The translations under genes and the position numbers were made by a program. The notes under the pieces are model-generated. The model had not been told where the DNA came from and made no database searches. It was given only the letters and a program-made list of their open reading frames with translations. From Candidatus Poribacteria bacterium (GTDB lineage Bacteria > Poribacteria > WGA-4E > JAJDTR01), in contig OZ244829.1 in the NCBI GenBank assembly GCA_965220415.1, positions 984,717 through 1,048,716 on the forward strand: a stretch of DNA of 64,000 bases, in the 5' to 3' direction. Shown here in pieces: positions 1 to 64,000 of the stretch; the first letter of the stretch is position 1, and each line of letters starts with the position of its first letter.

Positions 1-1321
1 TACGACGGGTATAGAACCCGATTTTGCGCTCGTGAAGTTCAAGAAACTCGCCGGTGGCGGATATTTCAAGATTGTCAATCAGGCTGTGCCGAATGCGTTG
101 GCGCAACTCGGTTATCCACGCAGCCAAATTGATGGAATCGTAACGCACATTGTAGGGAGTGGAACGCTTAAGGGCGTACCCTACATCAATGAGCGAACTC
201 TCAAGGACAAAGGTTTCACCGATGAAGATCTGGGCAAAGTAGAGCAAATGCTGCCAAGCGTTTTTAGTTTGGACCTCGCCTTTGCTCCCGGTATCCTCGG
301 CGACGACTGTTTGGAACGCTTGGGATTTGATAGCGCGAAAGCGCAGGAGCCGGGATTCAATATCTTGAGCGCCATTGGATTTCGTCAGGAAGAAATCGAT
401 GCTGCCGATGAAACCATCTGTGGATACGGGACAGTCGAAGGCGCTCCGTATCTCAGGGAAACGCACTATCCTATCTTCGATTGCGCGAACAAGTGCGGCC
501 GAACTGGAACTCGTTTCATCGAACCGATGGGACACGTCAGAATGATGGCGGCGGTTCAGCCATTCATCAGCGGCGCAATCAGTAAAACGGTCAATCTTCC
601 GAACGATGCTACCGTGGAAGACATCACACAAGTTTATGTTGAGGCGTGGAAACTCGGCGTCAAATGTTTGGCAGTCTACCGCGATGGCTCCAAGAGTAGC
701 CAGCCGTTGTCATCGGTAAATCAACAGGAGGAGAAAGAGAGTCAACCCGTACGCAAGCGTCTACCCGATGAACGTCCATCAATTACTCACAAATTCAGCA
801 TCTCGGGACACGAAGGTTATATCACCGTTGGCATGTATGAAGACGGGAGGCCCGGAGAGGTGTTTCTGAACATGTCGAAAGAGGGATCTGTCATCTCCGG
901 ACTAATGGACACCATTGCGCTGATGACTTCGGTCTCGTTACAACACGGCGTGTCGTTGGAATTCTTTGTGGACAAGTTCAGCCATATCCGATTTGAACCG
1001 TCGGGGTTCACGAACAACAAAGATATTCCAATCGCCAAGTCTATCATTGATTACGTGTTCCGCTGGCTTGGGCTAAAGTTCCTTCCCGACAGCCAAATTG
1101 CCGCCGGTGAAGTTGCAAGCCTTGAAGACGAACTGGCAAATCCACAGCAACTGCCGCCCTTATCATCCGGCCAAGAGATTGACAAAATCGAAGCGCGTGA
1201 AAAACAGGTGGCGGCTATGCAGTCCGACTCGCCTCCGTGCCACGCTTGCGGTACCATTATGACACGGAACGGAACGTGTTACCGGTGCGTCAATTGCGGC
1301 GCGACGAGCGGATGTTCGTAA
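1..1321 (+). CDS. nrdJ: Ribonucleotide reductase class II (adenosylcobalamin-dependent), C-terminal part; 5' end lies outside window
   Basis: Reading frame is open to window start (ORF track shows first Met at 32). Motifs TVNLPNDATVEDI and YVEAWKLGVKCLAVYRDGSK are typical of class II RNR. Cys-rich C-terminal tail CHACG...CVNCG. Confidence 0.75.
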   Translation, partial: TTGIEPDFALVKFKKLAGGGYFKIVNQAVPNALAQLGYPRSQIDGIVTHIVGSGTLKGVPYINERTLKDKGFTDEDLGKVEQMLPSVFSLDLAFAPGILGDDCLERLGFDSAKAQEPGFNILSAIGFRQEEIDAADETICGYGTVEGAPYLRETHYPIFDCANKCGRTGTRFIEPMGHVRMMAAVQPFISGAISKTVNLPNDATVEDITQVYVEAWKLGVKCLAVYRDGSKSSQPLSSVNQQEEKESQPVRKRLPDERPSITHKFSISGHEGYITVGMYEDGRPGEVFLNMSKEGSVISGLMDTIALMTSVSLQHGVSLEFFVDKFSHIRFEPSGFTNNKDIPIAKSIIDYVFRWLGLKFLPDSQIAAGEVASLEDELANPQQLPPLSSGQEIDKIEAREKQVAAMQSDSPPCHACGTIMTRNGTCYRCVNCGATSGCS

Positions 1322-1369
1322 GGAGCGGAGTAGCACACACGCCAAAATGCCGGGAACGAGGTTGCCAAA

Positions 1370-1675
1370 ATGAAAATTATTGCTGATCTGTGCGTGGTGC
1401 CGATAGGAGTCGGAGTATCTGTTTCAAAGCATGTGGCGGCGTGTGAGAAGGTACTCAAGGAGGCGGGGCTGAAAACGCAACTCCACGCCTACGGCACCAA
1501 TGTTGAGGGAGAGTGGGACGTAGTTTTTGCCGCCATCAAGCGCTGCCACGAAGTGGTGCACGACATGGGCGCGCCGCGCATCTCGACAACGTTGAAGTTT
1601 GGTACGCGCACCGACCGAACCCAGACTATGGATGACAAGGTCACCAGCGTCCAACAAAAATTGGGAGTGGAGTGA
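1370..1675 (+). CDS. MTH1187/YkoF-family (DUF77) small thiamine-binding-like protein
   Basis: 101 aa; MKIIADLCVVPIGVG...HAYGTNVEGEW matches the ferredoxin-like MTH1187/YkoF family pattern. Confidence 0.6.
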   Translation: MKIIADLCVVPIGVGVSVSKHVAACEKVLKEAGLKTQLHAYGTNVEGEWDVVFAAIKRCHEVVHDMGAPRISTTLKFGTRTDRTQTMDDKVTSVQQKLGVE

Positions 1676-1777
1676 TGGAAGAAGGGAATATTGGAAGGTA
1701 ATTTCTCATAATATGGATTCCATTTCTCGGTCTTGGTATTCTATTTCGCGCACGCTGAGAGCCGACTACGCGCTAAG

Positions 1778-2030
1778 AACCTGTTTGAATAATCGGTAGC
1801 AAAGCCATTTTTGGTTATTTGTAGGAAGGTTTTTCATGTTTTTATTGTCGTCTACTACCTACCTGTGGGATTTCTATCGCCTTCGCTATCCGCTAAGTTG
1901 ATCCCGCCCTGGGGTTCAGGTGCCTCAGGTGCACGGGGTTTGTGGCATTTCTACACACCTTCCGCCCCCTGGGGTTTTTAAAGGCTGGTGCGCAGTGCGC
2001 ACCCTACAACTGCACTTTTCAAACAGGTTC
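1778..2030. mobile_element. MITE-like element, copy 1, with 13-bp terminal inverted repeats GAACCTGTTTGAA / TTCAAACAGGTTC
   Basis: Near-identical ~230-250 bp copy at 22396-22622. TIRs are read directly from the sequence. Contains an internal GGGATTTCTATCGC unit. No ORF. Confidence 0.6.
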
Positions 2031-2048
2031 TAAGGCACCGACCGACTT

Positions 2049-2927
2049 TTAATTTACCGTAAAGTTTATGAAAATCTCCCCGGACTGCACCACCTGAGAC
2101 ACATTTTTGGGCAGGGCGCTGAATCGAATCTGTTCTACGTAGCGCCTCGCGCGCTCCTTCAACCTGACCTCGCCGATAGTCGTCCGCCCCGGCTTGATTT
2201 GCACGCTGAACACGCTTCCATCGGGCCGAACCTTGAAACTCAGATGCACGCCTCCGCCCTGTTTGCCTTTTGACTGAAGCGGCTTCTCCAAGCCGCTTAT
2301 CACGGCTCGACCACTGACCTCACCGCTGATTTCGTAGGGCACGCCTTCAGTAATCAGATTGGTCTTGACACCCGACAATCTGCCCGGCGCGAACCTACCC
2401 GCGAGTGCCTTTCCGCTCTCACCTGTAATGGAACGGCGCGCATCCCGCTCCGGCAATCCCCTATGGCTATCGCGCCCGTGATGCCCCGTCTCAATGTCAA
2501 TCGGTTTGCTACGAACCAATGCGTTGGGTTCATCCAAAAAATCACCTTTACTGCGTCCTTTCGACGGCGGCGCGCCGAGTGACAAGCGATCGGGATTCTC
2601 ACTGGACGCCTGTGTCCTCCGAAGCTTCGGTAATCCGCCTTTCGTTTGGGTCGCCGTAAGATATTCACTTAGATTCGTCGTGGGTTGGATTTGGGGTAGC
2701 GTCTCGGAGGGTTGATTCTGGCGGACATTGGGGATTGCGACGGGAATCTCCGTTTTGATCTTCTTTCGCGGCGATTCTGTTTTAACGAATTCAACGTTAA
2801 TGGCAGACTCCTTGGGTCGCGGCGGTGACTTGGGAGCAATCGCCAGAGCCATCAAAAGGGCAAACACGATATGCTCAATGACCACGATCCCTATGAAGAA
2901 GCGACCTCCGCGTTTTTTCCCCTCCAT
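2049..2927 (-). CDS. tonB: TonB-family energy transducer
   Basis: N-terminal TM helix, Pro-rich spacer (PKSPPRPKES...), C-terminal TonB-like domain (VPYEISGEVSGRAVISG...VHLSFKVRPDGSV). Start overlaps the ExbB stop (TGATG). Confidence 0.65.
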   Translation of the reverse strand: MEGKKRGGRFFIGIVVIEHIVFALLMALAIAPKSPPRPKESAINVEFVKTESPRKKIKTEIPVAIPNVRQNQPSETLPQIQPTTNLSEYLTATQTKGGLPKLRRTQASSENPDRLSLGAPPSKGRSKGDFLDEPNALVRSKPIDIETGHHGRDSHRGLPERDARRSITGESGKALAGRFAPGRLSGVKTNLITEGVPYEISGEVSGRAVISGLEKPLQSKGKQGGGVHLSFKVRPDGSVFSVQIKPGRTTIGEVRLKERARRYVEQIRFSALPKNVSQVVQSGEIFINFTVN

Positions 2928-3622
2928 CAGTCTTCAACCCTTTTCAACTCCCGAATGTCCCCATATTCCTCTTGAAAGAGTTTGTACTCCCCGGTGGCGA
3001 GAAAGCGAACGAGCGACATCCCGTGCCTTTCCAAATCCGCGAGAAACCGATCCGCCTTATTCCTGAAGTAATCGTAAGCGACATAACTAGGCAGCGCGAC
3101 AATTAATCCGGCGGCGGTGGTGAGCAACGCTTCGGAAATACCGTCCGCGATGGTGGGCAACTGTTTGGTTTGCACGTCTATCAATGCACCAAACGATCCT
3201 CTCATGCCAAGCACCGTGCCGAGCAAACCGGTGAACATTGCGACGGGCGCAAGCATTGCCAACGTGCTGAGTCCCTCATTCAGAACCGGTTTTTCAGCAC
3301 GAATCGCCTGACGAATAACGCGCTTGAGAGTCTCCTCGTCGGCATTGCGATGCCGGATTCCGGTTCGAAGGACATTACTCAATGGTCCGGGGCTCTTTTC
3401 GCACATCTTGATGGCAATGTCCGGATTGCCCCGCACAAGTTCATGATAGATACTTTGTGTCACAAAACGCGAAGGGATGACTCGCGGACGGTGCAGGTGG
3501 TACGCCCGTTCAAGAATAATCTTATGCGACCAGAGCGAGAAAAAGATTATCGGGATTAATATAGGTCCCCCACTCGTCAACCGGTCTATGCCCGAGACGA
3601 TTAGGTTTAGGAGGTATTCCAT
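2927..3622 (-). CDS. exbB: MotA/TolQ/ExbB proton-channel family protein
   Basis: Three TM helices. Motif LPTIADGISEALLTTAAGLIVALP is typical of ExbB/TolQ. Translationally coupled to the downstream tonB. Confidence 0.7.
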   Translation of the reverse strand: MEYLLNLIVSGIDRLTSGGPILIPIIFFSLWSHKIILERAYHLHRPRVIPSRFVTQSIYHELVRGNPDIAIKMCEKSPGPLSNVLRTGIRHRNADEETLKRVIRQAIRAEKPVLNEGLSTLAMLAPVAMFTGLLGTVLGMRGSFGALIDVQTKQLPTIADGISEALLTTAAGLIVALPSYVAYDYFRNKADRFLADLERHGMSLVRFLATGEYKLFQEEYGDIRELKRVED

Positions 3623-3661
3623 AAGCTATGCTGCCAATCAAGAATATGAAAAAGACCGTGA

Positions 3662-5500
3662 TTAAAATTTCAACTCGAGTCCGAAATCAAGATAATCTTG
3701 TGCAAGCTCGTACTCATCCAAGAGCATGTATGTACCGATAGCAAAATTCCCGCCAACAAACAAGCCCACACGGTTTTCGATGAACTTGCTTATCTTCGGT
3801 TTCAGCAGAAGGTAACGCTCCAACCTTTTATCGGGCGTCTCATCCGGATAGCGTGCGCCTCGAAACTCCCCGCCTAGCTCAATGTGGAAATCAGCCGGCA
3901 AATGAAAGTTAAGGTTCAAGTCAATGAAGTCATTTGGTCGATATGCAATCCATTCGCCATCCTCCGGCTTATGAACTTCATGTGTGTACTGAACCTGCGC
4001 TTCCAAGCGATTCGCTATGAAGGCAGTCATACCGAGGCTCCCGCCGAAGATTCGGACGGACGTATCGCGATTCTGCGGCGCCCATGTAAGCTCTTTCGCA
4101 GCGCTGGCGGAATTTGTCGATAGATTTTCTAGGACAACAAGGTCCTCAATCTGCTTGGCAAACCCGGATAAATTGGCTTCAAACCTCCTCCCTTGGTGGC
4201 GGGTAAGGGTCACCTTTCCGTCCCACGTCTTTTCGGGGCGTAAGAGCGGATTCAGGTTGAGGTAATCAGCGTCGAAGTAAAGGTCCGACAGCTTGGCGCG
4301 CTGGATATTCCGTCTCCCCTTCAATTGAAACGCCCAGCGGTCGCCTAGGTGTGTTGTAATCGCCACATGTGGATTAACCTTTATGTGTGTAACGTCGTCT
4401 CCAAGGCTGTCGCGTTCACGGTAGCCAACCCCTTCCACTCCCATCCCCAAAACAAACCATTTGGCGGAAGTAAACTCATCACGAAGATACAAGCGGAAGA
4501 TTGTTGACCAATTGTCTCGACTGAGCAACCCATCTGCATCGGGGTCATTCGCTGCGGTGAAGTATTCCGCAACCGCGCCGAGATGGATTGGGTTTATGTC
4601 AACTCCTCTACCGAGGTGAAATGGATTTTGTATGCCGACGGGGATTTCCAGATCGAGTTTAAATCGCAGGTCCGTCGCCCGATTTTCGGCTTGCGTTTCC
4701 CCATCCTCGGGAAGAAGGCGAAACTCCTCAAGATCGACGGATATCGCGGTGCGTCCCCTTGGTGAAATCCCGTGCTCCCAACGGGCATTGGAACGGAGAT
4801 GTTGTACCTCTTTGCCAATAGGGTTATTCCCCGGTTCAGTCGCTAACCAGTTAAGATTCTTGAGGTCAAGCGCGGCATCCACCGCGAGTTCGCTCCGCTC
4901 GCCGTACTGATAAGTTAACCCGCCCCGAATCCCGTCAGCGCTATAGTCTCCCCGTCCTTTTGTGCGCTCGTTGCCTAACTGCTTACGGTTCAGATAAAGA
5001 AACGCACGCGTGTCCTCAAGGTTTCCCCCGAATACCGCCTGATAGAAGAGGGCGTCGGGCAGACTTGGGTAGGCGGTAAGTCTCAGCAAGTAGTTTTCGC
5101 GCGGTAACGGTTGCGTTCTGCTGACTTTGGTCGGCGTTAGGATAGGCGGCAGGTTCCATCGGCGTTCTTTGGCATATAACGCCAATGCGGGTATGAGTTG
5201 GGGCTTGGCTGAATCCTTGAATCGTGCGCGGGGCAGCAACCATATCTGCGTCGTATCAATAATTCGCGCCCGAATGACTTCTGGCAAATCTTCGGCTTGC
5301 AACTCTTCTTCGGATACCGGCGGTTGGGCATACAGATTGAAACCGCTCAGCCCACAGAAAATGACGAGAAGATTGATTGCCAATAGATGTTTTGCCAATG
5401 GACATTGCCTGTTGGAAAACGGTTGCTGGAAGACGACCCTGCGGAGTCGTACTTTGAAAGGTGATGCATGAATCAGCGACAAGGCTGAGACGTGGTGCAA
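3662..5500 (-). CDS. Putative outer-membrane β-barrel protein (signal peptide, C-terminal Phe)
   Basis: 612 aa. N-terminal hydrophobic leader ...LLVIFCGLSGFNLYAQ. Alternating amphipathic pattern. Ends ...GLELKF, the OMP β-signal with terminal aromatic. Sits upstream of exbB-tonB. Confidence 0.45.
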   Translation of the reverse strand: MHHVSALSLIHASPFKVRLRRVVFQQPFSNRQCPLAKHLLAINLLVIFCGLSGFNLYAQPPVSEEELQAEDLPEVIRARIIDTTQIWLLPRARFKDSAKPQLIPALALYAKERRWNLPPILTPTKVSRTQPLPRENYLLRLTAYPSLPDALFYQAVFGGNLEDTRAFLYLNRKQLGNERTKGRGDYSADGIRGGLTYQYGERSELAVDAALDLKNLNWLATEPGNNPIGKEVQHLRSNARWEHGISPRGRTAISVDLEEFRLLPEDGETQAENRATDLRFKLDLEIPVGIQNPFHLGRGVDINPIHLGAVAEYFTAANDPDADGLLSRDNWSTIFRLYLRDEFTSAKWFVLGMGVEGVGYRERDSLGDDVTHIKVNPHVAITTHLGDRWAFQLKGRRNIQRAKLSDLYFDADYLNLNPLLRPEKTWDGKVTLTRHQGRRFEANLSGFAKQIEDLVVLENLSTNSASAAKELTWAPQNRDTSVRIFGGSLGMTAFIANRLEAQVQYTHEVHKPEDGEWIAYRPNDFIDLNLNFHLPADFHIELGGEFRGARYPDETPDKRLERYLLLKPKISKFIENRVGLFVGGNFAIGTYMLLDEYELAQDYLDFGLELKF

Positions 5501-5616
5501 CTCCCCCGAATCAACTCACCTTGAAAATCTGCGAGTGGCCAAACCTGCCCGGTCATGTCAGTTTTTTTCGGGCAAATTCAATGTATAGGCGCCGCTTGGA
5601 CGCGTCGCACATGGGA

Positions 5617-8600
5617 TTAATTCTGGCTAATCTTACTTGTGACCTGATCGAGTTTTTCCTTGGCGTAGTTGTACAACTTGTCCCATGATTTTTTATCCGG
5701 GGAATCTTGGATTATCGGACTCTGCGATTCATAAAATTTTACAGCTCTCTGATATTCGTCACGTGCGTTTCTCAACTCGGTTGCGTCGGCGAAAGCATCG
5801 CCCGCTCGAACCGCCGCGGTTAAAGCACTCAGCGGATCGTGTTCCTTATACAGGTAAAATACTCGGAGGTAGGAGGTCGCGGCATCAAGGTGCTTGCTCA
5901 TGAGTGATTGCGCTTCCGCCATATGCAGGATTGCCTCAATGACAACGTCGGGAGGATACCTGCCAACACCGCCTTCACGAATAACATCGTACGTCTCTAT
6001 AGCTTGCGGGTAGTTGCCCGCGGAACGATAAGCGTGCCCCATAACGAGTTGTGCAACTTCAGCCTGCTTGGAGTTCGGATACTCGGCGATAATATACTGA
6101 TACATTTCAATCGCCTCATCCCACTGTACCAGCTCTTCGTAACACTGTCCCGCAAGCAGCAGGGCACGGGGAGCATCAGGGCTATTCGGGAATTTTATCG
6201 ATACATTTCGAAGCGCTTCCACGGCGCTACCCAGATTCCGACCCTGATTATTCGGATTGTACCAAGCATTTCCAATCTCAAAAGCGGCGGTCGACGCGTA
6301 CTCGCTTTGCGGATCAACCTGCTCAAAAGCTTGAATCGCTTGTCGATAGGAATCCAAAGAAAGGTAACATTTCCCGATGTTGTACTGTGCGAGCCATGCC
6401 GATGCGGTTTTGGGATACTGGGTAATGACCTTCTGGAATTCCGCGATGGCGCGTTTGTAGTCCTTATCCTGATAGTAAAAACGTGCAATCTGCAACTGTA
6501 CAGCGTGAGCCAGTTCTCCATCGGAATACCTGACCATTAAGGTCTGATACGCCTGAATTGCCTTCTCCTTCTGTCCCAGATTTTCGTATGCGACGGCAAT
6601 ACCGTATTGTGCGTCGTCTGCCCAATCGCTCTTTGGGTAATGTTGGATGACCTGTTCATAAGCGCGGATGGCTTGTAAATAATCTGCGAGGTTGAGGTAG
6701 CTTTCGGCGCTATAGTATTGGGCTTCCGGTCGCAGGTCTTCGATTGGTTCTGCGCCCGCTTCGTGTACCGGCACCCGTTGATTGGGAAACTTTTCAACAA
6801 CCTGCTGGTAATATCTGATGGCGTCGTTAAACTTGCTCTGCTTGAAATAGGCGTTGCCAGTGCCGAAGATTGCTTTGGGAACAAGAGGCGATCCGGAATG
6901 CTCACGCAACATATCGTTGAAGGCAATGATTGCTTCCGGATATCTCTCCTGTTTGTAGTAGGCGCGTCCAATTTGGTAGCGTGCGTTGTCGTGCCAATCG
7001 CTTCCCGGATAACCCGAAAGGACTTGATTAAACGCTTCTATCCCCTCGTTGTACTGTTTGAGGTTAATATAGACAACTCCGCTCTGGTAAAGCGCCGCGT
7101 CCGCAAACTCGCCGCGAGGATGATGCTTGACAACTTCCGCCCATGCGTTAATCGCCTCTAGATATTGTGTGGTCTGGTTCTGACCGCTTGACGCGGCCGC
7201 CTCGGAAAGATGAGTCCAACCGATTCCGTAACGACACTTCTCCGCCCATTCGGCGGCAGGCTGTTTACTCAACAAGGATTTGTATTGGGATCGGGCAGAG
7301 CGATAGGCTTCAACCTTTTGATCGCTCCAATAAGTGCTTTCAGCGATAAAGAATTCGGCTCGGAATCGAAGCGAACTATTTGGATGTTCCCGAATTAATC
7401 GTTCACAAGTCAGAATCGTGGATTGATAATCCTCAAGTTCATAGAGTGCGCGCGCTTTCCAAATCAGGACTTCATCTGCCGGTGCCGTTTCCAATGTCGC
7501 ATCACCACGCACCTCTTCATGTCGATTCAACGATTCGACGCATTTTTCGTATTCCGTTTGATGAAAATAGGCAAGGGCAAGTTGATAAAGAGCGTAGGCT
7601 TTAAGCGGACTGGAGGGATAGGATTGAAGTAAGGCATTTAGCGTGCGAACTGTCTCGGCGTAATCCCGCAACTGAAAGGCACTTGTCGCGAAACCGTAGA
7701 GCGCGTCGTCGGCGTACGTTGATTTCGGGCTAACCTTCTTGTAGTTTAAGATGGCAGAATTAAACTCACGTTGCAATCGAAAACATTCGCCAATGCGGAA
7801 ACGCGCGGGATCCACAAGATCGGAACGCGGATTGTCGGCAACAACTTTGAATTGACTGCGCGCTAGCGGGTAGTCCCCCTGAAGAAAATGAACGGTTGCA
7901 ATTCCGAATTGCGCATCATCCACAACATCACTTCGCGGATATAGCTCCTTCACCTTTTGATACTCGTGGATTGCCTCCAGGTACTTCTCCTGTTCCAAGA
8001 GAATCTCGGCGATCCAGTATTGTGCATCCGGCGCCACGGACGATGCACCGCTTTCATGAAGCAGCAAGTTGAATGTGTTCTTTGCTTTCTCCATCATCCG
8101 CTGCTGAAAGTAGCATTCGCCAAGACGGTATCGCGCGTTTATAACAAATTCGCGATGTTCTTCATCATCTTGATTGCTGTCAATCACGTTTTGGTAGGCA
8201 ACCTGCGCATTCGCCCAATCGCCAAACTTGAAGAGCGATTCCGCTGCACGATACGAAGCCTCTACAATCGCGGGATGATTCGGTGAAGTTTTGACGAATT
8301 CGGCAAAAGCCTTGTATGCCGCTTCGTAGTCTTCGATCCGAAAAAGCCCCCACGCCTTGCCGTACAACGCGTCTTTGGCTTCGGCTGATTTCGGAAATTG
8401 CTTCAGAACTCGATTGTAGTATTCCACGGCTTTTTGATATAGCCCCAGATTGTCGTACGCCTCCCCAACGAGATAAAGACTCCGCGAGAGCGCATTAACA
8501 TCGCGCGACCCTTTTATAACCTCCTCATACGCCTTGATAGCTTCCTCATACCTGCCTTGATGAAACCAAGCAGTTGCAACACCACGCACCGCATCCAAGC

Positions 8601-8922
8601 GTAAGGGGCTTGCCGGATCCGCCGTCAGCTTCTTATAGTGCAGGATGGCATCGTCATAGTCCTCAAGACGCAACGCACACTCGCCCAATAGGAAGCGTGC
8701 ATCGTCGGCACTTTCACCATCCGGATAGTTCTCAAGATAGGCTTTGAACTGGTCTTTCGCGAAGATATACTTCCCATCTTGGAATAACTTATACGCAAAG
8801 GTGTATTCTTCGCGCTCCCCCGCGATCACGGGAAAACACAGCAAAACAGCAATAAAGATGATTACGATTATCCGGAGGCAGTGCGCACCCTGATATGCCA
8901 TTACCTTACTCCCAAAGACCAT
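5617..8922 (-). CDS. Large tetratricopeptide-repeat (TPR) protein with N-terminal signal/anchor
   Basis: 1101 aa. More than 20 recurring ~34-aa units with the W-LG-Y / A-F-P TPR signature (e.g. AIKAYEEVIK, AIEMYQYIIAEYPNS). N-terminal hydrophobic segment. Confidence 0.8.
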   Translation of the reverse strand: MVFGSKVMAYQGAHCLRIIVIIFIAVLLCFPVIAGEREEYTFAYKLFQDGKYIFAKDQFKAYLENYPDGESADDARFLLGECALRLEDYDDAILHYKKLTADPASPLRLDAVRGVATAWFHQGRYEEAIKAYEEVIKGSRDVNALSRSLYLVGEAYDNLGLYQKAVEYYNRVLKQFPKSAEAKDALYGKAWGLFRIEDYEAAYKAFAEFVKTSPNHPAIVEASYRAAESLFKFGDWANAQVAYQNVIDSNQDDEEHREFVINARYRLGECYFQQRMMEKAKNTFNLLLHESGASSVAPDAQYWIAEILLEQEKYLEAIHEYQKVKELYPRSDVVDDAQFGIATVHFLQGDYPLARSQFKVVADNPRSDLVDPARFRIGECFRLQREFNSAILNYKKVSPKSTYADDALYGFATSAFQLRDYAETVRTLNALLQSYPSSPLKAYALYQLALAYFHQTEYEKCVESLNRHEEVRGDATLETAPADEVLIWKARALYELEDYQSTILTCERLIREHPNSSLRFRAEFFIAESTYWSDQKVEAYRSARSQYKSLLSKQPAAEWAEKCRYGIGWTHLSEAAASSGQNQTTQYLEAINAWAEVVKHHPRGEFADAALYQSGVVYINLKQYNEGIEAFNQVLSGYPGSDWHDNARYQIGRAYYKQERYPEAIIAFNDMLREHSGSPLVPKAIFGTGNAYFKQSKFNDAIRYYQQVVEKFPNQRVPVHEAGAEPIEDLRPEAQYYSAESYLNLADYLQAIRAYEQVIQHYPKSDWADDAQYGIAVAYENLGQKEKAIQAYQTLMVRYSDGELAHAVQLQIARFYYQDKDYKRAIAEFQKVITQYPKTASAWLAQYNIGKCYLSLDSYRQAIQAFEQVDPQSEYASTAAFEIGNAWYNPNNQGRNLGSAVEALRNVSIKFPNSPDAPRALLLAGQCYEELVQWDEAIEMYQYIIAEYPNSKQAEVAQLVMGHAYRSAGNYPQAIETYDVIREGGVGRYPPDVVIEAILHMAEAQSLMSKHLDAATSYLRVFYLYKEHDPLSALTAAVRAGDAFADATELRNARDEYQRAVKFYESQSPIIQDSPDKKSWDKLYNYAKEKLDQVTSKISQN

Positions 8923-9424
8923 GCGATTTTGAGGCTATTATATCATTGCCTACAGGGGTTTTCAAGGCATTTTGGGAAGATGAAATTGCGGTCGGCGACC
9001 ACAAAACATTGGTGAAATGCACACAATGGAACATCAAATAGTCACGTCGATATATGGGTGTGTGCGTCATACGGCGAGCATCTTTTCACTGTACTTTATA
9101 TTGGAATTATGATAAACTTCCTGCGAATTCGGCTAGATGCAACCGACTAAGAACTGTCTATGAATTCTCGGTTGTTTATACCATTTCTCTAAAATGATTG
9201 TGCATTGACCGCGTAAATCAGGTAAAGAAAATTGCACGAACCGGAACAAGATGTCTTGCCTCCGCACAAAGCCGGCGGGGCAAGATGCCCCGCCTACGGT
9301 ATATGTGAATGCTATAGTTAAGACATTTTATGCACTATAATTCAAGCGAAATGGTATTACCAGCCAACCACACAGCTTCGACACAACAAATCTTATCCAC
9401 AAAGTAAGGTTTAAGGAGACAAAT

Positions 9425-10318
9425 ATGGCAAACTCAGACCACAAAATAGGGGTCGTCGGTGTCGGCAGAATGGGCAGCAATATTGCGCGTCATTTGAACG
9501 ATGAAGGATTTCAGGTCGTTGCCGTATATGACACCGTTTCAGACCAAGCGCAAGCACTTGCCGACGAACTCGGCGTGCGAGCCGCAAACACGCTCGCAGG
9601 AGTAACCGAGCTCGCCGATTACATTATCACGGTAGTAACCGACGACGCGTCGATGCGGCAAATCTTCTCGGATAGCGCTGGAGACAGCCTTCTCAATGGA
9701 GCCGAAGGAAAACTGTTTATCAATTGCGCTACAATTTCGCCGCAAGTTCATGTCGACGTGGAAAAGCTCGCGGAAAAACACGGCGCTCAGAGTCTTGAAG
9801 GATGCATGGCATCAAGCATTACGCAAGCACGCGAGGGCACCCTATATCTCATGTGCGGTGGTAATGAGGCTGCTTTTAACCAAGCGAAACCCATCTTGGA
9901 TTCAATGAGTATCTCGCTCCGTTACATAGGAGATGCCGGGCAAGCCGCACAAGTCAAGGCGTTAGTGAATATGGTCATGAACATCAATACGGCGGGGCTT
10001 GCAGAGGGATTGGGACTCGGTGCCGCACTCGGACTTGATCTCGCGATGTTACAAGAGGTGTTTGCCCAAACCGGAGCGAACTCCAGAGTGCTGGAAACGG
10101 ATGGCGAGGACATGGAGAATCGGGACCATGAGTGCTACTTTTCCTCCGCGCACGCGTCAAAGGATTCGGGGATTGCGCTCGATCTAGCTGAATCTGCGGG
10201 ATTGAACCTTCCGCTCGCCGAGGCGACAAAGGCGCAGTATGACCGTATGATTGACCTTGGCAAGGGAGAGCTGGACAAATCCGGAGTAGCTGAACTTACG
10301 TTTCCCGGACGGTCTTGA
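9425..10318 (+). CDS. NAD(P)-dependent β-hydroxyacid dehydrogenase (3-hydroxyisobutyrate/6-phosphogluconate dehydrogenase-like)
   Basis: N-terminal Rossmann motif IGVVGVGRMGSNIARHL. Overall 297-aa HIBADH-like architecture. Good RBS AAGGAGA upstream. Confidence 0.7.
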   Translation: MANSDHKIGVVGVGRMGSNIARHLNDEGFQVVAVYDTVSDQAQALADELGVRAANTLAGVTELADYIITVVTDDASMRQIFSDSAGDSLLNGAEGKLFINCATISPQVHVDVEKLAEKHGAQSLEGCMASSITQAREGTLYLMCGGNEAAFNQAKPILDSMSISLRYIGDAGQAAQVKALVNMVMNINTAGLAEGLGLGAALGLDLAMLQEVFAQTGANSRVLETDGEDMENRDHECYFSSAHASKDSGIALDLAESAGLNLPLAEATKAQYDRMIDLGKGELDKSGVAELTFPGRS

Positions 10319-10910
10319 AAAACGAAGATTTGTGTTACCGATTTTCGACGCCCGACAATCAAGAGAATTTCAGCGGTGTAGTTGCCGCGAAGAGATTCCT
10401 GTCGTCCTGTGGCAATCCACGCGGTTGATCGCTGTTCGTTCGGGTTGATTGTTAGAGAGTGGCTGCGCATTACGATTCGATGGCGGAACTTCTCACGTTG
10501 ACTATCCCGCTGGGTCTGTCTAGTGAAACCCAACTCTCAGCCTACCGTATACCCGTGAACAGACAGGGTGCGATACTTGCGCCTACGACAATCATTCCGG
10601 TTTTGCAGAGGCAACCAAACGGTTACCTCAACTCATTCCGGAAGACTGTGCGCTCTAACTATACTACACACCGCTGGAAATTGCGTATTTTCAAGCGTCT
10701 GGCGGTAGTTGTAGGGTGGGATCAAACGACTGGATAAAGAGTGCGATAGAAATCCCCTGCCCACCATCAACGCGGTCACGTTGCGCGCCAGGGGAGCCAA
10801 CCATTTATCCCAAACTGATCGGAATGGTGGGCAATGCCCACCCTACAATCACTATTACAAACAGTAATTACAGGGAAAGAAAGCGCAATAATACCCAACG
10901 CAAAGTATAA

Positions 10911-11903
10911 ATGGATGACAAGCCTGCCATTTCCATTGTCGTTCCCGTGTACAACGAGGAGGACAATGTTCAATTACTCTATCAACAGATTCGAGACGTG
11001 TGCGAATCGCTGCGGCAATCTTATGAGATTGTTTTCGTTGATGACGGAAGTCGCGATCGAACATTCGAGATACTGGAAGAGATTCACAGCCAAGACCTCC
11101 GCTTGAAGGCAATCCGCTTCAGAAAAAACTACGGTCAGACAGCGGCGATGGCGGCTGGTTTTGAATTTGCGCGTGGCAACGTCGTGATTAGCATGGACGG
11201 GGATCTGCAGAACGATCCCGCAGATATTCCGCATCTCTTGGCGAAGATGGATGAAGGCTACGACATCGTCTGTGGTTGGAGAAAGAATCGCCAAGACAAG
11301 CTCTGGTCTCGACGTGTACCGTCAGTCGCCGCGAATTGGCTGATTGGTAAGGTTACGGGCGTTCAAATACATGATAACGGGTGCTCGCTCAAAGCGTATA
11401 GGGCATCTGTCATCAAGAATGTCACCCTTTATGGCGAGATGCACCGCTTCATTCCTGCTATGTCAACACTGGCAGGGGCACGCATTGCGGAGATTCCCGT
11501 GCATCACCATCCGCGTCGTTTTGGAAAGAGTAAATATGGGATTGGACGAGTTTGGCGAGTCGCGCTTGATATCGTCACAGTGAAGACGCTCACAGGTTTT
11601 GCATCACGTCCCGGATTATGGTTTGCCATATTTGGCGTACCCGTTTTCGTTTTGGGTTTGTCGACAATCCTCGCGGTGGCTGTTGCGCTCTTTGCGGGTA
11701 CTTTGGGGTCATGGAGCATTCCGTTCACCTTCGGTTTATTGTGTATGTTCTTGGGTGTACATTTACTCTCAACCGGGCTCTTAGCCGAACTGGGGTTGAA
11801 AACGGGGGATTACCTCCCCAAACGGGACGTGCGACCGTCTGTCACGGTGCTGGCGCCACCAGGAGGTGTTAATCACGACCAAAGCGAGGTAGAACCGGGA
11901 TAA
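10911..11903 (+). CDS. Family 2 glycosyltransferase, polyprenyl-phosphate sugar transferase type (DPM1/ArnC-like) with C-terminal TM helices
   Basis: ISIVVPVYNEEDNV...VFVDDGSRDRT...MDGDLQNDP (GT-A DxD fold) followed by 2 TM segments. Confidence 0.75.
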   Translation: MDDKPAISIVVPVYNEEDNVQLLYQQIRDVCESLRQSYEIVFVDDGSRDRTFEILEEIHSQDLRLKAIRFRKNYGQTAAMAAGFEFARGNVVISMDGDLQNDPADIPHLLAKMDEGYDIVCGWRKNRQDKLWSRRVPSVAANWLIGKVTGVQIHDNGCSLKAYRASVIKNVTLYGEMHRFIPAMSTLAGARIAEIPVHHHPRRFGKSKYGIGRVWRVALDIVTVKTLTGFASRPGLWFAIFGVPVFVLGLSTILAVAVALFAGTLGSWSIPFTFGLLCMFLGVHLLSTGLLAELGLKTGDYLPKRDVRPSVTVLAPPGGVNHDQSEVEPG

Positions 11904-11904
11904 C

Positions 11905-12855
11905 ATGCAGTCCACGAACGAAGTAACGCTTTCAGTCATAATACCAATAACTGAGCGGCATGACGACCTTCGGAAACTCTACCTCCACTATGCGGAAGCG
12001 CTCGCGGCAAGCAACTATTCGTACGAACTCATCTTTGTCTTGGATGGCGTTAATTTGGCGGTACTCGAAATCTTAAAGGAATTGAAGAGCGAGTTTCCGC
12101 AGATTGAAGTTATTACGACGAATCGAAAGTTTGGCGAAGCAACCGCTCTCGCTATCGGATTTGAGCGTGCCCTAGGCTCAACCATTCTGACACTGGCGCC
12201 CTTTCTGCAGATTGAACCGACTGAAATCAATCGCGTGCTTCAGGAATTCCGCGATGGAGAATACGATTTGGTAATATCGCGGCGAGAGCCCCGAATTGAC
12301 TCGGTTCTCAATCGGCTTCAGTCGTGGGTTTTTCACCTGCTTACGGGAATTCTGACGACGTTAAGATATCATGACATCGGCTGTCGGTTGCGCGTTATGA
12401 GGCGGGAGGTTGCGGAGGAGGTTCGACTCTACGGAGATCTTCACCGATTTTTGCCGTTTTTGGCTTATCAGCGAGGCTTTAAAGTTACTGAGGTTCCGGT
12501 ACGACAAAGCGAAACTGACAAGAAGCGGAGAGCAGGTCATCCTGGAACTTGCTTGAAAAGGTTGCTGGATCTCTTAACCCTATTTTTCCTTTTCAAGTTT
12601 ACGAAAAGACCTCTAAGATTTTTTGGGTTGCTTGGTTCAGGGCTATTTGGCGCTGGAGGGCTGATTGCGGTTGCTACGGTTGCTCTCCAACTCGTGGGGA
12701 ATGAAACTATCGCAGGGCGTCCATTTCTCATCTTGGGAATGCTACTGATGGTTTTGGGCGTTCAACTGTTTTCCATCGGTCTGCTTGGCGAGATTATTGT
12801 TTTTACGCATGCTCGGAAAATCAAGGATTATACCGTGTCAAAGATTCTTGAATAG
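11905..12855 (+). CDS. Family 2 glycosyltransferase (second, divergent DPM1/ArnC-like paralog) with C-terminal TM helices
   Basis: LSVIIPITERHDDL...LIFVLDGVN... GT-A-like N-terminus, C-terminal TM helices. Separated by 1 nt from the previous GT2, suggesting an operon. Confidence 0.6.
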   Translation: MQSTNEVTLSVIIPITERHDDLRKLYLHYAEALAASNYSYELIFVLDGVNLAVLEILKELKSEFPQIEVITTNRKFGEATALAIGFERALGSTILTLAPFLQIEPTEINRVLQEFRDGEYDLVISRREPRIDSVLNRLQSWVFHLLTGILTTLRYHDIGCRLRVMRREVAEEVRLYGDLHRFLPFLAYQRGFKVTEVPVRQSETDKKRRAGHPGTCLKRLLDLLTLFFLFKFTKRPLRFFGLLGSGLFGAGGLIAVATVALQLVGNETIAGRPFLILGMLLMVLGVQLFSIGLLGEIIVFTHARKIKDYTVSKILE

Positions 12856-13204
12856 CAAGGATTGGCAAGTTCCAATCAAGTATGGAATTACTACTGCTGT
12901 TTTTCTTTGGAAGATTCCGAGCAAGAGTGATTTGAGGAGGTTTCTCACTGAGATGAAATCACAAGATGGTCTATTTAACCCCTCATTAACGCGCATACCA
13001 CCTACCCGCCATTTGTATCTTCAACTATGGTTTCTTCCGCAACTAGTTTTTTCCTTAACCGATGCCATCATTATAGTTTTCACAATTCAGGAGTATATGT
13101 CCAATCTATATATTACCGTCGTGGAGATTACTGGACGGTCAAAGTTTCCGTCTACAGGAGACACATTGACGACAATTTGTTGCGAAAAATGCAATCTTAT
13201 TTGA
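12848..13204 (+). pseudogene. Possible degraded/alternative-start paralog of the 13265-13552 small membrane protein
   Basis: Segment SKDWQVPIKYGITTAVFLWKIPSKSDLRRFLTEMK parallels LKDWQAFIGFGITIAIFVWKVPSKNDLKDLRTEMK of the downstream gene. No in-frame ATG; only a TTG at 12848 that overlaps the GT2 stop. Confidence 0.3.
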
Positions 13205-13264
13205 CGCTACAACTCAAACAAGTTACAATTTCCCGCGTAAGAGAGATTGAATCTATAAGCAGGT

Positions 13265-13552
13265 TTGACAATGGAGGAACTTCTCAAGGACTGGCAGGCT
13301 TTTATCGGCTTCGGAATAACTATTGCGATTTTTGTATGGAAGGTTCCAAGCAAAAATGATCTGAAGGACCTTCGCACTGAAATGAAAGACCTTCGCGCTG
13401 AAATGAAGAATGTTCGCACTGAAATCAAGGAACTCCGCATCGAAATGAAGGCCGATTATATTGCTCTTGCAAAGAAAGTTGACGCGCTTAACCAGAACTT
13501 TATTGACCATCTGAATCTTCACGTAACAGCCAAGCAGAAAACCCCAGAATGA
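13265..13552 (+). CDS. Small single-TM protein with heptad/coiled-coil tail built from 21-bp tandem repeats
   Basis: 95 aa. TM helix FIGFGITIAIFVW, then DLRTEMK-DLRAEMK-NVRTEIK-ELRIEMK encoded by 4 x 21-bp tandem repeats at 13367-13450. Confidence 0.4.
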   Translation: MTMEELLKDWQAFIGFGITIAIFVWKVPSKNDLKDLRTEMKDLRAEMKNVRTEIKELRIEMKADYIALAKKVDALNQNFIDHLNLHVTAKQKTPE

Positions 13553-13839
13553 AAATACCATGCGATAGGGATGAGAACGGGCACACACTATATCGTTGAC
13601 CTATATAACCCAAGTACTACTTGGCCGTTCCCACATATGCGCAATGGATTTGTCAATCCATTGCGAGCCGATTGAGTCGATTTGTCTCACATTGACTCGG
13701 TTTGCAACATAATCTTATTAAGAGGTCGGGTTGGAAGAGATCTCTATCGCGTTCCTTTTCCAATCACTTAATCCCGCACCTACGGGAATTGGCAGTAACT
13801 TGAACTGTATACTTTGCAGCATTATATCTTCCCCGTGTA

Positions 13840-14433
13840 CTACGACAGCGCACCTTTCAACTCATGTGTCGATTCCGCGAGAGTGCCCGTTAGATAACGC
13901 GCCGCATTGTCCGAACTTCGATGCGGCGCCGGCTCGTTGGCGGGTATCATCTCCAGAGTGATAAGCGCGGGGCCATCCTCGTTTAAAATATCCGGGAGAG
14001 ATACATCAAGCGACTCTGCCGTGTTGAAGTCGTAGACTTTCTCCAATCCCACCCCCTTGGCAATCGCTGAAAAACTGAACCCTAAACGTCCCGGAATGTG
14101 CTGATTGCCCGTCACCTCATACGTCCCATTGTGACAGACAAAGAGGTAGAAGTTCCGAGCAGGCTTCTCCAGACCCGCAATAGTCGCAAGCGTTCCCAGA
14201 CACATCAACATGCTTCCATCGCCGTTGAGCGCCAGCACTTTTCGATCGGGCTGAGCCAGAGCGATGCCCAGAGCAAAGTCAGCCGCGTGCCCCATTGCAC
14301 TCCCTACGGAGGCGTAATCAAGCGGGTGGTCGGAAAGCTTACTCCACGGCATAGTGGTGCCCATGCTCGTAACCATTACTTCATCGGTACGGTATTTCGC
14401 AAGAATCCTTAAACATTCCTCTTTATCAATCAT
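13840..14433 (-). CDS. Thiamine-pyrophosphate-binding domain protein (sulfopyruvate/phosphonopyruvate decarboxylase β-subunit-like)
   Basis: 197 aa with TPP-binding GDGS...N motif (LALNGDGSMLMCLGTLATI). Size and pattern match stand-alone ComE-like β subunits. No α-subunit partner adjacent. Confidence 0.5.
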   Translation of the reverse strand: MIDKEECLRILAKYRTDEVMVTSMGTTMPWSKLSDHPLDYASVGSAMGHAADFALGIALAQPDRKVLALNGDGSMLMCLGTLATIAGLEKPARNFYLFVCHNGTYEVTGNQHIPGRLGFSFSAIAKGVGLEKVYDFNTAESLDVSLPDILNEDGPALITLEMIPANEPAPHRSSDNAARYLTGTLAESTHELKGALS

Positions 14434-14591
14434 TGTTTCTTGTTCCTCGCAATATATCTCTTGTTCTAAAAAATAAGCAAAGTTGTTACTCTTTCTGGTG
14501 GGATAAATAACTTAAAGACACAATACGCCATCCGAAAAACACAATTCCCACAATTTCCGACCAGTGATAACCGAGATTAAATAGTCGCAGT

Positions 14592-16067
14592 TCACTCCCT
14601 CGCTTGTTCGCCGTTCTCCTCTCTTGCTTTCCCCTCTTTCTCAGCTTCTTCCGACGATAATTTCAGCACCGGAGGCGTGTTAAGAGCGGTCGAAGTGATC
14701 TGGGCGTACTCATCAAACTCATCCTTTGCACCTAGACCATCCACCGCGTCTCCCCAAAGCGAAAATGCGTAGTATCTCAGGAGACCATTTTCATTCGGAC
14801 GCAACAGTGCCACTATTGAACCCAATCCGGAATCGAGCGACGGTAACTCCTCATATCTCTGATACCGATCCGTAGGAAAAATCACTCCCATACCACACTT
14901 ATTGGAATATGACGTAGTATGCGTGTCGCCCCACGTCCATAACCACCCGTTGGCGCCATCCTTCCCTACTCCGCCCTCAAGAGTCGGTATCCCTGTCGCA
15001 ATCCAATGGTTCGATGCAGTGCCACGGATATTGATATGGTGTTCAATCCAACGATTGCCACCGTAAATCATCACTGTTGATGTCAGACTTATCGCGCCGC
15101 TACTGAGCTGCCAATTCGGTATAATCCGTTGAACCACCGATCTAATTGGCCCGTCCGCAATGACCCGCACATAGTCAGCTACTCCAGTTGGAACAATGCG
15201 TTTCTGAAAATTTTCATCCCATAGTGCGAATCCGCCGCAACCGACTAAATTGTTCTCCGAGATTAGCGGAACCATAACCGCCTTGCCCTCGCCAGATTGA
15301 GCGATCTTTTGATCTACCAACCGGTCAATAGACAGTTCCTCCGCTCTGTAGATTTTCAGGTCATCCTCATGTTTGCGGACTAAGTACCTCTGCTGATTGT
15401 CTTGACTGCGAATCATCCAACTGGTGTACGGTTTCAGAATCTCGACCACGGTGTTTTGAGAAATCGGAATACTGTTTCTATCAAATTCCCTTCGCAATTC
15501 CGGTGAAACGGATTTCCGATATCCTAAATCACCTTGGAAACGTGACTCAACACTCAACAAGAGATCTGTTTGCTTACCATACGGTTGAATTGCTCCGTTT
15601 TGCAGGAGGCGATACGCGGCTAACTCGGACTCCAGCGCGGCTACGCCGCCCAACTCCGGGAATATGCCCGCCCGAGTACGCTTGTGAAACCCAAGCATCA
15701 CCGCCACCGGGTTGTCCGGAGTATAGCGGATTGTAAACACCTTGGTTTCTTGGGGTTCAAGGTCGGCAAGGAATACCAGTTCATCTTTTTGTCCATCATA
15801 GTTTAAATCATCCGCTTGACTTGGGATTTCTTGCGGGGGTTGGCCAGAAACGACGAGGTAGGCGTCAAACGTAAAGTCGGGAGCGATTTCCCTTAACTCA
15901 CTCAGAGAAACCACAACCGGGACATCCCTTCGTTGGATTGGCAGCGTGTTTTGAACGGCGAGTTTTATTTGCGGAATTTTTCTATTTCTGCTGCCGGGAG
16001 GAGCACAACCAATTAATCCAAATATGAGAGCCAGAATCCAACAGTGCCGCCAGTTGAGTTTAATCAA
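14592..16067 (-). CDS. Hypothetical lipoprotein (lipobox LIGC)
   Basis: N-terminal signal peptide ending in lipobox-like L-I-G-C. 491 aa. No family recognised. Confidence 0.4.
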   Translation of the reverse strand: MIKLNWRHCWILALIFGLIGCAPPGSRNRKIPQIKLAVQNTLPIQRRDVPVVVSLSELREIAPDFTFDAYLVVSGQPPQEIPSQADDLNYDGQKDELVFLADLEPQETKVFTIRYTPDNPVAVMLGFHKRTRAGIFPELGGVAALESELAAYRLLQNGAIQPYGKQTDLLLSVESRFQGDLGYRKSVSPELRREFDRNSIPISQNTVVEILKPYTSWMIRSQDNQQRYLVRKHEDDLKIYRAEELSIDRLVDQKIAQSGEGKAVMVPLISENNLVGCGGFALWDENFQKRIVPTGVADYVRVIADGPIRSVVQRIIPNWQLSSGAISLTSTVMIYGGNRWIEHHINIRGTASNHWIATGIPTLEGGVGKDGANGWLWTWGDTHTTSYSNKCGMGVIFPTDRYQRYEELPSLDSGLGSIVALLRPNENGLLRYYAFSLWGDAVDGLGAKDEFDEYAQITSTALNTPPVLKLSSEEAEKEGKAREENGEQARE

Positions 16068-16191
16068 ACTGAATTACTCCTTAAAACCAAAAATAGGTAT
16101 ACAGAAAATAGCGCTTTTTCATTTCTTCGCAGTATCCGCGTCGACAATGACATTCTATCATAGTCAATGGGGATTGCCAATTCAAAATCGC

Positions 16192-17334
16192 CTACGGAAG
16201 AACCTCTAAGACCTGTTCAATCTCTTCGATCGTGTTATAATAGTGTGGTGACAGGCGCAAACCTCCGCGTTCGGCGGAAACCACATTCGCTCGTTTCAGC
16301 AGTTCGTAAAGTTCGGTTGTCGAATGGCGATCACTGCGGAATACAACGATACCGGATCTCTCCGATTCCTGGGTTGGGGTTGACACGCTGTACCCCTTGG
16401 ATTGGAGCCCGTCAATCAAGCGTCCGGTCAGTTCCAATACGCGGTTCTCAATGTGCGGCACACCGATTTCCAAGAGCAGATCAATGGCGGCGTGCAATCC
16501 GAACAATCCTACGCTGTTGTACGACCCCTCCTCAAATCGTGTTGCGTCGGGTTTCGGCGTAAGATTGTAATTAAGGAAATCTCGAGGATTGACGACGCCG
16601 GCCCAGCCAAGATTTGTGTTGATTAGCTGATCCTGTCGTTCCTTCGCACAGTAAAAGATTGCCGCACCTTCGGGCGCGCACAACCATTTATGTCCGTCCG
16701 CCGCTAAGATGTCAATGCAGCACGCCTTCACGTCAACATCAATCACACCGACACTTTGTATCGCGTCCACGACGAACCAGATGCCCTTCTCTCGACAAAT
16801 CTGCCCTATTGTCTGAATATCGTGTCGAAATCCAGATGCAAACTCCACATGGCTGATTGTTAGCACCCGAGTGCGTGAGTCGATGGCAGCTTCAAGCTCA
16901 CCGATGGGAATCCGTCCTTTTCGCTCGGAAACCATTCGCGTTTCTACGCCGTACCGCTCCTTCAAACTCCACCACGGATATACGTTCGCGGGGAATTCCA
17001 CTGCCGTTGTTACGACGTTTTCACCCTCATGCCAATCGATCCCGTTTGCAGCGAGAAGAATCCCCTGTGTGGTGTTCTTCATAAACGCAATTTCATCGGT
17101 GTTAGCGTGGATTAGTTTCGCCGCCGATTGACGGCAGACTTCCGCCATCGCCACCCAATCCTCCGAGTGAATAGCTCCGTCGTCGGTAGCGTCGTTTAGA
17201 AACTCTCGCATGGCATCCCGTGCACGAAGAGATAGCGGAGCAATTCCCGCGTGATTCAAGTAGATGTGGTTCTCCGTCACCGGAAATTGCTCACGCCATT
17301 CATTCCAATTAATTACGGACGTTTCCGTTTTCAT
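16192..17334 (-). CDS. Class V aminotransferase-fold PLP-dependent enzyme (cysteine desulfurase/epimerase-like)
   Basis: FVVDAIQSVG...DGHKWLCAPEGAAIFY with a conserved Lys in a HK context typical of fold-type I class V enzymes. Confidence 0.65.
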   Translation of the reverse strand: MKTETSVINWNEWREQFPVTENHIYLNHAGIAPLSLRARDAMREFLNDATDDGAIHSEDWVAMAEVCRQSAAKLIHANTDEIAFMKNTTQGILLAANGIDWHEGENVVTTAVEFPANVYPWWSLKERYGVETRMVSERKGRIPIGELEAAIDSRTRVLTISHVEFASGFRHDIQTIGQICREKGIWFVVDAIQSVGVIDVDVKACCIDILAADGHKWLCAPEGAAIFYCAKERQDQLINTNLGWAGVVNPRDFLNYNLTPKPDATRFEEGSYNSVGLFGLHAAIDLLLEIGVPHIENRVLELTGRLIDGLQSKGYSVSTPTQESERSGIVVFRSDRHSTTELYELLKRANVVSAERGGLRLSPHYYNTIEEIEQVLEVLP

Positions 17335-17379
17335 ATAAAATCCCCGTCATCCGAGACGAATAATTCCCAATCGTTCGAG

Positions 17380-17754
17380 TCATTGACTTCGCAACGCCGC
17401 CAAAGCAAGCAAGAACCAGCCGATGATAAACGCCAAGCCGCCGATTGGCGTAATCGCGCCGAGTTGGCGGATTCCGGTCAGACTCAATGCATAGAGACTT
17501 CCGGAAAAAATGGCAATACCGGATACAAAGAGCCAGCCGGCAGCGAGGACGAGTTGACTGTTCCACTGGGAAAAAGCCCAAGCAACCGCAATGAGTCCCA
17601 AGGCATGATACATTTGATAACGTGCGCCGATTTCGAAGATTGCCAACATTTCCGCCGAAAGCCTTGTTTTCAGCGCATGGGCGGCAAAGGCGCCCGTCGC
17701 CACCGAGAGCAGAGCGAAACCGGCTCCGAGAGAAAAGAAAATTCGTTGCATCAC
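17380..17754 (-). CDS. DUF423 (YgdD/TMEM256-like) small membrane protein
   Basis: 124 aa, four TM helices. Pattern AAHAL...YQMYHALGL...GSLYAL is characteristic of DUF423. Confidence 0.6.
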   Translation of the reverse strand: MMQRIFFSLGAGFALLSVATGAFAAHALKTRLSAEMLAIFEIGARYQMYHALGLIAVAWAFSQWNSQLVLAAGWLFVSGIAIFSGSLYALSLTGIRQLGAITPIGGLAFIIGWFLLALAALRSQ

Positions 17755-18139
17755 TGTTGTCCTCCTAATAAAAGAACCGTAATCAATTCACCGATAGACA
17801 ATTTCCCACTAACAGCACAGAGTATACCATGCCTTGAACGATGCAGGTTGAAAGAAATCCCTCATTGCGCGTGTGGTGTAGCTTAGGTTGGCAGTGAATC
17901 TCCCGAACTTTTGAATTCCTGAATTAGCGGATGCGGCATTCTCACTCTGTTTTCTTGTTATGTGTCTCCGTCTTTTCGCTGCTGATGTCCCGTATCCATA
18001 ACACCTCTATGTGATGCCATGTTTGAGCAAGTATTTGTCCAATCCGTAACCCACATTTTCGCTTGCTTTTCCTATAGGCGTGTGCTAAAATCACGAAATA
18101 TCTGTGGTAGATTGACACCGTAAGGAGACTCGCAACAAC

Positions 18140-20209
18140 ATGAGAGAATACCGGACAGAACAGATTCGAAACATCGGAGTAATTGCACATTCTGGCGCGG
18201 GAAAGACATCGTTGATTGAGGCTATGCTCTATAATGGAGGTGCGGTTGAGCGGATGGGGCAAGTCGACCAGGGAACCACCGTAGCCGATTACTCTCCGGA
18301 CGAAATAGAACGTAAAACGACACTTAACTGTTCAGTTTGTATTGCAGAGTGGAATGAACGCAAGCTAAATATCATTGACACCCCGGGAGCTGAAGATTTC
18401 TACGGCGATCTTGAGAGCGTACTCCGCGTTTCTGACGCCGTTGTAGTAGTGATTGACGCAACCACCGGCGTAGAGGGGGGCACCGAAAAAGTATGGGAAA
18501 TCGCGGACAAGTATAATCTACCACGGTTGATTTTTGTTAACAAAATGGATAAGGAGAATGCCAACTTTGAAGGCGCGTTAACGAGTGTAGAGGAGGTTTT
18601 AGAGGTAAGCGCTTCCGTCGTGCAACTCCCGATTGGTGCAGAAGACAATTTCACGGGCGTGGTAGATCTTGTTCAGATGAGCGCGCTCGCGAAACCTGAC
18701 GGTAACAAGCCGGCGCCGAAGTCGGACATTCCATCCGACCTTGAAGCGCAGGCAACAGAACATCGCGAACAACTCGTTGAGGCTGCCGCAGAGGGTGACG
18801 ATGAGTTAATTGAGAAATTTTTTGAAGGTGAACTGACGGATGAGGAGATTAGCGTTGGCTTACAGTCTGGTGTTTCTACCGGCAACGTTGTTCCGGTGCT
18901 CTGTGGCGCCGCCCTCGAAAATATTGGCGTTCAGCAATTGATGGACACCATCGTAAACTGCTTCCCGTCTCCCAACAACGCCAAGCCCATTGAGAGCGCC
19001 GATGATGAAACGACACTTGAGGCGTCACCGGACGCAACTATGTCTACTCTCGTGTTTAAGACAATGGCAGACCCGTTCTCGGGGCGGCTTACGTTCTTTC
19101 GGGTCTATTCCGGCATTCTGAATGGAGATTCCCAAGTATTCAACTCGACACGAGGAGAGAACGAGAAGATTGGAAAGCTGGCTTTCAGTCAGGGCAAGAC
19201 ATCCATCAGCACTACGCAAGTGGTTGCGGGCGACATCGGAGTTGTCCCCAAACTCTCGATCACACAGACTGGAGACACATGGTGCGAGGCTGGGGATGCC
19301 ATTCAGCTTCCCGGAATCGAATTTCCGAAACCCGTGATTTCATTTGCCGTCAAACCTCTGCGCGAAGGCGATGATGAAAAACTCATATCTACCTTGAACC
19401 GAATGACGGAAGAGGACCCGACCTTCCGACTTGAGCGAAACGACATCACCTCACAACTCCTTGTTTCAGGATTGGGAGAGCTGCACATCAGCCTCACGCG
19501 GGAACGAATGAAAGATCGGTTCGGTGTTGAAACTGACGTTGAACCTCCCAAGGTCCCGTATAGGGAGACACTTCGTAGACGTGTCAGCGGTATTCAGGGT
19601 AGATACAAACGCCAATCCGGCGGCCGTGGACAATTTGGCGATTGCTGGATAAACGTTGCACCGCTTGAACGAGGCAGCGGGTTTGAATTTGTAGATAGCA
19701 TCGTTGGCGGGTCGATTCCAAGAAATTATATACCCGCCGTGGAGAAGGGAATCCGCGATAAAATGGAACAGGGAATCATTGCCGGCTATCCGCTCGTTGA
19801 CACCCAGATCGAACTTTACGATGGTAAGTATCATCCCGTCGATTCGTCCGACTTTGCATTCCAAATGGCGGGTTCACTAGCTTTCTCGGCGGCAGCGGAC
19901 CAAGCGAATCCGGCGTTGCTCGAGCCGATTATGGATGTCTCAATATCGGTCCCCGAACAGTTTATGGGCGACATTATCGGCGATTTGAACAGTAAGCGGG
20001 GCCAAGTGATGGGAGTAGAGCAGTCGGGCAAGCGTCAAGTCATTCAAGCCAGTGCCCCGCTCGCTGAGATGCTCCGTTATTCGATTGACCTCAAATCGAT
20101 AACGAGCGCACGCGGGAGTTTTACGATGGAATTTTCCCGCTATGAAATTGTGCCCGATGAACTGGCCCAAAAGGTTGTTGCCATGGCGAAGGAGGAACAG
20201 AAGGAGTAA
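18140..20209 (+). CDS. fusA: Elongation factor G family GTPase (EF-G paralog)
   Basis: G1 motif AHSGAGKTS, DTPG, NKMD G-box motifs. 689 aa with domains II-V. N-terminus diverges from canonical EF-G, suggesting an EF-G2-type paralog. Confidence 0.75.
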   Translation: MREYRTEQIRNIGVIAHSGAGKTSLIEAMLYNGGAVERMGQVDQGTTVADYSPDEIERKTTLNCSVCIAEWNERKLNIIDTPGAEDFYGDLESVLRVSDAVVVVIDATTGVEGGTEKVWEIADKYNLPRLIFVNKMDKENANFEGALTSVEEVLEVSASVVQLPIGAEDNFTGVVDLVQMSALAKPDGNKPAPKSDIPSDLEAQATEHREQLVEAAAEGDDELIEKFFEGELTDEEISVGLQSGVSTGNVVPVLCGAALENIGVQQLMDTIVNCFPSPNNAKPIESADDETTLEASPDATMSTLVFKTMADPFSGRLTFFRVYSGILNGDSQVFNSTRGENEKIGKLAFSQGKTSISTTQVVAGDIGVVPKLSITQTGDTWCEAGDAIQLPGIEFPKPVISFAVKPLREGDDEKLISTLNRMTEEDPTFRLERNDITSQLLVSGLGELHISLTRERMKDRFGVETDVEPPKVPYRETLRRRVSGIQGRYKRQSGGRGQFGDCWINVAPLERGSGFEFVDSIVGGSIPRNYIPAVEKGIRDKMEQGIIAGYPLVDTQIELYDGKYHPVDSSDFAFQMAGSLAFSAAADQANPALLEPIMDVSISVPEQFMGDIIGDLNSKRGQVMGVEQSGKRQVIQASAPLAEMLRYSIDLKSITSARGSFTMEFSRYEIVPDELAQKVVAMAKEEQKE

Positions 20210-20496
20210 AGCAGGCGAGAATCGACATCACGAAATCTGTGGTGCGTTCACATTTGACGAACTGAACCCATCTCCGTTCCCAGAGTCTTCGTCCCGATGC
20301 ACGTCGAGGCAATTTGGAACAATCGCAAATAACGAGAGTGTTGCGTGATGCTAAAATCGCGCAGGTCGAGGATCAAGCGTGCGAATAGATCAAGCGAATG
20401 GTTAATGAGCGCGATAGGGATCCAACCGTGCCCCTACCATAACGCACGTCTCGGCGCATTAACGACACGTTTCACATAAATGTCAGTAAAACCTAG

Positions 20497-20546
20497 TCAA
20501 AAAAGCACCCTCCTGGATTAGATGGAAATTGAAGGGTGCTTTTTTG
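20497..20546 (+). terminator. Putative Rho-independent terminator downstream of EF-G gene
   Basis: AAGCACCCT...AGGGTGCTT 9-bp stem followed by TTTTTTG. Confidence 0.4.
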
Positions 20547-20640
20547 TTAGACTAACCCGGTTGCCGCCTTTGTCCGACAGGGGCACAGAAACCTCTGTTT
20601 TCCGTTCATTGCTTCGCTAAACGGGTGAGAATAGATAAAA

Positions 20641-21360
20641 ATGACACCGCTGGATTACGGTAAGACCTACCTTCTCGGCAGAAATCCGGAGAACGAAGTG
20701 AGATTCTGGGTTGAATCCCGCACGCGTGTGATTGACGCACGCAATGGGAAAGTGGAGGATTTCCTCCAATGCGCTTCATGCAAGAGCGAGGACACGTTCG
20801 CGGAACAGAACTTGTTCTTCAAAGACAACTATGATTTTCTCCCAATCTTCGGACCGGAATATGGGCTAATCTTTCGGCGTAACGCGTGGCTGAATCCCAA
20901 CTATAGAAGTTGTCTGAAAACGGCGGACATGTTTGGTGGCCCCATTCAACATCTCCAAGAACACACCCGTTCCAAGAATCTGGTTACCCCCGACGAAATC
21001 ATCAGGTTCACGCATGAGTTTTACCCGGTGGTCGCGCAAACAGAAATCCACAACGACGAAACAGAATTACGTGCAATAATCGAGTACCCTGTCAAAACGT
21101 TGAATATACGAAAATCGGACAACGTTTACCAAATCGACACGGGTCCCGTGGCGTTTCCCGATCTTGCCACGCGACCCGAGAGGCTTGTGGATTCAATCTC
21201 TCTTGCCTTCGTCGCCTTCAACGCAGCGCATTTCGCCGATTTTATCATGGAGGAATCCACGCCAATTGGTAACAATCAGGATATGGGGGAAACACACGTC
21301 TACCACTATTCCCGGCGCATCAGTTTGGCGGCGAGCAATAGCCTTTATGCGGGATTATGA
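20641..21360 (+). CDS. Hypothetical protein
   Basis: 239-aa ORF with an upstream purine-rich stretch. No recognisable family. Confidence 0.35.
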   Translation: MTPLDYGKTYLLGRNPENEVRFWVESRTRVIDARNGKVEDFLQCASCKSEDTFAEQNLFFKDNYDFLPIFGPEYGLIFRRNAWLNPNYRSCLKTADMFGGPIQHLQEHTRSKNLVTPDEIIRFTHEFYPVVAQTEIHNDETELRAIIEYPVKTLNIRKSDNVYQIDTGPVAFPDLATRPERLVDSISLAFVAFNAAHFADFIMEESTPIGNNQDMGETHVYHYSRRISLAASNSLYAGL

Positions 21361-21523
21361 GTTGCAATAGCGCGTTCGTCCGCATAGTTTCCGCTCTGCG
21401 GAGCAATCTTTACTTTCTGACACTTCAGGAGTCACCCAAAAACACGCAACTACGGGATTCCTATTCCGCCAAAAAGCCCTATTGAAGAAATGTGAAAGTC
21501 GGCAAGTAAGAGGAGGGCACATT

Positions 21524-22315
21524 ATGGACGATCTTGAAATGCAGCAGTACCTCTTCGATCTACAAGGCTACTTGGTCATTGAGAATGTCTTAAGCGAAAC
21601 GGAAGTTTCAAGATTTAACGAACTGCTGGATGAACAGGAGTTGCCCGCCCCCGGAGAGACGCAACGTTTCGGAAGCGCCCCGGAAGGACCGGGGTTTCTG
21701 CAGTGGGGAAAGCCGTTCTGTGATTTGCTCGATCACCCCGAGATTCTGCCAATCCTCAGATTTCGGTTGGGCGACGCTTTTCGACTTGATCGTATTTATG
21801 GGATGTGTATGAGTGAGGGAATGCAAAGAGGGAGACTCCACGCAGACTATGGCGCTACGGCGCCGTATTCCGGCGCTCGGCGCGGAGAGTATTTCCCCTT
21901 CCGCGATAATCAGATTGTTAACGGGTTCGTCGTCGTGACGTGGAATATGACTGACACGGGACCGGAATCTGGCGGTTTCTGTTGTATCCCCGGCAGCCAT
22001 AAAAGCAACTTTAAACTGCCGCAGCCGATAGATGATGCGCCCGAAAAGGCAGCGTGTGTTGTCGTTCCGAACGCGCCCGCGGGTTCAGTCATCCTCTTTA
22101 CGGAGGCATTGACGCACGGAACGGCGGCTTGGACGGCAAATCACGAGAGACGATCTCTTCTGTATAAATACTGCGTGTCATATATGGCGTGGAAAACGGA
22201 GCGCGTTCAACCGCCGACAAGAGTGCAACTCACACCACGGCAAGAAATTCTCTTTCGGGTGCCTTCAGATCCGCTGCGATTCTTTCCATCTCTCTTTGGG
22301 GAGCCTGAAGGATAG
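21524..22315 (+). CDS. Phytanoyl-CoA dioxygenase (PhyH) family Fe(II)/2-oxoglutarate oxygenase
   Basis: Start at MDDLEM is supported by GAGGAGGG RBS. N-terminal QQYLFDLQGYLVIENVLS and HxD...H spacing typical of the PhyH family. Confidence 0.6.
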   Translation: MDDLEMQQYLFDLQGYLVIENVLSETEVSRFNELLDEQELPAPGETQRFGSAPEGPGFLQWGKPFCDLLDHPEILPILRFRLGDAFRLDRIYGMCMSEGMQRGRLHADYGATAPYSGARRGEYFPFRDNQIVNGFVVVTWNMTDTGPESGGFCCIPGSHKSNFKLPQPIDDAPEKAACVVVPNAPAGSVILFTEALTHGTAAWTANHERRSLLYKYCVSYMAWKTERVQPPTRVQLTPRQEILFRVPSDPLRFFPSLFGEPEG

Positions 22316-22395
22316 ACTAACGTATCGAATCTGATTTTTGTCACTGGGATGTCGAAGAAACTAGATTGGTAAAGCACGAACCGCGAAAAATCTTA

Positions 22396-22622
22396 GAACC
22401 TGTTTGAACAATAGGTGCCAATGCCATTTTTTGCTATTTGAGGAGTGGAATTTCATGTTTCTGCCGTGACTTGTTGTACACCTGTGGGATCTCTATCGCC
22501 CTCCTTAATCAGTTGCTTGATCCCCGCTGGGGCTTTTGGAGGCTGGTGCGCAGGGGATCTCTATCGCAGTCGCTTTTCGCTCCTTTGATCGCACCCTACA
22601 AATGTACTTTTCAAACAGGCTC
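22396..22622. mobile_element. MITE-like element, copy 2 (TIRs GAACCTGTTTGAA / TTCAAACAGGCTC)
   Basis: Collinear with 1778-2030 and carries two internal GGGATCTCTATCGC units. Abuts the mtnA stop codon. Confidence 0.6.
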
Positions 22623-23660
22623 TTAGTCAACTAACTCCTTTAGGCGCAGAGTGTAAGGCGGTCGAGCAATCCCCTTTTCCGTAATGATGGCGGTAATCAG
22701 GTGGGCGGGCGTAACATCGAATGCGGGACTATAGACCTTGACACCCTCCGGTGCGGTTCGTGTGCCAAAGCCCTCCGTGATTTCTTCCGGTGCACGTTCC
22801 TCAATGGGAATCTGGTCGCCCGTGGGTAGCGAGAGATCCAGCGTGGAGGTCGGCGCGGCGACATAGAATGGAATGTCGTGCGCTTGGGCGAGTATCGCGA
22901 CGTTATAGGTGCCGATCTTGTTTGCTGCGTCACCGTTTGCGGCAATTCGGTCCGCCCCGACGACAGCACACTGTATCTTGCCCTCCTTCATGACTTGGGC
23001 AGCCATATTATCACAGATTAGCGTGACTTCGATTCCCGCCTGCATCAACTCCCATGCGGTTAAACGCGATCCTTGTAGCAGTGGGCGAGTCTCATCGGCG
23101 TAAACACTTATATTTTTTCCGGCTTCATGCGCCGTAAACATAACCGCCAAGGCTGTCCCGTAATCGGAGGTTGCCAATCCCCCCGCATTGCAGTGCGTTA
23201 GAATGGTGTCGCCTTCACTTAGGAGTTGTAAACCGTGTTTGCCAATGGCGCGACACATGGCGCGATCTTCTTCAATGATTGCCAATGCCTCATTTAACAG
23301 TACCTGCTTTAGCTGGGAGATGGGGACATGGTGGTGATTTTCCGCTGTCTTGGTCAACCGGTTGAGCGCCCAGAACAGATTCACCGCCGTCGGCCTTGAC
23401 GTTCCAAGATAATCGGTTACCTTGGTTAATTCATCCGCGAAATCGGCGTAGTTGTCTGCCCGCGACTTCCAGATTCCCAGCACCGTTCCCAACGCCGCCG
23501 CAATTCCAATGGCGGGCGCTCCACGCACGCGCAGCGATTTAATCGCTTCCCACACAGTCTCTAAATCATCGCAGTAAATCTGTTTAAACTCATTGGGCAG
23601 CAAGGTTTGGTCTATCAACCGTATTTTGCCATCTGCCCATTCAATCGTTGGAATCGACAT
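22623..23660 (-). CDS. mtnA: S-methyl-5-thioribose-1-phosphate isomerase (eIF-2B α/β/δ-like family)
   Basis: N-terminus IEWADGKIRLIDQTLLPNEF and GAPAIGIAAA motif are characteristic of MtnA. Confidence 0.75.
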   Translation of the reverse strand: MSIPTIEWADGKIRLIDQTLLPNEFKQIYCDDLETVWEAIKSLRVRGAPAIGIAAALGTVLGIWKSRADNYADFADELTKVTDYLGTSRPTAVNLFWALNRLTKTAENHHHVPISQLKQVLLNEALAIIEEDRAMCRAIGKHGLQLLSEGDTILTHCNAGGLATSDYGTALAVMFTAHEAGKNISVYADETRPLLQGSRLTAWELMQAGIEVTLICDNMAAQVMKEGKIQCAVVGADRIAANGDAANKIGTYNVAILAQAHDIPFYVAAPTSTLDLSLPTGDQIPIEERAPEEITEGFGTRTAPEGVKVYSPAFDVTPAHLITAIITEKGIARPPYTLRLKELVD

Positions 23661-24520
23661 CCTTTTGTCCCCCAGTTGAAAAAACTCTCCGAGTAGCTGA
23701 AGTCATTCTTCCGATTATAGCAGCTACCTCTATTCTGCGCAACGCAAAAGGACGGGGCACGCAGGCGCCGTCCATTTCAGTCCGTACCGTGGAGTTACCC
23801 ACGATTGCGAATCTATCAAGTGCGTACGCAGCGCATTCGGCTGAACCTACAGATCGGAATCCCAATCACGGTGCAGTATACGCACTACAACATCGCGGAA
23901 TTTTGACGTGTTTCCCCTCGTATAAAATGTTGGTAACTGTTTAGTTCAGCCAAAAACGAGTGGCAATATTAGTTTGGCAGCGTATCGCGCCCGACTATCG
24001 GCAGCGGGGTATTCTTGGATTATATGTGGGAGGGGCATCTTGCCCCGATATTCCGCGTACACGATAAATCAACTCCCTAAACAACTAAGCAATGAAAATC
24101 CACTTTCGATAGGGAATCGCTCCTGCATCGGGGCAGGGGGGATCTCTATCGCCTTCGTTATTCACTCAGTTGATCCCTCCCACAAGGGATATCGCTCGCA
24201 TGTTGGGTACATGAGAGAAATTGCCATCGGTCGTGGAATAAAGAGTGCGCCTTGTATTCGCCGCAGGGAGTTAACGGACTAAACAATTACCACTGTTGAT
24301 TCTCATTGACCGCCTCCGTGGAAGCATGTAGAATAATTGGAATTATGCTTCAGGGAATACCCCGCAATCTCGGGACGATACCGGAAGTCGGTCGTGTGAC
24401 AAAGTGCGCGCATGGTTGGAAGAGATTCGGGTAGGTGCCGGCATTGAGGCGCCGGAAACGTACGCGTGATAGTTATCGAAACGTGACAGCAATGTTATAC
24501 GGGAAACGAAGGAATTCAAA

Positions 24521-25252
24521 ATGAACATTAGTATCCAGAGTTGGTGTTTTCGCACATGGAACAAACCCGGGGAGATTATCCAAGCTACTAAATCCTGCGG
24601 ACTCGAATACATCGAGTTAGGCAGCATGTATGTGGATCCGTTTCGGGACACCGACTATATGTCAATCATCAACAAGTTCCGTTCGAGCGGCATTGAAGTT
24701 AGCGGTCATGGGGTAAACGTGCTTAATATTAACCAAGCAACCAACCGCGCATGGTTCGAATTCGCAAAATCAATCGGTCTGAAGAGCTTGGCAAGCGGTT
24801 TCCCGAAGGGTGAAGAGATTGAAACCGCTCTTTGTCTTGAGCCGCTGTGCGAGGAATTTGGAATCAAGATTGCCATCCACAATCACGGACGAAGGGATAA
24901 CCTCGGGTCGCCTGAGGCGTTAGACAGGGTTTTTTCCAACACATCAATTAACATCGGACTTTGCCTTGATACGGCTTGGATGCTTGATAGCGGATATGAT
25001 CCGGTAGAAATCGCGGACAAATACAGGGATAGACTTCACGGTGTCCACCTGAAGGACTTTATTTTCGAACGCGATGGCCACCCCGAAGATACAATCATTG
25101 GAGAAGGGAATCTGCGTCTGGATGCGCTGATTAAACTGTTGCAAGACATTGGCTACGACGAATTCCTGACGATAGAATACGAAGGCGACGTCGAGGATCC
25201 TGTTCCGAATTGCAAAAAATGTGTTGAGGCAATAAAAACCGTACTTGGCTGA
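24521..25252 (+). CDS. Sugar phosphate isomerase/epimerase (xylose-isomerase-like TIM barrel) family protein
   Basis: 243 aa. Pattern GLEYIELG...IAIHNH...GLCLDTAW...HLKD fits the AP-endonuclease-2/XylA-like TIM-barrel family. Confidence 0.6.
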   Translation: MNISIQSWCFRTWNKPGEIIQATKSCGLEYIELGSMYVDPFRDTDYMSIINKFRSSGIEVSGHGVNVLNINQATNRAWFEFAKSIGLKSLASGFPKGEEIETALCLEPLCEEFGIKIAIHNHGRRDNLGSPEALDRVFSNTSINIGLCLDTAWMLDSGYDPVEIADKYRDRLHGVHLKDFIFERDGHPEDTIIGEGNLRLDALIKLLQDIGYDEFLTIEYEGDVEDPVPNCKKCVEAIKTVLG

Positions 25253-25268
25253 ATCTGATGAGGCGCCT

Positions 25269-26423
25269 TTATTTATTCTGCGTAAAGTCTTTGAGCCACC
25301 GCTTGTCCCAAAGGGATGGGAAGCTGTTCTTCTTATACGGGTGTTCGGCACAAAGCGCAGTATTGAGTTCAATACCAAGACCCGGCTTTTCGGGCAGGGC
25401 ATATTCGCCATTCTTAGCGGGGTTCCAGCCGAAGACCAAGTCATGACGCCAAGGGACATCGTAATCGCCGAAGTTCTCCTGAATCAACACATTTGGCGTC
25501 GACCAATCCACATGCAGCGCGGCGCACAGTGCCACAGGACCAATAGAGCAGTGCGGCGAAACCTTGATATCCTGCGCCTCCGCCATAGCGGCAATTTTCT
25601 TTGTTACGAGTAAGCCACCGCAATGGGCTGGATCCATCTGTACGATGTCCGCCGCCCGCATCGCCGTGAATCGATAGAAATCCTCCAATGTGTACAACCG
25701 CTCTCCCGCCGCGATCGGGAATGGCAGAGCCCTCTTGACTTCCGCAAGTAACTCGAGGCTATTCGGCGACACCGGTTCTTCGTACCACGCGGGACAATAC
25801 TTTTCCAAGCGTCTTCCCATCTCAATGGCGCTTCCGACGGACAGACGACCGTGCACCTCAATCATCAATCCAATTTTGTCACCTACCGCGTCCCGCACGG
25901 CTGAGACTATCGCTTCCGTTTCCTCCATTTGATCTCGATTCATCTCCTTCCACGCCGTGCCAAACGGATCAAACTTCAGTGCACTATATCCACGGTTCAC
26001 CGCATTTGTCGCTGCCTCTGCATACTCCTGCGGAGTTCTTGCCCCGCCGTACCAACCGTTTGCATACGCCTCCAATCGTTCGTGACAACGTCCGCCGAGC
26101 AGTTTGTAGACCGGCTGGCCGCAAGCCTTGCCGATGATGTCCCAGAATGCGATTTCCACGCCGCTGATGGCGGTCATCACAGTCGATCCGCCCTGATATT
26201 GGTCGCGAATCATTCCGCCGATGACGGTTTCAATGTCAAAGGGATCCGTTCCCAAAACGCGCTCCGTCACCCATTCGTCCATCAAGGAGTGAACCGTCTT
26301 CTCCTGCCATTCCAAGGAAGCTTCCCCAATCCCGCTCAACCCGCTGTCCGTGGTGAGTCGAATGAACAGATAGTTACGCAAACCGGCATTCGTCAAAAAC
26401 GACTCTACGCGCGTAATTTTCAT
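25269..26423 (-). CDS. Enolase-superfamily enzyme (mandelate racemase/muconate-lactonizing / sugar-acid dehydratase-like)
   Basis: MKITRVESFLT...IRLTTDSGLSGIGEA N-terminal capping domain; KFDPFG...EEP metal-binding barrel pattern. Confidence 0.7.
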   Translation of the reverse strand: MKITRVESFLTNAGLRNYLFIRLTTDSGLSGIGEASLEWQEKTVHSLMDEWVTERVLGTDPFDIETVIGGMIRDQYQGGSTVMTAISGVEIAFWDIIGKACGQPVYKLLGGRCHERLEAYANGWYGGARTPQEYAEAATNAVNRGYSALKFDPFGTAWKEMNRDQMEETEAIVSAVRDAVGDKIGLMIEVHGRLSVGSAIEMGRRLEKYCPAWYEEPVSPNSLELLAEVKRALPFPIAAGERLYTLEDFYRFTAMRAADIVQMDPAHCGGLLVTKKIAAMAEAQDIKVSPHCSIGPVALCAALHVDWSTPNVLIQENFGDYDVPWRHDLVFGWNPAKNGEYALPEKPGLGIELNTALCAEHPYKKNSFPSLWDKRWLKDFTQNK

Positions 26424-26481
26424 TGCTTATCCTTCTTCGGAAGCAATTGCGTCATTTGAAAATCATCCGCAGATTAGCAAA

Positions 26482-26645
26482 CTATACTTTGCGTTGGGTA
26501 TTATTGCGCTTTATTTTCCAGTGATGATTGTTTCTAATAGGACTTACGTAGCACCATTAGGTCGGGAATCGGAGTTCCCTCGTACAGGGGTCGCGACCTG
26601 GAGATCGCTCCTACAGAAGACGCAATTTCTGACAGTGCGGAGTAC
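26482..26645. repeat. ~150-bp intergenic repeat B (copy 1); contains palindrome GGTCGCGACC and short TIR ATTGCGC/GCGCAAT
   Basis: About 90% identical to 37846-37995. Partial third copy at 45640-45690. Confidence 0.55.
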
Positions 26646-26667
26646 AGTAGGATTAACGAGGCGCGGA

Positions 26668-28611
26668 TCACCACCACGCGGTGAATCCGTACGTCCGCAC
26701 ATTAAGCAGTACCCCCAACAACGCCCAACAGGTGCCGATGGTGAAATCCGCGAAGACCATGCCGAGGAAAAACGGGATGGCGGCACGGTGTGCCTTCATG
26801 CCGCCTGCCTTGAGGAGGATCCATTTGATGAGCCACGCCGTAAAGAACATGAACCACGTGTCGCGCATCCCGTAGGTGCTGGATACGGCGTAACCGGCAG
26901 GGTGGAGCGGCCACCACAGGAACCGCACCCGCATAAACATCACAAACAGACCGAACAGTAATCCAAAGGAAAAAAAGCCGATTCCGTACATATCCGGGTG
27001 CATGGGATAGATTAACCAACGGTTCAGTCTACCGAGGGGCTCGCCGCCCCAACTTGCGCCATGCTTATACCCTGCATCAAGCAGTGCCCAGAACGCGATA
27101 ACAGTGCCGACAACAATCGCAATAAGCATCACGGCGAAAACGCGGCGTTGATTCATACGTGATCGGTCCGCGATACGGAACCCTTCGAGTTGGTGCGGCA
27201 TCGGGTCGCTGTAATGTGCCCGGGTAAGAAACCAGAACAGAGAGACTATTGATAGTGTCCGCGGCCCGACTCGGCGAGTACCAAAAGCGTCCAGCATAAG
27301 TATTTCGGGGCCCGCGAAGTGCAAGTCGTGCACTGGCGAGCCAACCTCCGCTCGGATGCGTGTCACACCGATATTTGTCATGAGGAGAAGCGCAAAGAAC
27401 ATCGCGGCGCCCCACCATGTCATTCCCGCTTGGTAACAAAATATAACGATAAACAGAAAGCCCGCAACCACGCCGTACACGGCAACATTGTACGGCAACG
27501 CCTCCCCCTTGCTGTCCCCGGCGAGCCGCCGGTCCCAGACCGAGCGAATCACTCTGGAAAAGTGATGTCTCCCCGTCCAGATGGCGATGACGCAGAGCGC
27601 AATATAAGCGCCGGCGGACTGTTCGGGAAATTCGGGGCGCTTTTGGAATCCCCACGCCTCCCCTAAAACCAACTGCGCCTTCCAGAAAAAGAAGAAAACC
27701 CAACATGAGAACGCGATGTCGAGAGGAACGAGGAAGATGAGACCGAGGAGAAACGGGCGCACCAACAGCGCCATGTAGCCGATGGCGTCCCACGGTTTTG
27801 TCGTGAAAAAGTTGCCCAAGTTATAGGCGCGAAGCTGGAACGACGGCACGACAGGGTAGAACGTGTGCAAGCCGTTCACAATGTTGATGATGCAAACCAC
27901 CGTGAAACTGGTCCATAGAAGTTTACTTTTGAAGAGCCGCGATTTCGGATTCGCCATTTCATACGGCAATAGCGTGAGCGGGTAGGTCAGCCGCTCGCGC
28001 TCCGTCCACTGTTTCCTGATGATGGCGTTAATGCAAAGCATGACAAACATGAAGACACAAATAAACGCCGTCCACGCGAGCACCGGCACAATCCAAGGCC
28101 TGATATGGGCTTCGATGTACAAGGTCGCGGGGCGTTTCGTAGCCGTCGCCATGTAGCCGGTCAACGCCTTGGTGTCAGTGACGATAAGCCAGTCGGGATA
28201 GTGGTGACCGAAAAGGTTTTTCCAGTCGTTCTCGGGAGTGGCAAAACCTACGGGGGCTGCGAGCGTCGGCGGGAGAATCTGCATCATGCTATGACCGGCG
28301 AGTGTGCCCGCTATGCAGAGCATCACATAGATGGTAACCAACTCGCCCTGCCCAAGCACCAACCTCGGCGAAATCCGTCCTAGGACGGCGTTCAGCATCA
28401 GCAAAAGGGTGAGATTGAAAATGGCGTGGAAGAGGAGACTAAAGTTGGTGGAGTGCGCGATATAGTGGACCGTTTCCATGTAAACGATCCAGAATGAGTT
28501 GAAGGGTATCAACAGGAGAGCGATGAGCACCGCCCGCCACGTGACCCGCGTTTGCCTCATTGATTCATCAGTTGACCGGAAATGAGGCTGGTTGGTTGAA
28601 CTGAAAGCCAT
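26668..28611 (-). CDS. Hypothetical polytopic integral membrane protein (about 14 TM, Trp-rich)
   Basis: 647 aa, many hydrophobic segments. No family recognised. Confidence 0.4.
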   Translation of the reverse strand: MAFSSTNQPHFRSTDESMRQTRVTWRAVLIALLLIPFNSFWIVYMETVHYIAHSTNFSLLFHAIFNLTLLLMLNAVLGRISPRLVLGQGELVTIYVMLCIAGTLAGHSMMQILPPTLAAPVGFATPENDWKNLFGHHYPDWLIVTDTKALTGYMATATKRPATLYIEAHIRPWIVPVLAWTAFICVFMFVMLCINAIIRKQWTERERLTYPLTLLPYEMANPKSRLFKSKLLWTSFTVVCIINIVNGLHTFYPVVPSFQLRAYNLGNFFTTKPWDAIGYMALLVRPFLLGLIFLVPLDIAFSCWVFFFFWKAQLVLGEAWGFQKRPEFPEQSAGAYIALCVIAIWTGRHHFSRVIRSVWDRRLAGDSKGEALPYNVAVYGVVAGFLFIVIFCYQAGMTWWGAAMFFALLLMTNIGVTRIRAEVGSPVHDLHFAGPEILMLDAFGTRRVGPRTLSIVSLFWFLTRAHYSDPMPHQLEGFRIADRSRMNQRRVFAVMLIAIVVGTVIAFWALLDAGYKHGASWGGEPLGRLNRWLIYPMHPDMYGIGFFSFGLLFGLFVMFMRVRFLWWPLHPAGYAVSSTYGMRDTWFMFFTAWLIKWILLKAGGMKAHRAAIPFFLGMVFADFTIGTCWALLGVLLNVRTYGFTAWW

Positions 28612-28928
28612 TGAGAGGTTTTGCTATATCCTAGGTTGAAATTTGCACGAGGGGCCAGCAGAGATAAACTAGATCTGCGGAACACCTTTAGATTATCTTA
28701 CTTTCTGAACCCCGTCAAGAGGTTAATTTCGCTGGGGCAAAGCGGAGGGCAGTAGTTGGTGAGGATGTAGCGTCTTGTGCTGTGTTTCTTGCGGACCGGT
28801 TGGAGCAACCTGCGCTTGCTAACATCGTTCGTGAAGATACATCGCCACAAACTGATGACGCTGAGCGTCGCACTATGAACCATGGAATTTTTGCGCTTTC
28901 CAGAGTGTTTTTCGTTACGACAAACTGT

Positions 28929-29936
28929 CTATTGTCCCGTCTTTACCTGTCCCCAAGTTGTCGCTAACTTACTTTTTGGATTGACGCTGCGCGGAAGTCT
29001 AAAGGGCGGAGTATAGATAAACAAAGATCGCGCGAAGACTACACCGCCGGAAAACAGAAATATTTTCCCATCGACCACTTCAGAACGGCCAGCCCTCGGC
29101 TTCGGCATATCTGCCAACTGTTCCCATGTGTCCGTTGTCGGGTCATAGGCTTCTACCGTTTTCAGGATTCCGCTGTCATCACCCCCGCTAATCGCGTAAA
29201 TGATCCCATTGACTGTATTCACAGACAAACAACATCTCGCCGTTGGCATATCGGCTCTCTTTTCCCAGGTGTCTGTGGCGGGATCGTAAACTTCGACTGT
29301 CCGCACGTATCTGTCGGGATTCCACCGCTTGTTTCCCCCGATAGCATAAATCTTCCCATCCACAACACTTGTAGCATACCCCCACCTCTGCTTCGGCACC
29401 GGCGCCTTTTTCTCCCAGCTATCTGCGATCGGATTGTACGCTTCGGGGACTCCACCGAACACAAATATCTTCCCATCCACGACGTTTGAGGAGAAGTTAG
29501 ACCTTGGCTCAAGCATATCCGTCTTCTTCTCCCAAGTATCTGTGGCAGGGTCGAATTCTTCCACGTGTTTTCTCGTCCACAACATTTGAACACTTCCGCC
29601 GATTGCGTATATCTTCCCGTTCACGGCACTTGAAGCGAGATTGCTCCTCCCGATTTGCATGTCTGCCCGAAACTTCCATCGGTTGGTCTCGGGATCGTAT
29701 TCTTCAACAGTGCGAAGCACTTTCCCTCGTCGCGCACGTTGATCCCACAAAGTGCCGCCAACGACGAAAATCTTCCCGTTCACGGCGCTCGTGGCAAAAC
29801 CCACTCGTTGGCTAAGCATAGGGGTTTCCCTTACCTCCCAGGTGTCCCCCTTGGGTCTTGCCATACCTGTTAATGCGGCACCTAGAGTCAACATTATGGT
29901 GAATAGACTTCCCGCAATCCAAACATGGCGTCTCAT
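28929..29936 (-). CDS. Secreted Kelch-repeat β-propeller protein with conserved C-terminal tail ...KLATTWGQVKTGQ
   Basis: Signal peptide. Six Kelch-like blades (NGKIFVVGG, NGKIYAIGG, DGKIFVFGG, DGKIYAIGG, NGIIYAISGG, DGKIFLFSGG). Shared tail motif. Confidence 0.7.
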   Translation of the reverse strand: MRRHVWIAGSLFTIMLTLGAALTGMARPKGDTWEVRETPMLSQRVGFATSAVNGKIFVVGGTLWDQRARRGKVLRTVEEYDPETNRWKFRADMQIGRSNLASSAVNGKIYAIGGSVQMLWTRKHVEEFDPATDTWEKKTDMLEPRSNFSSNVVDGKIFVFGGVPEAYNPIADSWEKKAPVPKQRWGYATSVVDGKIYAIGGNKRWNPDRYVRTVEVYDPATDTWEKRADMPTARCCLSVNTVNGIIYAISGGDDSGILKTVEAYDPTTDTWEQLADMPKPRAGRSEVVDGKIFLFSGGVVFARSLFIYTPPFRLPRSVNPKSKLATTWGQVKTGQ

Positions 29937-30453
29937 GGTATACCCCCTTTGATTTGGAGATTGTCTATTGAACTAGGACATTTAAGATTGAACTTTGGTG
30001 GACAACGTAACCCCGAAAGCTGTGCATTTAGTCTACTTCCGGCGCCTGTTTTGACCGGTGCAAGCTATGTAATACCATTTCGCGTGAATAATGGCGCATA
30101 TGCGGTCTCAATAATCTCGTTTATTTACCTCGTAGGCGGAGATCAGGCGAACGAATAGTGAGTGCGATAGAGATCCCACAGATACGCGACAGACAAATAT
30201 AAAAATGCGAAAAAACTTCCTATAAATGACCAAAAGTGCTTTGCTATTGATTATTCAAACAGGCTCTTAAGCCTACCCCCGTTGCAGGTAATGTGGACAG
30301 CGAAGTCATCGGTCTAGAACGGATGCACGACTACGGCTAGACACCCTCCCAACCATTACGTGACGCCCTGGGCGCTGCCGAGGGTTTCAATGACTCATCC
30401 CGTCGCATTGCCCACACTATCAGGATTCGTAGTTCAAAAGGCTATCCTGCATA

Positions 30454-31440
30454 CTATCGGACGTGCGACGCACTTTTCTTAAGCCTACCCCAAATCTCGA
30501 CTGTTTTGGAAGCGCGGGACACACTTAATCCTACCGGCCTAAAGTCGGGCTCGTCATCGTTCACATCACGAACTTTGCTGAGTTGCTCAAGATATTTTCC
30601 GTCTGCGGTCATCAAGTGAATCTTTCTGCCGAAGGGAATACCTGCCTTAGAGACTACATATGCGATCGTCCCCCCATCGGGAGACCACGTCGGGCGTGAA
30701 TGATCTTCGTTATTGTGTGTAAGCCTCACCGGATTTTTGCCATTCGCTCCCATCACGAAGATGTGCCTGAATCCTTTGTGCGAGGCATCGTATGCAATCC
30801 GCTGTCCGTCGGGAGAAAACGAAGGGTTCGATTTACCCGTTAAATCGTGCGTTAACCTTTCAAGCCCCTGTCCGTCAATGCCCATCACGTAAATTTCGAT
30901 GCCTTCATCATTCCTAGATACGAATGCAATCTTTCCCCCATCCGGAGACCATGATGGCTGCATCGTTCGGTCTTCAAACCTTACACGATTTTGTCCATTA
31001 GCATCCATCACCTCGATATGATCTAACCCATCGTGGACGGTGAATGCAATCTTACCCCCATCGGGAGACCAGTCAGGATCCGCCTTCGTTGCCGGCCCAT
31101 CTGTCAGTTCAATCTGATTCTTACCATCGGCGTCCATGACGCAAATCTGATATCCGCCGGATCGACGGGAAACGAATGCAATCTTCGTCCCGTCAGGCGA
31201 CCAATCCGGTTCCCTGTCGTCCACTGGATGGTTTGACAAGTTTTCCCGGTTTCCTCCATCGGCGTCCATTACATAGATTTCATAGTTGTCAAATACCAGA
31301 TTTGAAAAAACAATCCGGGACCCCTGTGCGGCGAGTCCTCCTATAAACCACCGTTCCCCACTTAACAGCATCATGGTTAACCCGATACACGACACAAGTA
31401 TGCGCCGCAATCGCATTTTTTCCTCCTTGTTTGTGCCCAA
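30454..31440 (-). CDS. Secreted PD40/TolB-like WD40 β-propeller protein with conserved C-terminal tail ...TVEIWGRLKK
   Basis: Repeats of DWSPDGTKIAFVS...YVMDADG type. Signal peptide, probably starting at internal MRLRR. Shared tail. Confidence 0.7.
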   Translation of the reverse strand: MGTNKEEKMRLRRILVSCIGLTMMLLSGERWFIGGLAAQGSRIVFSNLVFDNYEIYVMDADGGNRENLSNHPVDDREPDWSPDGTKIAFVSRRSGGYQICVMDADGKNQIELTDGPATKADPDWSPDGGKIAFTVHDGLDHIEVMDANGQNRVRFEDRTMQPSWSPDGGKIAFVSRNDEGIEIYVMGIDGQGLERLTHDLTGKSNPSFSPDGQRIAYDASHKGFRHIFVMGANGKNPVRLTHNNEDHSRPTWSPDGGTIAYVVSKAGIPFGRKIHLMTADGKYLEQLSKVRDVNDDEPDFRPVGLSVSRASKTVEIWGRLKKSASHVR

Positions 31441-31568
31441 AATGAACAGTAAGGTAACCGGTTTTGAGTGCGTGCTCAGGTACCGTTTGTACGCGCTCCC
31501 AGTCCTTGCGCTATGCTCTCGGCACTGGCGATATTTTCAATCCCTGTTTTCTAGCCCCATTGACATCA

Positions 31569-32579
31569 TCAGGGCTTCCCGGTGCGTTTGAGATCTCCCC
31601 AAGATGTCGGCGACTTTCCGTTTGGGCTGACTGCAAACGCACCAGCAGCAAACAACCAGGAAGGAAGTATGTTATCAACACCGGGAGGAGTTCTCGTGAG
31701 TTTGACCGGGTTGCTCCCGTCTGTGTCCATCACATAAATATTATAATCTCCATCACGGGTTGACGCAAAGGCGATTTTTGTACCATCCGGCGAATAGGCT
31801 GGAAACCTGTTGCTACCCTCCTCCGTAAGCCTTTCTAAGTTTTCCCCTTCAGCGGTAATCGCGTAAATCTGATAATCCAGGCCTGGATTGAAGAGGTGCT
31901 GCGAGTGAAAAGCAATCTTGCTTCCATCTGGCGACCAAATAGGGTGCTGATTTTTCGTTAGGTCGGTATCGCCAGTGAGATTGCGCCTTTCCTTTCCATC
32001 CGCATTCATCACGAAAATATGCTCTGGAGTAAACAAGTCGCCATCACGGGCGGATACAAACGCAATCTTGCTTCCATCTGGCGACCAACTCGGTGAACTA
32101 TCCCTCCACTTGTGTTTTGTCAAATTTATCGGGTTATTTCCATTCTCGTCCATCGCATAGATTTCCAAGTTGCCAACGACCGCACGGAAAGATGAAAAGG
32201 CAATCCTCTTGCCATCCGGCGACCAACTAGGGTGGATTTCAACAAAATTGTCATGGGTAAGTCTTACCACGTTATTGCCATCGCTGTCCATCACATAAAG
32301 GTCATGTGTAACGCCGCGTTCTGATGTGAACACAATCCTTCTCCCATCCGGCGAGCAAGCGGGAGAGTAATCGTATGCCGGGTGGTCGGTGAGTTGGAGG
32401 AGATTGTTTCCGTTTTGGTCCATGGAGTAGATGTCCCAGTTGCCAATCCAGTCGCCGTCGTGGTTTGATTGAAAGACGATTCTCGGTTCGAATGTCTGTG
32501 CTGTGCTGTCCGAAACAACCATTAACGCCAGTAACAATAGAAACATGCGTCTACTCAATAATGGGCTGATTTTATTCAC
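31569..32579 (-). CDS. Secreted PD40/TolB-like β-propeller protein with conserved C-terminal tail ...SPTSWGDLKR
   Basis: PD40 repeats (SWSPDGKRIAFSS, YVMDSDGNN). Signal peptide. Shared tail. Confidence 0.7.
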   Translation of the reverse strand: MNKISPLLSRRMFLLLLALMVVSDSTAQTFEPRIVFQSNHDGDWIGNWDIYSMDQNGNNLLQLTDHPAYDYSPACSPDGRRIVFTSERGVTHDLYVMDSDGNNVVRLTHDNFVEIHPSWSPDGKRIAFSSFRAVVGNLEIYAMDENGNNPINLTKHKWRDSSPSWSPDGSKIAFVSARDGDLFTPEHIFVMNADGKERRNLTGDTDLTKNQHPIWSPDGSKIAFHSQHLFNPGLDYQIYAITAEGENLERLTEEGSNRFPAYSPDGTKIAFASTRDGDYNIYVMDTDGSNPVKLTRTPPGVDNILPSWLFAAGAFAVSPNGKSPTSWGDLKRTGKP

Positions 32580-33407
32580 CGGTCATCTTCTCCTTTTTCG
32601 GGTTCTATAACTTCTAGAGAATTCTCTAACCTAAGTTGCCACGTTTGTAGCACGAGGAATCTCTATCGCGCTGCTTTTTCAGTCGCTTGATCTGTTAGAT
32701 TGTGCTTGTGATGCGCAAACTGACAGATCACCTGGACGGACAGTGGGGGCGATAGAGATCCCTCTCCAGGTCGGAACCTCCTTACTTGCATTAGACACTT
32801 ATGGCGTAAACCTCTCACCGCATATCGTCTCAATTTACCAGAGACGAAACCGAATCAAACGACTTTTCAATGAAACTCTTACGCCTACCCTAGGTGCGGG
32901 TAGTGTTGGCGGCGAAGTCACTGGCCTAGAACGGGTGCACGACTGCGTTTAGACGCCCTCCCAACCATTACGTGACACCCACGGCGCTGCCGAGGGTGTC
33001 AATGACCCGCCCCATAGGGATCAAGTTAAGCGTTTTAGGGTGCAAGTCACGCAGCGTCAATGTCTTGAACTGTTGATCTCCATGTAGACGTGAGCGAGGG
33101 AATACCAGTTCATTCACTGATGGGTGCGCCACAAAAGATGACTCATGGCGCTGGTTTCCGCAGGTGCCGGTGCGGTTGGAAAGGGATCTCTATCGCACTC
33201 ATTATCCATTCGCTTGATCGCACCTACCGTGTGGGGGATGATAGAGATTTCCTCCCCATCCTATGGGACTAAGTTAAGGGTTTTGCGTCGGAGAACACCA
33301 CCGATACTAGACGAAATCCCTTAAGTCGATCCCAATGGGGTGTCAATGACCCGCCCCCGCATTGTCCCCATTATCAGGCTTCGTAGTTCAAAAGGCAATC
33401 GCGCAAA

Positions 33408-34376
33408 CTATGGGCGGTTGAGCTCGACTTTCTTCAGCTTGCCCCAAGTTGTGCTCGTTCTGGAAGCGGCGGAAACGGCTAGTCCTGTGGGGCGAAAGTG
33501 GGGCTCATAATCCCCACCATTGTTGGCATCGCTAAGTTGCTTAATATATTGTCCATCGGCGGTCATCAAGTGAATCGTTCCTATGAGGCGAAAATTACGT
33601 GCCGACACATAGGCGATCGTCCGTCCATCAGGAGACCATGCGGGCAGCCAATTATTCTGTGTACTGTGCGTAAGCCTCTTGCTCTTTTTACCATCCGCCC
33701 TCATCACATAGATTTGAAAATAAAGAGACTCTTCGTCCATGCCCCAGTATACAATCCGTCCCCCGTCGGGAGACCATGATGGCCTGCCTTTAACCCGTAA
33801 ATCATGCGTCAACCTTTTGCGGCCCCGTTTGTTCGCGCCTATCACGTAAACTTCTTCCACCCCATCTGTCAAGGATACATATGCAATCCTTTTCCCATCC
33901 GGAGACCATGACGGCTGATAAGCGTGGTGTTCAAGCTTCACACGATTTTTTCCATCAGCATCCATCACGGCGATATGAACAATCTTTTTCCCATCTGTAC
34001 TAGAGGAGAATGCTATCTTTTTCCCGTCGGGAGACCACGCCGGATAATCGTCCTTTACCGTGTCTGTGAGCCTAATCGGATTCTTTCCATCGGCGTCCAT
34101 TAGGTAGATCTGATTGAACCCGCCATTTCGGTTGGAAACGAACGCAATCTTCGTCCCGTCGGGAGACCACGCTGGACGGTAGTTGCCTGCTTGATTTGCC
34201 GTTAATCTTCTATGGTTTGTCCCGTCTCTGTCCATCAAATAAATCTGCGAATTCCCATCTCTAGTCGAAGTGAATACAATCGTGGCGAGTGCGCTTTTTA
34301 ACCACAGTTCTTCACTCGTCAAACAGACGCACAGTCCTGCAAACAGTAGACATCTAGGTATCAGTTTGAATCGCAT
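33408..34376 (-). CDS. Secreted PD40/TolB-like β-propeller protein with conserved C-terminal tail ...TSTTWGKLKK
   Basis: PD40 repeats (AWSPDGTKIAFVSNRNG, YLMDADGKN). Signal peptide. Shared tail. Confidence 0.7.
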   Translation of the reverse strand: MRFKLIPRCLLFAGLCVCLTSEELWLKSALATIVFTSTRDGNSQIYLMDRDGTNHRRLTANQAGNYRPAWSPDGTKIAFVSNRNGGFNQIYLMDADGKNPIRLTDTVKDDYPAWSPDGKKIAFSSSTDGKKIVHIAVMDADGKNRVKLEHHAYQPSWSPDGKRIAYVSLTDGVEEVYVIGANKRGRKRLTHDLRVKGRPSWSPDGGRIVYWGMDEESLYFQIYVMRADGKKSKRLTHSTQNNWLPAWSPDGRTIAYVSARNFRLIGTIHLMTADGQYIKQLSDANNGGDYEPHFRPTGLAVSAASRTSTTWGKLKKVELNRP

Positions 34377-34738
34377 TTTGCTCCCTCCTAGGTTATAACT
34401 GTTTAGTCCATTGATTTCTAGGGGCGATCGTTATGATTTTAGACAACCTTTTTCGCGAAGTTTTGGCGAACACCGCGCAGATACCCGTTTTTCTGGCTTA
34501 TAGTAGCATCAAGCGACTGGATAAGGAGCGCGATAGCTAATCCCCGGCGATAGTCCATCCCGCTCGCTGTTCACTCCGTTGATCTCTTTTTTCTTAAAGA
34601 CTAGGTTTCTTCCCTTATTCCTAGTGGTTGCAAGATGCGGAATAGTCGCCTCATGACTTGCAACTAATCACGTACAATCAAGGTAATCTCATGAATCACA
34701 GTTCAGAGAAGTTAACTGCCACCGACCAAGCGCACCCC

Positions 34739-35689
34739 TCACCGGAGGCTGAGCGCGGTATTCTTCATCCTGCCCCAAATTGTAATCTGGCGACCTTCCG
34801 GCGAAACCGAGAGTTCTCCCGGATATAGCCAATCCGGCTCGGCATTAGAGAACGCGGGATCACGTGGCAAAGCGTCGACATCGCCGTTAGTTACATCCAC
34901 CGTGTAAATCCCAACAATTCCAGGATCCCTTCCAAAAGAGTGAAACGCGATGGATCCACTGTCCGGTGACCATGTGGGGTGTTCTTCCGTAACATGCTCC
35001 GTGAGTTGCCTCGGATTCTTTCCGTCGCTATCCACCACCCAAATCACGTTATCGCCCACATACGCGATGCGCTTCCCGTCGTGTGACCATGATGGCAAAC
35101 GTTTTCGCACAAAGTCATGCGTTAACTGCATTCGATTTCGTCCGTCGACATCCATTACGTAAAGTTGAGCCCCATTACCATTTCTAAAGGAGATGAATGC
35201 TATTCGTTTTCCATCGGGCGACCACGACGGATGGAAGCCTCTCCTAGAAAATACCCTCTTGTTGTTCCCATCCGCATCCATCACAGTAATCCCACCGTGG
35301 GTGTCGTACACTATTTTTGTGCCGTCTGGCGACCAGTCCGGATAAACGTCATTCAACCCGTCCGTCAGTCTAATCGGGTTCTTCCCGTCGGCGTCGATCA
35401 CCCAGATTTGCTTGCGATCTTTGTTTACATTGTTTCTATTGGAAACAAAGGCAATCTTTTTGCCGTCGGGAGACCATGCCGGATATTCGTCCCTTGCTGA
35501 ATTTACCGTTACTCTTCTATGGTTACTCCCGTCGCCATCCATGACACAAATTTCCAAATTCCCGTCACGCGGAGAGGCGAAGGCTATCTTGGTTCTGCGA
35601 GAGGCGTAACCGATTTCCGCAAGTTGCATCTGGATAAACAGGGAGATGACAAGCACTGTCCCCGCCAGTTGTCTAGCGTTGAATGACAT
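34739..35689 (-). CDS. Secreted PD40/TolB-like β-propeller protein with conserved C-terminal tail ...QITIWGRMKN
   Basis: PD40 repeats (AWSPDGKKIAFVSNR, DWSPDGTKIVY). Signal peptide. Shared tail. Confidence 0.7.
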   Translation of the reverse strand: MSFNARQLAGTVLVISLFIQMQLAEIGYASRRTKIAFASPRDGNLEICVMDGDGSNHRRVTVNSARDEYPAWSPDGKKIAFVSNRNNVNKDRKQIWVIDADGKNPIRLTDGLNDVYPDWSPDGTKIVYDTHGGITVMDADGNNKRVFSRRGFHPSWSPDGKRIAFISFRNGNGAQLYVMDVDGRNRMQLTHDFVRKRLPSWSHDGKRIAYVGDNVIWVVDSDGKNPRQLTEHVTEEHPTWSPDSGSIAFHSFGRDPGIVGIYTVDVTNGDVDALPRDPAFSNAEPDWLYPGELSVSPEGRQITIWGRMKNTALSLR

Positions 35690-35699
35690 TTTTTCCTCC

Positions 35700-36497
35700 T
35701 CTTTTGAATATATACCGTGCGCTGTCAGAAATTGCGCTTTTCAAGATTTTAGGCTTGCTTCACCGATTGTAGAGACAGCACCAAGCGGACGGATTAGAAT
35801 GGGGTAACGTCGGCAGTTTCCACCTGTGGGATCCCTATCGCGCTCATTATCCATTCGCTTGATTCACTCTGGGGCTTTGCTGTAGGTCGAATCAGTTTCT
35901 ATACACCTTCCGCCCCTCTGGGGCTCTCAAGTAACACTCCACATTGCACTCCTCTGGAGTGCGGAAATTTGGACATATCGTATTCTATTGACATTTCGAT
36001 CCTCTGGATCGAGGAAAGGGACTCCGACCAGAAAGTGTTACTTGCTGAATGAATTATTCCGACAGGGATAATGGAGCGCTACCAAGATTTAATTAGGTCG
36101 CGATTCGGAGATTGCGGGATTTCTATCGCAGTCACTATTCGTTCCTTTGATCCTACAAAATAAGCAATTCTCAGCCGCCTGGAGTATAAGCTGATGTTTC
36201 AAGGGAGATTAAGCGAGCGATTAGCGATCAAGTGACTGGAAAGGGGCGCGATAGTGAATCCCGTGCTATAGGGGTCCCACCTAAAGTCCGTAGGCAGGAA
36301 CTAAGGGAGTGAATTATGACCGATCAACCGAGTGGATAGCGAGGGATCAAAGGAGCGAATAGCGATCAACCGACTGATTAGGGAGGGCGATAGAAAATCC
36401 CCTGTGATAGCCAATCCTGATACTAAATCCCGCGCGATAGTGAATCCCGATAGAATCCCAGTATGATAGAGATTCGCTGCTCACCATCCATTCGGTA
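35700..36497. repeat. Intergenic repeat cluster: multiple direct and inverted copies/fragments of the GGGATCTCTATCGC...CATTCGCTTGATCGCACC unit (repeat A)
   Basis: At least 8 GATAG(N)AATCCC fragments in both orientations between 36110 and 36480. Full unit at 35828-35870. Irregular spacing. Confidence 0.6.
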
Positions 36498-37301
36498 CTA
36501 TCGACCCTTCAATCTACCCCAGGTTGTCGCCAGCTTGCCTATTTCCGACACTGCTGAGAGCGGCGACAGTCCATTGTCCATGATTCCTGAGATGTCGTCC
36601 TCTGTAAGCGCAACACTAAACAGCGCTACTTCGTCAATAAGTCCCTTCCAGAACTCTCTGCCGAAGCCGTCGGATCCGATAGCGACATGTTCGGGAGTAG
36701 AGCCGCCGGTGACCTTTCCGACATTATGCTCGGCTTCTTCGACTCCATCAACATACACCCTGAGGCTGTTGCCGTCGAAAGTGCCCGCGACATGGTGCCA
36801 CTCGCCATCATCAATGTGTGTTGCGCTGTGAACACCTGCCCAATTACCGAAATGAATCCATAATGTCAGCTTATGGGCATTCCATCCCGATCCAAGTGAA
36901 AATGGCCCCTTGTCCCCCTTGTTCGGGTCCTGTTTGCTAACCACCCGTGCAGGCGCCGTAAGCCCTCCGTCGCCTCCGTCCCATCTACACCAAGCCAGTG
37001 CGGTAAGGCTCGTGAATCCATCAACGGCGTCAATATCGCCGCAATCTACGCGGTCATCCCCGTCGAATTCCAGGGCGCCGCCGAACTTCCCAGCTACCCA
37101 TTGCGGGTTCCCCACGAGTTGCCCGACATGATCGTTGCCGGATGTGTCACTTGCAACTTCGCCGTTCCCATCGTCCAAAAGCCACATCCCGATAACGTCT
37201 TCCGGGCTAAATTCGGCAATGCTTGCGCCTGCTAGAATCATTATTACGAACATGGTACTCACGCAGGTTCCGGTTGTTCCGTTCATCATTATCGCCTTCA
37301 T
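36498..37301 (-). CDS. Secreted LamG/concanavalin-A-like lectin-fold protein with conserved C-terminal tail ...KLATTWGRLKGR
   Basis: Signal peptide. LamG-like pattern (ALEFDGDDRVDCGD...EWHHVAGTFDGNSLRVYVDG...LIDEVALF). AGGAGG RBS. Shared tail. Confidence 0.65.
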   Translation of the reverse strand: MKAIMMNGTTGTCVSTMFVIMILAGASIAEFSPEDVIGMWLLDDGNGEVASDTSGNDHVGQLVGNPQWVAGKFGGALEFDGDDRVDCGDIDAVDGFTSLTALAWCRWDGGDGGLTAPARVVSKQDPNKGDKGPFSLGSGWNAHKLTLWIHFGNWAGVHSATHIDDGEWHHVAGTFDGNSLRVYVDGVEEAEHNVGKVTGGSTPEHVAIGSDGFGREFWKGLIDEVALFSVALTEDDISGIMDNGLSPLSAVSEIGKLATTWGRLKGR

Positions 37302-37336
37302 TGTTTCCTCCTTCTCGTATGTTAGTGAATTGGTAA

Positions 37337-37505
37337 TTGTTTAGTCCATCGGTCTGGATTTACCAATCCAGACCGAGCGGGGCAGGGAACACGCCGAGTA
37401 GCGCAGTACAATGCTAATTCCGGCTAACCGGGGGCTTACATGCCCAGACCGGACGTGCGACGAACTGCAATACTACGAACCAAACGATGCACTAAACGGT
37501 TACGT
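37337..37505 (-). promoter_or_regulatory. Repeat C (copy 1): conserved ~170-nt 5'-UTR element with a perfect hairpin, immediately upstream of the LamG-tail gene
   Basis: About 88% identical to 42522-42690, which sits in the same position upstream of PhyH gene 41538-42485. Hairpin CGGTCTGGATT-ggtaa-ATCCAGACCG lies about 45 nt 5' of the RBS. Confidence 0.5.
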
Positions 37506-37845
37506 GAATTGAAATTAACCGCCAAACGCCTGCTTCCACTCTATCATCACTGTCGGAGCGATCAAATGAGCGAATATATCAAACGAGTGAATAACGAGTG
37601 ATCAAGGGAACGGTTAGTGACCGCGATAGAGATTCCATAGTAAATCCTCATACGATAGAGATCGCCCTCCTGTTCCCAACTTCCTGTCGTGGATTGGAGG
37701 AATCTCTACGGGATTTCTATCAGGATCCACTATCGCACTCATTATCCATTCGCTTGATCGTTCCAACAGAAAACGTGCAATGGATAGTGCTACCACAAAC
37801 GGAGTAGCACACGTCCTTACGTAACGCAAGTGGCTATACTCTGCG

Positions 37846-37995
37846 TTGGGCATTATTGCGCTTTTTTCCCAGTGATAATTGTTTCTAATAGGACTTACGT
37901 AGCACCAGAAGGTCGGGAATCGGAGTTCCTTCGTACAAGGGTCGCGACCTGGAGATCGCTCCTACAGAAGGCGCAATTTCTGACGGCGCGGAGTA
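37846..37995. repeat. Repeat B copy 2
   Basis: See 26482-26645. Confidence 0.55.
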
Positions 37996-38191
37996 TACTT
38001 ACAAGATTATGGACATGTACCATCGTTTTTTATTGAAATTGACCCATTAATCGCGGAGACTTCGTAGCGCAAACTGTCAGTTTGCGCGCGAGTTAAGCAC
38101 CGGAAGCACAATCTAACAGATCGTGCTACAAAGGTGGCAACTTGGGTTACGTACGGTTCGGAATTGTAACGATTCCAGTCATCGTATAAGC

Positions 38192-40402
38192 CTACCCAAC
38201 CTTGGCATAGGTAACAAGCAACGATCCCGGCTGAGAGTCTGTTGAAACATCAATGCCCTCTGCCATTTCCCTCCCATTCATTACAACCTTGAGATTCTGA
38301 TCTTCAAAGTTCACATTATAGCTTGCCTCCAACTCAAGTCCCCACAATTTCAGTGTTGCGGATTGCTGCGAACATTCGGGGCGGCGAAACGCAAATACCA
38401 TCCCTTGACCCGAGTCCTCCTTGTGGAACTGGTACGCCAACCACGTGTCGTGGGATATGGTATACGGCGTGAGAGGATAAAAATCCCCGTAGAACAGATG
38501 GCGGATGCGTTTGTATTCCTCAATTAACTTGCGGGCAGTATCCCACGGAAACGGCTCGGTGACCATGTAACCTACGTTGTCTTCATCGTCGACAGTTTTG
38601 CGCGGCACTGTTTTTAGTTCGTAGGGTTCCTCCTGATTGACGGGAAACGCCAGGGGCCAGCGCTGCTCTAGCTCCGGTTGAAACGGATTCCACGCGGCTG
38701 CGATACCGGCGTTCATTGAGCTGCGAAATGAATAGGTGTCGGGGTAGCCGCTGGCGGTTGCGGTTGATGGTACCCATTGACTGAGACCATAGGTTTGCGA
38801 TTGATAGTCGTTCGGTTCAAAGCCGGGATGGTTGTGGTCCGAGCGCCACAGATAAAAACAGCGAGACATAGCCTCCAGGTCTATGCGCGTAGCGCCGCCG
38901 CCGCACATATCGATAATCAGTCCCGGATTTCGCCTGCGAAGTTCGTCCCAAAACCAATACATGCCCTCAATATAGCGAATTTCGGCAATTCCTTGTCTAT
39001 CCGGTGCGTCCGCATCTCTCCACCACTGGAGCGGTTGCCCGTGCGGATATGGTCGTCCATCGGGGTATGTCAAGTTCGCGCCGATTGGCCCGTCCTGCCG
39101 GTAAATGCCAATCCCTTCTTCCGCAATCAGATTCGAAATGTAATCGGTTATCATCGTAAGCGCCTCGGGATTCCCGTAGTCCAGCATTCTGAATGGCGGA
39201 AGCCCCGTGACCTCTTTATCTTTGACGGTAAGAAACAGTTCAAGGTGTTCACGCTCCATCCACGTGCTTCCACCCTGATATTCGGGAGCAAACCAGACAA
39301 GTAGACCCATATTCATTTTCCTCAGCGCGTCGGATATCGCTCGGAGTCCGTTGGGAAAACGCTCAGGGTCGGCAGGTCCGATGTGGGAAACCCCCGGGCT
39401 TTTGATTTGCCAGCCCACGTCCATCCAGATATATTCAAATCCAAGCGGCGAAAATGCAGACGCATATTCGATTTGGTTTTGTTCGGTCGCACCAAATGCT
39501 TCTTGGTACATCCCCATCGAACTTGCCAACAACGGCACCGGCATCGGCTTGCAATCCCTTTGTGGATAGTAATGGGCTAGTAGTATTCGACGAAGCAGGT
39601 TCTGTCCGTAGATTCGATGACCTTGCCAGAAGAGAAGTAACATCCGTGGAGAGCGAATCTCTTCTCCGGGCAGAAGCTTGAGGTGCGTTCGCTCCATTCC
39701 GGCGCATACACGCACCGATTGTGAGTCTCGCGAAAAACTTGCCAGCCATTGCCCCGTCCAACCGATGGCAATCATGACACCGTGGTTTGACATTTCAAGA
39801 TTGAAGAAAGGTAGACTGTCACCCCACGAGGATCTTCCGTGCATTGAAGACATTTCCAGAGTAGAGTCAGTTGCCAACTCTCTGACGTTCGGACCAAAAT
39901 CCGCTGTACCGGCGGCGACTCCCTCCTTCGCACCCGACGTATAATGCAGCTTAAAGTCATCTGCATCGTCACGTAGCACGGTGTCCAGTGCCTGGATATT
40001 GGCGATAATCGGCGTGTCACATTCTCCGGTATTTCTGAATTTTACTACCCATTCGGCCGCGGGATGGTCCACGAAAAGCGTTACTTCACACCGAACTTCA
40101 AGACCCGTTTGTTTTTCGGTGTACGTTACCGTTTGTAGAGTTCGCTTCTCATCCAGCGAAGTTTCGTTTATTGAAAAGTCCCAAGTAGTTAGAATCTCTC
40201 CTGAACTCACGCCATCGTATTCAAATGAAAAGGGAGGCAGTCCGGAATCAGAAAACTTCCCTTCCATCCACTCTCTCAAGCCATCCCACCACGCGGATTG
40301 AGACATCTCAATGCCTGTGGCTTCCAACACCGGTAGAGGATTATCTACGTAATTCTCAAGATTGCCGCCTTCGTGTGATTGCAAAGGATTTCCTTCCTCC
40401 AT
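38192..40402 (-). CDS. Putative glycoside hydrolase, GH36-like (α-galactosidase-like TIM barrel)
   Basis: N-terminal PFSFEYDGVSS segment, central YIWMDVGWQ and DMCGGGATRID segments reminiscent of GH-D clan α-galactosidases. Start at MEEGNP is supported by GGGAGG RBS; the ORF track's longer start at 40441 lacks an RBS. Confidence 0.45.
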   Translation of the reverse strand: MEEGNPLQSHEGGNLENYVDNPLPVLEATGIEMSQSAWWDGLREWMEGKFSDSGLPPFSFEYDGVSSGEILTTWDFSINETSLDEKRTLQTVTYTEKQTGLEVRCEVTLFVDHPAAEWVVKFRNTGECDTPIIANIQALDTVLRDDADDFKLHYTSGAKEGVAAGTADFGPNVRELATDSTLEMSSMHGRSSWGDSLPFFNLEMSNHGVMIAIGWTGQWLASFSRDSQSVRVCAGMERTHLKLLPGEEIRSPRMLLLFWQGHRIYGQNLLRRILLAHYYPQRDCKPMPVPLLASSMGMYQEAFGATEQNQIEYASAFSPLGFEYIWMDVGWQIKSPGVSHIGPADPERFPNGLRAISDALRKMNMGLLVWFAPEYQGGSTWMEREHLELFLTVKDKEVTGLPPFRMLDYGNPEALTMITDYISNLIAEEGIGIYRQDGPIGANLTYPDGRPYPHGQPLQWWRDADAPDRQGIAEIRYIEGMYWFWDELRRRNPGLIIDMCGGGATRIDLEAMSRCFYLWRSDHNHPGFEPNDYQSQTYGLSQWVPSTATASGYPDTYSFRSSMNAGIAAAWNPFQPELEQRWPLAFPVNQEEPYELKTVPRKTVDDEDNVGYMVTEPFPWDTARKLIEEYKRIRHLFYGDFYPLTPYTISHDTWLAYQFHKEDSGQGMVFAFRRPECSQQSATLKLWGLELEASYNVNFEDQNLKVVMNGREMAEGIDVSTDSQPGSLLVTYAKVG

Positions 40403-40651
40403 AAATTGTACCTCCCGGGACCTGAAAAAGGCGAATTTCACAACCGTAAATCGTTGTAATTCAAATTCACCTGCATTATAATAGAAGGCACGTGTATTTT
40501 GATTGCGTCAACCACGATTCTACGAGAGTGACCAGATGCGTCAATCCCCTTTGGTTTTACGCGCTATAACCCAAACCGTAACAAACGGAAGTCCATAAGT
40601 CGTGAATCTAGAGATGAATACCAACGCTAATTTCCTAAGGAGACAACACGA

Positions 40652-41488
40652 ATGAAACTGACTCAAGAACAGTTGGACTTTTTTGATACCTTCGGGTATC
40701 TGATGATTCCACAACTGTTTTCACAGGATGAAACGGAGAACATCATTCAAGGATTCGAATGGTCGATTCAAAATTGCGGCGGTGGCAGAAACCATGATGG
40801 TTCGACTCGAACGATGTTTTTGGGGCCTATTGAACGCCACCCGGACATGTGCAGGCTGCTCGATCACCCGGAAATACTTGGACTTATCGGAAGCGTTCTG
40901 GGTGAAGACTTTAACTACTGCAGCGGCGACGGAAATTATTATAGCGGCGACACCGGTTGGCACCCCGATGGAGGCTGGGGTCAACTATTCGCTGCCAAAA
41001 CGGCGTTCTATCTTGATCCCCTTACTCGTGAATCCGGGGCGCTTCGCCTAATTCCGGGTTCCCATCGACCGGACCATTTTGTGCGCAAGGAAAAAATCGA
41101 TGTGAACAACTCCATGGAGCTATTCGGCGTCCCGCGCTCGGAGTTCCCCGGCAGCATTGCCGTTGAGACAAATCCCGGCGACATCGTTATTTTTAATCAC
41201 GATTTATATCACGCCTCATTTGGCGGTGGAAACCGGCGGCGGATGTTCACCATGAACTGTACCCGCCATGCAAAGACCTCGGACGACATGGAACGCGCGC
41301 GCGAATATGTGCGTATACACTCACCCGGAGGTTATAAGTACAAGACCGGCGCCGGCATGTACCACGCTACCATGATAGACACGGCTGACGAAAACCGGAG
41401 GGTTCATCTCCACCAAGCGAACGAGATTCACGACCAAATCTACCCTGATCTCGCCCGACATGTGGTTAGCCAAGAACCAAGAGTATGA
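40652..41488 (+). CDS. PhyH-family Fe(II)/2OG dioxygenase
   Basis: MKLTQEQLDFFDTFGYLMIP start typical of PhyH. H-x-D (WHPDGGW) and distal His. AAGGAGA RBS. Confidence 0.65.
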   Translation: MKLTQEQLDFFDTFGYLMIPQLFSQDETENIIQGFEWSIQNCGGGRNHDGSTRTMFLGPIERHPDMCRLLDHPEILGLIGSVLGEDFNYCSGDGNYYSGDTGWHPDGGWGQLFAAKTAFYLDPLTRESGALRLIPGSHRPDHFVRKEKIDVNNSMELFGVPRSEFPGSIAVETNPGDIVIFNHDLYHASFGGGNRRRMFTMNCTRHAKTSDDMERAREYVRIHSPGGYKYKTGAGMYHATMIDTADENRRVHLHQANEIHDQIYPDLARHVVSQEPRV

Positions 41489-41537
41489 CCAACGTGACGA
41501 GTTAAAATAGAGAAGAATCGCTTTATGCCACATTGTT

Positions 41538-42485
41538 CTACGTCTGGTACGGCGTCAAGTCCATATTTGGAAACCGCACCGCGATTCCCTTCAAAGTTGT
41601 CTCCGAATAATACGGGTGCCCGGGTGGGGGCCAACCGAATAGCGTACGGACACGTGCTGTTGTCTTCTCCCAAAACGGCTGAAAGAACTGTTGCTCCGGT
41701 CCGCTCCAAGGATTCGCTAACTTGGTCCAGCGACTCGTGTCTCCGCGCGCCATGGATAGCGTCCAAAATGCGCGTTGTTTCCGCTTGTTTTCAAAGGGTA
41801 TGGCAGCATGTATGAGATAGGACGAATAGAATAGAGCGCTGCCTGCCTTAGCGGTGGTGGGTACCGGTTTGGCGAATTCCGGAACTTTCCGAATGTCTTC
41901 TAGCCCACCCCCTAAACGCAGGTATACATCCGCCGCCTGTCGATGTGATTCGGGAATCACGTGCATGGGAGCGCCATCGTCATCGACATCGTGAAGATAA
42001 ACTCCGCTGTTGACGTAATCAAATGAACCGATTGCTTTACTTAACGGCAGGAATGTATTGGTGCCGTGATCGGCGTGATAGCCTTGCCACGGGTGTTCCG
42101 GGTAGCGCTCGTCCGTCGGCCCCGATCGCATGAATAGGTGGGCATTGCAGTAACTCGCGTCATCCGTACCAAGACACTGGGCGAATACGTCAAGATAATC
42201 TTCGTTCTCAATCAGCCGATCCAGCGCGTCAAATCCTGTTGGAAACTGCGCGCGGCCATGCTCCGTGTCGCCGTAATGCGCAACAACATTGGTGACTGTC
42301 GGTTCCACGGAATCTGCTTTTCCGGTTTTATCCAAATCCGCGAGGTATTCAGCGAAGGATTTGCCGTAAAAGATGTGCTCCATATCACGCAATGCGGCTG
42401 CCATCGCATCCGGGTCGAAGAGATCCTCAACCATGATATAACCGTCATGATAAAAAGCGTCAAGTTGATCTTGAGTTAACTTCAT
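41538..42485 (-). CDS. PhyH-family Fe(II)/2OG dioxygenase (convergent with preceding paralog)
   Basis: MKLTQDQLDAFYHDGYIMVEDLF; YHADHG H-x-D motif. AAGGAG RBS. Preceded by the repeat C 5'-UTR element. Confidence 0.65.
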   Translation of the reverse strand: MKLTQDQLDAFYHDGYIMVEDLFDPDAMAAALRDMEHIFYGKSFAEYLADLDKTGKADSVEPTVTNVVAHYGDTEHGRAQFPTGFDALDRLIENEDYLDVFAQCLGTDDASYCNAHLFMRSGPTDERYPEHPWQGYHADHGTNTFLPLSKAIGSFDYVNSGVYLHDVDDDGAPMHVIPESHRQAADVYLRLGGGLEDIRKVPEFAKPVPTTAKAGSALFYSSYLIHAAIPFENKRKQRAFWTLSMARGDTSRWTKLANPWSGPEQQFFQPFWEKTTARVRTLFGWPPPGHPYYSETTLKGIAVRFPNMDLTPYQT

Positions 42486-42521
42486 AAGCTACTCCTTAAC
42501 TTTTAGAAGGTTTTCTGTAAA

Positions 42522-42690
42522 TGTTTAGTCCATCGGTCTGGATTTGCCAATTCAGACCGAGCGGGGGCAGGGAACGCGCCGAGTAGGGAAGTACAATGCC
42601 AATTCCAGCTAATCGGGGGCATACATGCCCAGACCGGTCGTGCGACGAACTGTAATACTGCGAACCAAACGATGCACTAAACAGTTACGG
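42522..42690 (-). promoter_or_regulatory. Repeat C (copy 2) 5'-UTR element upstream of PhyH gene
   Basis: See 37337-37505. Confidence 0.5.
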
Positions 42691-42835
42691 TTTTCTGGCA
42701 GAATGGGGATAGATGCGAGAATATTCAATGCATATATCGCTCTAAATCCTATTCTATCTTACTCCACACCAGTCTTAATGTCTAGAGAAAAGGTGGTATT
42801 AACCTCAAAACTGCACGTTTGAAGAAACAATCGAA

Positions 42836-44830
42836 ATGGACACGATAATACCAACGTTAGGCAGATATTTCAGTGATAAACTGCGGCTCGTGTTTGCCGT
42901 AATGTTAATCATTATGATCGGGATGTGGTGCACCAATGTAAAAGACACCCGGCCCGTGATTCATACTGAAACCGAAACCTTCATGACGTTCTACGGCAAC
43001 CCAACGGGCGGTTTCTGGAGCGAGGTCGCGAAATTTTTTGAACCTACCCCTACCGACTGGGATAACTATCAGGCGCGAGAACTGAGTTATGTCTTTGAGT
43101 ATGTTGACGCTCACATGGTGATACTGCTCAACAAAATCCCTTTCTTTTCGTACGGCTTTCGCAGCATTTCGCAAATCGCCTTCGTTATTCTTACCACAAT
43201 TGTACTGTATTTCATTATTCGAGAGTTGCTGCCGACGTTTCGACGAACATCGTGCGCGGCGCTGGCGATGCTGTTTCCACTTTCACCCCAGCTTCTTGTG
43301 ATGCACCGCGTGTATTTCCGATGCGGTAAGATTATGGCGGCGTTCTGGGCAGCGCTCTGGATATTCTATCTGATTCGCTGGCTAAAACCGACCCACAAGC
43401 CACGAGGTTTAGTCCCCTACATTCTACTGAGTTTGGGCGCCTTTATGTCATTTATCACGGACAAGCAGAACGTAATGATTGGTTTGTGGCTGATTGGATT
43501 GAGCCTTTTGATAACAGTCATTCGTCGCCGCCATGGAGGTGCATTCCGCCACCTAATACATTTTGCAGTTGCGTTCTGCGTAGCTTTCGGCTTCTATCTC
43601 TGCTGGGACTATCTGTTGTGTCCATACATCATTAATGCCGTCCGGGGGCATCCTCCTTTTCGAGGTTGGTCGTCATTGAGCTTCTTCCTGCTGCACGACC
43701 AAGCCTCATACATGCGAGGTATTTGGAACGGCTTTAAGTTGACCGTACTTCAGCTTCAGTTAGCGTTTGGCAATATCTGGGATGGCTCTTTCCTGTCTCG
43801 GGGGTTTGCGCTGGCTTCATACATCCTTATTACAATCTCGGCAATAAAGAAAACTCCGGGCACCTCCGCCAATGCCAATGAAAATTCACGGCAAGGCTTA
43901 GCGGATCGTGTCGCGCTCGTATTAATGCTAATAACTGCCTTCGTTTTCTGTGTCTTTATGATAATGCTTCTTTATATGCGTCACACCCCGCTTGCCTGGG
44001 CAGACATTTGGAGAGGTGGGTACTATTACCAAAGCGCCACTCTTATTCTCATCATTGGACTTCTGATTGTCTTCTCGCTACTCAGTCGTCGAAACAGGTC
44101 TAAGGCATTTGAGACGGTTATGGTATGTGCTGTTTTTCTGATGTGCATGGCGAACTACTTCAGTCTTCGCACGACTAGGGACCACGGCGATCACGGTCAC
44201 ATGAAGGATCAAGTCAAACTGAATCAAAAATTCGACCAAGAGATTCGATCAAAACAGGTGACCGAGGATTCGCGGTTTCTAATGAAATACATTTTCGCAC
44301 CGGCTAGTGAGCGTCACGCGCTATATGTCGCGAGACCAAGACGTGGAGACGGCGTCAATCTAAAGATATTGAAGAACGATGAACAGATTTGGCCAGAAGA
44401 CGGCTGGACATATTGTAAAGACAGTGCAGACAGACAACATCACGATTTCGAGGTGGAGGTCAGTTCGGGCGATAAGATATTTTTCCACGTGAACATGGTC
44501 AATGGCACGCCGCATGATAGTACCTATTGGGATCCGACGATAAGGTATGAAGATGGAACCGTCTACCAAGCTTCAAAAGGATTTAGCGGCACCCAAGGGA
44601 AAAACGGGTGGCATTACCAATACGAGGAGGGCGGAAATTACGCGAATCTGATTTACGCAAAACCCTATAAGACTTGGAAACATGAAGACCCTGAGCGGAG
44701 GGAGCCTTCGCTGAACTCTACCAAGCAACACCCGGGACACGGAATTGACTGTGTCCGTGTGTTTGTCGTACCGAAAGCCGGGACCGTACGCATAACCGGT
44801 GCGCCGGTATGCGTTGGCACCCCTTACTAA
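42836..44830 (+). CDS. Hypothetical polytopic membrane protein with about 220-aa C-terminal soluble domain (possible GT-C-like fold; family not recognised)
   Basis: 664 aa, about 11 TM helices. Conserved N-terminal module shared with the paralog at 63561+. Confidence 0.45.
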   Translation: MDTIIPTLGRYFSDKLRLVFAVMLIIMIGMWCTNVKDTRPVIHTETETFMTFYGNPTGGFWSEVAKFFEPTPTDWDNYQARELSYVFEYVDAHMVILLNKIPFFSYGFRSISQIAFVILTTIVLYFIIRELLPTFRRTSCAALAMLFPLSPQLLVMHRVYFRCGKIMAAFWAALWIFYLIRWLKPTHKPRGLVPYILLSLGAFMSFITDKQNVMIGLWLIGLSLLITVIRRRHGGAFRHLIHFAVAFCVAFGFYLCWDYLLCPYIINAVRGHPPFRGWSSLSFFLLHDQASYMRGIWNGFKLTVLQLQLAFGNIWDGSFLSRGFALASYILITISAIKKTPGTSANANENSRQGLADRVALVLMLITAFVFCVFMIMLLYMRHTPLAWADIWRGGYYYQSATLILIIGLLIVFSLLSRRNRSKAFETVMVCAVFLMCMANYFSLRTTRDHGDHGHMKDQVKLNQKFDQEIRSKQVTEDSRFLMKYIFAPASERHALYVARPRRGDGVNLKILKNDEQIWPEDGWTYCKDSADRQHHDFEVEVSSGDKIFFHVNMVNGTPHDSTYWDPTIRYEDGTVYQASKGFSGTQGKNGWHYQYEEGGNYANLIYAKPYKTWKHEDPERREPSLNSTKQHPGHGIDCVRVFVVPKAGTVRITGAPVCVGTPY

Positions 44831-44917
44831 TGCCATTTCGTTATTGAATAACAGTACATAAACTGGGTTCTTCGGAGTTAAGTGTGGATTATGACATTGA
44901 TTTAGGACTTTGAACCT

Positions 44918-45039
44918 GTAGGATTGGAAGGATGGAAGAGCGGAAGGTTGGAAGATTTCTTTTCACGCCATTCTCAATCCTCGGATACGAAAGTCTCGGA
45001 ACTTAATGGATGCATAAGAACCTGCTGGATTTGCCAATA
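44918..45039. repeat. Repeat E copy 1 (~125 bp)
   Basis: About 95% identical to 47028-47157. Copy 2 ends in the hairpin CTGCTGGATTtgccaATCCAGCAG; copy 1 is truncated. Confidence 0.55.
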
Positions 45040-45806
45040 TGGGTTTAACGGAACGCGCGATGGCAAGCGGGCCCCGGGTCTCGTTTACAGTGACGCCGTC
45101 GAAATTAGAGCGGATTTTTTCAACAAGCTCTGAAATTGCGCTTGAAGCCTTGCCGGGCGTGGCTCGAAGCCGTGTGCGGCACACTTCGCTAAAGTTCGCT
45201 AAAGTCCGCGCACATATTTCACCCCACTTTTTTGAGGAACACCTGGATAGCCGGTTAGAAAGTAATGATGCGTCTACAAATTTGCTGTGCTCAATATGTT
45301 TCCACATACGGTCATCTCTTGTCACAATGAACGCTTAGATCCTCGTTTTTCGGAGCGTCGATTTAAGCGGCGTGTTAGCATTTTCTGAAATGGAGAATTC
45401 CTTTGCCGGAGCGGGTTCTCAGGAATCGTAATACTAACAAAATGCTAACAGAAAAATAAAGTTCCGCCGCCATGACGACTGGTCTGTTACAATATACCAT
45501 ATACGTGTTAAGTTGTCAATCTATACTTGACGCTGATGAAAATTGCGTGTTTTCAAGCGTCTGGCGGTAGGTGCGGTTGGAAAGGGATCTCTATCGCGTT
45601 CACTATTCGTTCACTTGATCGCACCTACAGGGAACGCATGTCGCGACCTGGAGATCGCTCCTACAAAAGACGCAACTTCTGACAGCTTGGAAAGATGTCT
45701 ACTCATATTCAAATCCTCTTTGATTATCAAGATTGACCGGGGGAGCGTTTGAACACGCTTAATAACGACAATTACCTCCATCGAACGATGGTCAATAATG
45801 AGGTTG

Positions 45807-46703
45807 TCACGTCACGAGCGGCAATACCTGCTTAATCATCCACTCCGCATATGCCTCGGTATGAGAGTCTAAGTGGATGGTTGCATCACGCACATGAGCG
45901 GAGGCAATCAATCCCATTTCCATTAGCAGCCGCTTCTCCACGTGCAGGAAGAGTTCAAGATGCCCCAAGGTAAAGACAATGAACGGTAGGATGCTTTGAT
46001 AAGCACCGTACGCCTGCTCATCCTCACCCTGCTTACGCTTCCAGTATATCTCATTCATCACACGCAACAGCGGCACACCAGGCATGACGCCGCATATCCC
46101 ACCGGGAATGAGTTCCATCATATAAAGCCCACCCCAACCTTCCAGTACACCAACCTTGCCCTGAGTAGCTTCAAGGATACCCTGCACCTTGGCAGCCATC
46201 ATCGGTTCTTCCAATTTAAGATATTGAAAGTTGGGGCAGTCGGTGTGGAGCCGCTGAGCGAAATCGGCGCCAACGGTCGCACCTCCCGGATTAAAGTCCT
46301 GAATCAGCAGCGGCACACCGATGTTTTGGCAGATCGCGCGAAAGTAGCGCAGCAGGTCATCTTCGGTCAGCGGGAAAACTCGAGGCGTTGCCATGCTAAT
46401 CATCGAAACCCCCGACGCCTCTATGCGATGTGCGAGATCCAGCGCGACTTGCGATGATGGATGGTTTGCTTGTCCAATTACAGGAATTCTCCCGGCTGCT
46501 TGGTCGACAGCGATTCGCACCACATCATTCCGTTCCTGATCGGAGAGTTTGTAAAACTCGCCCGCGAAGGCGGGTAGGCAAACAGCACTGGCATTTTCCG
46601 CCACACAAAAGTCAATCAGCCTACGTAGTCCCTCTTCATCAATATTCCCGTCATTGTCGAAAGGGGTGGGCACCACGGGTACAATCCCCTCAATCTCAAT
46701 CAT
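45807..46703 (-). CDS. Dihydrodipicolinate synthase/N-acetylneuraminate lyase (DapA) family aldolase
   Basis: VPVVPTPFDNDGNIDEEGLRRLIDF... class I aldolase TIM-barrel pattern. Confidence 0.65.
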   Translation of the reverse strand: MIEIEGIVPVVPTPFDNDGNIDEEGLRRLIDFCVAENASAVCLPAFAGEFYKLSDQERNDVVRIAVDQAAGRIPVIGQANHPSSQVALDLAHRIEASGVSMISMATPRVFPLTEDDLLRYFRAICQNIGVPLLIQDFNPGGATVGADFAQRLHTDCPNFQYLKLEEPMMAAKVQGILEATQGKVGVLEGWGGLYMMELIPGGICGVMPGVPLLRVMNEIYWKRKQGEDEQAYGAYQSILPFIVFTLGHLELFLHVEKRLLMEMGLIASAHVRDATIHLDSHTEAYAEWMIKQVLPLVT

Positions 46704-47027
46704 TGTATGTTTCCTTTCTCGGTTATATTCATGCCATTTCTCGATTCGATATCACACTAACATCCACCCGAAGGTTTTGTCAAATGCTTGAGTTCGGGGG
46801 AGATGTCTCCGATCGAATCCGGAATTAAGACGAAATTGACATTGAGGTGGGCGAGGTCGGTGGAAATTTAATAGGTCTCGGCAGGCGAGTTGTGTTTATA
46901 GTGTCTAGCGAGAGCAATCAGAAGTCGTGATATTTCGCCATGAATTTGGGACAGTGAAGCATTGCTTGTGTTACCGATCCAAGCTCATTTTAACGTAAAA
47001 GTTTATCTTCCGCATTGACTGGGAAGA

Positions 47028-47157
47028 GTAGGATTGGAAGGATGGAAGTGGGGAAGGTTGGAAGATTTCTTTTCACACCATTCTCAATCCTCCGATACGA
47101 AAGACTCGGAACTTAATGGATGCATAAGAACCTGCTGGATTTGCCAATCCAGCAGGA
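47028..47157. repeat. Repeat E copy 2
   Basis: See 44918-45039. Confidence 0.55.
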
Positions 47158-47201
47158 GCGGTTGGGCCTAGATTGACATGTAAGTTTTTCTTGGAAGTTG
47201 C

Positions 47202-48179
47202 TCAAATAAAACTCTTGTAGTCGAAATCTTCCAAGTATTGCCACGCGCGGCTTCGGATTTCGTTACGCTCTGCCTCCGAAAGTTCCGCTGCGGTAGCGCG
47301 ATTCGCGGCAGTGGTCGCTTGACGAATCGTGCCCCACGGATAAACCTCTCCGAGTTCAATACCATTGAAGGTAGCAGTTTTCAGTGATTCGGAAGAATAA
47401 CAACCGAGTTTTTCGCACACCGTTCCCAGAGCTTCCGACGGGTTATCCATCACATCCTCCGCACGAACGATATGCACGCGCTCAGGGTATTTCTCACGGA
47501 AGAACAGTGCGTGATATTGATTCACCGTCCAGCCAAGCATGTAGTTCGCAAGAGACAACGGCACGGGACGCTTCTTGGTGTCGGCATAAGCTGACCACGG
47601 GTTTCGCACAATGTGCAACAAGTGTGCGTCAGGGAAATCTTGAAGAATCTTCTCGGTATCAATCACAATGATTGGACTGTAACCGACGTAAAAGATTTCC
47701 TTCCCGGTGCGCCGGTAATCTTTCCAAGCGTCAAAGGTGGCTCGAAAAAAGTTGGCGACATTGTATGCGCGTGAGCGCCCGGTTTCTTTGGCGTGGGTGC
47801 AATAGCGGTCACATCGCTCGTCATCCGAGAAATCAAAGGAGACATGTCGGAATTTGCTCACATGAGGCGTCCGCGCTCGAACTTTGCACTCCTCGTCAAT
47901 AATTGATTTGTAGTCTTGGAAAGGGGTGGCATCCAAGGCAAAGAGGGGCCAACGGTATTTTACGGGGAACATTGAGGTGAGATGGTCAACTACCAACTTC
48001 GTCCCCAACTGCGACTCGAAGGGATAAACGAACATCTGGGGATGACCGTCAAGCAGCCTATGGGTTACGTTCCCTCCATTTTCGTACATTGCGCTGAGCA
48101 TCAATAAACGGAAAGACTGTGGCGAGTGGCTAGCGGAGAGTGGGGAGTTGGAATCAACAATCTTTTGCGATTCTTGCAT
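47202..48179 (-). CDS. Putative sulfotransferase-family protein
   Basis: 325 aa. Pattern consistent with a PAPS-binding 5'-PSB-like region near the N-terminus and 3'-PB-like HIVRNPWSAYAD. Confidence 0.45.
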   Translation of the reverse strand: MQESQKIVDSNSPLSASHSPQSFRLLMLSAMYENGGNVTHRLLDGHPQMFVYPFESQLGTKLVVDHLTSMFPVKYRWPLFALDATPFQDYKSIIDEECKVRARTPHVSKFRHVSFDFSDDERCDRYCTHAKETGRSRAYNVANFFRATFDAWKDYRRTGKEIFYVGYSPIIVIDTEKILQDFPDAHLLHIVRNPWSAYADTKKRPVPLSLANYMLGWTVNQYHALFFREKYPERVHIVRAEDVMDNPSEALGTVCEKLGCYSSESLKTATFNGIELGEVYPWGTIRQATTAANRATAAELSEAERNEIRSRAWQYLEDFDYKSFI

Positions 48180-48185
48180 TATTCA

Positions 48186-49142
48186 TCATTCTCCTCTGCT
48201 ACTGAACGCAGATCCGCGTTTCCCATTTTTGTGCCAGTTTAGCATTTGGCGAAATCCCTCCTCGAATGTGTGCCGCGGCTGCCAACCCAATGCTTTCTCA
48301 ATGTTTCGATTGTCCGCAACCCACCTGTCCGTGTCCCACCGTCGAGACGGCATTGAACCCCACACCGGTTCAACTGTGATTCCCATGGTTCGCCGTGCAA
48401 CTTCCACAACTTCGCGCAGCGTCGTCTGAATCCCCGTGCCGACATTGTATATCGCCCCCGGTTCTTGACCGGGGGTTTTTGCGGCGAGAATATAGGCGTC
48501 AAATACATCGTCAATATAGACAAAATCGTGGGCGGTCTCGGGACTGACCAGCGGCGGTAACTTCCCCTCCAAACCCAGTGTGATGAGTTTGGGCAATAAA
48601 CGGTTCGGGGATTCCAAGGGACCATAAACCGAATAGAGTCGCAACGTGGGAATGTGAACGCCTTGACTCTGCGCCGTGTAACGGCAGAATAGACTAGCGG
48701 ACGCCTTGGTCACCGCATAATGGCTATTCGGCTCCAGCCATTCCGTTTCGGAAGGGGCACTATGTTTAAACCCGTATTCCGACGATGATCCCGTATTCAC
48801 GAACGCCTGAAACCCGACATTGAGACATGCCTCAACCAAATTGACTGTCCCGACGATATTCGTCTCGACCATCCGGTGACAATCGTTTTGTGACGCAGTT
48901 CCGCCATACGCGGCAAGGTGAAAAATCCAATCCGGACGGATTTTGCCCACAATGTGAATCAGGGAATCTTTGTCACCCAAATCTACCGTGTGTAGACGCA
49001 GATTGGAACCTATGTCATTGAGGCGCCAAGAGGTGTACCCCTGACGAACCAACAGGTTCACCTCATGTCCTTCGTGCAACAAGCGCCTAGCTAAGTTTGC
49101 ACCGACAAAACCTGTTCCGCCGGTGATAATGACACGAGCCAT
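48186..49142 (-). CDS. NAD-dependent epimerase/dehydratase (extended SDR; UDP-sugar 4-epimerase/4,6-dehydratase-like)
   Basis: GGTGFVGANL Rossmann motif; YAVTKAS (YxxxK). Confidence 0.75.
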   Translation of the reverse strand: MARVIITGGTGFVGANLARRLLHEGHEVNLLVRQGYTSWRLNDIGSNLRLHTVDLGDKDSLIHIVGKIRPDWIFHLAAYGGTASQNDCHRMVETNIVGTVNLVEACLNVGFQAFVNTGSSSEYGFKHSAPSETEWLEPNSHYAVTKASASLFCRYTAQSQGVHIPTLRLYSVYGPLESPNRLLPKLITLGLEGKLPPLVSPETAHDFVYIDDVFDAYILAAKTPGQEPGAIYNVGTGIQTTLREVVEVARRTMGITVEPVWGSMPSRRWDTDRWVADNRNIEKALGWQPRHTFEEGFRQMLNWHKNGKRGSAFSSRGE

Positions 49143-49450
49143 AGAAACAGTGAAAAGCAGTGGCCAGTGGTTAGTGGTCAGTGGTCAGTGTCCAGTAAAG
49201 ACTTTTGGAAAGTGTTTAGTGGCTAGTGATTAGTGACTAGCAAAAATCTTAAAGCCACAAGACGTGCAATGAATTGCACTACTACGAACCTTCAAGCAGT
49301 AGTTAATGGCTGACAAGGGGCGCCTGCAAGGCGTAACCCTTCAGACACATCCCGAAAGATCGCCTAAACTCGTAAGCGGTTTTCTACGCCGGTGCAATAA
49401 ATCAGTAGACTAAACAGTTACGACTGTTGTTTACTTGGACTATTGGTCGC

Positions 49451-50611
49451 TCACTTGGTTTTGAAACTATAAAAGAGCGCTTTTTCCCGGCGAATTGCCC
49501 GCTTCGAGCCAATGCGAAAAGGGAAACCGCAAGTTACGTCATTGGGCATCCAATCAAGGGCAAAGACTTGATTTCCATGGAGCCAGATTAAACTGCCGAG
49601 CACTTTACCGGATCCAATGTCTACAGCATGAACACCGCAGACGCTCCGCGCCAAATCCAAACCCGGTGCATACTGACGAAAACGCGGAAGCACACGAGAT
49701 GTGCCGACAAAGGCAATATTTTGATGGAAGGCAAGTCCGCGCGTCCATCCCGGCAGCCGCACAATCGGCTCGAAATCGCCTTCTTCGGCAAAACCAAATT
49801 CACCATACCCGCTATTGTCCAACCATAAGCGCCCATGAGACAAACGCGTCGAATGCGGACGTGTCAAACCGCGCACCACGGGTTCCCGTGTCTTCCCCGA
49901 AAAGATCACGCCCCGCCGGTCTACCGGGTAGTTCAGATGGCCGGGACGTCGGCGAGAAGGTTTTTCACCTGAAGCTGAAAAGTAAGAGGTCTCCAAGTTC
50001 GACCCGGGGGCTATCGAGTTTAACTGAAGGTAATTTTGTTCAAAACCTCGACCATCTCCTGTCTCCACGCAACGGGGCCACCACACCCGTTGATAACCGC
50101 CGTTCTCGCGTAATCGCACCACCGAATTTTCGCCGACCGCATTGGCGTACAAATCCCCGCTGATTATAGCCAAATCGTGCAGATAGAGACATCCCGGATA
50201 AAATCGTGAGCGAATCGGGACAAGTGGATTGCCGGCTACCCCCCGACCTTTGATGTCGCGCCGGTTGAGCCTACCGGCAACTGGGGACAGGTCGAAAACC
50301 TGATTTGGATTCCGCGTAGAGGCGATGTGAACCGTCCAAGAACTTCGATTCACGACGAGTCCGGAAGGATGAGGCAACGGCATATAGGAAATCGCCGGCA
50401 CGCGTTCAGCAGCGTGTACTGCCATCACCAAGTGCTCATATTCTCTGGTCACGAGCAGCGTGATACCGCTCTCGGCTAGGATTCCCCACCAGTCGCCATG
50501 CGTAGTGTGCCGTAATAATTTGGAGTCTATCTTCGCGGCATCACCCCATTGGCTGACGACTTCAGCCGGGTCGCGCAAGATCAACTCGAGCGTGGACTCC
50601 ATGATTTCCAA
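49451..50611 (-). CDS. Conserved hypothetical protein (TIGR03032/DUF4915-like, a family I recall as associated with glycosyltransferase/sulfotransferase loci)
   Basis: 386 aa. Assignment is from memory of the family and is low confidence. Overlaps the upstream GT2 by 31 nt. Confidence 0.3.
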   Translation of the reverse strand: MEIMESTLELILRDPAEVVSQWGDAAKIDSKLLRHTTHGDWWGILAESGITLLVTREYEHLVMAVHAAERVPAISYMPLPHPSGLVVNRSSWTVHIASTRNPNQVFDLSPVAGRLNRRDIKGRGVAGNPLVPIRSRFYPGCLYLHDLAIISGDLYANAVGENSVVRLRENGGYQRVWWPRCVETGDGRGFEQNYLQLNSIAPGSNLETSYFSASGEKPSRRRPGHLNYPVDRRGVIFSGKTREPVVRGLTRPHSTRLSHGRLWLDNSGYGEFGFAEEGDFEPIVRLPGWTRGLAFHQNIAFVGTSRVLPRFRQYAPGLDLARSVCGVHAVDIGSGKVLGSLIWLHGNQVFALDWMPNDVTCGFPFRIGSKRAIRREKALFYSFKTK

Positions 50612-51285
50612 TTTTTCCAGTTATGAAAAACCCTTCGGTACATGCGCAATGCTGACCGGACGTCCGTTGTGGACCTCCCGCCATGCCGGTCGCGTGAATC
50701 AATTGGAATTTCTAGGATTGGAACTCCCAAGCGCTTGCACTTGACGTTAAATTCGAGATCGATGAGATCGTCATCGGACTCCAAATTGATGGCGGTGTAG
50801 ATATCGCGTCGAAAGACCTTCGGGGTGCCGTTGACATCCCACGTGGGGAGGGCAAATAAGGCGCGGCATTCAAGGTTATAAAGCAAAGAGCCTAATTGGC
50901 GACGTAGGGGTCTGCGGCGGCGACGGCGCGCTTTGACGACCATCGCGGGATTGTCGATCGCGGTATGAATGAACTGCTTGAGATTGGATGGATGAGTTCG
51001 CGCCGCATTTGTATAGCACAGCACATCCCCCTTCGCCGCCTTTAAGCCCAATTTTACGGCGTGTCCCCACCCCGGCTGTTCGCTGTAGGTTGTCCGTACC
51101 GTTTCATATTGTGCCGCAAGCGCGCGGCAAACATCGAGCGATTCATCTTTGCACCCGTTCACAACCAAGATTGTCTCGTGGAAAATGTGCGGGAGTATTG
51201 CTTCGAATTGCTTGACGACATCGCCGATATGATCCGCTTGATTGTAAACCGGAAGCACAATTGACGTGAGTTGGCGGGTTTTCAC
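50581..51285 (-). CDS. Family 2 glycosyltransferase (soluble)
   Basis: IVLPVYNQADHIGDVV...ILVVNGCKDES... GT-A N-terminal motif. Confidence 0.65.
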   Translation of the reverse strand: MKTRQLTSIVLPVYNQADHIGDVVKQFEAILPHIFHETILVVNGCKDESLDVCRALAAQYETVRTTYSEQPGWGHAVKLGLKAAKGDVLCYTNAARTHPSNLKQFIHTAIDNPAMVVKARRRRRRPLRRQLGSLLYNLECRALFALPTWDVNGTPKVFRRDIYTAINLESDDDLIDLEFNVKCKRLGVPILEIPIDSRDRHGGRSTTDVRSALRMYRRVFHNWKNWKSWSPRSS

Positions 51286-51932
51286 CGAGAATCTACTTTC
51301 AGATACGGAAGAAGCAGTTCCCGCAAGTTGTGATGTAATTGGAAGAGATGTGCCTTGACCGTGCCAATTGACCGCCCCATTTTGATTCCAATTTCCTTCA
51401 ACGGTAGTTCCTCGCGATACCTCAAAATAAAAACCTCTCTTTGCTTGGGAGTCAATTCCATTACGGCACCCTGCAGATATATGCGGAATTCTTCATTTTC
51501 AACTGCCTTTGAGGGGGCTAACAAGTGACGATTGGCTTCGTGAGGGTAGAACTCTTCATCGGATACGGGATTGTCGCATAGTACGCTGTGTCTCGACCGT
51601 CGTCGTATGAAATCTATGCAGCGATTTATTGTAATGCGGTAGATCCAACTGTAGAACTGAGATGTTCTCTTGAAATTCCCAAGCCCCTGATATGCCTTGA
51701 GAAAAACGTCCTGCGTTATATCAAGAGCATCTTCCCGATTTGAAATAATTGAGCGAATAACGCCGTAAATGCGGTCATAGTAGCGCAGATACAACAAATC
51801 GAAAACTTCCGAGTCTCCTGCCTGAAAGCGTTCAATGAGTTGGACGTCCGGTCGATTAGCCACCATTGAGGCTAAACATCTGTGAGTGGTACCAGTAACA
51901 TTACACGATTCGTTCTGCTTGCCGCTCTCCAT
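51282..51932 (-). CDS. ECF-subfamily RNA polymerase sigma-70 factor
   Basis: σ2 region DITQDVFLKAY...FYSWIYRITINRCIDFIRRR and σ4 region LTPKQREVFILRY...IGTVKAHL. Start ATG overlaps the transketolase-C stop (TAATG). The ORF-track extension to 52061 is probably artefactual. Confidence 0.7.
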   Translation of the reverse strand: MESGKQNESCNVTGTTHRCLASMVANRPDVQLIERFQAGDSEVFDLLYLRYYDRIYGVIRSIISNREDALDITQDVFLKAYQGLGNFKRTSQFYSWIYRITINRCIDFIRRRSRHSVLCDNPVSDEEFYPHEANRHLLAPSKAVENEEFRIYLQGAVMELTPKQREVFILRYREELPLKEIGIKMGRSIGTVKAHLFQLHHNLRELLLPYLKVDSR

Positions 51933-52891
51933 TACGCTATGCCCTCGACTGCCTTTTTCACCAGTGCCTCGCTTGAAAGTCCATGGATGTGACGCAAATA
52001 GTCGGTCCCACCGGATACGCCATCCAACACTCTTTCGATGCCGCACCTGACAACTCGACATCCTATTCCGTGCTCGGCAATAATCTCTGACACTACCGAA
52101 CCAAGACCGCCAGCCCGATAATGGTTTTCAACCGTCATTGCAACCGAGAAGCAAGGCAAAACGTCCACCAGATCGTCAATCGGACCGGGGTTGAGACTTG
52201 AGACCACTATTACCGTGCATTCTATGCCCATTCCAGACAACGCGTTGGCAGCCTTCGTGACCTCACTCGTCACGCTCCCCATCGTGATAATCAAGAGGTC
52301 GGAACCTTTGCGGATAAGTTGGGGGCGTCCAAGTGCGAAACGCCCATCCAACCCGGGGATTGTGGTCTTGTCATCCTTGCCGAGGCGATAGTAAACAGGC
52401 CCCGGCATATCCCAGGTTTCCAACAGCGCAGCGCGAGTCTGCAGGTGGTCAGCCGGTGCGACAACAGTCATCCCCGGCTGTGTCCGCATTAAGGCGACAT
52501 CTTCAAGCGCCCAGTGAGTCATCCCTGCCGTGCCGTATTCGAATCCGCCTCCGACACCCACGATTCGCACTGGCAACCGATGCAAAATGGGACCGTTGCG
52601 TATAAACTCGTAAGGTCGAATCGCCGCAAAGGTCGCGATGGAATAGAGGAAAGGAATATAACCCGCCTCGGCGAGTCCTGTTCCCACTCCAACCATATTC
52701 TGTTCAGCTACGCCGAGGTTAAAAAAGCGATTGTGACGTGAATCCGAGCGATTCGAGAATTTTTCAGCAAACGACTCAAGAACCGTATAGCCCAAATCCC
52801 CGGTTAAGAGCAAAACCCGTTCATCTTGGCCAGCTAGCTTGAGAAGCGTTTCAACAAATGCATGCCTCATAAACCCAGTGATTAGTGCCAA
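51932..52891 (-). CDS. Transketolase, C-terminal subunit (pyrimidine-binding + C-terminal domains)
   Basis: LLTGDLG...FFNLGVAEQNMVGVGTGLA typical of split transketolase TktB. Likely start at MRHAF (52867). Confidence 0.75.
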   Translation of the reverse strand: MALITGFMRHAFVETLLKLAGQDERVLLLTGDLGYTVLESFAEKFSNRSDSRHNRFFNLGVAEQNMVGVGTGLAEAGYIPFLYSIATFAAIRPYEFIRNGPILHRLPVRIVGVGGGFEYGTAGMTHWALEDVALMRTQPGMTVVAPADHLQTRAALLETWDMPGPVYYRLGKDDKTTIPGLDGRFALGRPQLIRKGSDLLIITMGSVTSEVTKAANALSGMGIECTVIVVSSLNPGPIDDLVDVLPCFSVAMTVENHYRAGGLGSVVSEIIAEHGIGCRVVRCGIERVLDGVSGGTDYLRHIHGLSSEALVKKAVEGIA

Positions 52892-52936
52892 GTGGAGAGT
52901 GATGAGTTAAACGCTCCCGTTTCTTCTCTCCACTCG

Positions 52937-53797
52937 TCACTTACCACTCTCCACTTCCTCTACAGCTTGTTGGTATTCAGTGTCGGACATTGGCAAATAG
53001 TGCCACTTGATTTGATTTTCCATGTAGGGGACTCCTTTACCAAAAGTGGTGCGGGCAACTAATATATGAGGACAGCCGGAAATTGTGTCGAGTTTTTCAA
53101 TTGTCGCCGTCATCGCGCCGACGTTATGACCATCGACCTCGTGCACATCCCAGCCAAAAGCTTTCCACTTTTCTGATATAGGGGAGAGAGACAACACATC
53201 GTCAGTATAACCGAATGCCTGTTGACCGTTTAGATCCACGATTGCAATGAGATTGGAAAGTCGATGGTGTGCCGCAAACATTACCGATTCCCAAATCGAT
53301 CCCTCATTACACTCGGCATCGCTGATTAGTACAAAGACACGACGGACGCAGCCTTCAAGTCGCGCCGCCAATGCGGCGCCCGCGCCAATCGCCAATCCGT
53401 GCCCCAATGAGCCTGTAGAGAAATCAACGCCCGGGATGGTGTGCTCGGGGTGAACACCTAGGCAGTGGCGAGTGCAGAGTAGCGAGTGATGAGTTGAATC
53501 TTCTCTGCTTTCACTCGCCGCCGGATCCATGCAATACGTTTCGAGGGTTTCTTCGGTGAGCCATCCCTTCAGATATACCGCGGCGTAAAGCGCCATCGCC
53601 GCGTGTCCTTTGGAGAGGATAAAACGATCGCGGTTGGAGGCATCGGGATAGGCAATCTGTAATACATTTTCGTAAAGCGCGGCAATGATGTCGGCAATTG
53701 ACAACGCCGATCCGATATGTCCCACGTTTGCCCGTTTTGCCATTTCGAGGATGAATTGCCTAATCCGAATCGATGATACCTCTTTTACCGTTTTCAA
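52937..53797 (-). CDS. Transketolase, N-terminal (TPP-binding) subunit, carrying an in-frame ~60-bp palindromic insertion
   Basis: GHIGSALSIADIIAALY...SKGHAAMALYA...GSLGHGL...DAECNEGSIWE. Insert encodes SESREDSTHHSLLCTRHC at 53467-53522. Confidence 0.75.
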   Translation of the reverse strand: MKTVKEVSSIRIRQFILEMAKRANVGHIGSALSIADIIAALYENVLQIAYPDASNRDRFILSKGHAAMALYAAVYLKGWLTEETLETYCMDPAASESREDSTHHSLLCTRHCLGVHPEHTIPGVDFSTGSLGHGLAIGAGAALAARLEGCVRRVFVLISDAECNEGSIWESVMFAAHHRLSNLIAIVDLNGQQAFGYTDDVLSLSPISEKWKAFGWDVHEVDGHNVGAMTATIEKLDTISGCPHILVARTTFGKGVPYMENQIKWHYLPMSDTEYQQAVEEVESGK

Positions 53798-53856
53798 CCT
53801 TCTACCTCCGATTCATAAAATCCTCTCACGGAGCAATGCCGAATCTGTGCCGTATT

Positions 53857-55689
53857 TTAAAGCTTGTAAATCCACACGTAGTCAACATTGTTCAAACGAA
53901 TGACATGTTCAAGGGTACCGTCTATGGCGTCGAGATTCACGCGCTTAATTTGGACATCCCGAATATAAGCTACCTCGTAATCGGGAGTAGATATACCGGG
54001 GTTTCTATCGCGTCGATACGATGTCCCTTTGAAGTAGTATCCGAACAACTCGGCTGATAGAGGAGAAACATGCACCACTAGGCCTTCGGCATTTGGTTTT
54101 TGGTTCAAGTATTCGGCAGCAAGGTCCAAACCGGAGGCATCCCCGGTAGTGCAGATTCTGGTAATACCGGCCACACCCCAGAGAGGGTTATAGTATGTGC
54201 CGTAGTAGGGGTGAAGTCGTAGTACGGGAAACACCTGAATCACGAAAACGAGCGCTATAACCGTTACACCGGCAATTTTCCAAACGTGCCATCGTGTATT
54301 ACAGAAACCGAGTTTTTTCAAAAAACTCGGTTTCTCGATGCTGGCTTGGCTCTTTCCATTCTGTGACTTGGCAACACCTAGTGCAGTAATTTTATCAATC
54401 AGTAGAGACAATCCAATCGCCGCCAGAATATCGAGAATCGGGAAGACCGGCAATAGGTAGCGACTGAATTTCTTTGCGCAGACCAACATACATAGCGTAA
54501 AAAGAACGACAAAAACGGACAGCAGCGTGTACATCCGGCAGGTGCTGGCGTATTGAGATTGCTTCCGCACCCGCCATAAGAGCACAGCGCCAACCACAGC
54601 TAAGGGGAGTGTTAACGGAGCGCTTTTAATCGACAACATCAGGGGATAAAATAGCCAACCCGGATCGTAGGCGATTTCACCCAAGAAGTAATGGAGAACA
54701 TCATGTTCGGTTGTTAACGCCCACCGGATACGGTCTACAAAGGGTAGAGCGGCTTTGTAGGCTACGAATGCGACAGCGGCGAGTCCGATTCCGATAATTA
54801 GCAAACCTGATTTTGCCGCGTCCCGTGCAGTGACAATATCTGCCGATACAGTAAGGTGGTTCAACTTAACTCCTGACCAAATCGCTATTCCAATCAGACA
54901 AGGTACGACAATCACGGAAACGGGAACGCCACCGATTGGCAGTTGGTAAACCCACAGCGCGGGCCAACATACAATAAACGTTAGAAATGCTATACAAATC
55001 CATGTTAAAAAAGCGTGGATATTTCTGGAAAATTGAACTGCCGGATTGGTCTCGGCTGCGGAAAATGCGACGAGAAAAGGGAGCAACAACACGAGAACCA
55101 AAGCGCTGCTTTTTGAGAGGCATGCCAAACCGAAGCATACTGCCGAGATTACAAGGTAACGGCGATGCCCCAGCTTTTCTACAAATATCAGGAGTGCGAG
55201 GATTGCCAGTAGGAGAAAAGCCGTGGCGAGAGCATCGGTGATTAAGCGACGCGACTGGATGAGGAAGAGCGGGTCAACCGCCAGAAAGATACCGGCAAAG
55301 GCGGCAATTCGCAATCCGAATAACTTCTTTACCAGAAAGTAGGCGATTACGATACTGCACGCTGTTATGAGGGCAATCGTTAAACGCGCCCGGGCGAGGT
55401 TTGATGGAGATAGAAACGGATGGCTTCGAAGCACAGGTGCGGCAGATAGTGCGCCTTTATATTTCGTCCACAAACTTATGCCACCGAGCCACATGGTTGT
55501 GATACCGGGGTGATAAGATTCGGCAGTGGAGGAAAAATCCGCACCGAGAGTGGAAAGGAAGAATTCTTGAGAGTTAAAAAGCCAATAGGTCTCATCCGAG
55601 GACCAACTGGTATCAAGAGAAAGAGCGCGAGGAAGGAAGGTTAAAGTAATAACCCCAACAAGTATCAGAACGATTCCGTGCCGACCCAA
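53857..55689 (-). CDS. GT-C-fold glycosyltransferase, PMT/ArnT-like (GT39/GT83 family)
   Basis: About 13 TM helices. N-terminal periplasmic-loop motif SDETYW (DE-x-x-Y/W of PMT_2/ArnT). Contains an in-frame 33-bp perfect palindrome at 54303-54335. Confidence 0.55.
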   Translation of the reverse strand: MGRHGIVLILVGVITLTFLPRALSLDTSWSSDETYWLFNSQEFFLSTLGADFSSTAESYHPGITTMWLGGISLWTKYKGALSAAPVLRSHPFLSPSNLARARLTIALITACSIVIAYFLVKKLFGLRIAAFAGIFLAVDPLFLIQSRRLITDALATAFLLLAILALLIFVEKLGHRRYLVISAVCFGLACLSKSSALVLVLLLPFLVAFSAAETNPAVQFSRNIHAFLTWICIAFLTFIVCWPALWVYQLPIGGVPVSVIVVPCLIGIAIWSGVKLNHLTVSADIVTARDAAKSGLLIIGIGLAAVAFVAYKAALPFVDRIRWALTTEHDVLHYFLGEIAYDPGWLFYPLMLSIKSAPLTLPLAVVGAVLLWRVRKQSQYASTCRMYTLLSVFVVLFTLCMLVCAKKFSRYLLPVFPILDILAAIGLSLLIDKITALGVAKSQNGKSQASIEKPSFLKKLGFCNTRWHVWKIAGVTVIALVFVIQVFPVLRLHPYYGTYYNPLWGVAGITRICTTGDASGLDLAAEYLNQKPNAEGLVVHVSPLSAELFGYYFKGTSYRRDRNPGISTPDYEVAYIRDVQIKRVNLDAIDGTLEHVIRLNNVDYVWIYKL

Positions 55690-55691
55690 TT

Positions 55692-58034
55692 TTATTCACC
55701 GATGATACCGAAAAATGGAATGCGAAGCGTCGGTTGGAGGGTACTGCTAGTTTTGATTACAACTTCACCTGACAATTCGCCGGGCGGAGATTTAGAGTTA
55801 ATAGTTGCGGTGATACGGAAACTTTTTCGATCTGTAGACTCTGTAGCGGTGGCAACCACCGCTTGCACACTCGGCACCACGGACAGAATTTTGAAGGGTT
55901 GGTCATTGATTGAGGAGATGGTGGCAGTTTTGGAAACCGTTTCCGTGGATTTTGCCATTCCAAAGAAGAACCGTTTCGGCAGCACTCGAAACGCACCCAA
56001 AACTTCTCCAAAAACAGAAACATCGTGCGTCGTTTCTTTACCTGCATACCGGTAATCCACCAAGAGGTGATGAGAAAACTGACCAATCGGCATGGTCGGC
56101 AACAACTGCAATTCGACATGCGGAAGTTGTCCTTCACTGAGGATTGCACGGAGATGTTCGGAGTCGGTTCTCACTCCCAGAATCTCAACCTCGCTTCGTA
56201 AATGCAAGGAGATTCTTTTTATCAATGGAGTTTGGACGAGTTCCTGATTGCCAAAGGCAAGACGTTCCGGGAATGTCTTCAGTGGGACAAACGCCCGCCC
56301 TTTAAACCTGAGTACCACAGTATTTTGCCGCGGGTCATTAGTAAAAACGGAGATACTCTCTTCAACCAGAGTGTTTTCAGATGGAACTTTAAGCACCGCT
56401 TCAATTGTAGCGTTGGCCCCTGCTGGAATATCGCGTTGTGAGACCATTGCCGCGGTACATGCGCACGTTTCGGTCATCGAAAGAATCGACAATGGTTGCT
56501 GTCCGATGTTTTGTATAGTAAAGTTGTGTCTGACTTCACTTCCACCAAGGGCTTCCCCAAAATTGTATTCTGATTCGGGCGCAAACGCGAGTGGCGCAGG
56601 TTCGCGTGTTGAAGAGTGTCCTTCAGCATCAAAAATGAGCAACTCTCCCTCCCAAATATCGGATAATTCTTCCCATGAAAGGTGCGGGTTATACTTACTC
56701 GCAGAATCCGAGATGCGTACCCCATCACCCTGCACCGCTTCAAAGACGAGAAAATGGTCGCCATTAACATAGGCTATTGCGGGCAACGGCACTGTCTTCT
56801 CTTGAACTGCGTCAAGATTTGCCTTGACACCTTTTGGCGTTAGCCCTTTGTACATCGCTCCTTCTCTGAGTCCTAGCATCGTAGTGCCACGAGTCGCGTC
56901 AAAGCCCGACAATTGCTTGAGTTCTTCAAGATTGGTCTCTACTTCGAGGATTTCACAGATCCTCAGCAAACTTAGCGGACCACAGAGCAAGAACTCGTCT
57001 TCCTCATGAGTTTGAGGTATTATTGGCAATTGTCCAAATTGAGGCGCGCGTGTATCACGTACATGGCCGTATACTTCCGGATTAACCTTGAAGAAATCCT
57101 CAGGGAACTCCACGTGAAATTCCGCTGATGCCACTTTAATGCTTGTTGTTCTCCTTAGAGTTCCGTCCTCTGCATACTCAGTGAGTTGAATTTCCGTAGG
57201 GTACCAGATATCGCCAAATTGGCGAAAGTGATTGAAATCCCTGACATAGTACGGAGAACTATTGGACACTTTTTGAAACTCGATCCTATGAATACAGAAA
57301 TCTTTTGACACATCGATCCACATTTTGGTTTGTCTGGTGTCATTGCGAGACATGAGCACATGGCATTCCGTACCATTTACAAACTCTCTTCCAACCATTT
57401 GCGCGTTTGCAGAAACGTCGCATCTACCAAAATACGAAAAGTCTAAAATCGCATAGTAAGAATCAGAACTGGACAATTCTACTGGGGGAAAAGAGGCGCG
57501 GCCCACAATGTCTCCAATACGTTCCTTAACTTGATATTGTGTGTCGTATGTTTGAAGGTAGAAGTTACCTGCTCGGCCATGCTGTGCATCGCGACTGTCT
57601 AAGGAAAGCCCTGGCCGTACTTCACTAGCCACCTTATAGAGCGTATCTAAGGGCAACCGCTGAAACGCGACTAAAGATTCCTCTATGTCCGTGCGCTCAC
57701 GGTACCATTCCGCCCAAGTGTCAAGATTCGCTTGAAGGTATACTTCCTCAAACTCTTTCAGACCGACATCGGGGTAGAATGGATCGGACCCGCGTTGAAC
57801 AAATTGTTTCAAGCTTTCGACTTTTTCATTTTGCATAAACGCGGTAAGTTCAGACTCAGACATTTGCAGGTCATGATCCACAACGGTAATGGAAAACTGG
57901 ACTTCACCACTCTGGATCTGAACCGCACCTTTATTTACACCGTGGATGAACGACTGCACGGTAAGTTCATCGGAGTGACACACCGAACCAACGCAAAGCA
58001 GGGGCAACAAGCTGAACATGATAGTTTGAGACAT
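55692..58034 (-). CDS. Secreted multidomain protein: N-terminal domain + C39-like (papain-fold) cysteine peptidase domain + DUF1573 Ig-like repeats
   Basis: Signal peptide. LCGPLSL (Cys) ... NGDHFLVFEAV (His) spacing is typical of C39-like peptidase domains. FNFGEALGGSEVRHNFTIQNIGQQPLSI is a classic DUF1573 signature. Confidence 0.5.
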   Translation of the reverse strand: MSQTIMFSLLPLLCVGSVCHSDELTVQSFIHGVNKGAVQIQSGEVQFSITVVDHDLQMSESELTAFMQNEKVESLKQFVQRGSDPFYPDVGLKEFEEVYLQANLDTWAEWYRERTDIEESLVAFQRLPLDTLYKVASEVRPGLSLDSRDAQHGRAGNFYLQTYDTQYQVKERIGDIVGRASFPPVELSSSDSYYAILDFSYFGRCDVSANAQMVGREFVNGTECHVLMSRNDTRQTKMWIDVSKDFCIHRIEFQKVSNSSPYYVRDFNHFRQFGDIWYPTEIQLTEYAEDGTLRRTTSIKVASAEFHVEFPEDFFKVNPEVYGHVRDTRAPQFGQLPIIPQTHEEDEFLLCGPLSLLRICEILEVETNLEELKQLSGFDATRGTTMLGLREGAMYKGLTPKGVKANLDAVQEKTVPLPAIAYVNGDHFLVFEAVQGDGVRISDSASKYNPHLSWEELSDIWEGELLIFDAEGHSSTREPAPLAFAPESEYNFGEALGGSEVRHNFTIQNIGQQPLSILSMTETCACTAAMVSQRDIPAGANATIEAVLKVPSENTLVEESISVFTNDPRQNTVVLRFKGRAFVPLKTFPERLAFGNQELVQTPLIKRISLHLRSEVEILGVRTDSEHLRAILSEGQLPHVELQLLPTMPIGQFSHHLLVDYRYAGKETTHDVSVFGEVLGAFRVLPKRFFFGMAKSTETVSKTATISSINDQPFKILSVVPSVQAVVATATESTDRKSFRITATINSKSPPGELSGEVVIKTSSTLQPTLRIPFFGIIGE

Positions 58035-58105
58035 ATGTGCTCCTCAAAAGACTGCGGCGGGGAGTATAAGCCCCGCCGGTCTATCTCTGTCAAAAGGCAA
58101 AAGCA

Positions 58106-58552
58106 CTAACTACCAGTGGTGTTGGTACCTGGACAAAATTCTCCTGTCCACAAATTACAATTCGGCTTCTTCTCTGTGACAGCCCATTCAGTCTTGCAGT
58201 ATGAATCCCCGTTCCTCTTGGTAACCAGCTTACAGGAAGACTTTCCCTTATAATCCGCGGTGTGCGAGTTCATTTGGGGGGCATTTACGACGCACGATCT
58301 ACACCCATATAGGTTATAAGTTACTGTTTGCGTTCTAACGTCGTTGCAAGCCTCGTCACTCACCGCACAGTTCGCGAAATTACCGCTACCAGGCTCAACC
58401 AGTTTGGCGCGTTTCTGTCCTCCGAGCCGTTTCATCATATCATCATCGCTCAAAGCGACTAGCGTTTTTGAATCTACATATTTCGGATATAGAACAAAAC
58501 CTAAACCGAGGCAGTAAAAAACGATTAAAAGCAACACTACAGACGTTTTCAT
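58106..58552 (-). CDS. Small Cys-rich secreted/anchored protein (8 Cys in mature part)
   Basis: N-terminal hydrophobic leader. 148 aa with 8 Cys after the leader. No family recognised. Confidence 0.4.
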   Translation of the reverse strand: MKTSVVLLLIVFYCLGLGFVLYPKYVDSKTLVALSDDDMMKRLGGQKRAKLVEPGSGNFANCAVSDEACNDVRTQTVTYNLYGCRSCVVNAPQMNSHTADYKGKSSCKLVTKRNGDSYCKTEWAVTEKKPNCNLWTGEFCPGTNTTGS

Positions 58553-58710
58553 TTGAAAACTCCTTTCTGTATTGAAAGTGAAGCATGGCTTGTACAGTGA
58601 TGAGGCGCAATAACTATCAACCAGCCGTCACCACAACAAAATCAATGTTATCCCGAAAGAGAATTAAAATTCACGAATCTACTGCGTTTACAGTGTCTTC
58701 GTGTCAAGAA

Positions 58711-59415
58711 CTATCGCGTAGATTTCCATACTTTGTACGCTTCACCATGGGTTTGGAGAAAAGCATTGAAAGACGAAAAACCGTAGTCTCTAAGGAGGCT
58801 CTCTTGATCCTCAAAAAGTTGCTCTTCTTTGTCCTGAAGATCCAATATTGTTGGAACTAGTTCTTTTCCTCGCGTAAACAGCGCGTCTCGTTCCTTAGCC
58901 AATTTCTTTTCTGTCGCCGGGTCATCGGCTGCATCGATTTCGTGGTTGGTAATGAAGGCAACCCGGTTCATTATGGAAATATCTTCCAATTGTACCGCGG
59001 TAAGTTTCACAGTAATCTCCTTTACTTCTTCATCCAACTTACTGTATTTGGAAAACAACTCCTCCACTTCTGAAGGGAGACTATTGTTATCTGTTTTCAG
59101 TAAGGGCGCTTCTTCAGTAGGCTCCAATTCTTGCAAGTCCCATTCTGATAAATCCAGATTATCTTCGGGAGTGGATTCCAACACGTCCGCGGGCGAACCG
59201 ACCCCATTACCTTGTGTCCCGTTTTGCCATACTTGTTCCGCCCTGTCCTCGCTGGTTATTGCCAAACCTTGACTCTCATCGCTAATATAAGGCTGAAATG
59301 CCATCGTATTTTGAGACAACTCCTTTATCAACTGCGCTCTTTCAATCTCAGTATAGACGTAGAATCCGATTACTCCCAATGCAACGACAATGCTCAGTAA
59401 AATCAAATTCCGCAT
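58711..59415 (-). CDS. Hypothetical N-terminally anchored acidic protein
   Basis: Single N-terminal TM helix. Asp/Glu-rich extracytoplasmic region. Confidence 0.35.
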   Translation of the reverse strand: MRNLILLSIVVALGVIGFYVYTEIERAQLIKELSQNTMAFQPYISDESQGLAITSEDRAEQVWQNGTQGNGVGSPADVLESTPEDNLDLSEWDLQELEPTEEAPLLKTDNNSLPSEVEELFSKYSKLDEEVKEITVKLTAVQLEDISIMNRVAFITNHEIDAADDPATEKKLAKERDALFTRGKELVPTILDLQDKEEQLFEDQESLLRDYGFSSFNAFLQTHGEAYKVWKSTR

Positions 59416-59421
59416 TTTTTC

Positions 59422-60270
59422 TTATTTCACCTCCTTGACGCACCGGAAACCGACCGTAAACGCTCGGCGTGTAGGTTTTTCCGCATTTCGGTGGGTACAT
59501 TGGAGTTGTAGCCGAATCGAAGCCCAACCTCCTCCTCGTAATATTTTCAATTCTCCCTGTGCGGGCCCCTTGGGATTCTTATTTGGGCTTTGGACATAGT
59601 AGTTTTCAGCGTACCAGTCCGAACACCATTCCCATACGCTTCCCGCCATATCTAACACACCGTAGGAACTTCCTCCTGTTGGGAAACTACCTACAGGTTT
59701 CAACTTCTGTTGATGCGGAAAATAATTTAGTTTTGAAAAATCCATTTTATTTCCCCATGGGTAAACACGAGTTTTTTCTAACCCTCTTGCGGCTTTTTCC
59801 CACTCCGCCTCGGTCGGTAATCGCTTTCCCGCCCATTTCGCATAGGCACCGGCTTCGTACCAACTGACACCAATGACGGGATGATCGGGAGCGGTGGAAA
59901 CATCATTGTCACCATATGCGAGGGGCACCTCAATGCGATACACCAGTCGCGTAGGGTGAATATAGTAAAATCGTTCTTTCTGAATGAATTTCCAGCCGGC
60001 TTCCGTCCAATACTTCCTTTTCTTATAACCGCCTGCCAAAATAAACTCTTCAAATTGAGCGTTGGTGACTTCGTGTTTATCTATGTAGAAAGCGTCTAGA
60101 TAGACTTTATGTGCGGGGTGTTGGTCAGACGCGTGTGAATTATCCGTCCCCATGATAAAATCGCCTGCAGGTACAAGCACCATCCCCATTGGTGTTTTGC
60201 CCCATGTTTGGATTGGCATTAAACACAGCAGCGAGAAAATTGCGATATTTCGCATGGCTATTCCCATTTT
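59422..60270 (-). CDS. Formylglycine-generating enzyme (SUMF1/FGE sulfatase-modifying factor) family protein
   Basis: WEWCSDWY...ILRGGGWASIRLQLQCTHRNA...GFRC are hallmark FGE-sulfatase domain segments. Start at MGIAMRN (60270) has an AGGAGTG RBS and a signal peptide; the ORF-track 5' extension to 60441 overlaps the upstream gene. Confidence 0.7.
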   Translation of the reverse strand, partial: KMGIAMRNIAIFSLLCLMPIQTWGKTPMGMVLVPAGDFIMGTDNSHASDQHPAHKVYLDAFYIDKHEVTNAQFEEFILAGGYKKRKYWTEAGWKFIQKERFYYIHPTRLVYRIEVPLAYGDNDVSTAPDHPVIGVSWYEAGAYAKWAGKRLPTEAEWEKAARGLEKTRVYPWGNKMDFSKLNYFPHQQKLKPVGSFPTGGSSYGVLDMAGSVWEWCSDWYAENYYVQSPNKNPKGPAQGELKILRGGGWASIRLQLQCTHRNAEKPTRRAFTVGFRCVKEVK

Positions 60271-60320
60271 AAACACTCCTGACATCTCGCAATTATGCAC
60301 ATTTTTACCATAACATGAAT

Positions 60321-62348
60321 TCATATAGTGTACATTAGTAACCAAACTCCTAGCCCCAACAACACGGCCCCAGTTCCTATTTTCGCCGGCATCAAATATT
60401 GCTGTAACACACCGCCAAGTTGAATTGAAGTTGTGCCCCAATAAACAAACCCGAACACCACCACCAACGGCGTGATAAACATCAGGTTATACAAAACCAG
60501 GTAGGACAGCGCATTTGCGCGCATCCCCTCAACGCCCATCACAAACGTAATCGTTGGCAAGTAGACCTGACCGGTGCACACCAACTCCAATGCCGAAATA
60601 GCGAACCCAATCACCACCGCACCGATGACTACACCCGATGTTCGCGTCTGCTCGCGGATTACTTTGTGGATACGCAACTTCAGTGATTTGGGCAACTGCA
60701 GTGTGATTTCTTTGACTTTTCCCTGTTTCGCTTTAACGGCGTCGTAAAGGCTAAAGAACGCCAATGTAAATGTCCCAATCGCGGCGAGCAGATAGACACA
60801 CTTGGCGATGACCGAAAACTCATTGAGGAACGAAAGAAATTTAAGTAAACCCATTCCCATCAGCAGATAGGTCGTAAGCACCGCCGCAGCGAATGCCCCG
60901 CCGGCAATCAGCATCTCTTTCCTTTCCCGTCCAACGAGGCTCATGTAGGAGATGAAGAATACAATCGTCGCAAAGGCGCAAGGATTGATCCCGTCAAGCA
61001 GTCCCGCCCCCGCAACAGCCAACGTCCCGAAGGCGCTGAAACGCTTGACGATTTCGGATTCCGCATCGCCCGTTTTTCCTTCCGCCTCCGGTAGTCGAGA
61101 GGCTACCCCGGTCGAAAGGTATTTCCCGACAACTGTTTTCAAGTGTGCTTCATCAAGTTCATCTAACAGATACTCAACCCCGATAAACACCGCCGGGGTG
61201 GTGAGCCTTTTGACTTGGGGAACGTTGTAGAGCGCTCCCATTGCCTCTAGCAACTCTCGGTTCTCTTTGGCATACTTCATTTCGACAACAACCTGCGGAT
61301 ATTCGGTTTTGAGTCTCTTCAAAATGTCGTTGGCTCTAGTGCACTTTTGACATCCGCGTTTATGAAAGTAGGTGATATGGATGGCACTGTCGTCTGGTAC
61401 ACCGTCATTGCTCCTCAATCCGTCATCTTCAGAGAGGCTATGGTACAGCGCCAGTAAGGTTTCAAGGTTCTCGTCGGGGGCGATTTTTTCCGATACCTCA
61501 ACGCGATAACCTTGCCTTGAAACCACCCTTAGATGGTCGTCTAGTCCAATCTCCAAAACGCCGACTGCTTCTCCTTTCGGGGCATTGGTCACAATTGCCG
61601 TATTGCGGACGATTGTCGGTGAAGATGTGTTTGTGGATTCATTGCCAGCAAGGATCAAAACATCTAGCCATGGAAACCGTTCCGCTAGCCCGCGCGCTTC
61701 ATCTTCCGTCCCGTGGAACACGCCGAGGACAACATCACCTTTTGCAGTGATTTCTCCCTCAAGGGCGTTCAATGCTTCTTCCGGAGAGGTGAGAATCATC
61801 CCCGAATTGTAAGCGGTGACTTCCGTTTTGTGCGACTTCGATATCAGTCCGATGAGGGCAACTTCAATCTGACTTGGCGTGTTTTTAAGGCTGTAGGGAG
61901 CAAATGAAACTGTATTTGGATAGAAAACGTTGGTGCAAACGACGGGAAGGTTCGGATGGCTAGCGTGGAGGGCTTGGAGTGAATCAACCGACAAGCATAA
62001 GTCCTGCGGTCCGATGAAGATCGCATCGTAATTCATCTCTCCCAACGCTTCAAGAGCAATCTGATAGATGAGTTCGTTATTAGGATCGGTTGGGGAGAGA
62101 ATGTTTCCGGTATGGAGGTTTAGGGTGTTCGCGTGTTTTTGGCGCAACGACTGGATTACAGTGTGGCGTCGAGACAGCCCGCCGACCTGCTCTGCACCAC
62201 AGCCGTGTAGCGCAAGTTGTCCTTGTTCTTCACCGGAGTAGATAAGCGTAAGCGTACTGAAGGCATCTGCAGAAAGCAGGGGTAACTGGCTTCCGAATAC
62301 GACCAAGATGCCAACACAAGATAAAACGTGCGAAACTTTTCCACTCAT
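60321..62348 (-). CDS. Fusion protein: signal peptide + N-terminal about 330-aa periplasmic domain + thioredoxin-like CxxC domain (CQKC) + DsbD/CcdA-like transmembrane thiol-disulfide transporter domain
   Basis: C-terminal 6-8 TM helices with GINPCAF and ELVCTG Cys-containing helices (DsbD/CcdA β-domain pattern). Preceding CQKC thioredoxin-fold segment. Confidence 0.5.
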   Translation of the reverse strand: MSGKVSHVLSCVGILVVFGSQLPLLSADAFSTLTLIYSGEEQGQLALHGCGAEQVGGLSRRHTVIQSLRQKHANTLNLHTGNILSPTDPNNELIYQIALEALGEMNYDAIFIGPQDLCLSVDSLQALHASHPNLPVVCTNVFYPNTVSFAPYSLKNTPSQIEVALIGLISKSHKTEVTAYNSGMILTSPEEALNALEGEITAKGDVVLGVFHGTEDEARGLAERFPWLDVLILAGNESTNTSSPTIVRNTAIVTNAPKGEAVGVLEIGLDDHLRVVSRQGYRVEVSEKIAPDENLETLLALYHSLSEDDGLRSNDGVPDDSAIHITYFHKRGCQKCTRANDILKRLKTEYPQVVVEMKYAKENRELLEAMGALYNVPQVKRLTTPAVFIGVEYLLDELDEAHLKTVVGKYLSTGVASRLPEAEGKTGDAESEIVKRFSAFGTLAVAGAGLLDGINPCAFATIVFFISYMSLVGRERKEMLIAGGAFAAAVLTTYLLMGMGLLKFLSFLNEFSVIAKCVYLLAAIGTFTLAFFSLYDAVKAKQGKVKEITLQLPKSLKLRIHKVIREQTRTSGVVIGAVVIGFAISALELVCTGQVYLPTITFVMGVEGMRANALSYLVLYNLMFITPLVVVFGFVYWGTTSIQLGGVLQQYLMPAKIGTGAVLLGLGVWLLMYTI

Positions 62349-62553
62349 CAGGATGGTTCCCCTTTGAATGTATCTCCGAAGTCCCTGTGCGCGATGGAAA
62401 ATTTACGACTAATTATTTGCTGTCCGTTATGATACCAAACCGTTCTTACCATTTCAAGAAAAATTCCATAATACCTGACAGTTGTCGTTTTCACAGAATA
62501 CTGGATGAGTGTAATTACCACCTCTCAATATTTCCAGAACTGTGTTAACTCTG

Positions 62554-63150
62554 TTAGTAGTGCTCATCGTCTTCCGCTTCGCGCACGAGACGCTTAACGT
62601 TTTCTCGCGCCCGCTGCAACCGGCTGTTCACCGCTGCGTCAGTGATGCCCAAACTTTGAGCAATCGCTTTGTGGTTCATGTCATCTACATAATGTAGAAT
62701 CATCACTTCCCGCTGCGATTCGGGGAGTTGAGATAACACACTGAGTGACATTTCAACGCGCTCGCCGCTCGCTTCGCGCTGCTGCGCTTCTTGATAGTTA
62801 GCGCATGCCTCTTTAATGAGCGCATTCAGTACCTTAGCCGAGTCTGCCTCCTCAGTGTATTTGAGACGGCTCCGATTTTTTCGGCGCCACGCGCCAATGC
62901 ACTGATGGGCTATCCGGAACATCCAGTTCAACAACTTTTCTGAACTCCGAAGATTGTCCAGATGCCGGAAAATCTTAACGAAAGCATCGTTGACAATCTC
63001 GTCGGCGTCTTCGCTGTTGCGTACTTCTTTCAAGACGTACAAAAACAAACGCGTTTTGTACTTCGCGTGCAGCGCATCAAGGGCTTTGTCATCGCCATTT
63101 AAGGCTAGGCGAACCAATTCGGCATCGTCCGGTTTGTCGTCCGCACTCAT
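62554..63150 (-). CDS. ECF-subfamily RNA polymerase sigma factor
   Basis: σ2 (FVKIFRHLDNL) and σ4 (LSQLPESQREVMILHYVDDMNHKAIAQSLGIT) regions; 198 aa. Confidence 0.7.
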   Translation of the reverse strand: MSADDKPDDAELVRLALNGDDKALDALHAKYKTRLFLYVLKEVRNSEDADEIVNDAFVKIFRHLDNLRSSEKLLNWMFRIAHQCIGAWRRKNRSRLKYTEEADSAKVLNALIKEACANYQEAQQREASGERVEMSLSVLSQLPESQREVMILHYVDDMNHKAIAQSLGITDAAVNSRLQRARENVKRLVREAEDDEHY

Positions 63151-63427
63151 TTGGATTCAGCTCGAGAATATGAGATTTGCACCCGCCCATATTTATAAGA
63201 ATGCTCCCTCGGGCTAAAATCTATCGCGCGAACATCATTTTTTTTCTAAAAAATGAACACCTCCCAAAACATCCCGCGCACCTATCCGAATAGATGAGGT
63301 TCATGCAGCGTACCCAAAACCGTATTATCCGTAATTACCCTCACACGCGATTGCCAGACCCGAACTCTCACGGCTCACGCACTAATTTTCATTTCCGCAA
63401 CTTTTCTGGTATAATACGTACGTTGCT

Positions 63428-63515
63428 GGCTATAAGAGAGAAACCGAGTTTTTGGTTCACGTCTGCTAAATTATAGACTGATTTTCGTCTACCTCGTATT
63501 TCCACCGGAAAAAAA
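63428..63515. repeat. ~90-bp element bounded by inverted repeats AGAAACCGAGTTTTT / AAAAACTCGGTTTCT
   Basis: The same two arms occur fused as a perfect palindrome inside the GT39 ORF at 54303-54335. Confidence 0.5.
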
Positions 63516-63560
63516 CTCGGTTTCTGTATTCAGTCGGACAAAGGTAGCAACTTGGGCTAT

Positions 63561-64000
63561 ATGACTATAGACAGCAAGTCCAAAGAAAACCGCATGGACA
63601 CGATATTAGCGACGTTAATCAAAAAACTCCGTGACAAATCTCAGTTCGTGTTCGCCTTGATGCTAATCATCATGGTGGGGCTATGGTACGCCGGTTTGAA
63701 AAACACGCGGCCCATAATACATTTTGAAACAGAGACGTTTTTGGCGTTCTACGGCAACCCCACCGGCGGGTTTTTGAGCGAGGTCGCGAAGTTTTTTGAC
63801 CCGTCGCCTACGGACTGGGACAACTACCAGGCGCGCGAATTGGGTTATGTGTTCGAGTATATTGATGCTCGAATGGTTATACTCTTAAACAAGATCCCAT
63901 TCTTTTCGTACGGCTTTCGCAGTATCTCTCAAATCTCGTTCGCCATTCTTACCTCGGTCGTGCTGTATTTAATCGCAAGGGAACTGTTCCCCACGTTTCG
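63561..64000 (+). CDS. Paralog of the 42836-44830 membrane protein, 5' portion (continues beyond window)
   Basis: Translation of the first about 140 aa (…RPIIHFETETFLAFYGNPTGGFLSEVAKFFDPSPTDWDNYQARELGYVFEYIDARMVILLNKIPFFSYGFRSISQI…) is about 75% identical to 42836+. Open to window end. Confidence 0.6.
   Translation, partial: MTIDSKSKENRMDTILATLIKKLRDKSQFVFALMLIIMVGLWYAGLKNTRPIIHFETETFLAFYGNPTGGFLSEVAKFFDPSPTDWDNYQARELGYVFEYIDARMVILLNKIPFFSYGFRSISQISFAILTSVVLYLIARELFPTF

Follow-up and report, generated by a model that had tools for sequence, protein, structure and literature searches.

The gene at positions 53857-55689 (minus strand) of the window, by which we mean the whole 64-kb stretch of DNA analysed, encodes a 610-residue glycosyltransferase of the GT39/GT-C family. 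The family assignment is based on Pfam scores of 3e-14 for PMT_2 and 3e-7 for PMT, and syntenic orthologs of the gene are present in related Poribacteria-like genomes. Inside the gene, positions 54303-54335 form a perfect 33-bp palindrome, AGAAACCGAGTTTTTT-C-AAAAAACTCGGTTTCT, which we list without strand as a REP-type hairpin repeat. An initial annotation had recognised the palindrome at this position but assigned it 15-bp arms and a 3-bp centre; the arms are 16 nt long, 100% complementary and separated by a single nucleotide. Folded as RNA, the hairpin reaches -19 to -22 kcal/mol with z = -5.6 to -6.6. No Rfam family scores at the gathering threshold anywhere in the 64-kb window.

The palindrome lies in frame, encodes the peptide EKPSFLKKLGFC (residues E452-C463) and leaves the GT39 reading frame intact, which bears out the earlier proposal of an insertion tolerated in frame. 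On the coding strand, two of the three reading frames through the hairpin are open. In the AlphaFold model, residues 446-465 are predicted as coil with pLDDT <50 between helices 415-445 and 465-491, so the hairpin-encoded residues 452-463 fall within a low-confidence coil between the last two predicted helices. This supports the hydrophilic loop suggested initially.

The exact 15-mer arm is found at four sites in the window (54303; 54321, minus; 63439; 63511, minus), where 0.15 hits would be expected by chance with two mismatches allowed and none of the shuffles reached 6. These sites make up two hairpin loci. They have identical 15-nt arms, and the view that both belong to one repeat family holds. 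At the second locus, the arms (63439-63453 and 63511-63525, plus strand) enclose a 57-nt interior and form an 87-bp long-loop variant at 63439-63525. The arms of this element had been identified correctly, while its placement at 63428-63515, as a ~90-bp element, was about 10 nt off. It is located between an ECF sigma gene (62554-63150, minus) and a membrane-protein ORF starting at 63561, and folds with -27.5 kcal/mol (z = -3.0). The segment 63526-63560 (plus) is the tail of the long-variant repeat unit; it is common to the L233 and L204 copies and carries the motif GGTAGCAACTTGGG at 63543-63556. Positions 63440-63560 align with L233:6720-6851 of another genome at 74% identity over 133 nt, and the genes flanking the L233 copy are unrelated. 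A sigma-70-like promoter match (TTTTCA-18-TATAAT with an upstream TG, a consensus match only) is located at 63386-63415 (plus), with the long-loop hairpin following after about 24 nt. Use of this candidate promoter would place the hairpin in the 5' UTR of the ORF that starts at 63561.

A dispersed hairpin repeat

The family was scanned with two 12-nt stem cores spaced 1-61 nt apart, with one B (not-A) base between variable gaps. This pattern fixes 24 bases and can therefore return one hairpin variant only. It returned at least 141 hairpins in at least 117 genome tiles, so that the family does recur elsewhere, as the initial annotation had expected. The matches listed comprise 81 from Candidatus Poribacteria, 31 from Chloroflexota, 5 from CPR, 4 from Gammaproteobacteria and 1 from Cyanobacteria, and two unclassified MAGs hold 19. 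In Poribacteria, at least 81 hairpins are distributed over 67 tiles, with a density of up to 4 per 8 kb among the matches listed. Family membership and copy number in these sister genomes are direct observations.

The core hairpin reads (A)GAAACCGAGTTT - loop - AAACTCGGTTTC(T) and forms a unit of 31-33 bp. In 125 of the 141 hairpins listed, the two 12-nt stem cores are at most 14 nt apart. Long-loop forms account for 16 of the 141 matches listed (4 of the 81 in Poribacteria), and their interiors are mutually unrelated. Since the 31-33-bp hairpin, with at least 125 of 141 copies, is the canonical unit, the 87-bp element is not the parent of the palindrome; it represents an uncommon variant in which the loop of this hairpin is enlarged. 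Full and short forms do both exist, as had been supposed, but the short form is the standard one (125/141 listed), and the description of the palindrome as a minimal, excised or fused-TIR form of the longer element has to be given up.

The hairpins end in AGAAAC...GTTTCT, and flank counts show A at -1 and T at +1 only; a GTAG or CGTC tag is absent from the ends in these counts. Another abundant repeat of the window, GTAGGTGCG...CGCACCTAC, does have GTAG. Stem pair 13 is T:A in 80 of the 81 Poribacteria copies among the matches listed, and C:G in 19 of 31 Chloroflexota and 5 of 5 CPR copies. Direct repeats of at least 3 bp flanking 127 hairpin copies are at chance level, with no target-site duplication.

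When the short-loop copies are compared with crude ORF calls, 89 of 129 among the matches listed are intergenic and 21 of 129 fall within called ORFs, some of which are over-extended. The median distance from the upstream stop codon is 42-71 nt among the matches listed. Relative to flanking co-directional genes the orientation is 29:29 in the same set, without bias. The paired-arm pattern gave 0 matches in a viral collection and thus no sign of phage carriage; there, the single 15-mer arm, which is unspecific, gave chance single matches only among those listed. In a filled-versus-empty comparison, the flanks of an intergenic copy in genome L001 do not align with the window, and among the genomes compared no presence/absence polymorphism at orthologous intergenic sites was captured. 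Literature searches by hairpin sequence or peptide string gave no relevant match.

The clustering of copies tens of nucleotides after stop codons could indicate a host cis-element kept by selection, which might terminate transcription in both directions, stabilise mRNA or bind a protein, in which case the intragenic copy would attenuate GT39 expression or cause pausing. The stable fold with its A-tract/stem/T-tract layout (AGAAA-stem-TTTCT) and the covariation of the stem fit such a role, as does a LepA site in Giovannonibacteria that retains a palindrome though its sequence changes. However, an orientation bias is absent, copies occur within essential coding regions, and the tight association with RAYT genes described below is unexpected for a plain terminator. 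The terminator scan passes over the intragenic copy, whose U-tract is poor; a terminator role is unsupported. We consider selection for a host cis-element quite unlikely as the explanation of the repeat, while such a role is compatible with a co-opted mobile REP and not exclusive of it.

Transposase genes flanked by the hairpin

On the Poribacteria chromosome OZ252032 (L205), the gene for a 188-residue Y1_Tnp protein (Pfam, 4e-8) lies between two identical hairpins, 15 nt away on its upstream side and 32 nt away on its downstream side. The HUH motif of the protein is NHYHIL and its tyrosine motif YIHLNPV. The sole NCBIfam match is NF047646, REP-associated tyrosine transposase, at 70.6 bits; across the RAYT-like proteins the scores of 67.8-72.8 bits are below the cut-off of 80 for this model, and no other model matched. 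A second Poribacteria RAYT (L169), which lies beside a different repeat, scores 121 bits and thus above the cut-off. Several homologues carry the JGI name 'REP element-mobilizing transposase RayT'. The RAYT was found by targeted phmmer only, with approximate IS200, IS608 and E. coli RAYT query sequences; Pfam and NCBIfam then confirmed the hits.

At four further homologous loci (87, 69, 66 and 64% identity), a hairpin of this design stands at either end of the gene at a distance of 0-27 nt, so that the Y1 gene is flanked on both sides at all loci examined (L205, L245, L243/244, L246, L247/248). The outer stem AGAAACC/GGTTTCT of these hairpins is constant, and the inner triplet covaries between CGAG:CTCG, CAGG:CCTG and CTGG:CCAG. 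Both the flanking and the covariation are observed directly. CPR genomes have their own hairpin variants and their own RAYT-like genes. The idea of an identical hairpin recently transferred across phyla was dropped, as the RAYT homologues are flanked by triplet variants.

The Y1 gene with its flanking hairpins in sister Poribacteria is a REP-RAYT arrangement. The window itself holds two hairpin loci and no Y1 transposase ORF, so both the copy number and the cognate RAYT are extrapolated from the sister genomes. The transposase gene occurs once among the 117 tiles listed. Clustering of the ORFs adjacent to hairpins yielded no mobility gene, only PhyH, GFO_IDH_MocA, SDR, WD40, MR_MLE and ECF sigma families, and no transposase family other than Y1 is recurrent beside hairpins in the tiles listed. 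Binding and cleavage of the single-stranded repeat by a RAYT has been demonstrated for the E. coli enzyme only, according to work cited in PMC3733652. For the hairpin discussed here we infer mobilisation by the RAYT.

These findings bear on the suggestion of a cut-and-paste DDE-type MITE that has the arms as its terminal inverted repeats, with the 87-bp element intact and the palindrome as a minimal copy, a fused-TIR form or an excision footprint. The arms are indeed identical at both window loci. Sister genomes also contain a ~100-bp composite element, GGCTCATGT...hairpin...ACATGAGCC, of which at least 6 of 17 copies are flanked by duplications of 7-8 bp. A TIR-acting transposase thus does work on something that contains the hairpin. 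The inverted-repeat ends of this composite are, however, its outer GGCTCATG modules and not the hairpin arms, and copies that consist of the hairpin alone lack duplications of at least 3 bp. The predominance of the short hairpin over rare long-loop forms with unrelated interiors and the recurrence of Y1 alone among transposases beside hairpins in the tiles listed also argue against a MITE. In general, an element of 31 bp is too short for a DDE enzyme to synapse two ends. We therefore regard this explanation as very unlikely. With no duplication, a covarying upper stem and a RAYT gene between copies, the arms previously taken as terminal inverted repeats are better described as the stem of a REP-type hairpin. 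The ~100-bp inverted-repeat element with its 7-8-bp duplications around some Poribacteria copies suggests that a different mode of movement, one or more, exists in addition.

History of the intragenic copy

Two related genomes have the hairpin at the same codons of the GT39 gene, with 2 substitutions in L240 and 1 substitution plus a changed centre base in L241. In L001 and nine other homologues the hairpin is 21 bp shorter. One arm is kept in all close relatives, shortened forms included, and every close homologue retains GAGAAACCGAGTTT, even where the second arm is missing; more distant homologues are without the half-site altogether. The initial annotation had asked for a comparison of orthologs for a 12-residue loop; a length difference does exist, but among close relatives it amounts to 7 residues (21 bp) and not 12. 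Since the copy is common to two related genomes with 1-2 substitutions and others lack 21 bp, it is, on this sequence comparison, to be regarded as old. The orthologous inheritance and the placement in the loop can be read directly from the alignments and the model.

A 72-bp (24-codon) block at 54295-54366 (minus) is present in the close clade and missing in a 64%-identical homologue (P0015/L242, DNA alignment). On the coding strand it consists of 30 nt, a G, the 33-bp palindrome and 8 nt. The 20 nt that precede the hairpin on its 5' side show a weak likeness to the inner part of the ~100-bp composite element with the same hairpin; the corresponding nhmmer profile gives 34.4 bits with this flank versus 29.0 bits for the hairpin alone, a weak difference. 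In a neighbour-joining tree, full and shortened GT39 forms are intermingled, so any order of the insertion and deletion events at this locus is tentative.

This interspersion of full and half forms would also fit an origin of the palindrome in situ, with a half-site (EKPS..., as in L001) copied to its own complement by replication template-switching and no mobile element involved. The retention of GAGAAACCGAGTTT in all close homologues, even without the second arm, and the unusual perfection of the window copy with its 1-nt centre are in line with such an origin. Against it, the half-site agrees at 14 of 14 positions with the consensus arm of the repeat family, which counts more than 100 copies; a member must therefore already have been present. 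In addition, the full form occurs in at least three lineages with independent substitutions, and the half-site is missing from more distant homologues. An origin in situ is very unlikely, though template switching could still account for the perfection of the window copy.

We conclude that the palindrome is probably a copy of a REP-type, RAYT-associated hairpin that landed in frame in the GT39 loop and was tolerated. If the system works like those REP-RAYT systems that have been characterised, one HUH/Y1 RAYT encoded in single copy would recognise the folded single-stranded hairpin and would cut and join beside it, leaving no target-site duplication. One hairpin, alone or within the 72-bp insertion, would have entered the codons of the disordered loop between the last two GT39 transmembrane helices, probably before the lineages of the window's organism and its close relatives separated. 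With a frame-preserving length and two of three frames open, the protein may thereby have gained a tolerated Lys-rich coil. Vertical inheritance would have followed, with decay by point mutation in some lineages and loss of 21 bp including one arm in others.

Relation to known repeats and wider occurrence

The closest known systems are the REP/REPIN repeats with RAYTs (REPtrons) of Escherichia, Pseudomonas and Stenotrophomonas. They share a palindromic repeat of 20-40 bp, which in the sister genomes sampled is likewise dispersed and mostly extragenic, a Y1/HUH RAYT-type gene flanked by repeats on both sides, and the lack of target-site duplication. In contrast to REPtrons, the hairpin described here is without GTAG or CGTC tag, its stem is long and nearly perfect (13-16 bp) where theirs is an imperfect palindrome with bulges, and the unit is a single hairpin where theirs is a doublet of two REPs. 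The hosts also differ, being Poribacteria, Chloroflexota and CPR, and the transposase scores just under the NCBIfam RAYT cut-off. Almost all work on REP-RAYT systems concerns Proteobacteria; the very name of REPs describes them as 'extragenic', and RAYTs are viewed as domesticated, vertically inherited transposases. The described REP superfamilies are typically tagged with GTAG or CGTC at one palindrome end (Di Nocera et al. 2013; PMC3733652), and REPs inside genes have been reported in several species (PMC3733652). According to Bertels et al. 2017 (PMC5581495), Cyanobacteria, Chlorobia and Caldilineae commonly have 'Group 4' RAYTs, and the present transposase may correspond to this group.

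Rickettsia palindromic elements (RPEs) are similar in that palindromic repeats lie in frame in still-functional genes and add a surface peptide. RPEs are roughly 100-150 bp long, and we know of no dedicated transposase for them and of no occurrence outside Rickettsia. The unit described here differs with its 31-33 bp, a different length class, and its RAYT link; only the behaviour is shared, and no sequence relationship exists. RPEs have a CGTC tag (PMC3733652).

Bacterial MITEs such as Correia/NEMIS, RUP, ERIC and Nezha are likewise small, non-coding dispersed repeats that fold into hairpins next to genes. MITEs measure 70-300 bp, with terminal inverted repeats of 15-30 bp, target-site duplications and DDE transposases. 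Hairpin-only copies show none of these features, and only the ~100-bp composite of the sister genomes behaves similarly. IS200/IS605 elements and their palindrome-associated derivatives share the Y1/HUH single-strand chemistry, the recognition of subterminal hairpins and the lack of duplication. They differ in having distinct left and right ends and their own transposase, usually in several copies, whereas the repeated unit here is a single symmetric hairpin with one transposase gene among the 117 tiles listed.

The same hairpin lies in frame elsewhere, namely in an NRPS linker, in a Cas6-RT fusion and in LepA and GatA of a Giovannonibacteria genome, where both proteins align over their full length to PDB structures. 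At one LepA site, Giovannonibacteria lineages have differing palindrome peptides (LETEFPSGNSVS, LEARLPSGSRAS, GRPSGRPT, EAGLPSGSPAS and KSDFPGKSDF), and in two of these genomes a RAYT-like gene is found directly upstream of lepA. We tentatively propose, as a possibility that we consider rather doubtful, a superfamily over Poribacteria, Chloroflexota, Patescibacteria/CPR and others that unites one RAYT-like clade with one hairpin design, in which the outer stem is AGAAACC/GGTTTCT or GGAAAC/GTTTCC and the inner triplet is free. Its hairpins would repeatedly colonise coding sequence in frame, genes essential for translation included. If so, the LepA site would be an insertion hot spot or a place of concerted replacement of an intragenic hairpin, and REP-type elements would recurrently generate variation in the protein loops of small genomes.

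Taken for this window alone, there is nothing unusual in a mobile hairpin that decays within a permissive loop. In-frame REP hairpins belong to a class of events already known, and this one is seen in a phylum that has received little study. What distinguishes the hairpin family is the absence of a GTAG/CGTC tag, its abundance in the sampled Poribacteria and Chloroflexota, and an in-frame residence that is tolerated or even favoured. For annotation, it accounts for indels between close orthologs and for odd peptides in loops and 'hypothetical proteins', for example EKPSFL.KLGF, ETEFL..TRFL and RNRVS..NSVS. With its small RAYT and 33-nt substrate, the family is a tractable case for how single hairpins get copied, and it is a natural record of protein loops that accept insertions of 11 residues.

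A hairpin repeat within a glycosyltransferase gene

The palindrome AGAAACCGAGTTTTTTCAAAAAACTCGGTTTCT at 54303–54335 is a real and perfect one, with a single central base between 16-nt arms. It lies inside the minus-strand ORF 53857–55689 (610 aa), whose Pfam matches (PMT_2, 3e-14; PMT, 3e-7) agree with the GT39-like assignment of the initial annotation and point to a GT39/GT-C glycosyltransferase. Its coding-strand codons, GAG AAA CCG AGT TTT TTG AAA AAA CTC GGT TTC TGT, specify residues E452–C463, EKPSFLKKLGFC. The 15-nt arm occurs four times in the window with zero mismatches (54303; 54321, minus strand; 63439; 63511, minus strand), against a chance expectation of 0.15 even if two mismatches are tolerated. 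Because exact arm copies sit at 63439 and 63511, the second locus is an 87-bp element at 63439–63525, with 57 nt between the arms. The initial annotation had rightly linked the two loci by their identical arms and had placed the second, about 10 nt off, at 63428–63515.

One genome per species was scanned in 8-kb tiles for GAAACCGAGTTT, 1–61 nt and AAACTCGGTTTC, a pattern of 24 fixed bases with less than one chance match expected. The arms are not confined to the two window loci, as at least 141 hairpins in at least 117 tiles were found in other genomes: at least 81 (at least 67 tiles) in Candidatus Poribacteria, at least 31 (at least 28) in Chloroflexota (Ardenticatenales, Caldilineales, Promineifilum, Anaerolineae), at least 19 (at least 15) in two unclassified MAGs, at least five (at least four) in CPR, at least four (at least two) in Gammaproteobacteria and at least one (at least one) in Cyanobacteria. 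Among the matches listed, the 12-nt stem cores are at most 14 nt apart in 125 of 141 hairpins, the commonest interiors are TTTCTTCA/TGAAGAAA (n = 23) and TTTCTTGA/TCAAGAAA (n = 15), and T comes next after GGTTTC in 92 of 94 oriented Poribacteria-type copies. At stem pair 13, again among the matches listed, 80 of 81 Poribacteria copies have T:A, and 19 of 31 Chloroflexota and 5 of 5 CPR copies have C:G, a compensatory change. Of 129 short-loop copies among the matches listed, crude ORF calling puts 89 between genes, at a median 42–71 nt past the stop codon upstream. Where the flanking genes are co-directional, copies among the matches listed run with and against them in exactly equal numbers (29:29), and flanking direct repeats of at least 3 bp around these copies show no excess over chance. 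The viral collection scanned contained no copy, and no Rfam family matches the hairpin.

Hairpin-flanked transposase genes

When the ORFs near hairpins were clustered, the families were ordinary metabolic genes and ECF sigma genes and nothing else. A phmmer search targeted with approximate query sequences of IS200, IS608 and the E. coli RAYT (REP-associated Y1/HUH tyrosine transposase) gave two transposase matches, at loci L205 and L169 of other genomes; the same type of search finds no RAYT in the 64-kb window. The L205 gene (L205:5956–6519, Poribacteria chromosome OZ252032) encodes 188 aa with a Pfam Y1_Tnp match (4e-8); in NCBIfam it matches a single model, NF047646 ‘REP-associated tyrosine transposase’, scoring 70.6 bits where the cut-off is 80. 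It carries the HUH motif as NHYHIL and the RAYT-like tyrosine motif YIHLNPV. An identical AGAAACCAAGTTTTGAAGAAAAAACTCGGTTTCT stands on each side of the gene, at 15 nt upstream and at 32 nt downstream. Several of its 6485 homologues are named ‘REP element-mobilizing transposase RayT’ by JGI.

We fetched four further RAYT-homologue loci, and in all four a hairpin lies 0–27 nt off each gene end. L245 (87% identity to the L205 protein; Poribacteria OZ242335) has a degenerate hairpin before the gene and, after it, one that fits the family exactly. L243/244 (69%; named Chloroflexi/Anaerolineaceae), L246 (66%) and L247/248 (64%) keep the outer stem AGAAACC/GGTTTCT with a paired change of the inner part to CAGG:CCTG or CTGG:CCAG. 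These homologues all sit amid defence-type genes: Cas1/Cas3 at L245, an SNF2 helicase and an MmeI-type methylase-nuclease at L243, and nSTAND/EAD and caspase-like genes at L246 and L247.

A RAYT-like gene with a hairpin at both ends is the arrangement (REPtron) known from REP-RAYT systems. Published work reports that E. coli RAYT binds REP DNA in single-stranded form and cuts it, and that REPs can lie within genes (PMC3733652). RAYT ‘Group 4’ is common in Cyanobacteria, Chlorobia and Caldilineae (Bertels et al. 2017, PMC5581495), and the present clade may correspond to it. Unlike the described REP superfamilies, which carry a GTAG/CGTC tag (PMC3733652), the present hairpin lacks this tag by flank counts. 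We conclude from sequence comparison that the palindrome is probably a hairpin repeat of REP type, from a family linked to a RAYT-like transposase; the excision footprint or fused terminal inverted repeats proposed at first do not hold. Mobility of the hairpin is inferred from its arrangement and distribution. Hairpin design and transposase clade appear to make up a broad superfamily with lineage-specific variants. Since the scan demanded 24 fixed bases, matches in groups other than Poribacteria and Chloroflexota may be chance coincidences among variants, and recent cross-phylum transfer is not required.

Long-loop forms, composite elements and other repeats

The initial annotation had derived the palindrome from the longer element. 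The evidence points the opposite way: long-loop hairpins are a minority (16 of 141 among the matches listed) with unrelated interiors, the orthologous copies of two Chloroflexota genomes (L124, L156) keep the arms around a diverged interior, and the interior is inverted between L200 and L206. The short hairpin is therefore the basic unit, from which the 87-bp form is derived. Window 63440–63560 matches L233:6720–6851 at 74% identity over 133 nt, including a 35-nt tail with the motif GGTAGCAACTTGGG. Because the genes neighbouring the L233 copy are unrelated to those at the window locus, this stretch represents a repeat subfamily, not an orthologous untranslated region. The motif GGTAGCAACTTGGG stands at 63543–63556, with a variant GGTGGCAACTTGGG at 38133–38146 and an occurrence in the flank of 32656; it recurs directly 3' of differing repeat types, and follows an AAACTCGGTTTCT arm in L233 and L204; the repeats may carry it as a promoter-like or leader module. 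Hairpins at L128:1655–3700, L198:137 and L204:6169 directly precede ECF sigma factor paralogues, with a downstream sequence in common, …CCCAAATTTYGTGMTAAAAAA…CGTCYTAC, which looks like an ECF-type promoter. The window long-loop copy also adjoins an ECF sigma gene (62554–63150).

Many Poribacteria hairpins form the centre of an inverted repeat of about 100 bp, GGCTCATGTAAAAAGAAAGTGCAAAGCGCGAAGA-hairpin-TGTTGCACGATTTCTTAACATGAGCC. In sister Poribacteria, at least 6 of 17 copies of this composite, with ends GGCTCATGT...ACATGAGCC, have flanking target-site duplications of 7–8 bp (L181, ATGAGTAA; L234, TTCACGTT; L178; L219; L230; L222), and the composite behaves like a true MITE built around the REP.

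A second repeat family (unit roughly GTAGGTGCGATCAAGCGAATGGATAATGAGTGCGATAGAGATCCCTTTCCAACCGCACCTAC) is far denser than the hairpin family, with about 16 copies in 64 kb. Its core 14-mer is found on both strands at 1867, 10743, 13737, 20411, 22486, 22554, 24139, 30164, 32656, 32749, 33183, 35828, 36116, 37623, 37652 and 45584. It is GTAG-tagged with a long outer stem, REP/REPIN-like, and its core is fused to one AGAAACC-hairpin arm in other genomes (L142:2305, L227:1896, L233:1758). The second RAYT, in a sister genome (L169:5197–5682), scores 121 bits in NCBIfam and has related GGTAGGTGCGG...CCGCACC hairpins on its flanks. Elements of a third type, some 240–260 bp long, occur twice in the window (1773–2034, 22392–22626), with terminal inverted repeats CTAAGAACCTGTTTGAA/TTCAAACAGGTTCTTAG and GCGATAGAGATCCC units inside. 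The inverted-repeat element at 9170–9365 is 97% identical over 109 nt to part of L001:11978–12257, which sits elsewhere, between sigma and GT2 genes that in the window are only about 12 nt apart; this is a clear presence/absence case of another small mobile element. Window 35929–36013 is a 91% match to the adjacent piece of L001.

In-frame copies and the history of the GT39 hairpin

The hairpin is also read in frame in other genes: in a Thiotrichaceae NRPS linker (two tandem copies, ETEFLEKTRFL and ETEFLQETRFL), in a gammaproteobacterial Cas6-RT fusion (two copies, RNRVYSKNSVS), in a Caldilinea ORF (EKPSFLEKLGF, the frame used in GT39), and twice in one Giovannonibacteria genome, as LETEFPSGNSVS in both LepA and GatA. 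These LepA and GatA proteins align full-length to solved structures; the LepA insert adds nine residues at the G domain/domain II junction, and the GatA insert takes the place of a loop of similar length. Other Giovannonibacteria LepA proteins carry different palindrome-encoded peptides at the identical site after the G domain. At L250 the DNA, TTGGAAGCTCGGCTTCCAAGCGGAAGCCGAGCTTCC, keeps the hairpin design except that G:C replaces one A:T pair in both arms, and L249, the closest relative (89% identity), has no hairpin at this site. A Y1_Tnp (RAYT-like) gene lies directly upstream of lepA (501 onward), with slight overlap, in both (L249:1–550, L250:1–517), and over the catalytic core the L249 protein shares 41% identity with the Poribacteria RAYT (E = 2e-20). 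Across Giovannonibacteria lineages, the LepA site appears to be a hot spot for palindrome-encoded peptides.

About a dozen homologues of the GT39 protein reach 85–90% identity (two of these are truncated at the N-terminus), with the same gene order in those whose loci were fetched; many others are more distant. Some homologues are named Candidatus Poribacteria by their sources. Five close homologues contain the hairpin-encoded peptide: P0001 and P0002 as in the window, P0003 (...KRLGFR), P0006 (...TKLGFC) and P0009 (EKLSFFKKLGFC). In nine more the sequence is EKPSLF-ARW or EKPNLL-ARL, shorter by seven residues rather than by the 12 of the loop in the initial annotation. In DNA, L240 has the hairpin at identical codons with two substitutions, both in one arm, and L241 has one substitution and an altered centre base; L001 retains GAGAAACCGAGTTT and misses 21 bp including the second arm. 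The hairpin has thus changed about as fast as the gene around it, and is inherited rather than recent. The arm retained in the shortened form matches the family consensus at 14/14 positions, so that this form is most simply a secondary loss. In a neighbour-joining tree the full and the shortened forms do not separate but are intermixed, which implies that the deletion occurred more than once or that alleles recombine. Long palindromes are known to be unstable. At L242 (64% identical) a 72-bp block corresponding to window 54295–54366 is absent. The composite nhmmer profile reaches about 20 nt 5' of the GT39 hairpin (34.4 bits versus 29.0 for the hairpin alone), with a similar extension at L240 and L241, a weak hint that the block may be one insertion of a partial composite.

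In an AlphaFold model (26-sequence alignment; mean pLDDT 65, pTM 0.68), residues 446–465 are coil with pLDDT <50, between helices 415–445 and 465–491, the last two membrane helices preceding the C-terminal domain. Loop length at the insert varies among homologues; rich in Lys and Arg, the insert would fit a cytoplasmic loop under the positive-inside rule. The coding-strand RNA hairpin is stable (-19 kcal/mol); no T-tract follows it, and a terminator scan does not flag it. The GT39 copy is fixed in frame in a permissive loop of the glycosyltransferase and is slowly decaying.
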